Positions 1-64,000 of a DNA stretch of 64,000 bases are shown here, one piece after another (the stretch's first letter is position 1; each line of letters opens with the position of its first letter). Position numbers and translations under genes: made by a program. Source of the DNA: Candidatus Latescibacterota bacterium (GTDB taxonomy: Bacteria; Latescibacterota; UBA2968; UBA8231); assembly GCA_965248265.1 (NCBI GenBank), contig CBDFJF010000002.1:3008001-3072000 (forward strand), read 5' to 3'. The notes below the pieces were generated by a model, which saw only the letters and a list, made by a program, of their open reading frames with translations, was not told the DNA's origin and ran no database searches.

Positions 1-309
1 TTGGCGGGAGCGCTCAGTGGCGCCGGAACCACGCGCAAACCGGGTACACGGATCGGCAACGCGGCTCTACTGATCGTCCTCGACATCGAGCAGTTCGTTC
101 CGCGAGAGGAGTTTGCTCATACCGTCACCGAGTTGGCGCGCTTCGTCAAATCGTCGGCGCTGATGGAGGGATTCGAGGAAATCATTCTGCCGGGAGAGAT
201 CGAACAACGTCAAATCGCGAACCGGCAGGCGACCGGAATATTTGTCGAGGACGAAACCTGGGAGCAGATCATGGCCCTCGGGCTCAAGTTTGGCGTAGGG
301 ATTAAATAG
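1..309 (+). CDS. Ldh_2 family (malate/L-lactate/sulfolactate dehydrogenase-like) oxidoreductase, C-terminal part, cut by window edge
   Basis: LAGALSG..GN..L.I.D...F and EI.LPGE.E motifs typical of Ldh_2 C-termini. Confidence 0.75.
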   Translation: MAGALSGAGTTRKPGTRIGNAALLIVLDIEQFVPREEFAHTVTELARFVKSSALMEGFEEIILPGEIEQRQIANRQATGIFVEDETWEQIMALGLKFGVGIK

Positions 310-347
310 GCGTAGGGATTAACCAGGAGCGCGCCCAAGCGAAATTT

Positions 348-1982
<1,635 letters not shown>

Positions 1983-2004
1983 GTCCTGTCGGGAGAGTGT
2001 AATC

Positions 2005-3189
2005 GTGACTGACTTCTACGAACGCTCGGCTATCATCCATGAGCAGCTGCACGGCAAAATCGCTGTGGTCAGCAAGATCCCCATCGGCTCTCTGGATGAC
2101 CTGTCGATCGCCTATACACCGGGAGTAGCCCGCCCCTGCGAGTTGATCGCAGCTGATCCCGCGAAAGCGCGGCGGTTGACGATAAAGGGCAACAGCGTGG
2201 CCGTGGTTACTGATGGCTCGGCCGTGCTCGGGCTCGGCGACATCGGTCCGCTGGCCGCCATTCCGGTTATGGAAGGCAAGGTCCTGCTGTTCAAGGAGTT
2301 CGCCAATCTGGAGGCCTGGCCGATTTGCCTCGATACCAAGGATGTTGATGAGATCGTCAGCACCGTCCGGCAGATTGCTCCGGTGTTTGGCGGTATCAAT
2401 CTCGAGGACATCTCGGCACCGCGTTGCTTCGAGATCGAGCGCCGGCTACAGGATCTGGGGATACCGGTATTCCACGACGATCAACACGGCACCGCCATCG
2501 TGCTGCTGGCAGCGCTGCTCAATGCTGGACGGGTTCTGCGGCATCCTCTGGAGGAAATGGTTGTCGTGGTTAGTGGCGCAGGGGCAGCGGGATCGGCGAT
2601 CGCGAAGCTGCTGCTTGGGATCAGTGCCGAAGGCGATGACGCCGTCAGTGCTCCGGTGAAGGACGTGGTGGTCTGTGATTCATGTGGGGCCATTCACAAA
2701 GGCCGGGAAGGTCTGTCTCCAGAAAAGGAAGGGCTGTCGAGCTTCACCAACATCGGCGGTCGTACGGGCACCTTACAGGAGGCCCTCGAAGGGGCTGACG
2801 TCTTCATCGGGGTCAGCAAGGCGGGCCTGCTGAAGGCTGATGACGTAAGTCGGATGAACCCGGATCCGATCATTCTGGCGATGGCCAATCCAGAGCCCGA
2901 GATCATGCCTGATGAGGCCAGAAAAGGGGGAGCCGCCGTCGTTGGGACGGGCCGCAGCGACTTTCCGAATCAGGTCAACAATGTCCTGGCTTTCCCGGGG
3001 ATTTTTCGCGGCGCCCTTGATGCTGGTGCGGCTACCATCACTGCGCAGATGAAGATGGCAGCCGTGAACGCGCTCGCTGACACGGTCTCCGAACCGACCG
3101 TGGATCGTATTCTGCCCGATCCCCTCGATCGGCGGGTTGCGCCATTGGTCGCCGAAGCCGTGCGGGCAGCAGCCTTGCATGAGTCCTAG
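2005..3189 (+). CDS. NAD(P)-dependent malic enzyme (short type, no PTA domain)
   Basis: AYTPGVA, VTDGSAVLGLG, NLEDI, FHDDQHGTA, GAGAAG, GRSDFPNQVNN; probable GTG start at 2005 after GGGAG. Confidence 0.92.
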   Translation: MTDFYERSAIIHEQLHGKIAVVSKIPIGSLDDLSIAYTPGVARPCELIAADPAKARRLTIKGNSVAVVTDGSAVLGLGDIGPLAAIPVMEGKVLLFKEFANLEAWPICLDTKDVDEIVSTVRQIAPVFGGINLEDISAPRCFEIERRLQDLGIPVFHDDQHGTAIVLLAALLNAGRVLRHPLEEMVVVVSGAGAAGSAIAKLLLGISAEGDDAVSAPVKDVVVCDSCGAIHKGREGLSPEKEGLSSFTNIGGRTGTLQEALEGADVFIGVSKAGLLKADDVSRMNPDPIILAMANPEPEIMPDEARKGGAAVVGTGRSDFPNQVNNVLAFPGIFRGALDAGAATITAQMKMAAVNALADTVSEPTVDRILPDPLDRRVAPLVAEAVRAAALHES

Positions 3190-3218
3190 GACCCTTGAAA
3201 GACGGGCTCCTCACTTTC

Positions 3219-3248
3219 TTGACTTTCTGTCTGACGGAGCGATATCTT
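3219..3248 (+). promoter_or_regulatory. Putative sigma70-type promoter of the thrS leader
   Basis: TTGACT (3219-3224), 18 nt spacer, TATCTT (3243-3248) upstream of the leader ORF. Confidence 0.35.
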
Positions 3249-3307
3249 TAAGCGTCAATATCAGCTGGACCCATAAATTCTATTGTAGCCACAAGGGGAG
3301 CCATCGG

Positions 3308-3442
3308 ATGTCTCACGAACGCGATCAGAAATGCCGGACAGCCGTGCGCTGTGCGTTCGTGAACTCGGCATCCACTACGTCCACCGCCTTGACGCGCACG
3401 ACGCGGCAGGAGCGAATTGCGGCACCATCGGTGGTCAGGTAG
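3308..3442 (+). CDS. Thr-rich leader peptide of thrS (44 aa)
   Basis: SD AGGGGAG 7 nt before ATG; TTSTALTRTT gives 6 Thr codons in 10 (3374-3403); followed by an antiterminator/terminator pair. Confidence 0.75.
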   Translation: MSHERDQKCRTAVRCAFVNSASTTSTALTRTTRQERIAAPSVVR

Positions 3443-3461
3443 GGCACAGAGAGACATTCAA

Positions 3462-3518
3462 GAAATCAGCCCACTGTCGATGGAGTCCGCAGCCATCGAC
3501 GGTGGGCTGATTTCGTTT
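3462..3518 (+). terminator. Attenuator terminator hairpin upstream of thrS
   Basis: 22-bp stem 3462-3483/3493-3514 (one G:U), ending in TTTCGTTT; left arm can alternatively pair with 3425-3445. Confidence 0.8.
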
Positions 3519-3535
3519 AGAAGAAGAGGCAGAAA

Positions 3536-5548
3536 ATGAAGATCCAGATTTCCGATCAAGATATCCGGGAGGTAGAAGGTGGTGGCACTCTCAAGGATGC
3601 ACTGCTTGCCTTGGACAAGACCCTACTGCGCGGATATGTCGGTGCGAGCCGGATCGGTGCGAGCGGGAGCGGCGAGCGCATCGATTTTCATCAACCTCTG
3701 GATGCCGATGCCGAAGTCGAGTTGATCCCGTTGGATACCGCAGAAGCGGCCTGGATATACAGGCATAGTCTGTCGCATGTGATGGCACAGGCAGTCCGGC
3801 GGCTATTCCCCGAGGCCAAGCTGGCCATCGGTCCCGCCATCGATGACGGTTTCTATTACGACTTCGATGTCGACGAGCCATTTGCCCCCGACGATCTCAA
3901 GGCGATCGAAAAAGAGATGAAGCGGGTTGTAAAGCAGAATCACAAATTCGAACGCCTCGAGGTCTCTCTCGAGGAGGCTCGTTCCCTGTTCGAGTCGGAT
4001 CCCTACAAGCTCGAACTCATTGATGAGCTCGAATCAGATGGGGAGTCGCTGTCGTTGTACCGCGACGGAGATTTCACGGATCTGTGTCGCGGACCACACA
4101 TCCTGAGCACCGGACAAGTCAAACATTACAAGCTGCTTTCGGTAGCGGGGGCTTATTGGCGTGGGGATGAAAGCAGGCCGATGCTGCAGCGAATTTATGG
4201 AACTGCCTTTTCGACCAGGGAGGCGCTGGACCATCATGTGAAGATGCTGGAGGAGGCCAGGAAGCGTGACCATCGACTGCTGGGCCGCCAGCTTCAGTTG
4301 TTTCACATAGACGAGGAGGTGGGTCAGGGCCTCGTATTGTGGACTCCAAATGGGGCGATCGTACGCGACGAACTGCAAAGGTTTATCTCGCAGGAGCTTC
4401 GACGCCAGGGTTATCAAACTGTATTTACACCGCATATCGGCAAGCTCGACCTGTACCGGAAGAGCGGACACTTCCCCTATTACCAGGAGAGTCAGTATCC
4501 CCCGTTGATCCACAGCGAGTTCCTCGACGGGCTGGCCGAGGAGGGATGCAGCTGCTCTGATCTCTCGAATTCAATGAAGGCGGGCGAGATAGACGGTTAT
4601 CTGCTCAAGCCGATGAACTGTCCGCACCACATCAAGATCTATTCGTCGCAACCGCGTAGTTATCGCGATCTGCCGGTGCGTCTGTCTGAGTTCGGCACGG
4701 TCTACCGTTGGGAACAGTCGGGCGAGATCGGCGGCATGACCCGGGTCCGTGGCTTCACGCAGGATGACGCTCACTTGTTCTGCACCGAAGACCAGGTACA
4801 CGATGAACTGCTCGGTTGTCTGAAGATCGTCAGCATCATCTTTACTACGCTTGGGATGGAGGACTACCGCGTGCGCGTAGGTCTGCGCGACGAGGACAGC
4901 ACCAAGTACGTCGGCGAGCCGGAGAAGTGGGATCGCGCCGAGGATGCCTGCCGTCAGGCGGCGGCGACATTGGGCGTGGCCTACGCTGAGGAGACGGGAG
5001 AGGCTGCCTTTTACGGTCCGAAGATCGATTTCATCGTCAAGGACGTGGTTGGTCGCGAGTGGCAGCTCGGCACCATCCAGGTTGACTACAATTTACCTGA
5101 AAGATTTGGACTTGAATACGCCGGCGCTGATGGGCAAGCACACCGCCCTGTAATGATTCACCGAGCCCCCTTCGGTTCGATGGAGCGCTTTGTCGGCGTC
5201 CTGATCGAGCATTTCGCAGGTGCGTTTCCGGCGTGGCTGGCGCCCCTGCAGGTAGCGGTGCTGCCAATTGGTGAGAGCCATCAGGAGTATGCTCAGTCCT
5301 TGTATGACACGCTCATCGCAAACGAGGTACGCGCGACCACGATGGTCGACAACACGCTCAATTATCGCATCCGCCAGGCGCAGACGCAGAAGGTTCCGTA
5401 CATGTTTGTCCTGGGTGATCGTGAAGTGGAAACCTCCACCGTGTCGATTCGGCTTCGCAGCGGCGAAGGTGTCGATCCCCTGTCGGTCGATGCCGCCGTG
5501 GCCAGGGTGCGGGAGTGCATAATCAGCAAGGCTGCTGATCTGGGATAG
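3536..5548 (+). CDS. thrS: Threonyl-tRNA synthetase
   Basis: HSLSH and DLCRGPH editing motifs, RDHR, KPMNCPHH, RVRGFTQDDAH, AAFYGPK, MIHRAPFGSMERF. Confidence 0.98.
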   Translation: MKIQISDQDIREVEGGGTLKDALLALDKTLLRGYVGASRIGASGSGERIDFHQPLDADAEVELIPLDTAEAAWIYRHSLSHVMAQAVRRLFPEAKLAIGPAIDDGFYYDFDVDEPFAPDDLKAIEKEMKRVVKQNHKFERLEVSLEEARSLFESDPYKLELIDELESDGESLSLYRDGDFTDLCRGPHILSTGQVKHYKLLSVAGAYWRGDESRPMLQRIYGTAFSTREALDHHVKMLEEARKRDHRLLGRQLQLFHIDEEVGQGLVLWTPNGAIVRDELQRFISQELRRQGYQTVFTPHIGKLDLYRKSGHFPYYQESQYPPLIHSEFLDGLAEEGCSCSDLSNSMKAGEIDGYLLKPMNCPHHIKIYSSQPRSYRDLPVRLSEFGTVYRWEQSGEIGGMTRVRGFTQDDAHLFCTEDQVHDELLGCLKIVSIIFTTLGMEDYRVRVGLRDEDSTKYVGEPEKWDRAEDACRQAAATLGVAYAEETGEAAFYGPKIDFIVKDVVGREWQLGTIQVDYNLPERFGLEYAGADGQAHRPVMIHRAPFGSMERFVGVLIEHFAGAFPAWLAPLQVAVLPIGESHQEYAQSLYDTLIANEVRATTMVDNTLNYRIRQAQTQKVPYMFVLGDREVETSTVSIRLRSGEGVDPLSVDAAVARVRECIISKAADLG

Positions 5549-5662
5549 GCAGGTTGTCACCTCTCGACTCTGAGCTTAATTTTACACCCAAACAGGCAAC
5601 GTGTGGCTGTCGGGTTTTCAGCCGTTCCGTCCAGACCTGAAAAGATCGGAATAGATCAAGGA

Positions 5663-6028
5663 ATGCCAAGAATACTGCTGGTAGAGGACAACGAAATGAA
5701 CCGGGATATGTTGTCTCGCCGGCTCGAACGCAAAGGGTTCGAGGTATCAATAGCTGTGGACGGTGCGGAGGGAGTGGAAAAGGCACGCGAGGAGCTGCCC
5801 GATCTGGTGTTGATGGACATGAGTTTGCCAAAGATGGATGGATGGGAGGCCACTTCGGTGTTGAAGGCGGAGGAGAACACGAAACACATCCCCGTGATCG
5901 CTCTGACCGCACATGCCATGGAAGGGGATCGAGAGAAGGCCATTGATGCTGGTTGTGATGACTATGACACCAAGCCAGTCGATTTCAATCGACTTCTAGG
6001 CAAGATCGAGACGAGGATTCAAGGCTGA
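5663..6028 (+). CDS. Single-domain response regulator (DivK/CheY-like)
   Basis: LLVEDN, LVLMDMSLP, IALTAHA, KP; ATG at 5663 after AAGGA. Confidence 0.9.
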   Translation: MPRILLVEDNEMNRDMLSRRLERKGFEVSIAVDGAEGVEKAREELPDLVLMDMSLPKMDGWEATSVLKAEENTKHIPVIALTAHAMEGDREKAIDAGCDDYDTKPVDFNRLLGKIETRIQG

Positions 6029-6207
6029 GGCGCTGCCGGGGCAGCAGAGGGTCTCGATCCTTGAAGTCGTATTAGGCGACACAGAGGTCTAAGGACGAGA
6101 GCGGACACTCCGGTGATCGGCTCTTTTCTTATGTACAATTCATCCGATGGGAGTAGCGGATGTCCCCATCGCCGAGGTACCGAGAGACGGGTTTGGAGGA
6201 TATCTGA

Positions 6208-6795
6208 ATGAAAGTTTTGGTAGTCGAGGACGAAGCCGCACAACGTGTGGTGCTCGAAGGAGCACTCAAGAAGTTCGGCCATACCCCTGTTGTCGCCGAA
6301 GACGGCGAACAGGCCTGGGAGGCCTTTTCGGCAGACGCCGATCTCCGTGTGGTGCTGACCGATTGGCTCATGCCCAAGGTTGACGGCATCGAACTGTGTC
6401 GCCGCATTCGCCGTCAGCGCCAACGGCCTTACACCTATGTCCTGATGCTGACGATCAAGCAGGAGAAATCCGAGTACCTGGAAGGCATGGAGGCTGGCGT
6501 CGATGATTTCATGACGAAGCCTTTCGATCCGGACGAACTGGAAGCACGACTCAGGGTGGCCGAGCGCATCCTCGGGCTGCGCGTAGAGATCGATCGACTC
6601 ACCAGTCTGCTGCCGATCTGCGCGTACTGCAAGAACATTCAGGATGACCGATCGACGTGGGTGTCGGTGGAGCAGTATGTGACTTCAAAGACGGATACCG
6701 ACCTCACCCACACCATCTGTCCCTCCTGCTACGAGAGTGAGGTCAAGCCCGAACTCGAAGAGTTGAAACAACCCCCGGGGCGCTCCCAATCATAG
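6208..6795 (+). CDS. Response regulator with C-terminal Cys/His (putative Zn-binding) domain
   Basis: REC domain (VVEDE, TDWLMP, KPF) plus LPICAYCK...THTICPSC. Confidence 0.85.
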   Translation: MKVLVVEDEAAQRVVLEGALKKFGHTPVVAEDGEQAWEAFSADADLRVVLTDWLMPKVDGIELCRRIRRQRQRPYTYVLMLTIKQEKSEYLEGMEAGVDDFMTKPFDPDELEARLRVAERILGLRVEIDRLTSLLPICAYCKNIQDDRSTWVSVEQYVTSKTDTDLTHTICPSCYESEVKPELEELKQPPGRSQS

Positions 6796-6949
6796 GCTAT
6801 GCTATAAATCGATCCTGTCGCAGATCTGCTGGATGTCGGTGGCGATCACGCAGGTTGGCGTGGCGGAGAGCTATCAGCAGGCCATGCAGAGGCGGAGCGA
6901 AAGAAGTTGAACGGACACGTTGGGCGAAGACAACCGAACGGGTAGAGGG

Positions 6950-8098
6950 ATGAGTAGTCCGGCACAGGCAGCGAAGAGAGTCCTCGTCGTCGATGATTCG
7001 GCTGTCGTTCGTCACGCGGTCGTCGAAATCCTCAAGAGCCTGGGATGCGAGCCGTACGAGGCCGAGGACGGTCAAGCCGCCATCGATCTGCTGGAACAGC
7101 ACGCTGTGGACGTGATCATCCTCGACCTTCACATGCCAGTGAAGGATGGATTCGAGACACTGGCAGAGTTGCGCGCTGATTCCCGTTTCGCTGAGCTTCC
7201 CGTTTTTATCCTGACGTCATCGGGGGGACACAGTTTTGTGCGCAAGGCAGCGGCATTGAATATCGCCGGCTACCTGCTGAAATCTGAGCTCAATCCGAAG
7301 GATCTGGCTGCCCGTATCGGGAGCGTCCTCGGACGGGTCGTTGCCGTGTCGCCGCCGAAACAAGCCGAAGCGTTAAATCTGAAAGTCCTGCTCGTCCACA
7401 GTCCGGCAGGGGATCACCGCGAGATCATCAAGGCGCTCGCAGAGTGGGGCTGCACCATCATGCCGACGGATGACTCGGAAGAGTCGTTGGCCCTGGCCCG
7501 GCAGGGCGATGTCGATATCGCCCTCGTAGAAGACAAGCTTGCTGCATCCGACGGGTTTTCCGTTGCAAGACAGCTGCGAGATGCGTCTAATGAAGCGGCC
7601 GGCAAGACTATGCCTATCGTTTTAGTTTCAGACAAACCTCTCGATCAGATCAAGGACCTGGGCGAGCGTGCCGGCATGGACGCATACGTTGCCAAACCGG
7701 TTGACGAACAGCGCTTGTTCAAGACACTCAAGGATTTGTCGGCACTGGGTCTGAGCACGGCGACCCTTTTCGATCGCGCCGAACTCATGGAGCGGGCCGG
7801 GGATGAGGTCGAACTGGTCCAGCGTATGCTCGAGCTGTTTTTCCGGGATGCACCGGTGCTCATGGAGCAGGCCGATCAGGCAATAGCCGATCAGGACGGC
7901 AAGGCACTGGGCGATCACGCGCATACCCTCAAGGGCATGCTGGCGACCCTGGCCGCACATGAGATTGCTCGCTACGCCGAGTTACTCGAGCGCATCGGCA
8001 GGAGCGCCGACTTGTCGAAAGCCAGGATGGCTCTGGAAAAGCTGGAGGAAGAAATCTCCAATTTGTCGGCACAACTCAAGGAGGAGTTCGAGTCATGA
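6950..8098 (+). CDS. Response regulator, REC - degenerate REC - Hpt
   Basis: VVDDS/LDLHMP first REC; second REC-like domain; HAHTLKG Hpt motif. Confidence 0.85.
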   Translation: MSSPAQAAKRVLVVDDSAVVRHAVVEILKSLGCEPYEAEDGQAAIDLLEQHAVDVIILDLHMPVKDGFETLAELRADSRFAELPVFILTSSGGHSFVRKAAALNIAGYLLKSELNPKDLAARIGSVLGRVVAVSPPKQAEALNLKVLLVHSPAGDHREIIKALAEWGCTIMPTDDSEESLALARQGDVDIALVEDKLAASDGFSVARQLRDASNEAAGKTMPIVLVSDKPLDQIKDLGERAGMDAYVAKPVDEQRLFKTLKDLSALGLSTATLFDRAELMERAGDEVELVQRMLELFFRDAPVLMEQADQAIADQDGKALGDHAHTLKGMLATLAAHEIARYAELLERIGRSADLSKARMALEKLEEEISNLSAQLKEEFES

Positions 8099-8532
8099 CA
8101 AGTGGCCTAGATGGTCTGTTCGGCGCAGAAGAGGATTCGCCTGCGGCGCCGATTCCGACGAAGACGGGCAAGACTGTCCTTGTCGTCGACGATTCCGATA
8201 TGATGCGCGTGACCATAACCCGCATCGTGGAGAAATCAGGTCATCGTGTCATCGAAGCGTCGAACGGCAATCAGGCGCTGGATGCCTGCCGAAACAACAC
8301 TCCTGATCTGATTTTCCTGGACTGGATCATGCCGGAAAAAGAGGGTCTCGAAACGCTGCAGGAATTGCGCCAGGTACCGAAGCTCAGTGAAACACCCGTA
8401 GTCTTGCTCACCGTGGTGAGAAACAAGGATGCGATCCGGGTGGCCGGCCGCTACGGAGTACAGGATTACATCTCCAAGCCCGCCAAACCGGATCGCGTAC
8501 GAGAGAAAATTCGCAAGCACCTCGGCTCGTGA
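8095..8532 (+). CDS. CheY-like single-domain response regulator
   Basis: VVDDS, LDWIMP, LLT, KP; ATGA overlap with the upstream gene. Confidence 0.9.
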   Translation: MTSGLDGLFGAEEDSPAAPIPTKTGKTVLVVDDSDMMRVTITRIVEKSGHRVIEASNGNQALDACRNNTPDLIFLDWIMPEKEGLETLQELRQVPKLSETPVVLLTVVRNKDAIRVAGRYGVQDYISKPAKPDRVREKIRKHLGS

Positions 8533-9206
8533 AGCAGATTAGGGACACCGCCTCCCTGCTCTGGCGTTTTCGCTATCACCTTCTCTGCACGATTATCGCT
8601 GTCGCTCTTTGGGACACCTCTTTTATCTATCCCTTTCGGCTTTTCATGGTTGTCGTCCACGAGGTCTGTCACGCCGCGGCCGCGATAGCAACCGGTGGGG
8701 AGGTGCTGGAGATGAAGACGCAGTGGGATGAGTCTGGTCATACCCTGACCAGGGGTGGGCTGTTTCCCATCATCAGCACCGCCGGTTACGTAGGTTCAGC
8801 CGTTCTTGGCTCCCTGCTCATTTACACTGGAAAGTCTCCGCGACTGCAACGATTGGTACTAGCTGGCATTGGCACCGCGACGATGGGGATGACGATGTGG
8901 TACACTCCTCTGGGAGAGATGGATTCCTATCTGGGTATCTTCGGGGGCTTGTTGCTCTTGTGCATGGCGATCAAGTCGCAACGGGCCTCCAGGGCGGCAG
9001 CTACCTGGCTCGGTATCATGCTGTGCCTTTACAGCTTGCACGACTTCCGTACTGATCTGTGGTCGTATCCCGAGATGACGGATGCCGGAATACTGGCTCG
9101 CAACTGGGGAGTGCCCATCCTCGCCTATCCGATCGCCCTGACCTGGGTGTTGTTATCCCTGGGTCTCATGTACAGGGCGTTACGCGCCGTCGTCAAGGAT
9201 AGTTGA
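8529..9206 (+). CDS. M50 (M50B-like) family membrane metallopeptidase
   Basis: HEVCH (HExxH), AGYVG, TDA motif, several TM segments. Confidence 0.85.
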   Translation: MKQIRDTASLLWRFRYHLLCTIIAVALWDTSFIYPFRLFMVVVHEVCHAAAAIATGGEVLEMKTQWDESGHTLTRGGLFPIISTAGYVGSAVLGSLLIYTGKSPRLQRLVLAGIGTATMGMTMWYTPLGEMDSYLGIFGGLLLLCMAIKSQRASRAAATWLGIMLCLYSLHDFRTDLWSYPEMTDAGILARNWGVPILAYPIALTWVLLSLGLMYRALRAVVKDS

Positions 9207-9290
9207 CCCTGTTTTGAGCGCCCGGTATCTTGGGTTTTCTACCTGAAAACCCACCATCAAAGAGAGAAACACCAAAGGGAGACGACGACG

Positions 9291-11066
9291 ATGAGGATGA
9301 GCGGGCTGTTCAGCCAGACGCTCAGGGAAGCACCCGCTGATGCCGAGGTGCAAAGCCACATTTTACTGTTGCGGGCCGGATTCATCAGACAACTGGCGAG
9401 TGGAATCTTCAGCTACCTGCCGCTTGCCCGCCGAGCCCTGACCAAGATCGAGGGGCTCATCCGCTCCGAGATCGATGACATCGGTGGGCAAGAGATCACC
9501 ATGCCGGTCGTGCATCCGGCAGACATATGGAAGGAGACCGGCCGCTGGTACCAGATCGATGCCGAGATGAGCCGCTTCCAGGACCGTGGCGATCGCGATA
9601 TGGTACTGGCAATGACGCATGAGGAGGTCGTCGCTGATCTCGTGCGCCGGGAGATCAAATCATACCGGCAACTGCCGCAGTTGATCTACCAGATTCAGAC
9701 CAAGTGGCGTGATGATCCGCGACCGCGCTCGGGATTGCTGAGGGTACGTGAGTTCACGATGAAGGACAGTTATTCCCTCGATACGGATGCCGCAGGTCTG
9801 GAGAACCAGTACCGGGCGCACTACCAGGCCTACTACAACATTTTTCATCGATGCGGACTGCCCATGCGCACGGTCAAGGCGGATGCCGGCATGATGGGGG
9901 GGAACCTCGGGCACGAGTTCATCTACCCGACACCCATCGGCGAGGATACCATCCTGCTGTGCGACAGCTGTGGCTACTCAGCCAATGGCCAGATCGCTGC
10001 GTTCCGCAAGGAGGCCGCGGAGGCAGAGACGCCGGCAGACCAGGAGCGGGTTGCGACTCCTGACACGCCCACCATAGAGTCGCTTGCCGAACTCCTCGAT
10101 ATCCCGAAACGAAAGACCGCCAAGGCGCTGTTCGTCGTCGGCACTTTCAAGGACGACGACGGAGCCGATGTCGACAAGCTGATCCTGGCCGTGATTCGCG
10201 GGGATATGGATGTCAGCGATACCAAGCTGGCCAATGCCTCTGGTGCCGTCGCTCTGAGGCCGGCTCGCGAAGAGGAGATTTCCGCCAGTGGAGCTGTTGC
10301 CGGGTACGCTTCTCCGATCGGTCTCCGGGAAGTCGTCGTGATCGCGGACGATTCCATCCCCAGCTCCCCCAATCTTGTTGCGGGAGCCAACGAGGCGGGG
10401 TACCACATCAAAAACGTCAACTACGGCCGGGATTTCGAAGCCGAAACCGTCGTCGACATTGCGGCGGCCGCGGCCGGATACGCCTGTCCTGAGTGTGGTG
10501 ACCCTCTTGGTGCCAGTCGCGGAGTGGAAACCGGACACATATTCCAGCTCGGTACCAAGTACAGTGATACCATGGGCTGTCAGTTTCTCGATCAGAACGG
10601 GAAGGCCCAACCGGTCATCATGGGGTCCTACGGTATCGGAGTCGGGCGCCTGTTGGCCTGCATCGCCGAAGAGCATCACGATAGCGATGGGCTGATCTGG
10701 CCGATTTCGGTGGCTCCGTTCGTCGTCCACATTGTCTCATTGGCAAAGGGTGACGGTCCGGCAACTGACGCCTCAAAGAAGCTCTACGCGGAATTGAAGG
10801 TCCTCGGCATCGAAGTCCTCTACGACGATCGCTCCGAAAACGCGGGAGTCAAGTTCAAGGACGCCGACCTGATCGGAGTACCTGTGCGGATCACGGTGGG
10901 AGATCGCTCACTGAAGCAGGGTAACTTAGAGGTGTCGTTGAGGAGTGATCCGAAAGAGAAGATTGATGTGCCGGTAGCGAGCATCGTCCAGCATGTGTGC
11001 GAGACGATCGAGCGGCTTCAACAGGAAATCGACGCCCGCGTCGTCGACGTGGAATACAAGGAGTAA
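9291..11066 (+). CDS. proS: Prolyl-tRNA synthetase (bacterial type with INS editing domain)
   Basis: MTHEE, RDDPRPRSGLLRVREFTMKDSYS, GHIFQLGTKYS, MGSYGIGVGR, GVKFKDADLIG. Confidence 0.98.
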   Translation: MRMSGLFSQTLREAPADAEVQSHILLLRAGFIRQLASGIFSYLPLARRALTKIEGLIRSEIDDIGGQEITMPVVHPADIWKETGRWYQIDAEMSRFQDRGDRDMVLAMTHEEVVADLVRREIKSYRQLPQLIYQIQTKWRDDPRPRSGLLRVREFTMKDSYSLDTDAAGLENQYRAHYQAYYNIFHRCGLPMRTVKADAGMMGGNLGHEFIYPTPIGEDTILLCDSCGYSANGQIAAFRKEAAEAETPADQERVATPDTPTIESLAELLDIPKRKTAKALFVVGTFKDDDGADVDKLILAVIRGDMDVSDTKLANASGAVALRPAREEEISASGAVAGYASPIGLREVVVIADDSIPSSPNLVAGANEAGYHIKNVNYGRDFEAETVVDIAAAAAGYACPECGDPLGASRGVETGHIFQLGTKYSDTMGCQFLDQNGKAQPVIMGSYGIGVGRLLACIAEEHHDSDGLIWPISVAPFVVHIVSLAKGDGPATDASKKLYAELKVLGIEVLYDDRSENAGVKFKDADLIGVPVRITVGDRSLKQGNLEVSLRSDPKEKIDVPVASIVQHVCETIERLQQEIDARVVDVEYKE

Positions 11067-11082
11067 CACCGCGGACTCTGCC

Positions 11083-12348
11083 TTACGCTGGTGCTGGACC
11101 GGTCCCCTTATGTGAACGGTGGAGCGTGATCAGAGGCGCCTCCGGTGGACAGCCAAGGCGGAAGGGGAACCAGTGGCCGACTCCGGCCGAGGTGTAAAGC
11201 TGGCGGTGCCCTTTCGCGTAGTGACCCCATATGTAGCGATCGGGGTACCAGGTCTCGAACAGGCTGCGTCCACCAGCCCCTACCTGGAATCCGTGTGTGT
11301 GCCCTGAGAGCGTCAGGTCGATTCCCAGCGGTGCTGCAAAGTCGAACGCCAGAGAGCGATGACTCAGCAACAACCTGAAGCCACTGCTCGGGGTGTTTTG
11401 CTGGCTCTCGTCCACAAAGCGCTCCAGCCTTGCCAATGAATCTGGCCCCCTCATCCACTGCGGATCATCACATCCACTGATGAACAGGGGGGCAACGTCC
11501 GCCTCCGTGCTCGTTTTTCCAGCCCGCGTAAGAACGGTGAGTCCGTCGTTGACGAGCAGCTGAATCTGCGACCGCTCGAAACACCGAAGCACCTGATTGA
11601 GTCCCCGGAAGTGTTCGTGATTACCGAGGCTCGCAAAAACTCCCGCCGCCGGAGATACCTGTTCGATGATGGTGAGGGCGTCCAGGTACCAGGGCATGTG
11701 GTCACAGATGTCACCGGTGACGACAATCAGGTCTGGTTCAAGCTCGGAGGTGTGCTGCGCCAGTCGCTCCAGGTCTTGCCGGTCCAAGTACGGGCCCAGA
11801 TGAATGTCGCTCAGATGGAGAATCCTGAATCCATCCAGGGGTCCGGCGAGGTCCGGATAGGCGAGCTCAACAGGAACGATGCGGGCAGGCGTGGAGGAGC
11901 GTACCAGACCATACCCTGCTGTGGCGCCAGTCAACATTGGCACCGTTGCCAACGTCGAGTGAAGGAAGCGGCGCCGGCTGGTCCTCGCCCCGACCGTTCT
12001 GGAATCGGTGGCAACACCAGACTGATACCGTACTGCCCGATGGATCGCATCCGCGATCAACTCCACGCCGCGTACCACGCTGGTAAAGGCCAGAGCGATC
12101 AGCAAGCTCATCAGAAGTACCAAAATGCTTGCGAGGCTGCCGGCACCCAGCGTGGTCATGCCAGCAAATTGGTAGCTGTGTCCCAGGCTCCATAGGGCGC
12201 CAGCTATCAGCGCGGCGACGGGGACCCATTTCACGATTCGGCGTACCCAATGCCGCTTCCACCATGGGCGGTGGAGGGTTACAAGCAGAATGAGGTCCAG
12301 ACCGTACAGGAGGGTGAATAGCAGCGCTACAAAAAGGAAGATCCGCAT
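11083..12348 (-). CDS. Membrane-anchored metallophosphoesterase (YkuE/YaeI-like)
   Basis: SDIH, TGD, GNHE, LSH, SGHTHG calcineurin-like motifs after N-terminal TM helices. Confidence 0.9.
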   Translation of the reverse strand: MRIFLFVALLFTLLYGLDLILLVTLHRPWWKRHWVRRIVKWVPVAALIAGALWSLGHSYQFAGMTTLGAGSLASILVLLMSLLIALAFTSVVRGVELIADAIHRAVRYQSGVATDSRTVGARTSRRRFLHSTLATVPMLTGATAGYGLVRSSTPARIVPVELAYPDLAGPLDGFRILHLSDIHLGPYLDRQDLERLAQHTSELEPDLIVVTGDICDHMPWYLDALTIIEQVSPAAGVFASLGNHEHFRGLNQVLRCFERSQIQLLVNDGLTVLTRAGKTSTEADVAPLFISGCDDPQWMRGPDSLARLERFVDESQQNTPSSGFRLLLSHRSLAFDFAAPLGIDLTLSGHTHGFQVGAGGRSLFETWYPDRYIWGHYAKGHRQLYTSAGVGHWFPFRLGCPPEAPLITLHRSHKGTGPAPA

Positions 12349-12369
12349 GTAAGATGGACGCTCGGGAGG

Positions 12370-15300
12370 CTAGTGAGATTCCCCGGCACTGGATTTTTTC
12401 ATGGCCCAGACCCAGGAACCGAGGGTCAAGACCAAGGTAGCGCTCACCAGGATCCAGCCATGGATCTGGTATTCGAGCGCCGATTGAGTCAGCATCTGGT
12501 AGCCGCTTTCCAGGCTTCCCTTGAACAATCCGAAGAAGGCATAGGCCAGTATGTTGTCGCGCAGCAGGAAGATGATGACGAGGGCCATGAAGCCACTACT
12601 CAGCAGGGACATCGACAACGAGGCAGCGAATTCGCCGCCTGTCTGAACGGAAGCCCCCGCGCCACATGCTGACAGCACCAGTACGGCGGTCACGATGAGG
12701 GAAGGGCGCTTGATCACCCTCAGTGCATAGTAGATGATGACGCCCAGTCCGAAGGGAAACAAGAAAGCCAGTAACAACGCCCCACTCACCCCGGCCCAGG
12801 AAGGCAGCAGGCTGTCCAACCCAGCGGGAATCGGAAACCCACCAAACCCGAAATGCTGAGGATAGCTGTTGACGACGAGCAGTTTCACACGATCCACGGC
12901 CAGTCCGGCGAGCCAGGCGATACCAGCGATCCAGACAGCATCCCGCAGGTAGCGCCAACGCTCCTGCCGGATTCGCTGGAGACAGTCGGGGTAGAGGGCG
13001 GTAATCATGCCGATGGCACCGACCAGGCCGATACCGGTAAACAGCATGCCCAAAAATGTGAGCACGCACCTCGTGAGCAAGTACATTCCCTCTGGTTCTT
13101 GCGTGTCATAGCCGGCGTAAAAGGTGGTCAGGTTGTTGAGAAAAACAGTGAGAACGACTACCGCTGCCACGATACTGATGGCGACTGGATCTCTCCATCT
13201 AATGCTGCCACGGCGTATTTGCCTGATGAGGAGCCAGAGCAGATGCAGAATGACGGCAATACTCAGCGTTGGTCCTATCCAGCCGAGTACGGTGCGTAAG
13301 GTGCTGCTTTCGCGACGCTGGCGCAGCCACTCTTCCGGCAGCTTTATATAGCGACGCAGCGATACCGGCTGATCTCCAGCAATGCCAACGACGCAGCGAA
13401 AGAGCGATTCGTCGAGGTTGCGGCGATCTCCGGAACGGGCCTCGAATTCAAAGCTGTGATCGCGCCGAGCCAACAGCTTCTCCGAGGAGGCTTCCTTGAG
13501 TTCAAACGAGGCCGGATCCAGGCCGAACTGCCGCAGGTGGCGTTCGGCGATGACCCGGGCGCTGTCCTCATTCAGATCGGCGCCGGCTTCTTCTTCTTCC
13601 AACAGATGAGTGATCGCGTAGACGGATCCGTTCCGGACGTCGACGAACACGTGGTACTCTTCCTTCTGCAGTGGCTCAAAGAATCGGACCCGCCACAAAC
13701 AAGGGCTCAAGTCCTCGCTGTAGAGCCGGTTTACCTCCGCCATTCCCGCCCGCTCCATGCGGTACCTGCTGGCGTCACCGTCGAGTTGTTGATGTTGAGA
13801 GACGACGGTCTGATACGTCGCGGCGTCGAACGCTTTGGAGGCCAGATAGTCGAGTGCGATCTGCTCGGCCTGGTTCGCACTCACGCTGATGTCGAAGTCC
13901 GGTAACGGCTCCTCCGATTCGACAAGGAAGACGGACAGGAGTGCTGCTGCTACACCGCCGATGATGATGAGCCTTTTGGTTTTAAGGGGTCGGTAGCGGA
14001 CCTCGGGTACGGCCTCGGACAGCAGTGCTTCGGGACTGAGGCCCCGATCCACCGGTTGTCCGCTTGGAGCAATGGCGGGAGAATCCTCGCTGTTGAGCAG
14101 TGATGTAGGGTCCACGAAGAATCGGTGCCGCACATAGAGCGCGATGGCGACCACCAGAGGTAGCAACATGATTCCGACGGATATGGCCGCGGATACCACG
14201 AAGTAACTGTTCGACGAGCGCAACAGCACCATCGCTGTCAGCAGCGCGTCGATGGTATAATGCCAGACCAGGGCAGGCAGCAGTCCCCAACGCAATACCA
14301 CGTACCCGAACACGATGCCGACAAGGCCGAGTTCGATGCCGCGGATGTAGAATGGTTGCTGTGGATAGTTGGCGTGCGCGAAGCCCCACACCAGCGCCGG
14401 AATCACAACGGCCAGCCAGCGCCTTTTCAGGAAGCGCTGCAGAAAGGGGATGGCAAAGGCCCTCGAGGTGAACTCCTCGGATACAGCCGGCATGAACCCG
14501 ATGAGCAGGACGACGACCCATGGGATGTGGGTGTTCACCATTTCGGAGTAGGGAATGTCGGCCGGGCTCCAGGCTCCGAGCTTATCGGCAGCCAGATAGA
14601 AAAGCGCCTGATAGGCGACGAAAACGGCGGTCAGCGTCAGGCCGATGATGGTGCCCAGCAGAAAACGCTTGGTGCGGATGCCATCCGCAAGGAACTGCTC
14701 CGAGAGACTGATCTGTTGCGCGAAGCCACGGCGGTACTCAGGTTCCGCGCCCGCCGTGAGCACGGCTATGTACAGAGCGGACATGAAGGCGACGAGAACT
14801 CCCCACAGCAGCTTATCGGTGAGGAAGCTGCCATACGTCTCGGTAGTGTCGAAGTCGTACTCCGTCAACGGCAAGATGTTGAGCTGAGCCAGCAACGTCA
14901 GGACAAAAGCCGCGGACGCGAAAACGCCAACCGTTTTCCAACGGATGTTGTCTCGCCGGATGTTCATGACGATGAGGACGAGCATGGCGATCCAGATGAA
15001 GGCCATCAGTGTGTGGGCCACCAATCCTGTCGCGTCGTTGGCGGAACGCAGTTCCCGGTATTCCCGCTGCCAGGCTTCGGGCACCTTGAGGAACTCGCCG
15101 TAATTGCTGACAAGATCGCCCTGCACACCGACCCGAAAGCGGTAGGTCGCCTCCGCGATTTCGAAGGCCTTCAATTTCCAGGTGAAGGTGTGATCGGCAC
15201 GGCCGGGGCGTTGTGTCGTGACCGCCTCGACGAATTCGAGCGTGGCGAGGTCTCGCTGCATCGAGTGCTGGAGGAATTGCTCGGCCGCTTGCCGGGCCGT

Positions 15301-15744
15301 GTTTTGCTCTAGAAACGCACCCTTCTCTTCTTCGTCGATGAGATGCGCGAATCCGACCAGATCTCCCGTCGTCGTGTACTCGACGCGGAACTCTTCCTTT
15401 TGCAGTTCCTTCGCCCAGCGATTACTCCAGCGCCACAAGCGCACCGGATTGCCGATGACCTGTGTGGCCCCCTCGAGGCGCAGTTCGCGTTCAAGAAAGG
15501 TCTTTGCCTGATTATCGTATTCGAAGATGCCGCTGTGTCGGTATCCCTCCAGGTTGAAGCCTCGATGACGCAGAAAGGACTGCCCCTTGTCGCGGGCTTC
15601 GTCCCGGGTGATGCGAAAATCTATGGTTGCCTCGGGAAAAGCGGCATAGAAATAGTGAGTACCAATCAGCAGGCTCACGGCGGTGATACCGATGCAAACG
15701 GCAATCAGCCAGAGGTCCTTCTGTTGAAGGCGCTGTTCCATCAA
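12370..15744 (-). CDS. Large CPBP (CAAX/Abi) family intramembrane metalloprotease with duplicated extracytoplasmic domain
   Basis: SEEFTSR, WGFAH, LVWHYTID CPBP motifs; two similar soluble modules (LQKEE, EEE.GA.L, DH.F, K.PE.W). Confidence 0.85.
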   Translation of the reverse strand: MMEQRLQQKDLWLIAVCIGITAVSLLIGTHYFYAAFPEATIDFRITRDEARDKGQSFLRHRGFNLEGYRHSGIFEYDNQAKTFLERELRLEGATQVIGNPVRLWRWSNRWAKELQKEEFRVEYTTTGDLVGFAHLIDEEEKGAFLEQNTARQAAEQFLQHSMQRDLATLEFVEAVTTQRPGRADHTFTWKLKAFEIAEATYRFRVGVQGDLVSNYGEFLKVPEAWQREYRELRSANDATGLVAHTLMAFIWIAMLVLIVMNIRRDNIRWKTVGVFASAAFVLTLLAQLNILPLTEYDFDTTETYGSFLTDKLLWGVLVAFMSALYIAVLTAGAEPEYRRGFAQQISLSEQFLADGIRTKRFLLGTIIGLTLTAVFVAYQALFYLAADKLGAWSPADIPYSEMVNTHIPWVVVLLIGFMPAVSEEFTSRAFAIPFLQRFLKRRWLAVVIPALVWGFAHANYPQQPFYIRGIELGLVGIVFGYVVLRWGLLPALVWHYTIDALLTAMVLLRSSNSYFVVSAAISVGIMLLPLVVAIALYVRHRFFVDPTSLLNSEDSPAIAPSGQPVDRGLSPEALLSEAVPEVRYRPLKTKRLIIIGGVAAALLSVFLVESEEPLPDFDISVSANQAEQIALDYLASKAFDAATYQTVVSQHQQLDGDASRYRMERAGMAEVNRLYSEDLSPCLWRVRFFEPLQKEEYHVFVDVRNGSVYAITHLLEEEEAGADLNEDSARVIAERHLRQFGLDPASFELKEASSEKLLARRDHSFEFEARSGDRRNLDESLFRCVVGIAGDQPVSLRRYIKLPEEWLRQRRESSTLRTVLGWIGPTLSIAVILHLLWLLIRQIRRGSIRWRDPVAISIVAAVVVLTVFLNNLTTFYAGYDTQEPEGMYLLTRCVLTFLGMLFTGIGLVGAIGMITALYPDCLQRIRQERWRYLRDAVWIAGIAWLAGLAVDRVKLLVVNSYPQHFGFGGFPIPAGLDSLLPSWAGVSGALLLAFLFPFGLGVIIYYALRVIKRPSLIVTAVLVLSACGAGASVQTGGEFAASLSMSLLSSGFMALVIIFLLRDNILAYAFFGLFKGSLESGYQMLTQSALEYQIHGWILVSATLVLTLGSWVWAMKKSSAGESH

Positions 15745-15929
15745 ATGATCTGAGTCAGCAGGTTTGGATATGCCGCGGTGACGCCGTCTGGAAGCGCACT
15801 GGGTATGCAGACGACAGGGCCTAGGTCGATGCGATCACGCGGGGATACAATAACATATCTGGACCCGCGAGGGAACGGTCAGAAGGGTCCAGCGGTGCTT
15901 GCGGAGAGTTGCTGAAGGAGTGGCTGCTC

Positions 15930-16100
15930 TCAGGCAACCAGGTCGATCTGGCCTCCGGTGCCGGAAGGGGATGGGGCCACGGACTGTATCAACGAGAGGG
16001 CAATGCTGCGCTGCGCCTCCAGTGCCTTGTCCAGCACGGCCACGGATTGCGTGGCCTGGAGGCGCTGTGCATTCAGAGCCGAAGCGGTGTCGATGATCAT
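15930..16100 (-). CDS. YjfB-like small protein
   Basis: SVAVLDKALEAQ..A..LI....G.G..IDL.A pattern; ATG at 16100. Confidence 0.7.
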   Translation of the reverse strand: MIIDTASALNAQRLQATQSVAVLDKALEAQRSIALSLIQSVAPSPSGTGGQIDLVA

Positions 16101-16245
16101 GGAGGTCAGGTCGCCGCCCATGTAGATGATCTCGCTATTGTTTTTGATCAGGCTATCGCTGTTTTATTTGCGATTACGTCAACTGAATATCACATTTTCA
16201 GGCCGGTTGCACAAATCGAATCCACTGATTGCAGGGGAGATTGAG

Positions 16246-16962
16246 ATGACGCCGATTGACTACGGTCGCTCGTTTACTATCGGTACCATTGCTTCCAACG
16301 AGTGCCGGTTCTGGATCGAGTCGCGGTTGCGGTTTATCGACGAGCAAGAGGGGATTGTAGAAGACTACCTGCAAGGTGCCTCCTGCAAGTCGGAGTTCAC
16401 GTTTGTAGCTGCTGATCTTTTTCAGCAAGATAACTACGATTTCCTGCCCGTATTCGGCTCTGAACTCGGGATCTATTTCAGACGCAAGGCGTATCGAAAT
16501 GAAAACTACAAGACCTATGTGCCTAACTATGCGATGTTTGGCGGTGTCACCAAGCATCTGGTCGAAGCAGGGCATGCACGCGAGCTGGTGACGAACGAGC
16601 AAGTGCGGGAGGCCACTTACCGGATGTCCCCGATCGTCGCGCAGGTCGAGATCGCCAACCCTGACACTGGATTGCGAGCCATCATGGAGTTTCCGGTCAA
16701 AACCATGAACACGGAAAGAGAAGGGGACAACTATCAGGTCGACACCGGCCCCTTGGTCTTTCCGGACTTGAGCCACCGAGTGAAGCGTCGGGTCGAGTCG
16801 CTGTCACTGGCTTTCGTCGCGTTCAATTCTCCCCATTTCGCCGATTTCGTCCTGGAGAAACCGACAGAGATCACTCCGGACTCAGGCGAGGCCAGTTGCG
16901 AGGTGCATCACTTTTCGGAGTTGAGATCGTTGGGGAGTGTGAATAGGCTTTTCGAGCTTTGA
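16246..16962 (+). CDS. Hypothetical protein
   Basis: Protein-like ORF; ATG at 16246 after GGGGAG; no family recognised. Confidence 0.7.
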   Translation: MTPIDYGRSFTIGTIASNECRFWIESRLRFIDEQEGIVEDYLQGASCKSEFTFVAADLFQQDNYDFLPVFGSELGIYFRRKAYRNENYKTYVPNYAMFGGVTKHLVEAGHARELVTNEQVREATYRMSPIVAQVEIANPDTGLRAIMEFPVKTMNTEREGDNYQVDTGPLVFPDLSHRVKRRVESLSLAFVAFNSPHFADFVLEKPTEITPDSGEASCEVHHFSELRSLGSVNRLFEL

Positions 16963-16996
16963 GGGCAGTCAGACCCTAAAAACCTGCGAGGTTGAT

Positions 16997-17722
16997 GTGG
17001 ATCTTTTCGTCGGCACCAGTGGCTACAACTACAAGGAGTGGAAGGGTCCATTCTATCCCGAGCGTTTCGCGGATAAGGAGATGCTCGGATTCTACAGTGG
17101 GCACTTCAACAGCGTCGAGATCAACAACACCTTCTATCGCGTGCCCAAGCCTGAAGTCGTCGCATCGTGGGCTGAGCAGGTTCACCCGGCCTTCCGCTTT
17201 GTGCTCAAGGCGACAAGACGGATAACCCATCTCAAGAGGCTCAAGGGCGTCGAAGAGGAGGTCGAGTACTTTCTCTCGGTCTCCTCCCACCTTGGTGAGC
17301 GCATGGGCGCGTTGCTGTTTCAGCTGCCACCTACCTCAAAGAAAGACATCGAGCGCCTGACGACATTTGTAGGGTTGCTGCCAGAGGGGACGCGAGTGGC
17401 CATGGAGTTTCGTCACGACAGCTGGTTCGACGATGAGGTCTTCGAATGTCTGCGTGCCCGGGACGTCGCCTTGTGTTTCGCGCATGAAGATGGTGACGTC
17501 GCCGAGGATACGGACCGCAAGTTCGTGAGTACGTCGACGTGGGGGTATATGCGCCTGCGAGGCAGTGACTACACGCCCGCTGAGATGAACATGTGGTCGG
17601 CGAAGGCACATGCCCAGGATTGGCAGCGAGCCTTCGTTTTCTTCAAGCACGAGTCCGAAGGATTGGGTCCCAAACTGGCGACCAGCTTCATCGAAGCGTC
17701 ATCTGAGGCTGGCGGGGCTTGA
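16997..17722 (+). CDS. DUF72 family protein
   Basis: GTSGY..W.G.FYP, VEINNTFY, LLFQLPP, EFRHDSW, Y.RLR. Confidence 0.92.
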   Translation: MDLFVGTSGYNYKEWKGPFYPERFADKEMLGFYSGHFNSVEINNTFYRVPKPEVVASWAEQVHPAFRFVLKATRRITHLKRLKGVEEEVEYFLSVSSHLGERMGALLFQLPPTSKKDIERLTTFVGLLPEGTRVAMEFRHDSWFDDEVFECLRARDVALCFAHEDGDVAEDTDRKFVSTSTWGYMRLRGSDYTPAEMNMWSAKAHAQDWQRAFVFFKHESEGLGPKLATSFIEASSEAGGA

Positions 17723-18255
17723 AGAGGAAAATCGTCATCGTCGGCTATCGCGCTTCGGGCAAGTCCACCCTGGGCGGCATACTGGCCAGACGTTTGGAGT
17801 GGCCGCTGCTGGATATCGATCGCGGCATCGAGGAACGCATCGGTGGTACCAACCTGGCTGATTATTATCTACGGGAGGGCGAGGAGGGCTTCCGGCCGGT
17901 GGAAACCGAAGTCGTGATCGAGATGTGCTCGAAGCAGGAGTGTGTCATCTCATTCGGTGCCGGCACCTTGCAAACCCCGGCCAACCGGGAGCATGCCTGT
18001 CGTGACGCCTTCGTCGTCTACTTGAAGACAACGGCGGAGGAGTTGTGGCGGCGCATGGGAGCGGATCCCAACAGTGCCACAACCAGGCCTAATCTCGCAG
18101 GAGGTGGGCTTAGCGAGGTGATCGAGAAACTTACTGAGCGCGAGCCGGTGTACGAGCAGTGTGCCGATCTTGTCGTGGATGCCACAGAGCCGACGGATGT
18201 TCTTGCCGGCCAGGTAATCCGGGCATTCGAAGATTGGTCTCATCGTTCCAGGTGA
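17719..18255 (+). CDS. aroK: Shikimate kinase
   Basis: [10 protein letters not shown]-loop, D.D, GEEGFR..E, RP.L, R...Y. Confidence 0.88.
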
Positions 18256-18603
18256 ATGTCACCAAAATCAAGGAAGCGCTCCCAGTCGTAGTCGGTGACA
18301 TCGTGTCCACCGGGACGCAAATGGTGGCCGATCCTGCTCGCGCGCGGCTGCCCGATGACTGGCTGATCTACCTCTGGCGTCTCCACGTCTTGGGAAAGGC
18401 CCTCCGTGCCCAATAATTCGTAGACAGGCGATGCGTGTACGGCGCCGAGGTACTCCCAACGCGGATCGGACCACAGGTCCTCGGCGGCGCTTGATCCAAT
18501 CCTCCGCCTTGCTCACTCTACTGCCGTCCCGGAACATGAGCACGTCGGGCAGGATACCGGGTCCAGCAAGGGCTTCATCGTAGTTTGCTGGGGGCAGGGG
18601 CAA
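18240..18603 (-). pseudogene. CE15 glucuronoyl-esterase-like gene with large internal deletion
   Basis: N-terminus ANYDEA..LPDVL..W..RR joined out of frame at about 18485 to C-terminus [41 protein letters not shown] (stop 18240-18242). Confidence 0.75.
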
Positions 18604-18721
18604 TTCGGTCCTCCTGTTCGGTGGTTAAGATCCGGGTTCAAACCTACGTCTGCGGAGAAGCCGGGGCGAGTTCGGATTTGATCCATCAACCAACATATCC
18701 AATCTGCCAGGGAGTTTCCCG

Positions 18722-19606
18722 ATGAACAAGGAGCAGGTCGAACCAGTTCTCGTCGTCGACAAACCCGCCATCGTCGGCGAGGGGTCTCTATGGGATGCTC
18801 AGAGCAAGGTCCTCTACTGGGTAGATATCTTGAGTCACGAGCTCTACATCTACGATCCCGCCAGCGGTGAGAATCGCACCGTCCTCACCTGTCAATCCAT
18901 AGGCACCGTGGTGCCACGGAGGCGAGGTGGGGTGGCTGTGGCGCTGCATAATGGGTTCGCCACAATCGACCTGAGCGCCGATAAGATCACGCCGTTAGCG
19001 GATCCAGAGCGCATGATCCCGGCGAATCGTTTCAATGATGGCAAGTGCGACCCGGCGGGTCGGTTCTGGGCGGGCACGATGGAATTCAACGGTGAGGCCA
19101 ATCGTGGTGCGCTGTATTGCCTAGAGATCGATCAAAGCGTGAAGAAGAAGATTGAACCGGTCACCATTTCGAACGGAATCGTCTGGACCGCGGACCACAA
19201 GACGATGTATTACGTGGATACCGCACTCAATTCGGTGCGGGCATACGACTACGAAATCGACAGTGGTGATATAACCAACGAGAGAGTCGTCATCGAAAAC
19301 GAGGGGGAGGGACACTTCGACGGCATGTCCATCGACGCCGAAGGCATGCTGTGGATTGCGTTGTTTCAGGGGGCGGGGGTCAAGCGTTACGATCCGAACT
19401 CTGGAGTACTGCTGCGGGATATCGGTTTGCCTATGTCGCAGGTGACATCGTGTGCTTTTGGCGGTGAAAACCTGGATGAGCTCTACATCACATCCGCGGC
19501 GATCAATCTGGATACATCCGCCATGGCGGAACAACCTCTTGCCGGATCGCTCGTCAAGATCGATCCGGGTGTGCAGGGCGTCGAGGCTTATGCCTACGGT
19601 GGGTGA
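18722..19606 (+). CDS. SMP-30/gluconolactonase/LRE family protein
   Basis: GEGSLWD, RFNDGKCDPAGRFWAGTM, SNG, DGM.ID, TSCAFGG. Confidence 0.93.
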   Translation: MNKEQVEPVLVVDKPAIVGEGSLWDAQSKVLYWVDILSHELYIYDPASGENRTVLTCQSIGTVVPRRRGGVAVALHNGFATIDLSADKITPLADPERMIPANRFNDGKCDPAGRFWAGTMEFNGEANRGALYCLEIDQSVKKKIEPVTISNGIVWTADHKTMYYVDTALNSVRAYDYEIDSGDITNERVVIENEGEGHFDGMSIDAEGMLWIALFQGAGVKRYDPNSGVLLRDIGLPMSQVTSCAFGGENLDELYITSAAINLDTSAMAEQPLAGSLVKIDPGVQGVEAYAYGG

Positions 19607-19614
19607 TGCCCCCG

Positions 19615-20198
19615 TCAGCTTTCGGGATTCCGCCTGTCTTCGAAGACGATGGAAATCCTGGTACCAGCTGATCGATCAAGGTCGATGCTTCCCTTGAGTT
19701 GTCCGACCAAAGCACTGACGAGCTGCAGGCCGAGCGTCGAGGGCTGCTTCAGGTCAAGATCGGAAGGGATACAGCCCCATCATCGCTGACGGTGAGTTCG
19801 AGGCGGTCGTCACCGACACGTTTAAGGTGAACGGAGATCCTCCCCTCGTTTCCATTGTACACACTGCGGCCGTCGATGAGCACGAGGAGCTTGTTGGCGA
19901 ACAGGCCGGCAAATCCGCGTGCGGTGACGTTCCACTTGTTGGCGTCGACGACACCTACTTGAAGGCCGGGGACAAGCCGCAGGGCTTCGGGGATCGAGCG
20001 AACGCCAGAGCGGCGCAGATCATCAGAGGTGATGACGGCGACGGCCGCCGCACTTTCCGAGATCGGTCTCGGCTTCCGCGATTGGAGAGAGACCTCGATA
20101 TCCATGAGTTCTTCCAGACTCATGTGAGCGAGATCGTCGGTAGCTCCAGCCGGAGCGGCCAGCAGGAACGCGAAGGCCAAGAGCAGTATAGCGTGCAT
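19615..20198 (-). pseudogene. Chimeric remnant: TonB-dependent receptor plug N-terminus fused to a sensor kinase HATPase C-terminus
   Basis: Signal peptide + MSLEELMDIEV..EALRLVPG..ARGF..NKLLVLIDGRSVY, then GRISVHL..LTVSDDG, and after a frameshift STLGLQLV..L..QL.G. Confidence 0.75.
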
Positions 20199-22102
20199 CA
20201 GCCATCCCGGCTCTGTGCGGGGGTTGGCTCCCATGCATGGTCGGTATCTGCTTTGAAATCACGATCGTCTTCGCGAATCAGTGCTTCGAGTTCGGAGATG
20301 TGCTCTCTGACCTGCTCGGCATATGCCTTCTCGTCCTCTCCACCACGCAAGTCGGCGCGCTCGGTCATGGCACGTTGCTCATGCTTCTTGAAGATACGGG
20401 CCGCCCGCTGAGCCTGGTAGGAACGGAATCCCAACACCTTGAGGGCATCCACTCCCATGCTCAGAGCGCTGTCGAAGGTCTCACGAAATACGCCATCGAC
20501 GCCGACCTCCATCAGTTCAAAACTGTGTTGCATGCTGTCCGCCCGAGCGAGAATCTTCAGATTCGGGTAACGGCGGCGCATCTGCTCGGCGATCTGGGTG
20601 GCATGCTCCGGTTCATCAATCGCCAGAATCAACAAGCGGGCTGTTTCTGCGCCGGCAGCGTGCATCAGATCCGGCCGCCCAGCATCACCATAGAACACCT
20701 TGACGCCAAACCGCCTGAGCGTCTCGATCTGCTCCGGATCCAGATCCAGAATCGTCGTCGCGACCCCGTTGGCTCTGAGGAGGCGACCGACCACGTTGCC
20801 GAAACGGCCGAAGCCGGCGATGATGACGGGATTGTCCTCGTCCATGCTATCGGCTTCTCTCTCGCTTTTCTTGCCCCTGGCGAACGCCGGTTGCACCAGC
20901 TTGTCGTTGACGATCATCAGCAGTGGCGTGACGGCCATGGAGAGGGCGACGACGGCGATGAGGAGATTAGCAGTATCCGCGGGGAAGACCTGGTGCTGAG
21001 TCGCAAAGGAAAGAAGCACGAACGCGAATTCCCCTCCCTGAGCAAGGGCGAACGAGAGCAGAAAGCCTTGCGAGCCCGGCATGCGAAACAGACGCGCGAT
21101 AACGACTAGCACGATGAACTTGACGACGACGAGAATGCCGATGAGAAGCCCAATGGTCGGGGTGTGTGTGGCCAACAGGTCGAAGTCGATGCTGGCGCCA
21201 ACCGATATGAAAAACAGACCCAGTAGAAGACCCTTGAAGGGTTCGATGTCAGATTCCAACTCGTGGCGGAATTCACTGTCGGCAAGTACGACCCCTGCGA
21301 GAAAGGTTCCCAAAGCGGGAGAGAGACCGACCTGCTCCATGGCCAGGGCAATGCCGATGACGAGCAGAAGTGCGGCAGCCGTGAACACCTCGCGGAGCCG
21401 GGTGGCGGCGATGGCGCGGAATACAGGCCGTGTCAATAGCTTGCCACCCACGATGATGCCGGCAATGAGTACCACCGTTATCAGCCCTTGTTGCCAACCC
21501 GGTAGGGAGGCAATCGCAGTCGTGTGCGCTGGTGCGTGAGCAGCAGCAGGTGAGGTGCCGACGCCACTGGATATAGCCAACAGCGGCAGGATCGCGAACA
21601 TCGGTATCACCGCGAGATCCTGAAACAACAACACTGAGAACGCACCCTGACCTCCCAGGGTCTTCAGGAGACCCTTCTCCGCAAGGCTCTGCAGTACGAT
21701 CGCGGTGGAGGAGAGGGCAAGGATGATACCGGCGGCGAGTGCGACTCTCCAGCCTGCCCCAAGTGCCATACCGATCAAGGCGAAGGCGGCGGCGGTCAGC
21801 CCTACCTGCAGGCCACCCATGCCCAGGATGGGAGCACGCAGACGCCACAGCAACGCTGGCTGCAGTTCCAGGCCAACCAGGAACAGCATCATCACGACGC
21901 CAAACTCGGCGAAGTGCATGACATGTTGGCCCTCTTCGCCGACCAATCCCAGGACGTGAGGCCCTATCAGCGCGCCAGCAACGAGGTATCCGAGAACGGA
22001 TCCAAGTCCGGCACGTTTCGCGAGGGGCACTGAAACTACCGCCGCAGTCAGGTAGACGAAGGCTTGAAAGAAAAATCCGTCACCGCTCATGAGAGTTTGC
22101 AC
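20198..22102 (-). CDS. kefC: CPA2 K+ efflux antiporter, KefB/KefC-type with TrkA-N domain
   Basis: LGYL.AG, AEFGVV, LSSTAI, LLFQD, DIEPFKGLLLGLFF, QGGEFAFV, GFGRFG; start may be 22090. Confidence 0.9.
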   Translation of the reverse strand: MQTLMSGDGFFFQAFVYLTAAVVSVPLAKRAGLGSVLGYLVAGALIGPHVLGLVGEEGQHVMHFAEFGVVMMLFLVGLELQPALLWRLRAPILGMGGLQVGLTAAAFALIGMALGAGWRVALAAGIILALSSTAIVLQSLAEKGLLKTLGGQGAFSVLLFQDLAVIPMFAILPLLAISSGVGTSPAAAHAPAHTTAIASLPGWQQGLITVVLIAGIIVGGKLLTRPVFRAIAATRLREVFTAAALLLVIGIALAMEQVGLSPALGTFLAGVVLADSEFRHELESDIEPFKGLLLGLFFISVGASIDFDLLATHTPTIGLLIGILVVVKFIVLVVIARLFRMPGSQGFLLSFALAQGGEFAFVLLSFATQHQVFPADTANLLIAVVALSMAVTPLLMIVNDKLVQPAFARGKKSEREADSMDEDNPVIIAGFGRFGNVVGRLLRANGVATTILDLDPEQIETLRRFGVKVFYGDAGRPDLMHAAGAETARLLILAIDEPEHATQIAEQMRRRYPNLKILARADSMQHSFELMEVGVDGVFRETFDSALSMGVDALKVLGFRSYQAQRAARIFKKHEQRAMTERADLRGGEDEKAYAEQVREHISELEALIREDDRDFKADTDHAWEPTPAQSRDG

Positions 22103-22706
22103 TGGGGTTTGAGGGGAGGGCGTCGTTCAAGTACAAGACCTGTTGCGAAAGGGCGTCCGCATCGAGCGTGCCATCGCGTAGGGCGACTAACGCACGCCGG
22201 TAATCTGCCGCCATATCGTCTAAGTGGTCCTCTGAATGGTCCTCCAGCGTGCCGTGCACGACAAAGGGCGGCAGGTACTGCATGCCACAGAAATGGGCGG
22301 TCTGGGCAAAAGGCACCAGTAATTCCTGAATGGAAAAGCGATTGACGCCCTCACGTGAGTAGGCTTCGCTACTGCCCCCTGTTGTCACCACGGAGAGCAG
22401 CTTTTTCCTGTGCAGGGCTACCCCTGCTGGTCCGAAGGCGTAACCGAACTCCAGGACGAGGTCCAGCCACTCCTTCAACAGCGCCGGACAGCTGTACCAG
22501 TACAACGGATGCTGGAACACGATGATGTCATGGGCGTCCAAGCGCTTCTGCTCTTCGGGTACGTCGATGTTGAAGTCGGGATACTCCTCGTACAGATCTC
22601 GCAGTTCGACACAATCAAGATCGGCGATGGCATCCACCATGCGACGATTGGCCCGCGAGCGCTGGTAGGCCGGGTGTGCGAAAAGGACGAGGATCGAATC
22701 AGGCAC
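22080..22706 (-). CDS. kefF: KefF/KefG-type NAD(P)H oxidoreductase (flavodoxin-like ancillary protein)
   Basis: LFAHP, DLYE.YPDF.ID, FQHPLYWYSCPALLKEWLD; GTG start at 22706; overlaps kefC. Confidence 0.88.
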   Translation of the reverse strand: MPDSILVLFAHPAYQRSRANRRMVDAIADLDCVELRDLYEEYPDFNIDVPEEQKRLDAHDIIVFQHPLYWYSCPALLKEWLDLVLEFGYAFGPAGVALHRKKLLSVVTTGGSSEAYSREGVNRFSIQELLVPFAQTAHFCGMQYLPPFVVHGTLEDHSEDHLDDMAADYRRALVALRDGTLDADALSQQVLYLNDALPSNPSANSHER

Positions 22707-22756
22707 GGTTAGGGCCGGCCGGGTGTGGGCCGCACGAGCCTGTCGGGCAAACGATG

Positions 22757-23788
22757 TTAACTTGGGACTGGCGCGTCCGCATGGATCAACTCTTCTGACT
22801 TGAGATCGCTCCACAGGCCAGCGGGGATCTCCTGTTGGCACAGCTGCACATTGGCACTGAGCTCTTCTGGGGATCGCGCGCCAGGGATGATGGCGGCTAC
22901 GACGGGATGGGCAAGTGGGAATTGGAGCGCGGCGGCGGCTAACGGTACGGTGTGACGCTGGCAGACCGCTTCGATGCGCCGGGTGCGCTCTAAAATCTCG
23001 GCAGGGGCCAGAGCGTAGTTGTAGTAGGCGCCTTCAACGGGCCCCGACGCCAGTATTCCCGAATTGTAGGGTCCGCCGACGACGATGCGCACGCCGCGTT
23101 CCTCACATAGCGGCAGCAGGTGTTGCAGCGACTCCTGCTCGAGCAGCGTGTAGCGACCCGCCAGCAGGAAGCAGTCGAAGTCGCCGGCGACGGCAAAATC
23201 GGCCAGCATCTGCCACTGGTTCATCCCCACGCCTATCGCCTTGATGACTCCCTGACTCCGCAGCTTGTCCAGAGCCGGGTAGGTATTGTCCATGACCACG
23301 GCGAAATGGCTGTTCTCATACGGATCGAACTCGGGTTGCAGGCTGATCCCTTCATCGGGATCGTGTATATAGATGAGGTCGATCCTGTCGGTCTGCAACC
23401 GATCCAGGCTGCCCTCGATGGAGCGCAGCACGGCATCGCGGGAGTAGTCGTATTCGATGGTCATGTGCGGCGTGTCGACGAACTGATCGAACGGCGGAGT
23501 TTCTCCCGGGCCGAGTGGGCGGAGGGTGTAGCCGACCTTGGAGGAGATCGCCAGCTCGTCCCGGTCATAGCCAGACAGCACATCACCGTAGCGAGTCTCA
23601 CTGAGGCCAAAACCGTACAGCGGGGCCGTGTCGAAGTACCGGATGCCGGCTTCGTAGGCTCCGGTCAGTGATTCCCGCACGACGTGATCGGGAATGGTGG
23701 CAAACAGATTACCCAGGGGCGCACCGCCGAAGCCGACGTTCGTGATCGTCATGCCAGCAGATCCGATGCTGTGTTTAGTGAAAATCAT
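22757..23788 (-). CDS. Aldo/keto reductase (D-threo-aldose/pyridoxal dehydrogenase-like)
   Basis: GFGGAPLGNL, FDTAPLYG, SKVG, IHD, LAGRYTLL, GGPYNSG; ATG at 23788. Confidence 0.9.
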   Translation of the reverse strand: MIFTKHSIGSAGMTITNVGFGGAPLGNLFATIPDHVVRESLTGAYEAGIRYFDTAPLYGFGLSETRYGDVLSGYDRDELAISSKVGYTLRPLGPGETPPFDQFVDTPHMTIEYDYSRDAVLRSIEGSLDRLQTDRIDLIYIHDPDEGISLQPEFDPYENSHFAVVMDNTYPALDKLRSQGVIKAIGVGMNQWQMLADFAVAGDFDCFLLAGRYTLLEQESLQHLLPLCEERGVRIVVGGPYNSGILASGPVEGAYYNYALAPAEILERTRRIEAVCQRHTVPLAAAALQFPLAHPVVAAIIPGARSPEELSANVQLCQQEIPAGLWSDLKSEELIHADAPVPS

Positions 23789-24028
23789 CGCTGTCTCAAC
23801 GGATGTGGAACATGCCGTGAACTTTTTCGCCGTCTTGAAGATCGATTCGTCGCCATGAGCTCTCATCATTGAGGGTGTGCCAGCGACGTTCCTCCTTGAT
23901 GTAGTTCCAATCCTGGTCAGATTGTCGCGAATATATGAACAACTGTGAACGGAACGGAATACTGAGAGGAAGCTGATTTCCATTCCTCTCGGTGCTGCCA
24001 CATTCCCCCTTGGATACTTAGCGTACAA

Positions 24029-24223
24029 TTAGGAGTCCACCAGCCCGTGGGCAAGTCGCAGTGACTCCCGCCGCTTTTCCGCATAAGAAGTCGTATACGT
24101 GTCAAGGGTCGTCTGTATTCTGCTGTGACGTAGCTGGAGCTGGACTACCTTCAAGTCGCCGCTCGCATGCCACAAAAGGCTTCCGCCAGTCTTCCTCAAA
24201 GTTTGGAATGGAACGTGAGACAA
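24029..24223 (-). pseudogene. Tyrosine recombinase C-terminal fragment
   Basis: FQTLRKT..S......DL..VQ..LRHS.I.TT...Y catalytic-end pattern; no N-terminal part. Confidence 0.7.
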
Positions 24224-24522
24224 TCCTGCCGAAATCAGAATCTTCCTGTGCCACTGCCCAACGCAGACATGTGTGAGCGGCGTTCCCTTTCCCGTGCAGA
24301 AAATCAGATCGAAATCCTGCCAATCGCTGTATTAAATACATCACGCTTACCCAGGTAAGTTTCTCGTCGCGCTCGAGCAGCGCCTACTAACAGGGAGACG
24401 TTACCGCTGTCGGCGCAAACTGTCACCGTCGAGGTGGATACGTCCGACGCCGACCAGCGGGCGCTGCGCAAGACGCGAGCCGAGGCTCGGGCTGGATAGC
24501 AAGTTTCTCGAAAGGAGACGGG

Positions 24523-24753
24523 ATGGAACTGTTTCAAGATGCACTTGCAGTTGTAACTGGCGTTGGTGGTGTATTGCTCGGCGCGGTGGCCATGCTGGGT
24601 CGCATCAAGAAGGCCCGCAAGGAAGTTTCGGATGTAGTCGCTCTCACGAACCAGCTGGCCGACAAGTACGGCGAGATGGACGATGACGCTAGACGCCTCA
24701 AGCGCGAAGCCCAGGAAGCCGTTGCGGCCGTCAAAGCGGTGTTTCAGTTCTGA
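24523..24753 (+). CDS. Small phage-like membrane protein (N-terminal TM + coiled coil)
   Basis: SD AAGGAG, 76 aa, hydrophobic N-terminus; TGATG-coupled to the next ORF. Confidence 0.6.
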   Translation: MELFQDALAVVTGVGGVLLGAVAMLGRIKKARKEVSDVVALTNQLADKYGEMDDDARRLKREAQEAVAAVKAVFQF

Positions 24754-24872
24754 TGCGTCGACGTGACAGAGCGCGAAGGCTAAAAGCCAAGCCGGACGCA
24801 TGGCCGTGGTTGGCCGGCCTCGTCGTCTTCTCGCTGGTACTCATCGAAACGCTGTGGGAAAGGGTTGGGTGA
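24753..24872 (+). CDS. 39-aa single-TM protein (not in ORF track)
   Basis: MRRRDRARRLKAKPDAWPWLAGLVVFSLVLIETLWERVG; TGATG overlaps at both ends. Confidence 0.45.
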   Translation: MRRRDRARRLKAKPDAWPWLAGLVVFSLVLIETLWERVG

Positions 24873-25135
24873 TGGCTGAGCTGTCCGAAGAAGACGTCAA
24901 GATTCTGCGCCAACTGGACCGCAACGTCGGGATCCTCCTGGACAGGACTGAGGGGATGGCCGAATCGATCAAGGACAACGAGACGGACATCCGGAGGCTG
25001 GACAGGGCGACCGAGAGCCTGACGACCAAGATGGGGGTGATTGGCGCGGTTGCGGTGCTGATGTCCGCCCTCCTCTCCGCATTTGTGAGCGACTGGATGA
25101 AGACGACGGTGGCCGCCGCAGCGAGCGGTCAATGA
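24872..25135 (+). CDS. Phage-like coiled-coil + C-terminal TM protein (XhlA/holin-like architecture)
   Basis: MAELSEEDVKILRQL..., heptad region then GVIGAVAVLMSALLSAFV. Confidence 0.55.
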   Translation: MAELSEEDVKILRQLDRNVGILLDRTEGMAESIKDNETDIRRLDRATESLTTKMGVIGAVAVLMSALLSAFVSDWMKTTVAAAASGQ

Positions 25136-25501
25136 ATGCTGCCCGCTTACTCCGACTGGCCGCCTCTTCGTACCACCTCAACTATGTATACCCTCGCCTC
25201 ATCCGGCAGTTCTGGCCACTTGGCTCGGCCTCGACCCAGACAACGTCAGGGAGGTGGTGACCATCCTCCGATCAGAGGCCACGCCATGACCCCATTGAAA
25301 ACGCCTCCTCTGGGAGGGTGCGAAACACGAGTGCTTATCTTGACCTGGTAACGGCGAGTTTCTAGTTTTTATGTAGCAGCAGGATCTGCTTGAATGCGGG
25401 TGTCGTGACCACCGGTTATGGCGCCCGTTTCTTCGTTCTGGCCGGATAGGAGGTCACGACTCGTGTCCGGCCAGTACCCTCCATCCCCATCGTGACCAGC
25501 C

Positions 25502-26371
25502 ATGACATTCGGCGAGTTCCTCAGCGAGTTCCGCACTGATTTCGGCGGTTGGAGCCCCAATACCTGGCGGGGCCTGTCCGGGATGCTGCGGAAGTTGGAT
25601 GGTGAGTTCGGCGACGAGCCCCTGGATTCCATCAGCACCCGCCAGATCGATCGGTATCTGACGCGCCGGCGCAATCTCGATGGGGTCACCACATCCACCA
25701 CCAATCGCTATCTGGCGACGCTGAAAACGCTGTTCAAGACCGCCTGCAACTGGGACTACATCACCCAGAACCCAACTTCACGGATCAAGATGCTCAAGGA
25801 GCAGAACCGGGTGCCCAACGCCCTGAACGACCGTGAGCTGGAAGCTCTGATCGCTGAATGCCCACAGCGCATCCGGAGTGTCGTGATTCTGGCAGCGGAC
25901 ACGGGCATGAGGCGCTCCGAGCTGCAGCGATTGGCCTGGCGGGATGTGGACTTCGAGGCCGTGACCGTGACCGTGCGACAGTCGAAGAACAAGGACTACC
26001 GGGTGATCCCGATGACTGACCGGGTCCGATCGCTGTTGATGCAGTTGAAGCCGCAGCTCACTGAACCGCAGCAGCTGGTCATCGAATTCGGGGATATCAA
26101 GAGATCACTGCACAGTGCGGGTGTGCGGGCGAACGTCGGTCACGTCCATCTTCATATGCTCAGGCACACGACAGCAACGCGCCTAAGAGATCGCGGTGTA
26201 CCTCTCGACCGAATCATGGAGCTGATGGGGCATCGCTCATACAGCGTAGCCCTGCGATACGCCAAGGCGCGCCCTCAACAGCTCATCGAAGCGATCGCCG
26301 CTCTCAATACCAATCCGGTGTCCAATGACGCTGCTGGCGGACTTTCAGCGGCTGCCACGGAGAATCTTTAG
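25502..26371 (+). CDS. Tyrosine recombinase/phage integrase (core-binding + catalytic domains, no arm-binding domain)
   Basis: TTNRYLA.LK, TGMRRSE (R), SKN (K), HMLRHT (HxxR), MGH, LRYA (Y); in-frame TGA at 25493 rules out a longer N-terminus. Confidence 0.92.
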   Translation: MTFGEFLSEFRTDFGGWSPNTWRGLSGMLRKLDGEFGDEPLDSISTRQIDRYLTRRRNLDGVTTSTTNRYLATLKTLFKTACNWDYITQNPTSRIKMLKEQNRVPNALNDRELEALIAECPQRIRSVVILAADTGMRRSELQRLAWRDVDFEAVTVTVRQSKNKDYRVIPMTDRVRSLLMQLKPQLTEPQQLVIEFGDIKRSLHSAGVRANVGHVHLHMLRHTTATRLRDRGVPLDRIMELMGHRSYSVALRYAKARPQQLIEAIAALNTNPVSNDAAGGLSAAATENL

Positions 26372-26422
26372 ATCCAGCCCACCTGATCGATCTCTCGGTC
26401 TCAGGTCCACGGTGCAAGACAA

Positions 26423-26518
26423 CGATGCTCGGTGAGCATCGGATGTTTGGATGATTACCGCCGATCCGTCTCGCACAGTCCTTGACCATGTTCATTCGGT
26501 AGCGTTTCCTAAGTGTCC
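26423..26518. repeat. ~96-bp degenerate intergenic repeat, copy A
   Basis: Shares TGAGCATCGGATGTT, TGATT.CCGCC.ATC, TCCTTGACCATGT.CATTCGG, GTTTCCTA, AGTGTCC blocks with 32673-32768. Confidence 0.8.
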
Positions 26519-26577
26519 AAGCGCCGCGGTGGAGTCTCCAGACAGGGCCGTCTGCTCTACATACTCTTGAGGCACTG

Positions 26578-26904
26578 CTACTCTTTTCCAACATCATTGA
26601 CACTCTGTTCTGCCCTTTCAGAGGCTTCTGCGCTTTCCGTCACGTCCCTATTACGGAAGACCTTTCCTACTACCCACATTGCGACCGGACGGTTGAATGA
26701 GAGGAAGTCGATGTAAATGTGCTTCATCGGGTCGAATCGAGCATCAAGGCGAGAGATACTATCGGCTATCTGTTTGCCAATGCGGAGCAGCAGATCGTCA
26801 GAAGGCATATCAGACTCTAAGACGTAGAGCGACTGCCGGGGCCTGATGTAGTACATCCCGACTTTTTCTATCGAGGGCATGGAGATGTTGAATTCGCTTG
26901 CCAC
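26578..26904 (-). CDS. Hypothetical protein, probably a 5'-truncated remnant
   Basis: 108-aa ORF with lower GC and no clear RBS. Confidence 0.35.
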   Translation of the reverse strand: MASEFNISMPSIEKVGMYYIRPRQSLYVLESDMPSDDLLLRIGKQIADSISRLDARFDPMKHIYIDFLSFNRPVAMWVVGKVFRNRDVTESAEASERAEQSVNDVGKE

Positions 26905-26967
26905 AGTCTCCGCTATCTCGGTGTGAATCGCCCCGGCTTGGGGAACACGATTTCCTTGATTTTCTAC

Positions 26968-26996
26968 TTGACATATGACTGATCGTCAGTCATATT
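26968..26996 (+). promoter_or_regulatory. tetR promoter with palindromic operator
   Basis: TTGACA (26968-73), 17 nt, CATATT; operator ATATGACTGAtcgTCAGTCATAT (26973-26995) spans the spacer. Confidence 0.8.
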
Positions 26997-27031
26997 AAGG
27001 AACGAGCGAACGATTACGAGAGGAGAACTCG

Positions 27032-27640
27032 GTGCCTGAGACCAAGCCAAGAAGGACCGCAAGCGAGGCCGTAAGAAGGGCACAGCTGCTCAAAGCGGCT
27101 CGAAAGGTGTTTCGTGCCAAAGGATACGACAGTGCGAGTGTCGCTGAAATCGTGCGTGAGGCGGGGGTGGCTCAAGGGACGTTCTACATCTACTTCCCGT
27201 CGAAGAGGGACGCTGCCGTAGCCCTGGTTAACGGCCTCATGGAGACCATGGCCGAAGAGGTAGCAGCCTCTGTCGAATCGGCCACGTCCTTTGAGGCGCA
27301 GCTCGAAACCATAGTTGCTGTAACCTTCCGCCTTGCTCGACAAAACGCAGACCTGCTGAGACTGATCTTCATAGGTGCCGATGAAACACACCCTGAATTG
27401 CACAGCGAGTCACCGGAGCATGCTTCAATCCTGAGGACCGTTATAGAGCTATTCAGGAGTGCCGTTAATGCGGGCGAGATGGAGGCCATGGATCCAGCGA
27501 TAGCGGCACGGCTGGTGACCGGTCTGCTGCAACATACAGTGCTCGAGGCCTTTGTCTTTGAGGATGGAAAGGAAGCGGAGGCGCTTGAGCAGGGCGTCTG
27601 CCTACTGCTTTGCAATGCGCTGAAACGGCGATCCGAGTAG
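27032..27640 (+). CDS. TetR/AcrR family regulator
   Basis: RRAQLLKAA..F..KGY..SV.EI...AGVAQGTFY.YFPSK HTH. Confidence 0.93.
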   Translation: MPETKPRRTASEAVRRAQLLKAARKVFRAKGYDSASVAEIVREAGVAQGTFYIYFPSKRDAAVALVNGLMETMAEEVAASVESATSFEAQLETIVAVTFRLARQNADLLRLIFIGADETHPELHSESPEHASILRTVIELFRSAVNAGEMEAMDPAIAARLVTGLLQHTVLEAFVFEDGKEAEALEQGVCLLLCNALKRRSE

Positions 27641-27660
27641 TTTTTTTTTGCCCCTAATAA

Positions 27661-27677
27661 TGACTGATCGTCAGTCA
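27661..27677 (+). promoter_or_regulatory. Second TetR operator, upstream of the MFS gene
   Basis: TGACTGATCGTCAGTCA, identical to 26976-26992. Confidence 0.85.
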
Positions 27678-27711
27678 ATAAGGGGAGATCAACTTTCATG
27701 AGGAGACCATT

Positions 27712-29355
27712 ATGGACGGCATCACCAATCAGGAAAAGGCACAGGCCCGCATTTACCGGATGCGCTGGTGGACGCTCGCAGTCGTCTCAGTCACAGTGCT
27801 GCTGGCAACCATCGACGAAACGATTCTCAACGTGGCTATCCCGTCACTGCAACGAGGCTTGGGCGCATCGGCCTCGTCGCTGCAATGGATGGTCAACTCT
27901 TACGTGCTGGTGTTCGGCGGCTTGCTCTTGACGATGGGCGGTATTGGTGACCGGTTCGGACGAGCACGGATGCTACGCTATGGGCTCGCGGTTTTCGGCC
28001 TTTCTTCCCTGGGCGCAGCGTTCGCACAGTCGCCGGCGCAACTGATCGGAGCCCGCGCAATCATGGGTATCGGCGGCGCGATGATGATGCCGGCAACCCT
28101 TGCCATTATCGTGAACGTGTTTGAACAAAAGGAGCTGCCTAAAGCGATCGCGATCTGGTCGATGATGGCGGGAGTAGGCGTCGCGCTCGGACCGATCCTT
28201 GGTGGGTTTCTGCTCCAATACTTCTACTGGGGATCTGTTTTCCTCGTAAACGTACCCATCGCTGGGATCGCGATAGCGGCGAGCCTGTTCCTCGTTCCGG
28301 ATAGCCGAGACCCCGAAAGCAGGCCCCTCGACATTCCGGGCGCACTCCTGTCGACAGGAGCGGTCTGTGCAGTAATCCTCGCCATTATCGAGGGTCCCCA
28401 GTGGGGGGCCGGCTCTTCACAGTTTGCAATAACAATAGCTGCAGCAATCATCCTGAGCGTGGGCTTTGTGCTACGAGAGCGGCAAGCCGAACACCCACTG
28501 CTGGACTTTGCGCTGTTTCGGCTGCCGCGTTTCTCGACCGGAGCCGCCGCCATAAGTCTGGCATTCTTCTCGATGGTCGGCTTCATGTTCGGCTTCACGC
28601 AGTACCTCCAATTTGTTCAGGGACACACGCCGCTGGCTGCGGGCATTCGATTCCTACCCATAGCGGTGGGGTTCATGTTTGGCGCTATAGCCAGTGAGGA
28701 GTTGGCGCGCCGCTTCGGTACCAGCATAGTCGTGGCGGTCGGACTCGTCATCATGACGGCTACGATGCCGCTTGTACTCCTTTGGGAGATAAACACTTCC
28801 TACTTCGTGATCGGGCCTATTGTGGCCGTGATCGCGCTCGGCGTCGGTTTGGTTTTCGCTCCGGCAGCCGAAGCGGTCATGGGAGCCGTTGAGGCAGCGA
28901 AGGCGGGAGTTGGCTCCGCCATGAACGATGTGGCTCAGATGCTCTCGAGCGCATTCAGTGTGGCCGTGGTGGGCTCGGTGATGTATGCGATCTACTCGGT
29001 AAAGTTCGGGAAGGCTGTGACGATGCTGCCGGCCGAGGCAAAACAGCTCGTGTTGGATTCAATCGGCGCGGCAGTTCAACTGGCGGCAACCCTACCGCAA
29101 GAGGAGGCGCTTGCCCTGTCCACCGCTGCCAAGTCTGCATTCACGGATGCGCTGGGTCTGGCGGTGCTGATTGGCGCCGGGCTCTCCTTCGTTGGTGTGC
29201 TGATCGTTGCCAAGTTCATGCCGGCGCGAGACACCTATGCGGGCGACCACATCGATAGCAATCTGCAGAAGCTAGAATCACCACTATTGATCAGCTCGCA
29301 GGCTTCGCAAAAAAGGAGCACACAATGGCTGACCACTCTCTCTCAGAAGCAGTAG
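27712..29355 (+). CDS. MFS drug:H+ antiporter, DHA2 (14-TM) family
   Basis: D.TILNVAIP, W.VNSY, GDRFGR, GPILGG, FLVNVP motifs. Confidence 0.92.
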   Translation: MDGITNQEKAQARIYRMRWWTLAVVSVTVLLATIDETILNVAIPSLQRGLGASASSLQWMVNSYVLVFGGLLLTMGGIGDRFGRARMLRYGLAVFGLSSLGAAFAQSPAQLIGARAIMGIGGAMMMPATLAIIVNVFEQKELPKAIAIWSMMAGVGVALGPILGGFLLQYFYWGSVFLVNVPIAGIAIAASLFLVPDSRDPESRPLDIPGALLSTGAVCAVILAIIEGPQWGAGSSQFAITIAAAIILSVGFVLRERQAEHPLLDFALFRLPRFSTGAAAISLAFFSMVGFMFGFTQYLQFVQGHTPLAAGIRFLPIAVGFMFGAIASEELARRFGTSIVVAVGLVIMTATMPLVLLWEINTSYFVIGPIVAVIALGVGLVFAPAAEAVMGAVEAAKAGVGSAMNDVAQMLSSAFSVAVVGSVMYAIYSVKFGKAVTMLPAEAKQLVLDSIGAAVQLAATLPQEEALALSTAAKSAFTDALGLAVLIGAGLSFVGVLIVAKFMPARDTYAGDHIDSNLQKLESPLLISSQASQKRSTQWLTTLSQKQ

Positions 29356-29418
29356 CGCTCTACAGGGATTCTTCACTCAATGATAGGAGAGAACACGATG
29401 TCCATTATAACTGCCTCT

Positions 29419-29471
29419 AGTCCTGGGTATGACTTTAAACTGCCCTGAATTATTCTAATCGTTAAACCAGG
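29419..29471. repeat. 53-bp direct repeat, copy 1
   Basis: AGTCCTGGGTATGACTTTAAACTGCCCTGAATTATTCTAATCGTTAAACCAGG; 48/53 identical to 29835-29887. Confidence 0.9.
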
Positions 29472-29516
29472 TTTCGTGTCAGAAAACATATTTCCCTCAA
29501 ACTTAAGGAAACAAAA

Positions 29517-29810
29517 ATGTTTACTCTATTTGCTCAATTCGCCGTAGAAGACTTTGACGCGTGGAAAGGTGCTATCGACTCGGTCGACGCCCAATCAACT
29601 TTGAAGGAATATGGCATGGTAGAGGCCAGCATACATCGACAGGTGGATGCCAGTGAGGTTACTATAATCCACAAATTCAAGGATTTAGAGACAGCCCGAG
29701 AATTTATGAATAGGTCGGAAATGGAAGAAACTCAGAAACGATACCAGCAAATGGGGATCATACTGCCGGCTACAATGTGGCTAGGCGAGGATGTGAGTCA
29801 ATATAGATAA
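29517..29810 (+). CDS. Small AT-rich hypothetical protein (dimeric alpha/beta barrel-like)
   Basis: V.DFD.WK...D motif; SD AAGGA; 97 aa. Confidence 0.7.
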   Translation: MFTLFAQFAVEDFDAWKGAIDSVDAQSTLKEYGMVEASIHRQVDASEVTIIHKFKDLETAREFMNRSEMEETQKRYQQMGIILPATMWLGEDVSQYR

Positions 29811-29834
29811 TTTCAGAAACCAATATCCGGCCTA

Positions 29835-29887
29835 AGTCCTGGGTATGACTGAAAACTGGTCTGAGTTATTCTAATCGTTAAACCAGG
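29835..29887. repeat. 53-bp direct repeat, copy 2
   Basis: AGTCCTGGGTATGACTGAAAACTGGTCTGAGTTATTCTAATCGTTAAACCAGG. Confidence 0.9.
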
Positions 29888-29913
29888 CTACTAATAATCT
29901 TCGTGAAAGGGAA

Positions 29914-30120
29914 GTGAGAAAAATGATAAAATGTCCAGTTTGCCGCATGTGGATCATAAAAATAATTGCCCCATCTTTAGAGTACAAAGGTAAGACATAT
30001 TACTTTATGAGCTCAAAACACAAGGCTACCTTTGAAAAAGATCCAGAGAAGTTCATTGGTGGTAAGGAGATGCATGGCGGGTCAAGACAAAATCGGTCAT
30101 TGATAGATGAAAAGCCCTAG
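29914..30120 (+). CDS. YHS domain protein
   Basis: CPVC.M.I...EYKGKTYYF.S..K..FEKDPEKF. Confidence 0.75.
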   Translation: MRKMIKCPVCRMWIIKIIAPSLEYKGKTYYFMSSKHKATFEKDPEKFIGGKEMHGGSRQNRSLIDEKP

Positions 30121-30323
30121 GATTGTTGGACACTCGGCTGGTGGAGATCAGGTACGACAGCGGTGTCGTAAGCGCTGTCGTACCTGAGCAGGAGTGTCGT
30201 AGCCGTGGCGCTGGAGGCACCACTGCTCGTTGTAGAGTCGTTTGAACTCAAGCAGGGTCAGTCGCAACTCCTCGACGGTGGCGAAGTGACTGACCCACAG
30301 GAGATTCTCCTTCAGCGTGCGAT
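30114..30323 (-). mobile_element. IS3-family transposase C-terminal remnant with probable element end
   Basis: Minus frame RTLKENLLWVSHFATVEELR...YNEQW.LQRHGY.TPAQ (30321-30148), followed by AGTGTCCAACAATCC. Confidence 0.65.
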
Positions 30324-30468
30324 TGGACCTCCACCAAAGAGCGTCACTGCACTGGCATGGTTATGTCAGGCCCAATGGCTGGTAATCGTATGGGGGTACT
30401 GGGTCGACAAACATCGGCACGCAATATCGAATTAGGATTCACCTGCCACTAAGGACAGGGGCCCTCTC

Positions 30469-32061
30469 ATGGATGATTTCGTAGACCAAGTACGCTGGAT
30501 ACTCGACTCTGCAATCGACGCCGCGATTACGATGTCAGAGGATGGGACGGTAACCGGCTGGAACGGCCACGCCGAAACCACTTTTGGCTGGACGAGGGAC
30601 GACGCGATCGGTCGGGATCTGTCCGAACTGATCATGCCGGAACGCTACCGGCAACGTCACCGAGATGGTTTAAGGCGCTTCCTCGAGACTGGCGAAGCTC
30701 GCATTATCGGCCGCAACATCGAGATCGAAGCACTGCATCGCGACGGCCACGAAATCCATGTCGAGCTCGGAGTCGCATCCTTGCGCGTCGGGGATCAGAA
30801 TATCTTTAGCGCCTTCCTTCGGGACATAAGCCAACGAACGGAGCGGGAACAATCTCTCCGCGACAGCCGGCGAAAGCTGACTGAGGCACAGCGCGTGGCC
30901 CATCTCGGATCGTGGGAGTGGAAAATTGCCGAAAATAAGGTTACGTGGTCCGAGGAGCTTCATCGAATCTACGGCACTACGCCGGATGACTTCGAGGCGT
31001 CGTACGAGGCTTTCATCGAACGCGTCCATCCGGAGGACCGGGAGCGGGTTGCCGGATTGGTTGAAGCCGCCTATGGTGGCGCGTCACTCGATTTCTTGCA
31101 CCGACTGGTTCGACCTGACGGCGAAATCCGTATCCTTCAGGCTCATGGTGAGCTGATTCGCGACGCCGAGGGCAACCCTAGTCGCATGGTGGGTACGGCC
31201 CTCGATGTTACGAAGCTGAAGGAGGCCGAGGCTGAAATCTCGAAGCTCAACGCCACGCTCGAGCGACGTGTGGAAGAACGCACCGCCGAGCTCGAAGCGG
31301 CGGTAGCAGAGCTCGAGACCACGCAGAACGAGCTTGTCCTCAGGGATAAGATGGCGGCCCTCGGACGATTGGTCGCCGGAGTCGCACACGAAATCAACAC
31401 GCCCCTTGGCGCGATCAAGAGCAACCATCAAACCCTCAAGCTGATTGTCGAGAAACTCGAAGTGAGCTCTCAGACTGCTGGCGTACACGATGGACTGATC
31501 GAGAACGCGAACAAAGTGATGGCTGTCACTGGCCAGGCCATCGAGCGAATCGCGGGAGTGGTCAGTGGACTGCGACGCTTTACTCGGCTCGACCAGGCCG
31601 AAGTGGACACCATCGACATAGTCGCGGCAATCAAGGAGACCCTACTTTTGCTGCGGCACGAGACCAAGGGTCGCATCACAATTCATCTCGACGAGACGGC
31701 ATCGCCGATGCTGGAGTGCTATGCCAACCAGATCAATCAGATGCTGATGAATCTTCTCGTCAACGCTAGTCAGGCGATCGATGGTCCCGGCGACATCTTC
31801 GTCAATGCGTCACAGCAAGACGAGTTTGTGACCATCCAGATTCGTGACACGGGCCGCGGGATCGCCCCCGCAGATCTCGGTCGGGTCTTCGACCCCGGCT
31901 TCACAACCAAGGGCGTGGGTGTCGGTACAGGGCTCGGTCTTTCAATCGTGCATCGGGTTGTCGAAGCGCACCGTGGTTCGATCGACGTCAACAGTGAGCG
32001 GGGCCGCGGGACGACCTTTCAGGTTCGTCTCCCTGTCCGGCTCGAGCGAGCTGGCGAGTGA
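30469..32061 (+). CDS. PAS-PAS sensor histidine kinase (NtrB-like)
   Basis: Two PAS/PAC domains, GVAHEINTP H-box, NLLVNA, DTGRG, FTTK, GTGLGL. Confidence 0.93.
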   Translation: MDDFVDQVRWILDSAIDAAITMSEDGTVTGWNGHAETTFGWTRDDAIGRDLSELIMPERYRQRHRDGLRRFLETGEARIIGRNIEIEALHRDGHEIHVELGVASLRVGDQNIFSAFLRDISQRTEREQSLRDSRRKLTEAQRVAHLGSWEWKIAENKVTWSEELHRIYGTTPDDFEASYEAFIERVHPEDRERVAGLVEAAYGGASLDFLHRLVRPDGEIRILQAHGELIRDAEGNPSRMVGTALDVTKLKEAEAEISKLNATLERRVEERTAELEAAVAELETTQNELVLRDKMAALGRLVAGVAHEINTPLGAIKSNHQTLKLIVEKLEVSSQTAGVHDGLIENANKVMAVTGQAIERIAGVVSGLRRFTRLDQAEVDTIDIVAAIKETLLLLRHETKGRITIHLDETASPMLECYANQINQMLMNLLVNASQAIDGPGDIFVNASQQDEFVTIQIRDTGRGIAPADLGRVFDPGFTTKGVGVGTGLGLSIVHRVVEAHRGSIDVNSERGRGTTFQVRLPVRLERAGE

Positions 32062-32139
32062 GCGAGTCCACTCGCCAAGCGTTCAGCACGAAACCAGTTC
32101 AGATGTGGGCACAGAAATCAGTTAGCAAGAAGGCAACAT

Positions 32140-32689
32140 CTAGCCACAGGTGACGAGTTGACAACTGGAGAGAGATTCACAAAGGACTGTGTCATAAAAC
32201 ACGGAGTGCAGTTCACGCCAGGTGACGGCGCCGACAAGCTCGTCGTATTGGTTCATCTCGACATAGACCGTATCCACGTCTCGCCCCAAAACGGCGCGCA
32301 TATTAATGTCTACTACCCTCGTTCCACAATCAGAGCCATTCTGCCAGACGCCAGATTCAGAGTCAGCTGACGTGCAAACACGAAAGGTGATCGTCGGACC
32401 GTCAAGGCGACGCAGATTGTTCTCTGTGGCATTCAGACAGAGTACTGCATCGATACAACTACACGTCGTGCGTACAGTCTCGAGTATAACGTCACGCTGG
32501 TAGGTAACGGCCATTCAACCTGGGCGGCACGTTGTCCGCCACCCAAAAAATAGCGCACACCACAACGACGTTCTGTGCGGTTGGTTTGCCAAAGTCGTTG
32601 ATTTCGGCCAGTTGCGTTTCGATTGATCCCCAGTTCACTTTGACCGAACTGACGGGCATCACCATATCACTCCGATTCTCGCTGAGCAT
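32140..32689 (-). pseudogene. Two overlapping short ORFs, possibly one broken hypothetical gene
   Basis: 32492-32689 and 32140-32514 overlap in different frames; lower GC; no family recognised. Confidence 0.3.
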
Positions 32690-32768
32690 CGGATGTTGTC
32701 TGATTCCCGCCTATCAGTTCGCCCGAGGATCCTTGACCATGTGCATTCGGGGGTGTTTCCTAGTGTCC
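32673..32768. repeat. ~96-bp degenerate intergenic repeat, copy B
   Basis: Aligns by eye with 26423-26518 in direct orientation. Confidence 0.8.
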
Positions 32769-32830
32769 CACGAGGGAGGCCGCATGGCCAACCTGATCTC
32801 AGGCGCTCCCAATGAGGTCCTCCCGACCAT

Positions 32831-32887
32831 GCTCTCGACATTGACGGCGGACCTGTCGGCCAGCTCACCGATGGTGTGTGCGCTCAT
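32831..32887 (-). pseudogene. MerR-family regulator N-terminal stub (about 19 codons)
   Basis: MSAHTIGELADRSAVNVES matches the MerR start TIG.LA....VNVETIRYYE, then diverges. Confidence 0.65.
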
Positions 32888-32907
32888 ACGAAACTTCCTC
32901 ACCCACT

Positions 32908-32938
32908 AACAATTCTCCGTACTCAGGTAAGGAGTCAA
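32908..32938 (-). promoter_or_regulatory. mer-type promoter/operator
   Basis: TTGACT-CCTTACCTGAGTACGG, close to the Tn21/Tn501 mer operator TTGACTCCGTACATGAGTACGG; the -10 box is poor. Confidence 0.7.
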
Positions 32939-33063
32939 CGGCCAATTCAGCGTCTGCACCGCGAAAAGCAGCGGCCGTCAACTGTGGTCGCAGCCGAAGC
33001 GGGACTGCGATGAAGGCCCAGGGGGCGTAGTGAACGAAGAGCCGCTGTGCCCGGAGAGAACCG

Positions 33064-35886
33064 CTATTTGAGCAAACTGTGGAGGCGAGCCTCGGAATGC
33101 GCGTTCCAGCCGCTGAGGATCTCGGCGATGCGAAAATCCTCATCGAGGATGAAGGTGATGGGCACGGAAAGCCGATCGCCCGAATAGAGCAATTCCAGGC
33201 TGCTCTCGTCGGCGGTGAAGACTGGATACGAGATTCCGAGTCTGGTGAGAAAGGAGGCGACTTTGCGGCGGGCGTCTTCCACTTCGACGCTGATGCCGAT
33301 CAGATCCACACCAGAGGACAGCAGTTCGGGGTAGAGTTTCTCCAGCTGCGGCATCTCTTCACGACACGGAGCACACCAGGTGGCCCACAGGTTGACGACG
33401 GCAGGGCGGCCCGACGAGCGCAGGGCGGTCGCGGCCCCGTGCCGGTCGGTCAGCGCCAGCGCGGGAAACGGCTCTCCCGGGCGCGGCCGTACGGACTGGC
33501 GGACGAGCTCGTCGGTCGCCGCGGGGTCGGACAGCGAGAAGCGGCGCTCGCGCACGTACTCCAGCTCGTCTTCACCCTCCCGCACCAATACCGATGAGCC
33601 GGCCGCTACCGGGCCAAAACGCTGCGTCGATCCAGCGGGCCACCGGATCTGGAGCCATTGGGCGCTCTCGTCCTGTCCCAGGCCGAACAGCAGGCGCGGG
33701 TCACTCTGCGAGACGAAGCCGCTGCCTCCTGCCTTGATTCGCGTGAGCACTCCCTGCGAGGTCTTGACCCGCACCCGGGCGCCGTAGGCGTCACGCCCGC
33801 TCTCGCTTCCTCTCAGGGCAACGCGGAGGAAGCCGTTGCGAGTGCCGACTTCATTGCGGAACAGGTGATGGGTCTGCCCCTGCAGGCTGGTCAGGAAGAC
33901 GTCGTAGTCGCCGTCGTTGTCGAAGTCGGCGTAGGCGGCGCCACGCGCGTCGCTGACGGCGTCGAGCCCCGACAGTCCGGAAATGTCGACGAAGCGCTCG
34001 CCGCGATCGCTGAGGTAGAGCTTGTCGCGTTCGAAACCGCTGAACGAGAAACCGTCCTCCAGGATCTTGGCCATGTGCTCATTCTGATACTGGGAGTTCC
34101 CGGCGTCTTCCAGTTCCACTGACGACGCCAGCACGTGGCGCCAGAACAGGCTTCACGTGTCCTTCAGCGACTTGCCAGAGACGAATCCGTTGGGGCTGTG
34201 GATGTCCTGCCAGCCGTCGTTGTCGAAGTCGAGGAATCCACCCCCCCAGGCCCATCCGCCGGCGAACGGTCCGATCGCGGCGCTCACGTCCTCGAACCGC
34301 CCGTCTCCGAGATTGTGGAAGACTGTGTTGCCGGCGGCGAGCTTGTTGAGGACGCGGGTCTCGTCCAGGTGCGAGGCGCTGTCGGGGAACAGACGCTTGA
34401 TAATGCGATTGCCTGCCGTCGAGGACATGTTGGTGACGTGCAGGTCGAGATGCCCGTCGTTGTCGTAGTCGCCGACGGAGACACCCATGCCGTTGCCCGG
34501 GTCCAGCATGCCCATGGCGGCGGCGACATCCTCGAACCGGTCCCCGCGATTGAGGTACACCGCGTTCTCGCCAAAGTCGTTGGCAAGGTAAAAATCCTGT
34601 CGACCGTTGTCGTCGAGATCGACGAAGTGGGCCGCATACGACCAGCGGCTGTCGGCCACGCCCCAGGCGGCGCCCTGCTCGGCAAAGGTGCCGTCGCCGC
34701 GATTGACGAACAGCAGATTCGGCGTGCCGTTGGTGGCCCGTGACCAGGAATTGGGCATAACCAGGCCATAGCGATTGTAGGAGGCCACGTGGATGTCGGG
34801 ATAGCCGTCGCCGTTGACGTCGGCCGCGCTGGCGCTGAATCCCTGTGCGGGCAAATCGACGCCGGACGCCGCCGACACATCGACGAAGGTGAGCGTGCCA
34901 TCGGGCACCAACCGACTCTCGAACAGCATCTGATCGCCCAGCGTCGCCACGAACAGATCACTGTCGCCGTCGTTGTCGTAATCGAGAAAGAGCGCTCCCG
35001 AGCCGTTGAGGGTGATCTTGAGACCGGCCGCGGCGGCGCGATTCTCGAAGCGACCGTCGCCCAGGTTCAAGAAGAGGAAGTTCTGCCCCTGACTCGTCGT
35101 GAACACATCGAGCAGTCCGTCGCCGTCGACGTCGGCGACCGCGACCCCGTGAGCGATGAAGCCGGGATTGTCCGGCGAGCCGAAACGCGGCAGGGTGTGG
35201 TATACCTCGGCGGATACGGTGACTTCGTTGAACAGGTCCGTCAACGCGACGCGCGCGTGGAAGGAGGAGAGGGTGAACTCCCCGATGGACCAGCGCTCGC
35301 CGGCGCGGACAGCCTCCACGTGCGCCTTCGCTTCGGTCCAGGCGCGAGCGCCGCTGCGGTCGCGTCCGATGATGGCTATGTAGATGGAGGCATCGGCGCG
35401 CGTCTGTAACTCGCGCATGTCGAAGTCAGCCTGTTTGACCTTGAAACGCACGTCCTCGATACTGGCGAAGCCGCCGAGGTAGCTGTGCCAGCTGCTCAGG
35501 AAGGCGGCTGCGTCCACGGGCTCCAGCGGCCAGGGCGAGTCGACCTCGGCGATCCACTTGATCTGGGGCGTGCGGTCACCTCCCGGCGCAGGCCATGGGG
35601 TCGCGGTGAGTCGGGGACTGAAGTGGCCGGCCATCGAATCGGCATCGCGATCGCGCACGGCGAGGGAGAGTTCGTGCAACTGGTTGGCGAGGTCCTCGCT
35701 CAAATCCTCGATTTGTTCGACCTGAGCCCGGTTCACTGGACCGGCGTCCGACGGACCGGCCTGCGCACTACTCGCAGGAGGGTCGGCGACACCCACAGCA
35801 AGTGACAGGGCAGCGGCGGCGATAGCCGCACGGCGGGCTTCACGCCATAGTGTGATGGGTGCGTGCAAGGGGTTCTCTCGGCTCAC
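33064..35886 (-). CDS. Probably secreted FG-GAP/VCBS (CRTAC1-like) + ASPIC/UnbV + TlpA-like thioredoxin protein, 940 aa, with in-frame TGA at codon 578 (probable selenocysteine)
   Basis: ORFs 34153-35886 and 33064-34134 share a frame, joined by TGA-AGC-CTG-TTC-TGG-CGC-CAC (KDT*SLFWRHV); DxDNDG repeats on both sides; WATWCAPC at the C-terminus. Confidence 0.8.
34100..34152 (-). promoter_or_regulatory. Candidate bacterial SECIS hairpin(s) 3' of the in-frame TGA
   Basis: GGCGCCA-CGTGC-TGGCGTC (+11 to +29), or alternatively CTGGCGTC..TCAGT-GGA-ACTGG..GACGCCGG (+22 to +53); both have G at loop position 1 or 2. Confidence 0.5.
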
Positions 35887-36331
35887 ATCTCGTTCGGATC
35901 GACAATCGCACTGTAGGTAAACTGACGTACGTGGCGGGCCCGATCAATGTCGCTTACGACGAACGACGACGGTGCGGATGCGGCTGAAGGCCCAGGTGAG
36001 TTCTGCGATAATCAGACAATCAGAATGAAGCTGAGTTCGGCGCTCGAGCAGTAACGCTCGGCCTCGTATTCAAGTTCCGAGCGGGGGAGAGCTCTTTGGA
36101 GTCGACACACGAACCGAACCGATGGGTAGCGCGGTGGCTGTTCATCGTCAGTTGTTCCGTCGTCGGCCTGGTCGCCATCGGCAGGTGGGTGCGGCTGACG
36201 GTCGGGGTTGTCGATGCGGCCCGGATCGCAGAGACTGGTGCCGCTGGAGGCACGGTGGCTGATTCGGTTGCTCGTGCGGTAATCGCACCATCAAACCGAT
36301 TACCGGTGTGAGAGGTCCTGTCGTCAGGAAT

Positions 36332-36364
36332 AACCCTCCCGGAGCACTACGATCCGGGAGGGTT
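36332..36364. terminator. Intrinsic terminator-like hairpin
   Basis: Perfect 12-bp stem AACCCTCCCGGA/TCCGGGAGGGTT with 9-nt loop. Confidence 0.55.
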
Positions 36365-36841
36365 TCTGCTTCGGACGATTTCAGCTCTCAGAGTCAGGAT
36401 CGTTCCACCATGTGCTCTGGTGCGGGACGCGGGTGCCGATGGAATTGAAGAAAAGCTGTGTCGCCGTATGGGGCGGGCCGGCTCCATGGCGAAGCGGCGG
36501 CCGACGGAGTCGTCGTCCCAGGTCCAGCCGTCTCGTTCGCGGACGTTGGCCACCAGTTTCGCCGTGTCGTCGACGTACACCTTGTAGCTGACGTAAAGAT
36601 TGGAATCCGTGTACGCGTGGCGGGCTTCGACAGGGTAGGAGAGCGGATGAAGCCGCATGAAGGGCAGGTTCTTGTGGAACCGAGATACCAGCGTGGCTTC
36701 TTGCCAGGCCACGTCGTTCAACTCTCCGTCGACCACGGGTAGCACGTACGGAGGCAGAGTGAACGCCCGCAGTGATGGTAAGGCAAGGGGGAGGTGTCCT
36801 CTCGGTGACACTCCCCCTTGCTGAGCACGATTCGGCACCAT
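36347..36841 (-). pseudogene. CBM9-like/DOMON sugar-binding domain fragment
   Basis: PVVDGELND.AW..A, YTDSNLYV, RDG..W.DDSV, then loses similarity. Confidence 0.55.
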
Positions 36842-36903
36842 CAGGCGCTGTGACAGCGGAGTAGGTGAGCTCTATCACCGAACGGCGCGTACCTGGCCGT
36901 ATG

Positions 36904-37404
36904 TCATGTGTTCGGCTTCTTCAGCAGAATCTGAAAGATCATGACGTGAGTCACGAAAAGGGCCGGCACGATCAGAAGTGGGATGAAAACCACTCCACCC
37001 AGTTGGCCTGCATCTACGTGCTGCAGACCTTGAGATATGGCATAAACTGCATCGATGGTCCCCTCCAGATTGAAGATCCAGACTAGAGGAATCGCAATCG
37101 ACCATCTGAACTTCAGTGCTACCACCGCAATCAGAGCGAGGATGGACGCCAGAAGGTCGCCGTAGGCAGCCGGCACGGCAAAGTCGTGGGTAACATCGGG
37201 CGATACGACACCAGGAATGAGAAAGGCAAGTCCGATGTAACGAAACGCATGGGGGAGCACCAGTGGGATCAGCGCATCATGGCGGGAAAGTTTCGTTAAG
37301 GCCGGCATGACATACCATCGAGCGATGAGTCCGTAGGTTGCTATCCCGAGCACAATGCTCACCGCGATCTTCAGCATATCCTGCCCCAGGACTTCTGATG
37401 GCAT
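36904..37404 (-). CDS. Conserved hypothetical membrane protein
   Basis: H.FRYIGL.FL.PG, PAAYGD, W.FN..G..D, VP.L..TH; ATG at 37404 after GGAGG. Confidence 0.75.
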   Translation of the reverse strand: MPSEVLGQDMLKIAVSIVLGIATYGLIARWYVMPALTKLSRHDALIPLVLPHAFRYIGLAFLIPGVVSPDVTHDFAVPAAYGDLLASILALIAVVALKFRWSIAIPLVWIFNLEGTIDAVYAISQGLQHVDAGQLGGVVFIPLLIVPALFVTHVMIFQILLKKPNT

Positions 37405-37834
37405 GAGTGTCCTCCCTTCGGTTAAGGCGCTGTGCGCTGGGTGAACGTGATGAGAAACTTCCCGATCAGACTCTTTCTCTTCTTCAGCATCAGCACATGC
37501 CATAGACGAGTCGTGGCCATGGTATTCGTGGACTACCGCCTGCCCCGCCCGGCGGTCGCACAATATGCTGCCTAACGGCAAAAAACGCACTCTCCACAAG
37601 ATGGAGGGGCGCGATCTCCATCTGTTGCGTGATTTGCCCAGGATCATGAAACGATGGATGGAGAGGGAACAGTTGCTGACTAGCCAGGCGAGGCGGATTG
37701 CCGTGGTCCGCTAGGCGAGCATCAGATTCAGTGGACGATTCCCACCCAGTGACAATCGGCAGTGCCTGCTCTCCCATGACTTAAGAACGGAAGCTGCACA
37801 TCACTTTCCTGATCAGTCGTAACATCGGAAGACA

Positions 37835-40288
37835 CTATATCTTTAGGCCACGCAGCCGCAATGCGTTGGCTATGACGGACAGGGAGCTGAAAGTCATGGC
37901 GGCGCTGGCGATGATCGGGCTCAGCAGCAGTCCATAGACAGGATAGAGGACACCGGCTGCGACGGGCACGCCCAGGCTGTTGTAAGCGAAGGCGAAGAAC
38001 AGGTTCTGGCGAATGTTGCGCATGGTACCGCGACTCAGGAGTCGCGCCTTTGCGATGCCACGCAGGTCGCCCTGCACCAGCGTGATGCCGGCGCTCTCCA
38101 TGGCCACGTCGGTACCGGTGCCCATGGCGATACCCACGTGGGCCCGCGCCAGTGCGGGAGCATCGTTAATGCCGTCGCCGGCCATGGCCACCGTGCGCCC
38201 CTCCTCTTGCAGGCGCTCTATGACGGCGCTCTTGTCCTCGGGCAGCACCTCCGCCACAACATGGTCGATGCCAAGCTCGCCAGCCACGGCTCGCGCGGTC
38301 AACTCGCTGTCGCCGGTTAACATGACGATGCGGATGCCAGCCTCGTGCAGCAGGCGGATCGCCTCCGGTGTGGAGCCTTTGATCGGATCGGCTACACCGA
38401 GGACGCCGACGGTCTGGCCGTCTACGGCGACGAACATGGCTGTATACCCTTTCTCGCGCAGGCCCACAGCCGGATCGCGCAGCCCCGATATGTCGATGCC
38501 CTCCTGCGCGAAGAGGGCCGCGTTGCCCAGGACCAGGGCCCTCCCGTCCACCGTGCCCATGACCCCCTTGCCCGGAGTCGACTCGAAACTTTCAACTCCG
38601 ACCAGGTCGAGTCCCCGAGCCTCGGCGCCGTCGACGATGGCGGCCGCAAGGGGGTGCTCGCTGCCGCGCTCGAGACTGGCTGCCAGGCGCACCAGGTCGT
38701 CCTCGCCGAGGGCGTCGGTGGTCTCGACGGCGATCAGCTTCGGCTTGCCTTCGGTGAGAGTGCCAGTCTTGTCGACGACGACGGTGTCCACCTTCTCGAA
38801 CAGCTCCAAGGCCTCGGCGTCACGGATCAGCACGCCGGCGGTGGCTCCCCGTCCCGTGCCTACCATGATCGACATCGGTGTCGCCAGGCCAAGGGCGCAG
38901 GGACATGCGATGATCAGGACCGCCACGGCGTTAACCAATGCGTAGCCCATTGCCGGCTCGGGACCGACAGCGGCCCAGACGAAGAAGGTGGCGGCCGCTG
39001 ACAGCACCACCGCAGGCACGAACCACGCGGCTACCTGGTCGGCGACGCGCTGAATTGGCGCCCGGCTGCGCTGCGCGTCGGCTACCATCTGCACGATGCG
39101 CGACAGCAGCGTGTCGGCGCCGACGCGCTGCGCCACGATGACCAGGGTGCCGTTGCCGTTTACTGTGCCGCCCGTGACGATGCTGCTCACGCTCTTCTCC
39201 ACGGGTATGGGTTCGCCGGAGACCATCGACTCGTCCACCGAGCTACTGCCCTCCACGACTTCCCCATCCACAGGGAGTTTGCCACCTGGACGCACCCGCA
39301 AGTGCATGCCTACCGTCACCTCCTCGAGGGGAATCTCCGTTTCGACGCCGTCTTCGGCGACGCGCAGCGCCGTGGGCGGCGCCAGGCTGAGCAGTTGCTT
39401 CAGGGCAGATGACGTACGGCTGCGCGCCTTCAATTCCAGTACCTGCCCGAGCAGCACCAGGGCGGTGATTACGGCGCCCGCCTCGAAGTAGACGGCCACC
39501 TGACCGCCTTGCCCGCGGAAGGAATCCGGAAACACCTCTGGCGCCAGTGTGGCGACGATACTGTAGCCGAAAGCGGCGCCTACACCGATGCCGATGAGCG
39601 TGAACATGTTGAGGCTGCGGTTGACGATGGACTGCCAGCCCCGCACGAAGAAGGGCCAGCCGCCCCAGAGAATAACGGGCGTGGCGAGGGCGAACTGCAG
39701 CCACGTGTTGGCGGTGCGCGACAGCCAGTCGTTCACCGGGTTCCCGGGGATGTGATCGCCCATGGCCAACACCAGCACCGGCAGGGTCAAGACCGTGCTG
39801 ATCCAAAACCGTCGCCGCATGTCGATAAACTCGGGATCCTCTTCCTCGTCAAGGGTAATGGTGCGCGGTTCCAGAGCCATGCCACACTTGGGGCAGGTGC
39901 CTGGCCCGTCCTGCACGACCTCGGGGTGCATCGGGCACGTGTATTCCGTTCGGTGCTGTGGGCCCTGCAGGGTGACCAGCTCGAGGGCCATTCCGCAGTC
40001 CGGGCAAGATCCCGGACCGACCTGCCGCACCTCGGGATGCATAGGGCAGGTGTATCCAGCCGAATGATCTCGGTGGTCAAGATTGCTAGTCTCTGCGCCG
40101 TGGCCTGCGAGAAACTGTGACGGATCGACGCTGAACCGCTCGCGGCAATGATTGCTGCAGAAGAAATAGGTGACACCATCGTGTGCGAAGCTGGGAGTGT
40201 CGGCTGTGGGCATTACTTCCATGCCGCAAACGGGATCTAAAGCCACCTCCCCGTCAATGCCTCCGGCGTGAACTGTTGGATCTTCCAT
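37835..40288 (-). CDS. copA: Cu(I)/Ag(I)-type P1B ATPase with YHS and two YTCPMHP metal-binding domains
   Basis: DPVCGM, YTCPMHP x2, [31 protein letters not shown] and M..SS. Confidence 0.93.
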
Positions 40289-40325
40289 TACCTACTCCTC
40301 AGCCCAGAATGCGGGATTCCACGCT

Positions 40326-41324
40326 CTACGGTTTGCTGTCTTCTTCCGACACAAGATCCGGGTTCGGTAACAGCAGATCAGGTGTTACTGTATCCCAACC
40401 TGCTGACGCCACAGTAACCCGATGCATTACTTGCTCGAAACCACCAGGCATTATGGCACTTGCTTCAAACAGAAAGGGAACCATGACCCCATCAATAGCA
40501 CGGTAGTCGAGATAATTTGTTGCGCCAGCTGCGAACCCACTCCCATCCCATCCCATATCGCGGATGGTGTATTCGATACGGTCAATAAGGCCTGTCTCCT
40601 TATTGATATGTACTATGTATTGGTCTACTTCTCGATTCGGTTCGAGGCTGCCCCACGTTACGAAAACACGATCGAAGTTATTGTCCGGACTGTCGCTGAG
40701 AGCAGCGATGACTGTTGCTGAACTAATCCGAAAAGGAAACTCAACCCACCACTGAAAAGTCGGAAGAAAGAAGCGAATTGCTTCGTCTGAACGAAAAACT
40801 GGACTCTGACCTACTTGAGAGCGATAGGTTCTCCAAGCCTGAATACCCCACACCTCCGTTAAGCCTGAGGGATCAAGCAGCTCTAATCGCGACGTCCATG
40901 TACCAAGAAGCAACTGCAATCTGATTTCTTGTCGTGCATTCGGAAAGGGATTAATGAAAGCACGTCCCATCCAATGGAGCCAATCGTCGATTGCCGATAT
41001 TTCCAGGCTGCCGCGCAGGTTCCATTTTTCAACACCATGTACACTGGCGGCGCTTGCGAGTAGTTCTTTGCCTTTGGCGGCAGCCGAATCGGTTATGGTT
41101 CCTTTCCTTAACCCCGTCGGTCGTATGTCAGCAACGTAGGATACAATCGTAATACCTCCACCCACCACCGCGATCAATAAAACCAACGCAACCCAAAGCG
41201 ACAATCGCCGAAGGCGAGACAACTCGGATTCGTCTTTCATCTTGGAGCCATCCTTCATTTGTGTGATTTCCGCGTGTTTCGAACGACGCCAGCAAGATAC
41301 TCCTTGGGTTTCAACCCAGCTCAT
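40326..41324 (-). CDS. Hypothetical membrane-anchored protein (true start probably near 41240-41260)
   Basis: N-terminal TM followed by a beta-rich soluble domain; lower GC. Confidence 0.65.
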   Translation of the reverse strand: MSWVETQGVSCWRRSKHAEITQMKDGSKMKDESELSRLRRLSLWVALVLLIAVVGGGITIVSYVADIRPTGLRKGTITDSAAAKGKELLASAASVHGVEKWNLRGSLEISAIDDWLHWMGRAFINPFPNARQEIRLQLLLGTWTSRLELLDPSGLTEVWGIQAWRTYRSQVGQSPVFRSDEAIRFFLPTFQWWVEFPFRISSATVIAALSDSPDNNFDRVFVTWGSLEPNREVDQYIVHINKETGLIDRIEYTIRDMGWDGSGFAAGATNYLDYRAIDGVMVPFLFEASAIMPGGFEQVMHRVTVASAGWDTVTPDLLLPNPDLVSEEDSKP

Positions 41325-41362
41325 GGAGCGACTTGCGTGATATCGACAGTTGGTGGTCGGGC

Positions 41363-43369
41363 TTATCGAACAGGCGTGACCGGGATCGGTTTGTGCTCTT
41401 TCCCGATCATCTCTGTATAGACCACGAACTTGAACGGATTGAAGAACTGTGCGGCGCTCCGAAGCCTATCTGCAGCCTCCTCTTTCAGCTGGATAATGCC
41501 CAAGTTTTCCTGGTAGCGCTTCTCTGCTGCCACGGCGAACTGCAATGCTAACTCGTTATCGCCTCCATCAATCATCCTGCGCAGCACGTCTTCGACTTGG
41601 CCCTCCGAAAGCCCAAGATAGAGCTCCAGGAATCTCCCATACTCCACTGACGTCAGCGCGTCGAGACCACCAGGCTCCATGCCGGTCACGTCTTCCTGCC
41701 AAATTCCGGTCAAGTGATCTGCCACACGGGCGATGATATAGTCGCGCGGCGCGAGGTAGCTAAAGAGCGCTTCCGGATCGTTCTGCAATCCAGGAACGAT
41801 TAGGTTGAGTCGGACGATGTCCTTAACCGAGTAGCCGTTTTTCACATGCCTTCGAGTCTCGCCAACAAGCCATTCATAGGCGTCCCGGAATGCTCGGAGT
41901 TGTTTGTTTGTCCCGTAAAGCACTGTAATTCCGAGGTGGCCGTGGAGAATGTGCTCGGGGTGCCGGTGAAGCACCTGGTCCATCGTGTCCAATGCCTCAT
42001 CGACGAAACCCTCTTCCACCCACGGCTCGCCATAGAACGGCATCAAGGCATCGCCCATGAATACGACGTCCAAGCTTGGGACACTAATGAGCAAAGCGTC
42101 TTCAGTCTCTCCACCGGTCACGGGAATGAGCTCGAACAGGCTACCACCGACCATGACCTCGGTATGGTCACTCACCGCGACATCCGGCTTGTAGGCGTTG
42201 ACCCATTCGTCCTGGAAACCGGCTCCGCGGAATTGCTTATACGTGTGGTGCCGGAGCACGCGCTCGACCGTGCCCGTGTAATTGTCACGGCCGTAGAAGG
42301 TTATTTCTGGAGTCAGGGTCTTCAGATAGGTGAAGCCACCGATATGATCCCAATGGGCGTGGGTGACGAATACTGTCGTCAGCGGCGGCAAATCGGGATA
42401 TCGCTGCACTAAGAATTTATACGCGCCTTCCATGCTGTAAGGCTGGGTCCCTGCATCAATCGAGATCAGTTTCTGACCGTCGGCGGAAACAACGAAGTGG
42501 ATGTCCGAGAAACCAAAGCCCCGCACGGCGAGAACACGGCCGGGAACGATCCCCTCAATCGATGGCGTCGGGGCAAATAGAAGGCCCTTTTCCTTCGTCG
42601 TCGCAAACCAGCCCATGAACAGAGCTTTGGGCTCGTAGTCCTCATACCCGCTCTTCTTTAGATACTCTTCAGCCAGCGCTCCCTCGCCGTTTTCGGCATA
42701 AAGCTTGGCCAAGTGGTGATACACCTCGCGGTAAAAGCCCGGCGTGGGCTCGAGTTGCGGCCGCTCGACGAGCCACAGAAGTTCGGCCTTCGCCTCGTCG
42801 CCCTTGCCGAAGAAGCCCGGGACTTGGGCGTAGATCAGACCGGCCGACCAGCGAACGAGCGGGTTCTCCTTGGATAGAGCCTTCGCCTCTTCCAGAACGT
42901 CGAAGGTATCAAGCACCCAGAAGATGCGACCGGGGATCGGAACACGCTCGGCGTAGGTGGCTCGTAGGAGTGCGTACGCCGATAGATGAACAGCCCGGAT
43001 GTCGTCGGTCATCCCGTTCTCATAGCGCTTCAGCAGCCGCTCGAGAAACGACAAGCCGCGTTCTTGCTGATTGGTGACGATATACGCATTCGTCAGCAGG
43101 AAGATGGGTCTCGGATCCGAGATCGGCCCGTAGGAGAGGACGACTTCGTAGAAAGCGATGCCTGAATGGAAGCTGCGATCACCCTCAGTCTGGCCGAAAC
43201 CTTCAAACACTTCCGCTGGCGCAAGCGATGTGGACAAGCCAGCTTCAATGACCCTTTGCATCGGCTTAGCCTCCGCCCCGAGTGGCTCCACATCTGCAGT
43301 ATCTCTTGACGGCGCACAGGCGGCCAAAACGAACATGCTCGCAGCCAAAATTGATCGATTCGGTCTCAT
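41363..43369 (-). CDS. Lipoprotein with MBL-fold hydrolase (alkyl-sulfatase-like) domain
   Basis: Lipobox VLAAC; THAHWDH, GGET.D, MGD, HGH. Confidence 0.8.
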   Translation of the reverse strand: MRPNRSILAASMFVLAACAPSRDTADVEPLGAEAKPMQRVIEAGLSTSLAPAEVFEGFGQTEGDRSFHSGIAFYEVVLSYGPISDPRPIFLLTNAYIVTNQQERGLSFLERLLKRYENGMTDDIRAVHLSAYALLRATYAERVPIPGRIFWVLDTFDVLEEAKALSKENPLVRWSAGLIYAQVPGFFGKGDEAKAELLWLVERPQLEPTPGFYREVYHHLAKLYAENGEGALAEEYLKKSGYEDYEPKALFMGWFATTKEKGLLFAPTPSIEGIVPGRVLAVRGFGFSDIHFVVSADGQKLISIDAGTQPYSMEGAYKFLVQRYPDLPPLTTVFVTHAHWDHIGGFTYLKTLTPEITFYGRDNYTGTVERVLRHHTYKQFRGAGFQDEWVNAYKPDVAVSDHTEVMVGGSLFELIPVTGGETEDALLISVPSLDVVFMGDALMPFYGEPWVEEGFVDEALDTMDQVLHRHPEHILHGHLGITVLYGTNKQLRAFRDAYEWLVGETRRHVKNGYSVKDIVRLNLIVPGLQNDPEALFSYLAPRDYIIARVADHLTGIWQEDVTGMEPGGLDALTSVEYGRFLELYLGLSEGQVEDVLRRMIDGGDNELALQFAVAAEKRYQENLGIIQLKEEAADRLRSAAQFFNPFKFVVYTEMIGKEHKPIPVTPVR

Positions 43370-43489
43370 TTTGGCCTCAGCTCTATGGCCGCGCTGCGCT
43401 CATACAGCCCGGGAGAGGCGCTGTGAACCTTGGTCTCATTGCTCATGTGTCGATTGCTGTCCTTTCAGCAGTGTGCACGTTACCTCTCT

Positions 43490-44518
43490 TCAAAACTGAT
43501 TGACTCGACCATAGCACTCGCCGCCGGCGTCAAGCTGGATACGGCTTCCCACAGCGCTCTGGACGAACGAGTCGGGGAAGCGGACAGCAAGGCGTTGCAT
43601 AGCCTTCCAGCCCGTGCAGTGAGCCGGAAGTAACAAGGACGGGGAGAGGGCGGCGAGCCCGCAGATGGTCGAATCGATGATCGGCTCAAACATCGGACCG
43701 CTCAGATGGAAGCCGCCGATGATCGCGCAGACGCACCGCTCCCCGGTTAGCTTGAGTGCGTAACGAACGGTGTTCACTATCCCGGCGTGCCCGCAGCCGC
43801 TGATCACGACAAGGCCTCGTTCGCGGAGGTTCAGCACGATTGCCTGGTCGTCGAGGATCAACGGGTCGGCCTGCCACGCGCCATCGCGATGCGCCTCATG
43901 GCCGGGGAAGCCGACTTCGAACTGGGTGGTGCGATCGACCTCGCCGGTAATGAGCACCGAGCCATCGAGCAGGAAGGACGGGTGATGCTCCTCGACGATC
44001 TCAAAACCGATGCCCTCCAGCGCTGAGCGGCTCGGTGACGGTAGCTCCAGGGGGTCGATGCCGGGGAACGCGATCCGGCGCCTGCTCCAAAAATCGGGAT
44101 GGATGAAGACAGGCACATTCGCCCGGCCGAGTTCCCTGGAGATCCCCTCCATGCCTGTCACGTGATCCCAGTGGCCATGACTGAGAACGATCAGTTCGAT
44201 ATCGCCGAGCGGGATCTCGAGTCGGTGCATGTTCTCGACGACGCCGTACGGACTCACCCCCGCATCGAAGAGGATCCGATGCTTACGGTCACCTTTGGTG
44301 ACTGTGACGAGCGCCGAAAACCCATGCTCGGCCACGAGTTGGGCGGGCGCCTCGACGCCGGTGAGCACCGCCGTCGGCACACGCGGGCCAGACGCCATGT
44401 TGAAGAAGTTCGCACGCTTGACCGGCCCGGCGTCCAGGAGCGTCGGATCCGTGACGTTGTCCATCAGGATCTGGACCGTGAGCGCGTCGACCGGTTCGAG
44501 CCTGATCGAATCCAACAC
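43490..44518 (-). CDS. MBL-fold metallo-hydrolase (AEHG/GC.H.G subfamily)
   Basis: AEHGFS, LFDAG, SHGHWDH, DDQA, GCGHAG, GGFHL, HCTG. Confidence 0.88.
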   Translation of the reverse strand: MLDSIRLEPVDALTVQILMDNVTDPTLLDAGPVKRANFFNMASGPRVPTAVLTGVEAPAQLVAEHGFSALVTVTKGDRKHRILFDAGVSPYGVVENMHRLEIPLGDIELIVLSHGHWDHVTGMEGISRELGRANVPVFIHPDFWSRRRIAFPGIDPLELPSPSRSALEGIGFEIVEEHHPSFLLDGSVLITGEVDRTTQFEVGFPGHEAHRDGAWQADPLILDDQAIVLNLRERGLVVISGCGHAGIVNTVRYALKLTGERCVCAIIGGFHLSGPMFEPIIDSTICGLAALSPSLLLPAHCTGWKAMQRLAVRFPDSFVQSAVGSRIQLDAGGECYGRVNQF

Positions 44519-44583
44519 GCGTTCTTGACCCTCCCACGTTGACTAGAGACCCGATCAGGTGGTTGCGCGCCCAGTCCTGGCTT

Positions 44584-45126
44584 TCATCGTCCGGTTCCTT
44601 CACGTAGCAAGGCCGGTGCGATGGTTTCGCGCACGTGCCCGTCGGTGACGTCATAGACGTAGCCAGCAACGACCAGTTCGTCCGGCAGAGTCGGCGCGGC
44701 TCGGAGCCGGTCGAGGTCCTCGGCCACGCTGATCCGCGGGTCGGTGATGGCAAGCCTTTCGATCGCTGCCTCGTCGACCCCGGCGGCTTGCCCCATCCTC
44801 TGTCTAACCTGAGGTTTGGCGAAGCGGCTGGCTCCACAATCGGTGTGATGGAGGACGGCAACCTCTATGGCACCCGCGCCGGCGACGAAGGCCAACCCCC
44901 TGAGAATCGAGATTTGCTCGATGACCTCGTCGGTGACTCGCCCACCGATGTTGCGCATTACGACGGCGTCCCCCAGCTCGAGACCGAAAAGGTGCGCAGG
45001 GTCGACCCGAGCGTCGAGACAGGTCAGGACCAGTGTTGAGAGGCGCGGCGGCAGACTGAGCTTCCCGTGTGTGAAGCTGTCGGCGAACTCGAGGTTGCGA
45101 TGGATAAGGGTGTGCACATCAGCCAT
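44584..45126 (-). CDS. Beta-class carbonic anhydrase (small, clade D-like)
   Basis: TCLDARVDP, RNIGGRV, HHTDCG, GYVYDV; ATG at 45126 after GGAGG. Confidence 0.88.
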   Translation of the reverse strand: MADVHTLIHRNLEFADSFTHGKLSLPPRLSTLVLTCLDARVDPAHLFGLELGDAVVMRNIGGRVTDEVIEQISILRGLAFVAGAGAIEVAVLHHTDCGASRFAKPQVRQRMGQAAGVDEAAIERLAITDPRISVAEDLDRLRAAPTLPDELVVAGYVYDVTDGHVRETIAPALLREGTGR

Positions 45127-45200
45127 CGTAGTCCTCCGTGATTGGCAAGGAGGTGTCATCCACACGAATTCTCCTGACGCAACCTGCATGAAATTGCCAC

Positions 45201-46109
45201 TCACTCCATCCAATCTCGAATGGCCTCAGCGGCTTCATCCCCGCAATCTTCCTGCCAAAAATGCCCTGCCTCGAGTGGCACCGTTTTGGTATCGGAAAAA
45301 GTCTCTTCGAATCGTTTTCTTGCCGATTCCTGAAAGGCGAAATCTCGACTACCCCAGAGCAAAAGGGTTGGCCTATCCGCAATTTGCGAAAGCCCACTTT
45401 CAACTTCCTGCAGATACGGTCGCGCCTTTAGCAGCAAGCGTGGGGATATGGACGTCTGTTTGCGGTTTCGCCGCTGATGAAAAGGGGCCAGATACATTTG
45501 CAACACGCGCTTGTCCGGTTTGTTGACCAGTCCTTTCTTGAAGAAGAACCGAGCGACGCCATTGAACAGATAAGCTATTGTCCGGCCCACGGGACCACCC
45601 ATGATTCGACTGAACATGGCTGTTCCTATTTCGCCTTGCAGAGGCCATGCGAATGTATTCCCGATAACCAGACGATCGACCAGCCTGGGGTTTCTTGCGG
45701 CAAAGCCCAGTCCTACGGGTCCTCCCCAATCCTGAACCACCAACGTAAGTGATGTGAGTTCCAGTCCGGCGACAAATCTTTCTACAATTTCGCTATGTTC
45801 TCCCGGCGTAAAACCATAGTCCGGCGGCGCCTCCGTCAATCCAAATCCGGGGTAATCCAGTGCGATGCAGCGGCAGGAATTCCGGAGCGAAAGAATCACT
45901 TTTCGATAGAGAAAGGACCAGGATGGATTGCCGTGCAACATCAGAATTGTCGGTCCCTTGCCCTCGTCCACGTAGTGAACTCGGATACCGTTTTCCAACT
46001 CCAGAAATTGACTTTCGAATGGGAAAAGTTCTCGATCTACTTCGAATTTCAGCGATTGATCTGCCATACTTTCTCTAGCCATTTGTGTGTCGGTATTGGG
46101 TGCTGTCAA
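45201..46109 (-). CDS. Alpha/beta hydrolase, haloalkane dehalogenase-like
   Basis: HYVDEG, HGNPSWSFLYR, QDWGGP nucleophile elbow, GHFWQED. Confidence 0.88.
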   Translation of the reverse strand: MTAPNTDTQMARESMADQSLKFEVDRELFPFESQFLELENGIRVHYVDEGKGPTILMLHGNPSWSFLYRKVILSLRNSCRCIALDYPGFGLTEAPPDYGFTPGEHSEIVERFVAGLELTSLTLVVQDWGGPVGLGFAARNPRLVDRLVIGNTFAWPLQGEIGTAMFSRIMGGPVGRTIAYLFNGVARFFFKKGLVNKPDKRVLQMYLAPFHQRRNRKQTSISPRLLLKARPYLQEVESGLSQIADRPTLLLWGSRDFAFQESARKRFEETFSDTKTVPLEAGHFWQEDCGDEAAEAIRDWME

Positions 46110-46151
46110 TCAGGGTCACTAGGACTTCACATTTTCAGTGGGAGACGATAG

Positions 46152-47107
46152 TTACTGCCCTGTTCGGGGGCAAGTCCGGAGACCCTCCGCGAGGGGGACC
46201 CGGCTGGCCCGGAGGACCTGGATTTCTTCCCACCGGCATTCCAGGCTCACGGTTGGGAGGTTCTCGAAATTGAGGACGGACAGGTACAAATAGGCCACCG
46301 ACACCAGGCTCAACGCGAGATACAGGCGGCGTAGATCCCACCGCTCCCCGTAATTAGAACGGTGCTCCGCAACAAACCCTGCGGCCTTGCTGACGAAGGG
46401 GAACCCGTTGTGGCGACTAATCGCCTCGTAGATTTCGTTGAACTCCAAGGAAGATAGCTTGTATTCCTTTGAAAACATCGACTTTAGCAGCTGCCTGGCC
46501 ATGAACCGAGAGCGTTGGCCAAACCAGGTGACCATGCCTCCGAGCGGTGATCTTAGCGCTGGTGTCGTCATAAGCGGGTGACTATGTGCGTCGGTGAAAT
46601 ACCCGCCGTTTATCAGCAAGACACCTTCGATAATAGGGCTAAAGTCGGTGTCATCTTTCATTCGTTCTTCTTGCCTGCTGAGGAGTTCCAGCGTAACCAA
46701 CGAGGAATAATCGAACGACACGATGAATGTGGACTGAATTCCCTTCGATTCCCACTGCGCCTCAACCAGATCGGCGCGCTCCATCGTTCCATAGGGATAC
46801 TTTGAAGGTTTGTCTGAGTCGCCTTGGCCTACATATTCAACGTGGATTTTGGCGTCATGCCATTGTCACCCAGATAATGGTCAACCTTAGCTCAGCCGAA
46901 GGAGCCGTCAGGAAATCCAGGTAGGAACGTCGTCCACACTGATTGATCACCCTGCCCTCCATCGCCGAGTGCGACACGCTCAAAGACCTGGATCGCATCC
47001 GAGGGGTCCGTTCTCTCGCCAGATCTCAGTATTTTTTTTCTTACCGGGTCGTACGGGATTCTCGTACCCGATGAGAACCATTCCTGGGCGGTGACATGGT
47101 CAGTCAT
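46152..47107 (-). pseudogene. MEST-like alpha/beta hydrolase pseudogene
   Basis: FLPGFPDGSFG then TGA where Trp is expected (46892), a frameshift near 46850, then GQGDSDKP..MERADLVE..SFDYSS; 3' end looks foreign. Confidence 0.7.
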
Positions 47108-47523
47108 GGTTGCTACCTCCTCGAATTAGCCAATGGCGGCACAAGGTAGCACGCGAGAAAACTCCCACTTCAGACCATGGCCGAGCGATGTTTATCGACA
47201 CATCGAGGTCGGCGGCATCTCCAGCATCTCATAGTAGGGTGTGTCGCTGGCCCGTCTTTCAGCTGCACCTCCGCCTGGTGCATGAATGACAGCGGCTTTC
47301 ATGGTCGTCATTGTCGTGGCTCTGCGTTATCCTCCTTGAAAATCGCGTTGAACGGGCCGATTACCGCGGATTGGCGGTAGAGAAGCAGTAACGCGCGATC
47401 TTCCACTTGCCGTCGTGACCGGTTTGTGGCCCGTAAAGCAGGCCATCTCGCCGAACGGGGAAGACCTGGCCGATCGCGGACTTTACGTCCCATCGGGCAA
47501 GACAAGGTGCCAGTGCCTACCGC

Positions 47524-48111
47524 TCAATTTCCCGCAAGGCGCTCAACAGCTTCGTCCGTAGTCCACACCGCATTGGCCATAAACCGGAAATTGATGAGAG
47601 CCGCCAGATAGCCATCGCCCTCCGGAATCTGTGCGGCGGCCGTCGCGTCCTTGATGACGGCGATCTCAAAACCTTGCTCCAACAGCTCGTGCATGTGTGC
47701 TTGTACACAGAGATTGGCAGACATCCCAGCAAGCAGGACCTGATCGATATGCTGTTTTCGCAACTGCAATACGAGGTCATTCTGCTCGGGTCCGTACACC
47801 TTGTGTGGGGACGCAATTGTCGTCTTGCCGTCAAACAAATAGGGCTTGTACTGAGGCATAAAATCAGCGCCGGAATTCTCGAATCCGTCCATCGAATAAG
47901 CTGAGGTCCGATCGAACATGCTGATAGCATGCATGACCTTTTCAAGCGCACCCTCGAATTTCCACCCGTGGTCTGTCGGATAGTAATAGTGAGGTGATAT
48001 AAACACCGGAATTCCATGTTCCTTTGCAGTCTTAAACAGCTGTCCGATGTGTTCGACCGTTTTGTTCTGGGTGACACTATTGCCCACAAGCCCCCACGTA
48101 ACGCCATCAGG
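47524..48111 (-). pseudogene. Isochorismatase/cysteine hydrolase, 5'-truncated
   Basis: PDGVTWG.VG.SV, HKVYGP, GMSANLCV, DATAA; the N-terminal DPQ.D segment is missing. Confidence 0.75.
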
Positions 48112-48311
48112 GCGATGACGCCATTGAGATAATCCGCAAACAAATGAAAATCACCGTGCCCATCCTCGTCCTGTCGGGAGAAATCAAGACTGAGGTCATG
48201 GCGAGACTGAAGGCACTAGGAATCTCTGCCTTCGTGGCCAAATCGGCCGACTTCACCAGCAGGCTCAGCGAAGAAGTGGACAAGGCTCTCTCCGAGCAAC
48301 ACGACACCTGA
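48105..48311 (+). pseudogene. C-terminal half of a response-regulator receiver domain
   Basis: QGDDAIEIIR...VPILVLSG......L..LGISAFVAKS, no start; back-to-back with the truncated hydrolase. Confidence 0.65.
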
Positions 48312-48461
48312 CCGGCACGCACGACAGATGGAAGCCGCAGGCCGACGAGCAGATGCACCTGCGCAACGGGTATCTCGTCGGACACGCGCCTTGATCGACG
48401 ACTTCGCCGGCTATACTATGGTGTGTTAACCGAATTAACGCCAAAACACACAGGTCGAATC

Positions 48462-49877
48462 ATGCCAAAACTCAGCTCTGTTCGCTTCAAGATCCTGGCC
48501 CCGCTCGGGCTCTTTGTTCTTGCTATCGCCGGTTTCAACTCCCTCTACTTCCCCGCTCAGGAAGAGGAGCTCATCAACGTGCTCTTCCAAGAGCGGCTGC
48601 GGAAGGCAGTCGATACCCTCGCTCTCGGGGCCGGCATATCCATCAATGCGGGCGATCTGGAGGGCGCCGAGGCCACGGTGGATTTCCTGAAGGCGGACGA
48701 GCACATCGCCTTTCTCATCGTCGCCGATGGCGACGGCACGGAGCTCATCACCGATGGGGACGACCAGCGTCCATCAGAGCTTGATGCGACTTCGGTTGCG
48801 CGCCTCTCCGTCGGGAAGTTCATAGAGTCAGGACATTTCCTCGTTCTGAGAGATATGATCCGCTTCGGCGACGAGACGCTCGGTTCCGCCACCGTCGGTC
48901 TGGATACGAGTGAGCGCGACCGGGCCATCCGCGAGAGCATGACCATTGCCTTCCTGCTGAGCGCCGCGGTTGCTGCGTTCGGTATTGGCCTGTTGCTCTA
49001 CATCCAGCATATGACCGGCAATCTCCGATCGATAATCGGCCAGGCGCAGAGATCCGGAATACAGATAACCTCTTCAGTCACCCAGATCTCGGCCACCGGC
49101 CGACAACTCGAAGCTGCGGTGAACGAGCAGGCGGCTTCCACGAACCAGGTCGTGGCCACAGCCAAGGAGATCTCGGCGACCTCTCAGGAGCTGGTGGGCA
49201 CGATGGGAGAAGTGTCGACTATGGCGGAGCAGACGGCCGAATCGGCGGACTCGGGTCAGCAAGGGATCACGCAGATGGAACAGTCGATGAGGGAGATGGA
49301 GGAAGGCAGCAGCTCCATATCGGACAAACTTTCCAGGATCAATGACAAAGCAAGCAACATCAGCTCCGTCGTCACGACGATTACGAAGGTCGCGGATCAG
49401 ACGAACCTGCTATCTCTCAACGCCGCCATCGAAGCCGAGAAGGCGGGCGAATATGGCGCCGGTTTTGCGGTGGTTGCCCGCGAGATCCGCCGCCTTGCTG
49501 ACCAAACAGCTGTGGCGACGCTCGATATAGAAGGGACCGTCGAGGAGATGCGCTCGTCAGTCTCAGCAGGCGTTATGGGCATGGACGGATTCATGGCGGA
49601 GATCCGCCAAGGCTCCGATGTCGTGAGATCGGTGGGTACGCAATTGGGGGGGATCATCGATCAAGTCCAGACGCTTCAGCCCCGGTTCGAAACGGTCGAA
49701 CGCGGCATGGAGGCCCAGTCCGTGGGGGCGCGGCAGATCAGCGAGGCCATGGTTCAGCTCAACGACACGGCGCAGCAGACGGCGACCTCTCTGCAGGAGA
49801 CGAATGCTGCGCTGGAACAGTTGAGCAAGGCCACTCACGATCTGCAGGACGAGATCGGGCGCCAAGATATGGATTAG
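48462..49877 (+). CDS. Methyl-accepting chemotaxis protein
   Basis: Two TM segments; [34 protein letters not shown] hairpin. Confidence 0.9.
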
Positions 49878-50062
49878 GGCACCAGGCCGTCCTGACATGC
49901 AGGCAAGGAGTTAGGCATGAATAGGCACATCACGGGCGCCGGTCTTGTGCGAGGAGATGCGGACAACTGGTCACATGGGCCAAACAGTGCCGGTTCTTTA
50001 TCGTATCCGTGACTTCACCATCAAGTCGACTTAGCGGGAAGCCTCGAAAGCAGGAGGTAGAG

Positions 50063-50452
50063 ATGCGGAGCAGATCACAGTTCAGCCCCATCGTTCTGTT
50101 TGTGGTCTTTGCGGTGACCCAGGCGAATGTCGGTCCGGCCTTCACGCAGGATGATATCTATATCAGTGGATACGGTAACGTCCATTACATGAAGCACGAC
50201 GGCATGCCCGCCACCGTCGGATCACCACCCCTTGACAACGGATTTTTTCAGCTCAGAGAGTTCTCGCTCTTCTTCGACTTCCTGATAACAGACTCGATCA
50301 TCGCTTCTACCGAAATCGAGGCCGGCGACAATGGCAACACATTTACCTCCAATTACGCCTACGTTGACATTCAGACGATCGGTGTGAACCATTCCGCATC
50401 GGAGGAGGACGGAACATGGATAGGAAAATGCTCATGTTGGCTTCCGCTATAG
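50063..50452 (+). pseudogene. Outer-membrane beta-barrel (porin-like) N-terminal fragment
   Basis: SD GGAGG, signal peptide, ISGYG and alternating beta strands ending at YAYVD, then runs into the next gene's leader. Confidence 0.5.
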
Positions 50453-51108
50453 GGTTTACGCTTGTTTGCCCGTCACAGTTAGTGGCTCATGATTCTGACA
50501 GTAGTCTACCGGAGCCGACAGTGACCTACTCCGAAAAGGATGAACGGGAAGGAGAAACGGTCGCGCACGGCGAACTCATCAGCGGCATCGATGCAACCAG
50601 AAAGGCGCTTCACTCGCTTCATCACCCACACGGAATCATCGAGAACCGGAGGATTCCCGGGAATTTCGAGAGACCGGCGATGAATAAAGTGAGCGACTTC
50701 GCGCTGTCGAAGGATGACCTCGTTGTCATCAATCCAGGCCCAGGAGAATACGTTCACGTGATGGAAGGGCAGCGTCACGGCTACCGCAGCTTGACCATTG
50801 GCATCACCTACACCGCCCCAGGCGGCGCCCCACCCATGCACACCCACAAGGGCGAAGAGTCCCACGTCCTGACCAAGGGACAGACAGTCCTGTATGCGCT
50901 TGGCGATGAGATCTTCGTCTTCGAGGGTCCTTACATGGTGAACATACCACCCATGGTTCCGCACTCCTTTCAGAATCTCGACGACGAAGTTGCGGAACTG
51001 GTGGTGATCTTTCCGACCAACGTCTGGGAGTATGATGTGCTGGACAATTTCCCATTCTCGACGCCGCGCGCCAAGGCACTCGTGGACAGCGTGAAAGCAG
51101 CAAAGTAG
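50416..51108 (+). CDS. Secreted cupin-domain protein
   Basis: Signal peptide; PMHTHKGEE and IPPMVPHSF cupin motifs. Confidence 0.85.
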   Translation: MDRKMLMLASAIGFTLVCPSQLVAHDSDSSLPEPTVTYSEKDEREGETVAHGELISGIDATRKALHSLHHPHGIIENRRIPGNFERPAMNKVSDFALSKDDLVVINPGPGEYVHVMEGQRHGYRSLTIGITYTAPGGAPPMHTHKGEESHVLTKGQTVLYALGDEIFVFEGPYMVNIPPMVPHSFQNLDDEVAELVVIFPTNVWEYDVLDNFPFSTPRAKALVDSVKAAK

Positions 51109-51129
51109 ATCGAGTAGAAGACGTACAAA

Positions 51130-51391
51130 CAAACAGAGCCAGCCTCTCCAGGTCCTCCTGCGCCTCAGAGATCTTGTGAGGCAATTCGTCCAGAGACCGC
51201 TTGTGGAAACCGAACAAGTCTTGCGCAGCCTTCTGGCGTTCCCGCTCGTGCCCGAGTGTCACTCGAACCGAACGGAGCTCCTCAATCAAGATCTGTAGTG
51301 CTTTCTTCTGGGCTTGGAGGCGGTAAGTGAGGAACACACGGGCGCCGATGGCGAGGAAGATCAGAAGGAAAACCAATACGTTTGCGGACAT
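51130..51391 (-). pseudogene. Small TM + coiled-coil protein; 3' end uncertain
   Basis: SD GGAG, N-terminal TM, heptad region; the ORF then runs antisense into the cupin gene. Confidence 0.4.
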
Positions 51392-51462
51392 CGCTGCTCC
51401 TGCGTACGACTGAAGGGCGGTCCCAGCGCGGACGTCGTCAATGCGCCGAACAGCGATCAGAT

Positions 51463-52938
51463 TCAGGCTTCTTGCCCCGCCTCCGTCACTGGTAGGCTAA
51501 CTGTCACCTCCGTACCTGTCCCCACTTCGCTTTCTATCCGGATCTCCCCATGATGATCCTGGATAATCTTGAAGTCACTGGATAGTCCAAACCCCATCTT
51601 CATCCGTCCATCACCGGTCTGGAAGTCAAAGTCGAAAATACGCTCCGGCTGTGCGGGTGGAATCCCTATACCTGTATCAGCGATACGGACATAGACCATG
51701 TCATCTGCCCTTGAGGTGCTGATCTCTATTTCTCCTGTTTCTTCGATGGCTTGAAGGGCATTCTTGAGGAGATGCATGAAGACCTGGTTCAACTGTCCGG
51801 GAGCGCAATACACTGGCTCGATATCACCGTAGTTCTTGGTCACGGCGACCTTCTCACTTATCTGGCTTTCCAGCAGCGTCAGCGCGCTATCGATCCCCTT
51901 GTGGATGTCCACGGTCTGAAACTCGGCTTCGTCCAATCGGGCGAAATTCTGCAAGCTGCCGAGGACAGTGCTCACTCGTTCGGTGCCGTTGGCTATCACC
52001 CGATTGGCATTGGCCACTACTTCGAGCATTGACTGTATGGTCCGATTGTCCTTGACAGCGGGAAACGTGGTCTCAAGCGTCTGTGTCAGTTTGTCTATGG
52101 CGCGCATCAGCGTGTCGTGCATGCTGCCGATGGCCCCCATCGGGGTGTTCATCTCGTGCGCCACGCCCGATACCAGATCGCCCAAAGAGGCCATTTTCTC
52201 CTGCATGACCAGTTGGTTCTGCGTTTCTCTGAGCAGGCGCAAGTTCTCTTCGAGCGCCCGGTTCTGTTCCTCCACGCGCCCAAAATCGAGATAGCGGACA
52301 TAACCCAGCGACAGGGCTTCCGTTAGCTCCTGAACGATAGTCACGTGTGCTTGCACCAATGTGGGTACCATAAAGCTGACGACGCCATGCTCGAACGGCA
52401 CATGGATAAAGATCCATTCGGCTCTTTCGGGTATCGGATAAGGCCGATCCAGGCCCCAGGAATCGCTCAGTGCCTTAAATCTCGATGCACAGTCTTCTCC
52501 GCTTGCCGCTGCAGATAATACCTCTCCTCGGCCCCAGGAATCGATGATTATTGGATCTCTTGGACTGGGCAATTCCACTTCTCCTACCGCGATCTCTTCA
52601 TTGAACTCAGACAAGTGGGGCGAAGTCCACGAGATGCCGAACTTTTTCGGGTTGTAGAGGGCGTAGTAGCGTCTTCTGACGTGAGCACCATCCTCTTCCT
52701 CCTCCACGAATCGAATGCTGTTGCTCACGCTATCAATGCCCAGATTCAACATCTCCTCCCACATCATTCCTACTACCTTCAATAGATCCTTACTGGAACG
52801 CATGGCCATCGCTTCGGCTCGCGTCCGCTCCACAGCCAACTGACGCTCGACACCAGACACATCGACCCTTGCGACCTTCTCGCGTAGGTCGTCCAGCTCT
52901 TCGATGAGCTGCTTCTTGGTCTTCTGCTCGTCTTTCAT
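51463..52938 (-). CDS. Cytoplasmic sensor histidine kinase (GAF-like + HisKA + HATPase)
   Basis: EKMASLG.LVSGVAHEMNTP, QVF..LL.NA, DTGIG, GFGL, GTGT. Confidence 0.9.
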   Translation of the reverse strand: MKDEQKTKKQLIEELDDLREKVARVDVSGVERQLAVERTRAEAMAMRSSKDLLKVVGMMWEEMLNLGIDSVSNSIRFVEEEEDGAHVRRRYYALYNPKKFGISWTSPHLSEFNEEIAVGEVELPSPRDPIIIDSWGRGEVLSAAASGEDCASRFKALSDSWGLDRPYPIPERAEWIFIHVPFEHGVVSFMVPTLVQAHVTIVQELTEALSLGYVRYLDFGRVEEQNRALEENLRLLRETQNQLVMQEKMASLGDLVSGVAHEMNTPMGAIGSMHDTLMRAIDKLTQTLETTFPAVKDNRTIQSMLEVVANANRVIANGTERVSTVLGSLQNFARLDEAEFQTVDIHKGIDSALTLLESQISEKVAVTKNYGDIEPVYCAPGQLNQVFMHLLKNALQAIEETGEIEISTSRADDMVYVRIADTGIGIPPAQPERIFDFDFQTGDGRMKMGFGLSSDFKIIQDHHGEIRIESEVGTGTEVTVSLPVTEAGQEA

Positions 52939-53394
52939 GGCATCCTCAGGAGGACACTATTTCTGGGACTGTACGGACATTCCAGGACGCCACCAAGTCG
53001 GGGCAGGTGCGTGCCCGTCGGAAACTTGGCCGGCACGCTGGCTCCTCCAGGGTCGGCGATCAAGGAACGTCAATTCGCTTGCCAAGTCCGGTTTTGCCTC
53101 ATTAGCATGAGTAAATACGCCACTACGCTGGCATACTCCCTAGTACAGCGTTATCGGTTATTAACGCCTGTTGATACGCAGTCAGAAATCTGTTCTAGCG
53201 GGCATCGGACTCTGTGACTGATGGTCGCACGAATTCTCACCTGACCGAGATGTGAACTCATTCAAAGTGATTCGCCCAGTACGAGAGGGCGAGACCTTTG
53301 CGTCTGGGCGAACCGGTGATGCAGGACCAGCTCGTGACTCACGTGCCGGTGCGTCTGAGGATCCGGCTGTCCATCAGACTGGCACGGTAAGGCG

Positions 53395-54402
53395 TTATGA
53401 GCTAATGCTCTTGAAATACTCGATCTCGCCATCCTCGGCCAAGTCGGCCACCTTGTCGATGAGCGCCTGCCGGTCCTGCTGGGTCAGCGCCACGAAATCC
53501 CGGGCGAGGCCGATCTTTTCGCGCATCAAATCCGCGTTCTCAGCCCCAGTAATCAGGACGCTCACGGGCAGCGACCACACAAAATGAAGGGCCTGGCGGA
53601 CGCTCACTCGGTCCGGGACGACGGGGTTGTCCGTTTCCCATTGGACCTTGTCCAGTTTAACCTTCTTCGGGAAGAAGCGGCCGTCTGCCAGCGTCTTCAT
53701 GGCCAAGAGCGCGATGTTGCGCGACTGCAGGATCGGGGCGACCTGTGCGATGAAGCTGTGGTAGCTGGGGTCGAGCAGATTCACCGGCATCTGGCAGGTA
53801 TCGAACATGTCGCTGTCGGCGCTCCGCTCCAGCATGCGCAAATGAGCCGCTGGGTTGCTATGCCCGGTAAACCCGATGAAACGCGCCTTGCCGGAAGCCT
53901 TGGCGCGCTCGAACACATCCAGGACACCTCCATCGATACGTCGGTCCACATCATCAGGGTCGCCAATCCCGTGCACCTGCCAGAGATCCAGATAGTCCGT
54001 GTTCAAACGCTTCAAGGACGCGTCGAGGTGCTGCTGGGCGGTATCGGCATCCTTGGCACCGGTTTTGGTCATAATGAAGACCTGTTTGCGGGCCTTTGGT
54101 ACCAAGTATTTGCCATAGCGCTGCTCGCTCCTGCCGTCCCCGTAGCCTTCCGCGGTATCGAAGAAGCGCACACCGCCGGCGAGCGCCGTTTCAATCACGG
54201 CTTCTGCATCCCGCTCGGTCGTCCAGCCGATGTGGTAGCCGCCAATCCCCAGCATCGTCACCGCGTCGCCGGTGCGGCCCAGCACACGTTTGGGCAGCAG
54301 CTGACCCAGTTTGTCCTGCGCCTGGCTGCCGCATCCGAAGGGAATCATAACGCCTGGAAGCGTGGCAAGCAGAGTCTTCAGAAAATCACGTCGTTCAATC
54401 AT
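53395..54402 (-). CDS. Tat-exported aldo/keto reductase
   Basis: ERRDFLK Tat motif, FDTA..YG, MTK, LWQVH, GFTGH, AMK. Confidence 0.9.
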   Translation of the reverse strand: MIERRDFLKTLLATLPGVMIPFGCGSQAQDKLGQLLPKRVLGRTGDAVTMLGIGGYHIGWTTERDAEAVIETALAGGVRFFDTAEGYGDGRSEQRYGKYLVPKARKQVFIMTKTGAKDADTAQQHLDASLKRLNTDYLDLWQVHGIGDPDDVDRRIDGGVLDVFERAKASGKARFIGFTGHSNPAAHLRMLERSADSDMFDTCQMPVNLLDPSYHSFIAQVAPILQSRNIALLAMKTLADGRFFPKKVKLDKVQWETDNPVVPDRVSVRQALHFVWSLPVSVLITGAENADLMREKIGLARDFVALTQQDRQALIDKVADLAEDGEIEYFKSISS

Positions 54403-54510
54403 GACCCACCTCGACAATAGGCACTTCACCACCTCCATCGAGAGAAACAGTGGTAGTCCGGGGATATCTCAGTCTTAGGACAAGGTCGACCGAGGAGTGA
54501 CAGCAGGGGT

Positions 54511-54969
54511 TCATTCGGTAACATCGACCGATTCGGCGTTTCCAGATCCCTCCGTGTATAGCCATGCACCAACCAGCGCAGCGATAGGGACCTCGAAGAA
54601 GCCCCAGATCCACGTTACGACGACCAGCTTGGTCGGGAAGAGGCCTTGTACCAGGGTACTGCCAAAGCCGATGAGCCAAACCCAGAACCACACGGCCAGG
54701 CCGGCGCAGACTGCGGTCTTGGGGCCGGCGCCACATCGTGGACGAATAGCTGCATAGAGCCATATGGTCGAAATCCCGAGCACAAACCCCAGTATCAGGA
54801 ACCAGACGATGGCGCTGCCACCGACCATCGGGAGGCCAAGCGCCTCCATCGCGCTCTTCCAATCCTCACTGAGGATCGGCTCGTTGAGCAGAAACTCACC
54901 GATGTTTATGATGAGGCCCGCAAGCAGTCCTCCCGTCACTACGCGAGCATACGGATCGTCACTCTCCAT
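54511..54969 (-). CDS. Conserved 4-TM membrane protein
   Basis: GGLLAG, WLYAAIRPR.G.GPKTA, GAWLY.E. Confidence 0.75.
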   Translation of the reverse strand: MESDDPYARVVTGGLLAGLIINIGEFLLNEPILSEDWKSAMEALGLPMVGGSAIVWFLILGFVLGISTIWLYAAIRPRCGAGPKTAVCAGLAVWFWVWLIGFGSTLVQGLFPTKLVVVTWIWGFFEVPIAALVGAWLYTEGSGNAESVDVTE

Positions 54970-55043
54970 TATATATACACAACGAGTCAGTAAGGACGTG
55001 CGGGGCCTGTTTGGCCGAATCACCAACCATGTGGAGCATTGCG

Positions 55044-55499
55044 ATGCAGCTGACGGATGATCACTACAGAGATTTCCTGGAACAGGGATATGTCGTCATT
55101 GAGAATTTCTATCCCGAAGAGAAACGCGCCCTCATAGCAACCACCCTGCGCAAGATTCTGCCGCCGTGGGAAGAAGTGAAGGACGACCCGCCTGACAACG
55201 TCCTGAACGACAACTTTCCGTACGAGGAACAACTGTTCAACCAGCTCATACTTGACCCTGAGCTGATCGGCTTCGTCCGGAGAGTCCTCGACACTGAGGA
55301 CGTTCACTTCCGCTACGCCCACAACTGGGCACGCTACCCCAAACCTGCTGTGAAGGAGCCACGCTTGCACTTCGACAACGGCAACAACTCGCTGTTGCCC
55401 GTGTGCGACGACATCCGCTACGGGCAAATCAGCTCCTGGTATTTCCCCGAGGCCGTGCCGGAGGACCACGCCCCACCGCAGGGAGCGACGGGCAGGTGA
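55044..55499 (+). pseudogene. PhyH-family Fe/2OG dioxygenase, 3'-truncated
   Basis: F.EQGYVVIENF and LHFD (HxD); ends before the distal His. Confidence 0.65.
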
Positions 55500-55811
55500 G
55501 TGGGTGATGGTGCCCGATTGGGCCAGACTGGCAAAGGAGGCCGGGATGTCCACCACTCAGGTATACCGCATTCGGGACAGAGAAGTTGATCCGAGATTGG
55601 GAACTCTTTCCAAGCTTGCCACCGCCCTGGGTGCTCTGTCACGCGACATCATCACGGATGAACCCGAACAACCGCGGCCATAGCGAGATCAGCCAGCTAT
55701 CTGGGCGACGCGACTATCATCGCCGCGGCCGCATGTTGTAGCATCTTGATCCCACGCTGCATCCTGCCGCAGGCCTTCTTCAGGCGAGGCACGCTGGACA
55801 ATCTTTCACTA

Positions 55812-56967
55812 GTGCTCTGTTAAGAAATCGAGCTTGTATTTTGTCGTAAGTCGTGGTATCATGGATACATATGGTGAATCCTTCAGGAGGGTGATGCTAT
55901 GTGTCTCCATGCTCGTTCGCCGAACGCGGCGGAGTCTAAGGAACTGGGACGGTGGCTGAAACGGCCTCGCAACGCCGTGCAGATGCGCCGTGGGCAGTTG
56001 ATCTCGTTCAGCGCCCAGGGCATGCGCGTCCAGGAGATCTCGGATACACTGCATCTGCATGAGGAGTACGTTCGCCAGTTGATCCGCCAGTACAACGAAG
56101 GGGGATTGACGGTTTTGCGCACTCGGGCACGTCCGGGGCGTCCTTCGAAGTTGACGCCGGAAGACGAATCCGTGGTGGTGGAAATTGCCACGATGCCTCC
56201 TCGCGCGTTCGGCCAGCCGTTCAACCAGTGGTCGTTGCGCAAGCTGACTGACTGCCTGGTGGGACGGCAGATGATTCCCGAGGTTTCGCATGTGACCATC
56301 GGAAAAATCTTGGATCAACATAAGGTTACCTATCAACGCACGCGCACTTGGAAAGAATCAAAGGACCCGGAGTTTGTCTCTAAAAAAAACGCATCAACCG
56401 ACTCTACAAGCGGGCGCCGAAAGACACGGTCGTAGTCTGTTTCGACGAACTGGGACCAGTCCAGATCAAGCCGCATGCCGGTGCTTCCTGGGCCCCACAC
56501 AAGCGCCCGGTCCGGCATCGGGCAACCTATAGCCGCCACGGCGGCGTCAGCTATTTCTTTGGAGCCTATAACGTCCATGAGGACATCCTGTGGATGCATC
56601 ACAAACCCAAGAAACACGCGTCGGTCGTACTCGATTTCCTCAAGGCCATTCGGCTCCGCTATCGCACGGCGAAGCGGATCTATGTCGTCATGGATAATCT
56701 GTCGACGCACAAGACACCGCCGATCTTGCAGTGGTGCCGACGAAACCGGGTCTCGCCGGTCTTCACCGCCACCAACGCGTCATGGATGAATCGGCTCGAA
56801 TGTCACCTCACGGCAGCCCATTACTTCGTCATCAAAAACAGCGATCCCAACGATCATCGAGAAGTCGGCCAGCGCATGCAGGAGTACCTGAGGTGGCGAA
56901 ACAAGAACACCGACAACGCCAAGCTGGCCAAAGTCCAAAACTCAATGCCCACTCTTTAACAGAGCAC
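55812..56967 (+). mobile_element. IS630-family insertion sequence, copy 1 (1156 bp)
   Basis: Terminal IR GTGCTCTGTTAA/TTAACAGAGCAC, TA duplication within CTAG, HTH + DDE transposase. Confidence 0.95.
55899..56959 (+). CDS. IS630 transposase joined by -1 frameshift/slippage at A8 (56382-56389)
   Basis: orfA RPGRP/WSLRKL; -1 frame KRINRLY..VCFDE..VVMDNLSTH..ASWMNRLE. Confidence 0.9.
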
Positions 56968-57443
56968 TAGCGTATAGAATCGACCTGACCCTGCCGAGAA
57001 TCACGTTCTGCAGCTGACTTAAAATGCGCAGACAGACGCTGCCTTTCCGCCACTGGGAGAGAATCCACAAAGCGGCAGAGGCTGGTCGCCAGATTTCGTA
57101 TTTTCTCTCTTTTTTCAACCGGGTATGCGTTAAAGAGCGCCAAATACGGATGTTCGTCGACTGTGTTGCCGGCCGTCTTTTCCTGAGTTTCATCGTCCAG
57201 AAGATGGAGGTCTACGCCTGCCATTTTCATCAAATCCTCCATGGAGGCTTTTTCGAGCTGTTCGGGTGTCAGCTTCGGCGGCGTGTAGCCATCGAGGTAC
57301 TGCGAATCAATCTCGACACGGCGCAGTCTGGCGCGTACTTGAGTGATCAAACGAGCGCGCATCAACTGCTCGATCTCTTCAGGGTGTGCGGTTTGAGGGC
57401 GCTTTTTCGTTGTCATTTTTCTGTGTCCTTTCGTCTCGGCCAC
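56967..57443 (-). CDS. Hypothetical protein
   Basis: 158-aa helical ORF whose TAG stop lies in the IS target CTAG. Confidence 0.55.
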   Translation of the reverse strand: MAETKGHRKMTTKKRPQTAHPEEIEQLMRARLITQVRARLRRVEIDSQYLDGYTPPKLTPEQLEKASMEDLMKMAGVDLHLLDDETQEKTAGNTVDEHPYLALFNAYPVEKREKIRNLATSLCRFVDSLPVAERQRLSAHFKSAAERDSRQGQVDSIR

Positions 57444-57473
57444 CGAAGTTGCGGCCTGGTAATTGAGCGTCTC

Positions 57474-58109
57474 TTATGACATCGGTTCGATCTGGCACGC
57501 ACGCAGTTCCCGTAGCTCCTTCATTGCCCGCAACGTGCGGTTGAGCATGGTGGTTTCGTAACGTGAGAGTTTGCTCAAAACATCGGCCCCCATGGCATCG
57601 GCAAGGAAGGCCTGGGCGGCATAGTCGATGTCGGCCTGTTTCGCGCGCAGCCGCGCTTTCTTCTGACCAATCGACCCTTCAGGAGGCGTTGATGAACCGG
57701 CCTGTTCGTCCAGGCGCTTCCGTATCCGTTCGTAGGCATACCAGGTCAAGATGCCTGCCTCAGCGCGGGAAAACCGACGGAGGCGCCACCAGCCATCGGC
57801 GATCAATTCGACAAGGCGATGCTGATCGGGACCACATGGCGCGTACTGCGTGAACGTCTCCCTTATGTGACGATCGAACTCAGCTGGATCTTCGTCTGGC
57901 AGAAGACCCAACGCCGCGCAGCCCCCGTGTTTGAGTGCGTTCTTGCTCGAGTTGGCCTTGCCTCCAGAACTCGTCGGCCCGGTGGATTTTTTTGCATTTG
58001 CTTTATTAGCCTCAGCCTGCTTGGCGGTAGTCATTTTATTTCTCGTTGTCATATGCGCGACGATAGGGGTTATGGGTGACCCGGAGGTCAACTCCGATGG
58101 TTGAGCCAC
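57474..58109 (-). CDS. Conserved hypothetical protein of the 'Q..AN..NA..STGP...G...S..NAL.HG' family
   Basis: KQAEANKANAKKSTGPTSSGGKANSSKNALKHG, WRLRR..R.E, LSRYE; true start probably internal (MTTAKQ). Confidence 0.75.
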   Translation of the reverse strand: MAQPSELTSGSPITPIVAHMTTRNKMTTAKQAEANKANAKKSTGPTSSGGKANSSKNALKHGGCAALGLLPDEDPAEFDRHIRETFTQYAPCGPDQHRLVELIADGWWRLRRFSRAEAGILTWYAYERIRKRLDEQAGSSTPPEGSIGQKKARLRAKQADIDYAAQAFLADAMGADVLSKLSRYETTMLNRTLRAMKELRELRACQIEPMS

Positions 58110-58399
58110 CCACTCGATGGATTACGATGTTTTCACGCTGAATCGAACGCCCTCATCTAACAAGGCCGGCGCGGAACCCTGGCCCCACGATCTCACAGAG
58201 ACAAAATTCTTACACGAAGCAAAGGTTCTTTGGTCGGACACGTATCTCTCCTGGCTTTTTCTCGAACGAAGCCTCCTCGGGCGCACGGCTACTCGCACCA
58301 CAGTCTCGATAATCAACGAAACCATGATTCAGATCTGATGTACGAGCCTGCAATTTTCTACTCTCTAGTCGAACATCAGGCCGCGACCAGCGGCTGATA

Positions 58400-58610
58400 T
58401 CACGGCGACGTTGATGCGGATGTTGAAGCAGTCGGGGTCGTGCTCGGTCTGCAGCTGGGTGTGGATCTGGTCGAGGAGGGCGAAGAGCTCGGTGCGCTCC
58501 TCGGGGGTTGTTTCAGACAGGCGGGGCACGTGGCGGTGTGGGATGATGAGGGTGTGGCCGGGGGAGACCGGGTAGGCGTCGCGGAGGGCGCAGGTAAGGG
58601 GGGTGGATTG
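58400..58610 (-). pseudogene. HIT-family hydrolase fragment
   Basis: DAYPVSPGHTLIIP.RH...PD.FNI.IN, truncated before HxHxH. Confidence 0.7.
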
Positions 58611-58950
58611 GGGTGATGGTGGAAGGGGCTGGGTGGCAGAAGGGGCAATGTGGGTGAGGCACCTGGCTGCAGGCAGGCCCCGGGGCTGTGGGCGTGGCGG
58701 TGCGATTGGATAAGCGGCTTGCCAGGGCTTCGCGCGAATCGGTAATTGAGAGAACGCAGGATCTGTCGGCTTCCGGCGTCTGCGGTCGTTAGCGTAATGC
58801 ATTCTCGCGGTTATATTTGCTGGCGGGGAGGTAAGGGAGGGTTGGGATAGCGCAGCGCGAAGGCAGACACCACGGTGGCCGCCCGCATCGCGGCCAAGTT
58901 TATCATCGTTACCTGGCACGGAACAGCACCGAACGCAAAAGGGGTGGGAG

Positions 58951-59181
58951 ATGGAGCTGCAAGAACGCATCGTAATCGATCCTGATGTGCTCGTCGGTAA
59001 ACCCGTCATCCGTGGGACCAGGCTCGCCGTGGAATTCGTAGTGGACCTGCTGGCGCACGGATGGGACGAGGCGCAGATCCTGGAGAATTACCCGGGGATA
59101 GTTAGAGAAGACATCCTGGCGTGCCTCGAATACGCAACCGAAGCCCTCAAATCAGAAAGAGTTTATCCCCTGGCGAAGTGA
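58951..59181 (+). CDS. DUF433 antitoxin-like protein
   Basis: RI.IDP.V..GKPVIRGTR..V.......LA.G.....IL.NYP...EDI.ACL.YA. Confidence 0.92.
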   Translation: MELQERIVIDPDVLVGKPVIRGTRLAVEFVVDLLAHGWDEAQILENYPGIVREDILACLEYATEALKSERVYPLAK

Positions 59182-59182
59182 T

Positions 59183-59533
59183 GTGAGAGTCCTGGCCAAC
59201 GAGAACGTACCCAAGGCTGCCGTCGACGAGCTGCGCAACAGAGGCCATGACGTCGTCTGGGCGCGCGCCGATATGGCCGGCGCAGAAGATGAGGTGGTGC
59301 TCGCAAGAGCCCAGGTTGAGCAACGACTGGTAGTTACGCTGGATAAGGACTTCGGTGAATTGGCTTTCCGTCGTGGCCTGCCCAGTCAGTGTGGTGTCGT
59401 CTTGTTTCGCATGACACTCGCTTCGCCGTTGGTCGTGGCACAGCGCATGGCGGACGCCATGGAAAGCCGATCAGACTGGACCGGATCCTTCTCGGTCGTT
59501 GAAGACGAGCGAGTAAGAATCAGGCCGCTTTAG
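59183..59533 (+). CDS. DUF5615 PIN-like toxin
   Basis: LANEN, GHDV, D..VL..A....R..VT.DKDFGEL. Confidence 0.9.
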   Translation: MRVLANENVPKAAVDELRNRGHDVVWARADMAGAEDEVVLARAQVEQRLVVTLDKDFGELAFRRGLPSQCGVVLFRMTLASPLVVAQRMADAMESRSDWTGSFSVVEDERVRIRPL

Positions 59534-59852
59534 AGCGGCCGACCATCCCCGGAGCCAGGCTGAAGAGCATGAATGACGTGGTGATGGATTCGTTTCTCAC
59601 GTTCTCTTAGTTCTTAACATATTGTTTTATAATAGGTTAGGACAATTATACGTCCAGCCCATGGCGAGCATGTGCCATTTTGCGAAACGAAGCCATTTCA
59701 GCGAGATCGGCGTGGTGATTCTGACCACCCGGGGGACCAATGGGGACCGGTCTGCGTCGCGACGGACCACGACGACTACGGGTGGTCTCGGCCAAAGAGC
59801 TCCGGCAGTCAGAAAAGCTTGGGGGACTTAGGGTTGGGAATCAGGAGCCGGT

Positions 59853-59899
59853 GATTTGTAATCGGGCGGTCCCCGGTTCGAGTCCGGGAGGCGGCTCCA
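59853..59899 (+). other. 3' half of tRNA-Thr(TGT): att core of an integrative element, not a functional tRNA
   Basis: Anticodon loop TTTGTAA, T-arm CCCGG-TTCGAGT-CCGGG, acceptor 3' strand AGGCGGC-T-CCA; no D-arm or 5' acceptor strand. Confidence 0.85.
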
Positions 59900-59903
59900 A
59901 TAA

Positions 59904-59941
59904 AAACAGGCACTTACGGAGTATACTGTAGGTGCCTGTTT
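59904..59941 (+). terminator. Hairpin directly after the tRNA fragment
   Basis: AAACAGGCACTTAC/GTAGGTGCCTGTTT 14-bp stem (one G:U). Confidence 0.6.
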
Positions 59942-59977
59942 CGTTGAAGACATCAATTTCGTCCATTCTTCGTCCAC

Positions 59978-60286
59978 TCCGCAGCCGCTGTAGTGATGGC
60001 ACATGACCCGGGCACCGACCGGGGCCAGAGCTTCCGGCACGGCACTGCCGCGGGCGGCCACGACACCGCAGGGCTCGTGACCGGCAATGACCGGGCTGCC
60101 GTCGCCTCCCAGGCCGAGGGAGCGGGCGCCTCCGTCGCCATCGGTGGAAGCGCGATAGAAGATGAGATCGCTGACGCACATGCCAGAGGCCTTGATCTCC
60201 AGCACCACCTCGTGGGGTCCCGGTGTGGGATCCGGGAACTCCACGAATTGCAGCTTGCGATCGCCGAGGAAGACGACGCCCTTCAT
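59978..60286 (-). pseudogene. Zn-dependent alcohol dehydrogenase N-terminal fragment
   Basis: ASGMC.SD, AGHEPCG, HYSGCG, then an abrupt junction to att-flanking DNA. Confidence 0.8.
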
Positions 60287-60551
60287 AACGGACTCCTGAG
60301 TGAGTGATTGGTGTGCACGTCGGTGTGCCGCTAGTGCAACAAGCTACGCTCTGTGCAATCTTCTCGCACGGCTGCCCCTACCCGGGCAGGCAGGATCGAG
60401 CTGCGCCAACCGCACACCGTCGTCGAACCCTGACAGGAACCATGAGCGGGCATTGCCGATACTTTGTAAACGATGGACGAGTCGCCATCCACGTGAGTTA
60501 CCGGACGATCGGCCACAGCTGGCGACTTCACCGTCGCAGCCCTTACCCCTA

Positions 60552-61707
60552 GTGCTCTGTTAAGAAATCGAGCTTGTATTTTGTCGTAAGTCGTGGTATC
60601 ATGGATACATATGGTGAATCCTTCAGGAGGGTGATGCTATGTGTCTCCATGCTCGTTCGCCGAACGCGGCGGAGTCTAAGGAACTGGGACGGTGGCTGAA
60701 ACGGCCTCGCAACGCCGTGCAGATGCGCCGTGGGCAGTTGATCTCGTTCAGCGCCCAGGGCATGCGCGTCCAGGAGATCTCGGATACACTGCATCTGCAT
60801 GAGGAGTACGTTCGCCAGTTGATCCGCCAGTACAACGAAGGGGGATTGACGGTTTTGCGCACTCGGGCACGTCCGGGGCGTCCTTCGAAGTTGACGCCGG
60901 AAGACGAATCCGTGGTGGTGGAAATTGCCACGATGCCTCCTCGCGCGTTCGGCCAGCCGTTCAACCAGTGGTCGTTGCGCAAGCTGACTGACTGCCTGGT
61001 GGGACGGCAGATGATTCCCGAGGTTTCGCATGTGACCATCGGAAAAATCTTGGATCAACATAAGGTTACCTATCAACGCACGCGCACTTGGAAAGAATCA
61101 AAGGACCCGGAGTTTGTCTCTAAAAAAAACGCATCAACCGACTCTACAAGCGGGCGCCGAAAGACACGGTCGTAGTCTGTTTCGACGAACTGGGACCAGT
61201 CCAGATCAAGCCGCATGCCGGTGCTTCCTGGGCCCCACACAAGCGCCCGGTCCGGCATCGGGCAACCTATAGCCGCCACGGCGGCGTCAGCTATTTCTTT
61301 GGAGCCTATAACGTCCATGAGGACATCCTGTGGATGCATCACAAACCCAAGAAACACGCGTCGGTCGTACTCGATTTCCTCAAGGCCATTCGGCTCCGCT
61401 ATCGCACGGCGAAGCGGATCTATGTCGTCATGGATAATCTGTCGACGCACAAGACACCGCCGATCTTGCAGTGGTGCCGACGAAACCGGGTCTCGCCGGT
61501 CTTCACCGCCACCAACGCGTCATGGATGAATCGGCTCGAATGTCACCTCACGGCAGCCCATTACTTCGTCATCAAAAACAGCGATCCCAACGATCATCGA
61601 GAAGTCGGCCAGCGCATGCAGGAGTACCTGAGGTGGCGAAACAAGAACACCGACAACGCCAAGCTGGCCAAAGTCCAAAACTCAATGCCCACTCTTTAAC
61701 AGAGCAC
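60552..61707 (+). mobile_element. IS630-family insertion sequence, copy 2 (appears identical to copy 1)
   Basis: Same IRs, CTAG target and ORF translations, offset by 4740 bp. Confidence 0.95.
60639..61699 (+). CDS. IS630 transposase, -1 frameshift at A8 (61122-61129)
   Basis: Identical translation to 55899-56959. Confidence 0.9.
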
Positions 61708-61914
61708 TAGTCGACGGTGAGCAGTCCGGGAGCGCGGCGTTGGCTTGCTTGCACAAAGATGCCCCATACCATGTTAGCATTGCTCCTACTCAGGCTCGGA
61801 CGTCAGGCAGACATGTCTGAAGTGACGTGATGCCCGCAGTGACGATCTGAGGCGCGGCCGAACTCGTCGGCACGAGACCCATACGAGTCCCAAACGATAC
61901 GAGAGCTACACAAC

Positions 61915-63545
61915 ATGAACCGACGACGCCGATTGATCTACAACGACGACGGTGGGGGCATTTCCATGGGCAGCAGCGGCGACCCCGTCGAACAGCTGCG
62001 GGACTGGGTTGACCGGGTGCTCGAGCACATCCGACTGGACAGTTTCGCGTTGTCGGTCGCCGAGCCGGACATCATGTTCTGCCGCAGCGAAGCCGGGGAG
62101 ACGGTGGGCCAACGTTTCGCCAACCTCAGGGACATCAAGGCGGACCACATGCGCCGGATCGCCACGGCGATTCGCGTCTTGATGGCGCAAGGCACTGATT
62201 CGCTTACGGTCATCGCCGACCGCGTGCACGAGCACGGCGTCGAGTTTCTGGCCGAGATGCGCATGGGCGACACGCACGTCGTCAAGGTCGATCCGAATGA
62301 CGCGTTCTGCCCGCAGATCACGGTCGACCATCCCGAGTGGATCATCCGGCGCAGCGATCAACTGCCGGAGGGCGTGCACGAAACCGCGCTGGACTATTCG
62401 TTCGCCGCCGTGCGCGAGCACCGGTTAGCCATTGTGCGCGAGTTGGCGCACCGGCCGGAGGTGGACGGGCTTGAGCTCAACTTCATCCGATACACTTCGT
62501 CCGCGAAGAAGCGCCGGAGAAGGCACCGATCATGACCGAGTATGTTGGGCGGATTCACCGCGTCTTGGCGGAAGCGGCCGAGGCACGCGGGCAGGACCAT
62601 CTGACGCTGGGCGTGCGCGTGCCGTCAACACTCGACGAATGTCGGGACGCCGGGCTGGACCCGCAGGCGTGGGTCGCCAACGGCTGGCTCGACTATCTGG
62701 CCGCGTGTGACTACAACTACTCGGACCCCCAGATCCCGATCGAGCAGTTCGCGTCGTTCACCGGAGACACGGAGTGTTCGTTGTTGCAGCAGATGGGGGA
62801 CATGATCGGCGGGGTCTGGCAGGGCAAGCCGTCGATGCAGGACCGCCAGCGCGGATCGGCCGTGTTCATGGATAACTACCACGGGTTGCTGAACACGGAC
62901 GCCGAGGCGCGGGCCACGGCGTATAACGGCTACGCCGCCGGCGCCGACGGCGTCGCGTTCTGGAATATCTGCTGCAACATGGACAGCGGCGGCCATTGGG
63001 GCGGACCGGAGCATCGCGCCCGCATGCTCAGTTGGATGAATGCAGTCGCCGACCCGCAGACCGTGTTGGCCGGGCCGCGACACTATCACTTCCTGCCCAT
63101 GTGGAAATGGCTCGAAACGCCATGGCGCAACTACGCCGTGAACCGGCAGTACCACAGCCCCACGGGGAATACGAACTGCCAGATTCTGACGTTCGGGTCC
63201 GATCGGGTCGGCACGCGACAGGTTTACGCCTTCCGCATGGCCGACGGGAGTAACGGCGAGCGCCTCCAGGGCACGCTGCGATTCCAGGTCTTCCACGTCG
63301 ATGGGGACGATGAGTTCGCGATCGACCTCAACGGCGCGCCGTTGTCGGTGCAAGTGGTGCGCCGCGAGTATCGGCCCGATGCCGATCCGCCCGCGACGTG
63401 GTTTGAAATCTCGCTGGCCGATTGCCCACCCTTTCGTTTCAAGAACGAGTTGGGCCTGACGCTGTTACGCCTGGGCCCTGGTCTGGGCCTTGCCGAAAAG
63501 GCGCAGGCACCCTACATGGAAGAACTGGAAGTGTTCGTCGAATGA
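61915..63545 (+). pseudogene. GHL10-like TIM-barrel glycoside hydrolase-like gene split by one frameshift
   Basis: LIYNDDG, RMGDTH, LDYS...VR, DGLELNF.R; from about 62495 the other frame continues HFVREEAPEKAPIMTEYV..LGVRVP...GLD...W. Confidence 0.7.
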
Positions 63546-63946
63546 TCCGACGATCCGAATTCGACATCTCAATGAACGGTCGCACGCTTCCTTGCTCACT
63601 GGCCGAGCCCGGCCGCGATACGGCGCCGAGTGACCCGGCGTTGCTAATGTGTCTGGGTGGACCGCGGAAGAAAGCGATGGAAGAATCGCCCTATGTGCAT
63701 TCGGTCGAACGGTTTGTCGACGCAGGCTATCGAGCCGTCAGTATCGATCTACCCTTTCACGGTGACCGCGGCGACCCGCGGGGCCCAAACGGGTTGTTGG
63801 GCATGTGCGCGGCGGTCGTGGCCGGCGAGGACCCGTTCGCCATGTTTGTCGAAGACGGGATGGCCCGTATCGATGAGTGCATTCGGCGAGGTCATGCCGG
63901 AGCGAACCATGGCGTTTACGTCTATGGTCATCGCCCGCTCTGCTGA
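63542..63946 (+). pseudogene. Alpha/beta hydrolase-like N-terminal fragment
   Basis: ATGA-coupled start; GY.AVS.DLP.HG.R motif; stops where the GxSxG elbow is expected. Confidence 0.5.
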
Positions 63947-64000
63947 ACCATGAGCATGCGACGGAATTACAAGCCGCTGATGCGCAAGATCGAGGCGATG

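Follow-up and report, generated by a model that had tools for sequence, protein, structure and literature searches.

Results

Two open reading frames belong to one gene

The window, a stretch of 64,000 nucleotides from a Candidatus Latescibacterota bacterium (contig CBDFJF010000002.1), carries on its minus strand two open reading frames, 34153..35886 (577 residues) and 33064..34134 (356 residues, starting with GTG). Are these two genes, one broken gene, or one gene in which a stop codon is translated? The codon count (577 + TGA + 6 + 356 = 940) confirms the view of the first-pass annotation that they share a single frame broken by one TGA. This TGA, in the peptide context GKSLKDT-TGA-SLFWRHV, is the sole stop ahead of the terminal TAG, and the gene in the window is itself intact. 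The downstream GTG encodes Val-585 and sits within the loop of the hairpin described below. As had been stated for this codon, no Shine–Dalgarno-like sequence (GGAGG-like) is seen by eye in the 18 bases preceding it (AGCCTGTTCTGGCGCCAC). The split gene almost certainly encodes one exported protein of 940 residues, with the apparent stop read as selenocysteine (Sec). Its features are listed in Table 1.

Table 1. Features of the putative selenoprotein gene, in coordinates of the window.
Feature	Position	Strand	Remarks
Whole gene	35886..33064	minus	940 codons including Sec-578; TAG at 33064–33066
Start codon	35886		GTG; alternatively TTG at codon 7
Signal-peptide-like N-terminus, residues ~1–42	35761..35886	minus	By inspection: RR, hydrophobic AAIAAAALSLAVGVA, then ASSAQA
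N-terminal alpha+beta domain, residues ~53–215	35242..35730	minus	NTF2/SnoaL-like by shape, name tentative
FG-GAP beta-propeller, residues ~245–680	33847..35154	minus	Seven calcium-type D-x-[DN]-x-[DN]-G loops
Putative Sec codon UGA, residue 578	34153..34155	minus	N-end of predicted helix 577–589
SECIS-like hairpin	34124..34142	minus	GGCGCCA-CGUGC-UGGCGUC; 7 bp, 5-nt loop, positions 14–32 from the U of UGA
UnbV/ASPIC domain, residues ~700–765	33592..33789	minus	Pfam 63.6 bits; aligned to murine CRTAC1 369–483
TlpA/ResA-like thioredoxin-fold domain, residues ~803–922	33121..33480	minus	WCAPC at 837–841

Domain architecture

Pfam matches lie on both sides of the TGA: FG-GAP_3 (133.7 bits, over its cut-off) and FG-GAP (60.7 bits) upstream, UnbV_ASPIC (63.6 bits, cut-off 23.4), Redoxin (61.8) and AhpC-TSA (58.4) downstream. 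The calcium-type motifs at residues 252, 302, 356, 423, 473 and 553 precede the TGA and the one at 654 follows it, in agreement with the six plus one counted at first reading. The insert carrying Sec falls between the sixth and seventh of these loops. The structure model has a pLDDT of 81.8, with values below 50 at residues 1–16, 32–49 and the Sec insert; it places Sec-578 at the predicted N-end of a helix in this insert between propeller blades. In the model, the N-terminal domain is a long helix followed by a curved sheet of long strands. Pfam has no match in this domain of the window protein, and PF13577 was found in one truncated homolog (P0058). N-terminal stretches resembling Sec-type signal peptides are seen by eye in several orthologs (e.g. 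L033, L038 and L026). The only cysteines of the window protein are Cys-838 (33373–33375) and Cys-841 (33364–33366).

Murine CRTAC1, which likewise combines an FG-GAP propeller with a UnbV/ASPIC domain, is both the best structural match (9etn_A; Foldseek E 2.3e-27, TM 0.73 on the target) and the best PDB sequence match (E 1.9e-21, 20% identity). NCBI names full-length homologs without Sec ‘CRTAC1 family protein’, and by its domains and fold the window protein belongs to this CRTAC1/ASPIC-UnbV family. Unlike vertebrate CRTAC1, the bacterial protein has additional N-terminal NTF2-like and C-terminal thioredoxin domains, and the putative Sec. The HMMER alignment to murine CRTAC1 leaves the Sec-bearing insert (about residues 569–620) uncovered and is uninformative on the residue there. 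The C-terminal domain shares the thioredoxin fold and a WCxxC motif with ResA and TlpA (ResA 4nmu, E 1e-15 by sequence; structural matches of ResA/TlpA type, TM 0.75–0.82). Assignment as a ResA or TlpA ortholog was rejected, as the NCBIfam scores (ResA 70.2–72.4 versus a cut-off of 170, TlpA 64.1–66.2 versus 230) are far too low; the relationship is one of superfamily only.

The TGA is conserved among homologs

A paralog in the same genome (C1:2418755-2421448), 77% identical, carries the TGA too, at the equivalent codon. The two genes are identical over the 35 nucleotides 3' of the TGA, while synonymous sites just 5' of it differ. There is also a short non-coding similarity between the neighbourhood of the window gene and the leader of the paralog.

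Tabulation of codon 578 in homologs, as proposed in the first-pass annotation, revealed TGA in orthologs and in distant subfamilies, with Cys in some homologs. Of the 30 loci of the phylum search, 29 have TGA at the homologous position. The same holds for 24 of the 80 named genome loci (about six phyla) and for 13 of the 80 metagenome loci. Among the loci with TGA are metagenome-assembled genomes (MAGs) labelled Acidobacteriota/Pyrinomonadaceae, Planctomycetota, Verrucomicrobiota, Gemmatimonadetes, Proteobacteria and Cytophagia. The one phylum match lacking TGA (L047) was rejected as a control; it belongs to another subfamily and has Trp-Tyr-Asp at the site. A stop at this position is always TGA, never TAA or TAG, across the phylum, genome and metagenome loci, and exactly one TGA is present in 29 of the 32 phylum-search places listed. 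In total, 65 distinct homologous sequences have the TGA, which is more than chance would give. Among the best 120 database matches, 74 proteins end precisely at ...KDT.

Downstream of the TGA the frame is conserved to its stop, and full-length identity to the window protein is 45–77%; the read-through orthologs comprise 837–1007 residues, with starts uncertain in some. Ser-579, Trp-582 and Arg-583 are invariant in the ortholog alignment, and SLFWRH, the six residues that separate the TGA from the GTG, is among the most conserved parts of the protein. The D[LT]-x-S-x-FWR motif named at first reading is real. One ortholog (L040 in genome G151) does look disrupted: its frame changes and is interrupted by TAA and TAG.

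A SECIS-like hairpin follows the TGA

Two alternative hairpins had been named 3' of the TGA. That with the loop CGUGC, 17 nt past the UGA, is real and conserved. The other, with the loop GGA, folds in the window, is lost in orthologs and is not predicted by RNAalifold; it was rejected as a SECIS element.

Across the family, the hairpin has 6–7 bp at +14 to +32 and a loop of 3–6 nt (CGUGC, AGUUG, GGUC or GUG); in the group of the window gene the stems are perfect and 6–8 bp long. Its sequence and register vary between subfamilies and the hairpin persists. Of the 65 distinct UGA-downstream sequences, 61 have a stem of 6 bp or more without interruption between +12 and +36, compared with a mean of 16.6 and a maximum of 27 in 500 synonymous recodings of the same peptides. 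Such a stem is present in two of the ten homologs that lack Sec and have Trp at +4, and the hairpin is absent from the Cys homologs with DNA (L204 and L207).

In a first group of 31 sequences, 91.2% of cells pair, versus 31–73% when the partner is slid. Its pair 18–28 is C-G in 19 sequences, U-A in seven and G-U in five, and is never unpaired; metagenome loci bring A-U and G-C to this pair. In a second group of 21 sequences, with the register one base off, 87.8% pair versus 18–64%. The covariation analysis proposed earlier thus finds a hairpin at SECIS distance that is kept with compensatory changes, the covariation being modest: double-sided changes occur at one pair in the first group, where the measure is matched by 480 of 500 shuffles, and at two pairs in the second, and RNAalifold retains only 4 bp (−3.6 kcal/mol). 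The loop bases G22 (34134) and U23 (34133) are invariant. As they are the first two bases of the conserved Val codon, this is not independent evidence. An Rfam scan of 33900–34300 with E up to 10 gave no family matches.

The hairpin resembles the SECIS element of Escherichia coli fdhF in its position within the ORF just 3' of the UGA and in the G-U of its loop. The upper stem-loop of fdhF comprises 17 nt (15–31), lies 11 nt from the UGA and has G23/U24 in its apical loop, with a bulged U17 in the upper stem needed for SelB binding (PMC8659212). In the group of the window gene, by contrast, there is no equivalent of U17 and the stems are uninterrupted; there is no conserved lower stem and no match to an Rfam model.

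Selenocysteine machinery

The complete set of genes whose presence had been named as a check, selA, selB, selD and tRNA-Sec, is found in the genome: SelA (472 bits), SelB (wing-3, 62 bits; 700-aa frame), SelD (352 bits, with its own in-frame TGA in CGUAAK) and a tRNA-Sec of 99 nt. Co-occurrence with SelA barely discriminates, as it is found in 27 of 28 genomes with the TGA form versus 131 of 168 genomes of the phylum.

Conservation of the TGA, the hairpin and the Sec machinery support the initial reading as a probable selenoprotein. Judged from sequence comparison, SelB and Sec-tRNA(Sec) very probably read UGA-578 as Sec, directed by the 19-nt hairpin, which starts 10 nt past the UGA and would present G22-U23 in its loop.

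Residues replacing Sec and partner cysteines

It had been expected that Sec would align to Cys. This holds in a minority of homologs only: Cys is found in four of 45 full-length database homologs (P0004, P0008, P0013 and P0099) and in two metagenome loci (L204 and L207), and most of the others have Arg (11), Leu (11), Ser (6) or Ala (3). In the tree, the Cys homolog P0004 and the Sec form L132 are sisters, with a local support of 100%. Trp occurs at the aligned column only in L080, L088 and L047 of distant subfamilies and in none of the 45. The site holds Val in P0005 and Ser in P0007, close relatives that keep the thioredoxin domain. The variety of these residues indicates that the residue is dispensable for the fold and perhaps for basal function. 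Such a scarcity of Cys among non-Sec homologs is unusual.

Signal-peptide and sporadic cysteines aside, the CxxC pair is all the Cys common to the 27 read-through orthologs (27/27). None of the 45 Sec forms with a thioredoxin-like domain has a Cys within four residues of Sec. The eight Sec forms without this domain have U-x-C (five) or one Cys at +87 (three). The co-occurrence supports the earlier suggestion that the WCAPC domain reduces Sec, but the association is not statistically shown (five independent pairs of Sec versus thioredoxin fusion, sign test p ~0.25).

Discussion

How the UGA is decoded

Three other accounts of the interrupted frame have to be weighed. Least probable of all, and close to excluded, is a recent nonsense mutation, pseudogene or sequencing error with a dead or decaying downstream part. 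Gene callers do split the gene and one ortholog looks broken, but the paralog and 65 distinct sequences from several phyla share the TGA, the frame continues unbroken past it to the stop at 45–77% full-length identity, and 29 of the 32 places listed have exactly one TGA. A programmed split, in which polypeptides of 577 and about 356 residues form one propeller and the hairpin serves coupling or attenuation, would account for the GTG seven codons past the TGA and for database entries holding the halves separately. We consider it very improbable: the GTG is a conserved Val codon in the hairpin loop with no Shine–Dalgarno sequence ahead by eye, SLFWRH is highly conserved with three invariant residues, the site has always TGA and never TAA or TAG, unbroken homologs have Cys, Ser or other sense codons there, and the genome contains Sec machinery. 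There is equally little room for a standard amino acid at the UGA (Trp, Gly or Cys), whether the codon is reassigned or leakily read through. Reassignments of UGA to Trp and to Gly are known in some bacteria (PMC13462651), but here one TGA per gene stands at a single conserved position, and TGA serves as the terminator of other genes in this genome. Trp is at the column only in three distant loci and in none of the 45 database homologs, a SECIS-type hairpin follows the codon, and tRNA-Sec, SelA, SelB and a SelD with the canonical U are encoded.

A role for Sec-578

For a selenocysteine at this site we see about an even chance of a redox relay between Sec-578 and the tethered CxxC. Located in a flexible insert between blades, Sec-578 would act as an extracytoplasmic redox nucleophile that reduces a peroxide, an oxidised thiol or some other electrophile. 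The tethered CxxC would then resolve its selenenic acid or selenenylsulfide, and a DsbD/CcdA-type membrane protein would keep the CxxC reduced with electrons from the cytoplasm; a DsbD_TM homolog is encoded in the genome. A more specific and distinctly tentative version is that the propeller presents a catalytic Sec and that the Sec helix swings into the TlpA-like active site of its own protein for recycling. As part of the same doubtful proposal, untethered lineages might substitute U-x-C or the lone Cys. None of the seven neighbouring ORFs in the window recurs beside 50 ortholog loci, which gives no clue to the substrate.

Alternatively, Sec-578 could be a ligand for a metal or metalloid such as copper or mercury in extracytoplasmic binding, sequestration or sensing, with the thioredoxin domain keeping the selenol reduced. 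The predicted location on a flexible surface insert would suit this role. A gene 2 kb upstream (37835-40288) encodes a P-type ATPase of copper type, with YHS and HMBD domains, several of the selenoprotein families in a published inventory bind metals (PMC13188914, Table 1), and copper-site cysteines are reduced by TlpA-type proteins (Foldseek match 4txv, TlpA with cytochrome oxidase subunit II). Against this, the ATPase is not a recurring neighbour of orthologs, the motif has one Sec and no conserved His, Cys or Met nearby to partner it, and U-x-C and the lone Cys suit a resolving thiol equally well. We regard metal binding as unlikely, less so than any of the three alternatives to Sec decoding. 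The full explanation, an exported 940-residue Sec propeller with a tethered thioredoxin domain that includes the proposed redox part, is in our judgement likely.

A probable new selenoprotein family

The recoding follows the usual bacterial mechanism; the protein family is not among the 119 prokaryotic selenoprotein families inventoried in 2026, being missing from Table 1 of that source (PMC13188914; the supplementary tables may list it). In the literature searched, seen in part, we found no report of selenocysteine in CRTAC1. In the listed selenoproteins with a thioredoxin motif, Sec replaces a Cys of the motif, whereas the window protein has both cysteines in its CxxC and its putative Sec in the propeller, 260 residues towards the N-terminus.

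The putative Sec propeller family is widespread in soil and sediment bacteria. As its closest database relatives mostly end at the Sec codon, many genomes and MAGs contain two wrong gene calls in its place, and selenoproteome counts for soil and sediment phyla are consequently too low.

Thioredoxin-like folds hold most known Sec sites. In the protein described here, Sec is placed outside such folds, on a secreted calcium-type propeller whose fold is common to vertebrate CRTAC1. The disulfide reductase tethered to this propeller suggests a redox activity outside the cytoplasm, one open to assay. If the swinging of the Sec helix into the TlpA-like site proves true, it would represent a catalytic architecture new among selenoenzymes and would open the function of the CRTAC1 fold, from bacteria to vertebrates, to biochemistry for the first time.

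A single reading frame interrupted by TGA

Comparison with homologous sequences makes it very probable that the gene on the minus strand of the window is a genuine selenoprotein gene, one that uses recoding of the ordinary bacterial selenocysteine (Sec, U) kind. The two adjacent ORFs share one frame, and translation of the whole yields 940 codons in which a TGA, in the context GKSLKDT-TGA-SLFWRHV, is the sole internal stop. The first-pass annotation, which had read the two ORFs as one frame split by a lone TGA, was right in all particulars of the gene examined. Its six FG-GAP repeats before the TGA and a seventh after it correspond to the D-x-[DN]-x-[DN]-G motifs (six and one, respectively).

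Features of the candidate selenoprotein gene, its surroundings and the Sec machinery. Coordinates are those of the window unless a contig (C) or locus (L) is named; hairpin positions are counted from the U of UGA as 1.
Feature	Location	Strand	Details
Complete reading frame	35886..33064	-	940 codons, terminal TAG
Upstream ORF	34153..35886	-	577 aa
Downstream ORF	33064..34134	-	356 aa
In-frame TGA	34153-34155	-	codon 578
FG-GAP_3	5' of TGA		133.7 bits (Pfam)
FG-GAP	5' of TGA		60.7 bits (Pfam)
UnbV_ASPIC	3' of TGA		63.6 bits (Pfam)
Redoxin	3' of TGA		61.8 bits (Pfam)
AhpC-TSA	3' of TGA		58.4 bits (Pfam)
SECIS-type hairpin	34142..34124	-	GGCGCCA-CGUGC-UGGCGUC, positions 14-32
Second small hairpin	34113-34123	-	CAGU-GGA-ACUG, +33..+43 after UGA
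Upstream non-coding similarity	36020-36253		to L008:1129-1236
ORF	36347-36841		no Pfam match
ORF	36904-37647		no Pfam match
Heavy-metal P-type ATPase	37835-40288	-	YHS and two HMBD domains
SelA	C1:382745		472 bits
SelB wing-3 domain	700-aa frame		62 bits
SelD (L020)	G000:C2:1010876-1011799		352 bits; outside window
tRNA-Sec(UCA)			99 nt

Conservation of the TGA codon

The codon at position 578 was tabulated in homologs, as the first-pass annotation had proposed, and TGA recurs in a paralog and in phylum, genome and metagenome loci. The paralog from the same genome (C1:2418755-2421448, 77% identity) carries one TGA, at the corresponding codon; the following 35 nt are identical in both genes, and synonymous sites just 5' differ. 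At E ≤ 1e-60, the 168 genomes searched in the phylum yielded 32 places in 29 genomes, and exactly one TGA was present in 29 of the 32 places. It lies within the motif D[TLSG]-U-[SA]xxW in 29 of 30 phylum loci examined, the sole exception (L047) belonging to a different subfamily. Of the 80 named loci examined from species-representative genomes, TGA occupies the aligned site in 24, and 42 are distant paralogs with no alignment across it. The 24 come from MAGs labelled Pyrinomonadaceae/Acidobacteriota, Planctomycetota (Pirellulaceae, Mariniblastus), Verrucomicrobiota (Akkermansiaceae), Gemmatimonadetes, Proteobacteria and Cytophagia. In 80 metagenome loci, for which a Ser-form protein was the first query, the codon is TGA in 13, TGC (Cys) in two and another in 22, while 43 do not span the site. 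These sequences indicate that the TGA is conserved and not accidental.

Among the best 120 protein-database hits, 74 end exactly at ...KDT, including the window's own product. The database homolog P0094 likewise stops there in the homolog alignment, and some of the truncated products carry the source name 'VCBS repeat-containing protein'. The ortholog L040 (G151:C9:35857-40653) keeps TGA and hairpin but is broken up by other stops (TAA and TAG) and a change of frame, as a result either of genuine pseudogenization or of faulty assembly. Locus L068, on the Acidobacteria MAG contig QIHU01000415.1, represents a further FG-GAP subfamily with TGA at the aligned site in another context (GTDL-U-LPFTQG), so that Sec at this site may reach beyond the groups with the WR motif.

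In 45 full-length database homologs, the aligned column is occupied by Arg (11), Leu (11), Ser (6), Cys (4), Ala (3), Glu (2), Ile (2), Asp (2), Val (1), Thr (1), Gln (1) or a gap (2). The alternation of TGA with Cys anticipated from the sequence does occur, in four of these homologs and two metagenome loci, but Cys is a minority only. A FastTree tree was calculated from 98 rows and about 555 residues around the Sec site, the site itself being masked; L034, L040 and the U rows with short flanks were excluded. The tree requires at least five changes between Sec and non-Sec, for which no direction is claimed because it is midpoint-rooted and made by a quick method. The Cys form P0004 and the Sec form L132 are sisters (local support 100), and Ser forms are nested among Sec forms.

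A hairpin downstream of the UGA

The 52 distinct 48-mers align gap-free and were grouped by protein subfamily (length of the insert from NG[FY] to U), without use of the hairpin itself. In the group of 31 sequences, 91.2% of cells pair between positions 14-20 and 26-32, compared with 31–73% when the 3' partner is slid, and none of 500 shuffles reached this percentage or the covariation score. Only pair 18-28 changes on both sides (C-G 19, U-A 7, G-U 5, unpaired 0), and the count of such pairs is not above that in shuffles; metagenome loci add A-U (L140, L141) and G-C (L142, L153) to this pair. In the group of 21 sequences the register is shifted by one base (14-20/25-31) with a 4-nt loop, 87.8% of cells pair as against 18–64% when slid, and two pairs change on both sides. 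Loci L044 and L046 have another stem, GGCUGU/ACAGCC, with the loop CGUGUC.

In a coding-aware control, 61 of 65 distinct UGA-downstream sequences contained a stem of 6 bp or more without interruption inside +12..+36, as against a mean of 16.6 and a maximum of 27 of 65 in 500 synonymous-recoding trials with the codon usage of the window gene (12.6 with uniform usage). Two of ten non-Sec homologs with Trp at +4 reach 6 bp, both via A/U runs, and two Cys homologs have stems of 3 and 4 bp only. The hairpin evidence has three weak points: RNAalifold keeps only 4 bp in the 31-sequence group (-3.6 kcal/mol), Rfam gave no match to the hairpin region, and the invariant G22-U23 coincide with the first and second bases of a conserved Val codon. 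As described in PMC8659212, the upper stem-loop of the E. coli SECIS matches the hairpin in position: it lies at positions 15-31, at a distance of 11 nt from the UGA, and its loop contains G23 and U24. The bulged U17 of the E. coli element is absent here. Of the two alternative hairpins noticed initially, the first (loop CGUGC) is conserved across subfamilies. The second (loop GGA) folds in the window gene and the paralog and was rejected as a conserved element, not being kept in orthologs.

Selenocysteine machinery

The genome was checked for Sec machinery, as suggested earlier, and SelA, SelB, SelD and tRNA-Sec were all found. The selD gene also encodes a selenoprotein: it has an in-frame TGA, and its motif ...TCG-U-AAK fits the UxxK given for SelD by a 2026 review (PMC13188914, Table 1). 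SelA occurs in 131 of the 168 phylum genomes; of the 28 that carry a TGA form, 27 have it, the sole one without it being an 80%-complete assembly of 820 contigs. This co-occurrence is consistent, if barely discriminating.

Protein architecture

Read-through orthologs and non-Sec homologs, aligned in 33 rows, served as input for an AlphaFold2 model (mean pLDDT 81.8, pTM 0.78). Judged by eye, the N-terminus resembles a signal peptide, and several orthologs start with similar stretches. The model shows an alpha+beta domain at residues about 53-215, tentatively NTF2-like from its secondary structure and a PF13577 hit of one homolog. The top match of the propeller and UnbV/ASPIC part is murine CRTAC1 (9etn_A; Foldseek E 2.3e-27, TM 0.73 on target; phmmer E 1.9e-21), a vertebrate protein of FG-GAP propeller and UnbV/ASPIC; NCBIfam has no model for the propeller part. 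The last 145 residues resemble ResA/TlpA structures (TM 0.75–0.82); NCBIfam scores are far under both cut-offs. The Sec insert (about 569-620) separates the sixth repeat from the seventh, has a pLDDT below 50–60 and is left unaligned to the murine chain by HMMER. Sec578 is the second residue of a predicted helix (577-589).

Possible role of Sec578

The only two Cys residues of the window protein are the WCAPC pair (838 and 841) of the C-terminal thioredoxin (Trx)-like domain. The 27 read-through orthologs all share no Cys other than this CxxC pair; their further Cys residues are sporadic or in signal peptides. The Trx-like domain is detectable by BLAST in 41 of 51 Sec forms with the C-terminus inside the locus, and one further form has a CxxC without a BLAST match. 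The tree set comprises 45 Sec forms with and eight without Trx, and three non-Sec forms with and 41 without; only five phylogenetically independent contrasts are available, and Trx follows Sec in about 3.4 of them and runs counter to it in none (p about 0.25 by sign test).

In all 45 Trx-bearing Sec forms, the four residues on either side of Sec are free of Cys. The eight Trx-less forms, from about three lineages, contain either U-x-C (U-S-C or U-A-C in L044, L046, L073, L079 and L084) or a single Cys at +87 (L045, L048 and L050). This distribution fits a Sec that requires a resolving thiol, which would be supplied by a local Cys or by the tethered Trx-like domain. Such a redox relay has, in our judgement, about an even chance of being correct; that Sec578 serves as a metal ligand instead is unlikely. 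An indispensable catalytic Sec is disfavoured, since the close relatives P0005 and P0007 keep the Trx domain and have Val and Ser at the site. A DsbD_TM homolog is present in the genome.

No conserved gene neighbours point to a substrate. In the window, the P-type ATPase gene lies 2 kb upstream, separated from the selenoprotein gene by two ORFs. The non-coding region that resembles the sequence 5' of the paralog (E 2e-6; 61% over 36 codons in a spurious frame) may represent a leader or promoter common to both genes.

Relation to known selenoprotein families

Full-text literature searches returned nothing relevant for selenoprotein with FG-GAP, and among the records returned for selenocysteine with ASPIC, UnbV or CRTAC1 none links them. 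The nine new selenoprotein families reported in the deep-Sep paper include none of CRTAC1-like kind. The main text of the BSepDB paper has no VCBS, propeller, CRTAC, FG-GAP, repeat or Acidobacteri, although the database itself may list the family. The text of PMC13188914 contains no CRTAC, ASPIC, FG-GAP, PF07593, PF13517 or PF01839, and there is no such entry among the 119 families of its Table 1; supplementary tables of these selenoproteome papers may list the family. The gene belongs to a widespread CRTAC1-like family which is split in two by public annotation and missing from that table. The interest of this family lies in its abundance, in its unusual scaffold and cellular location, and in a testable link of Sec to a tethered disulfide reductase.
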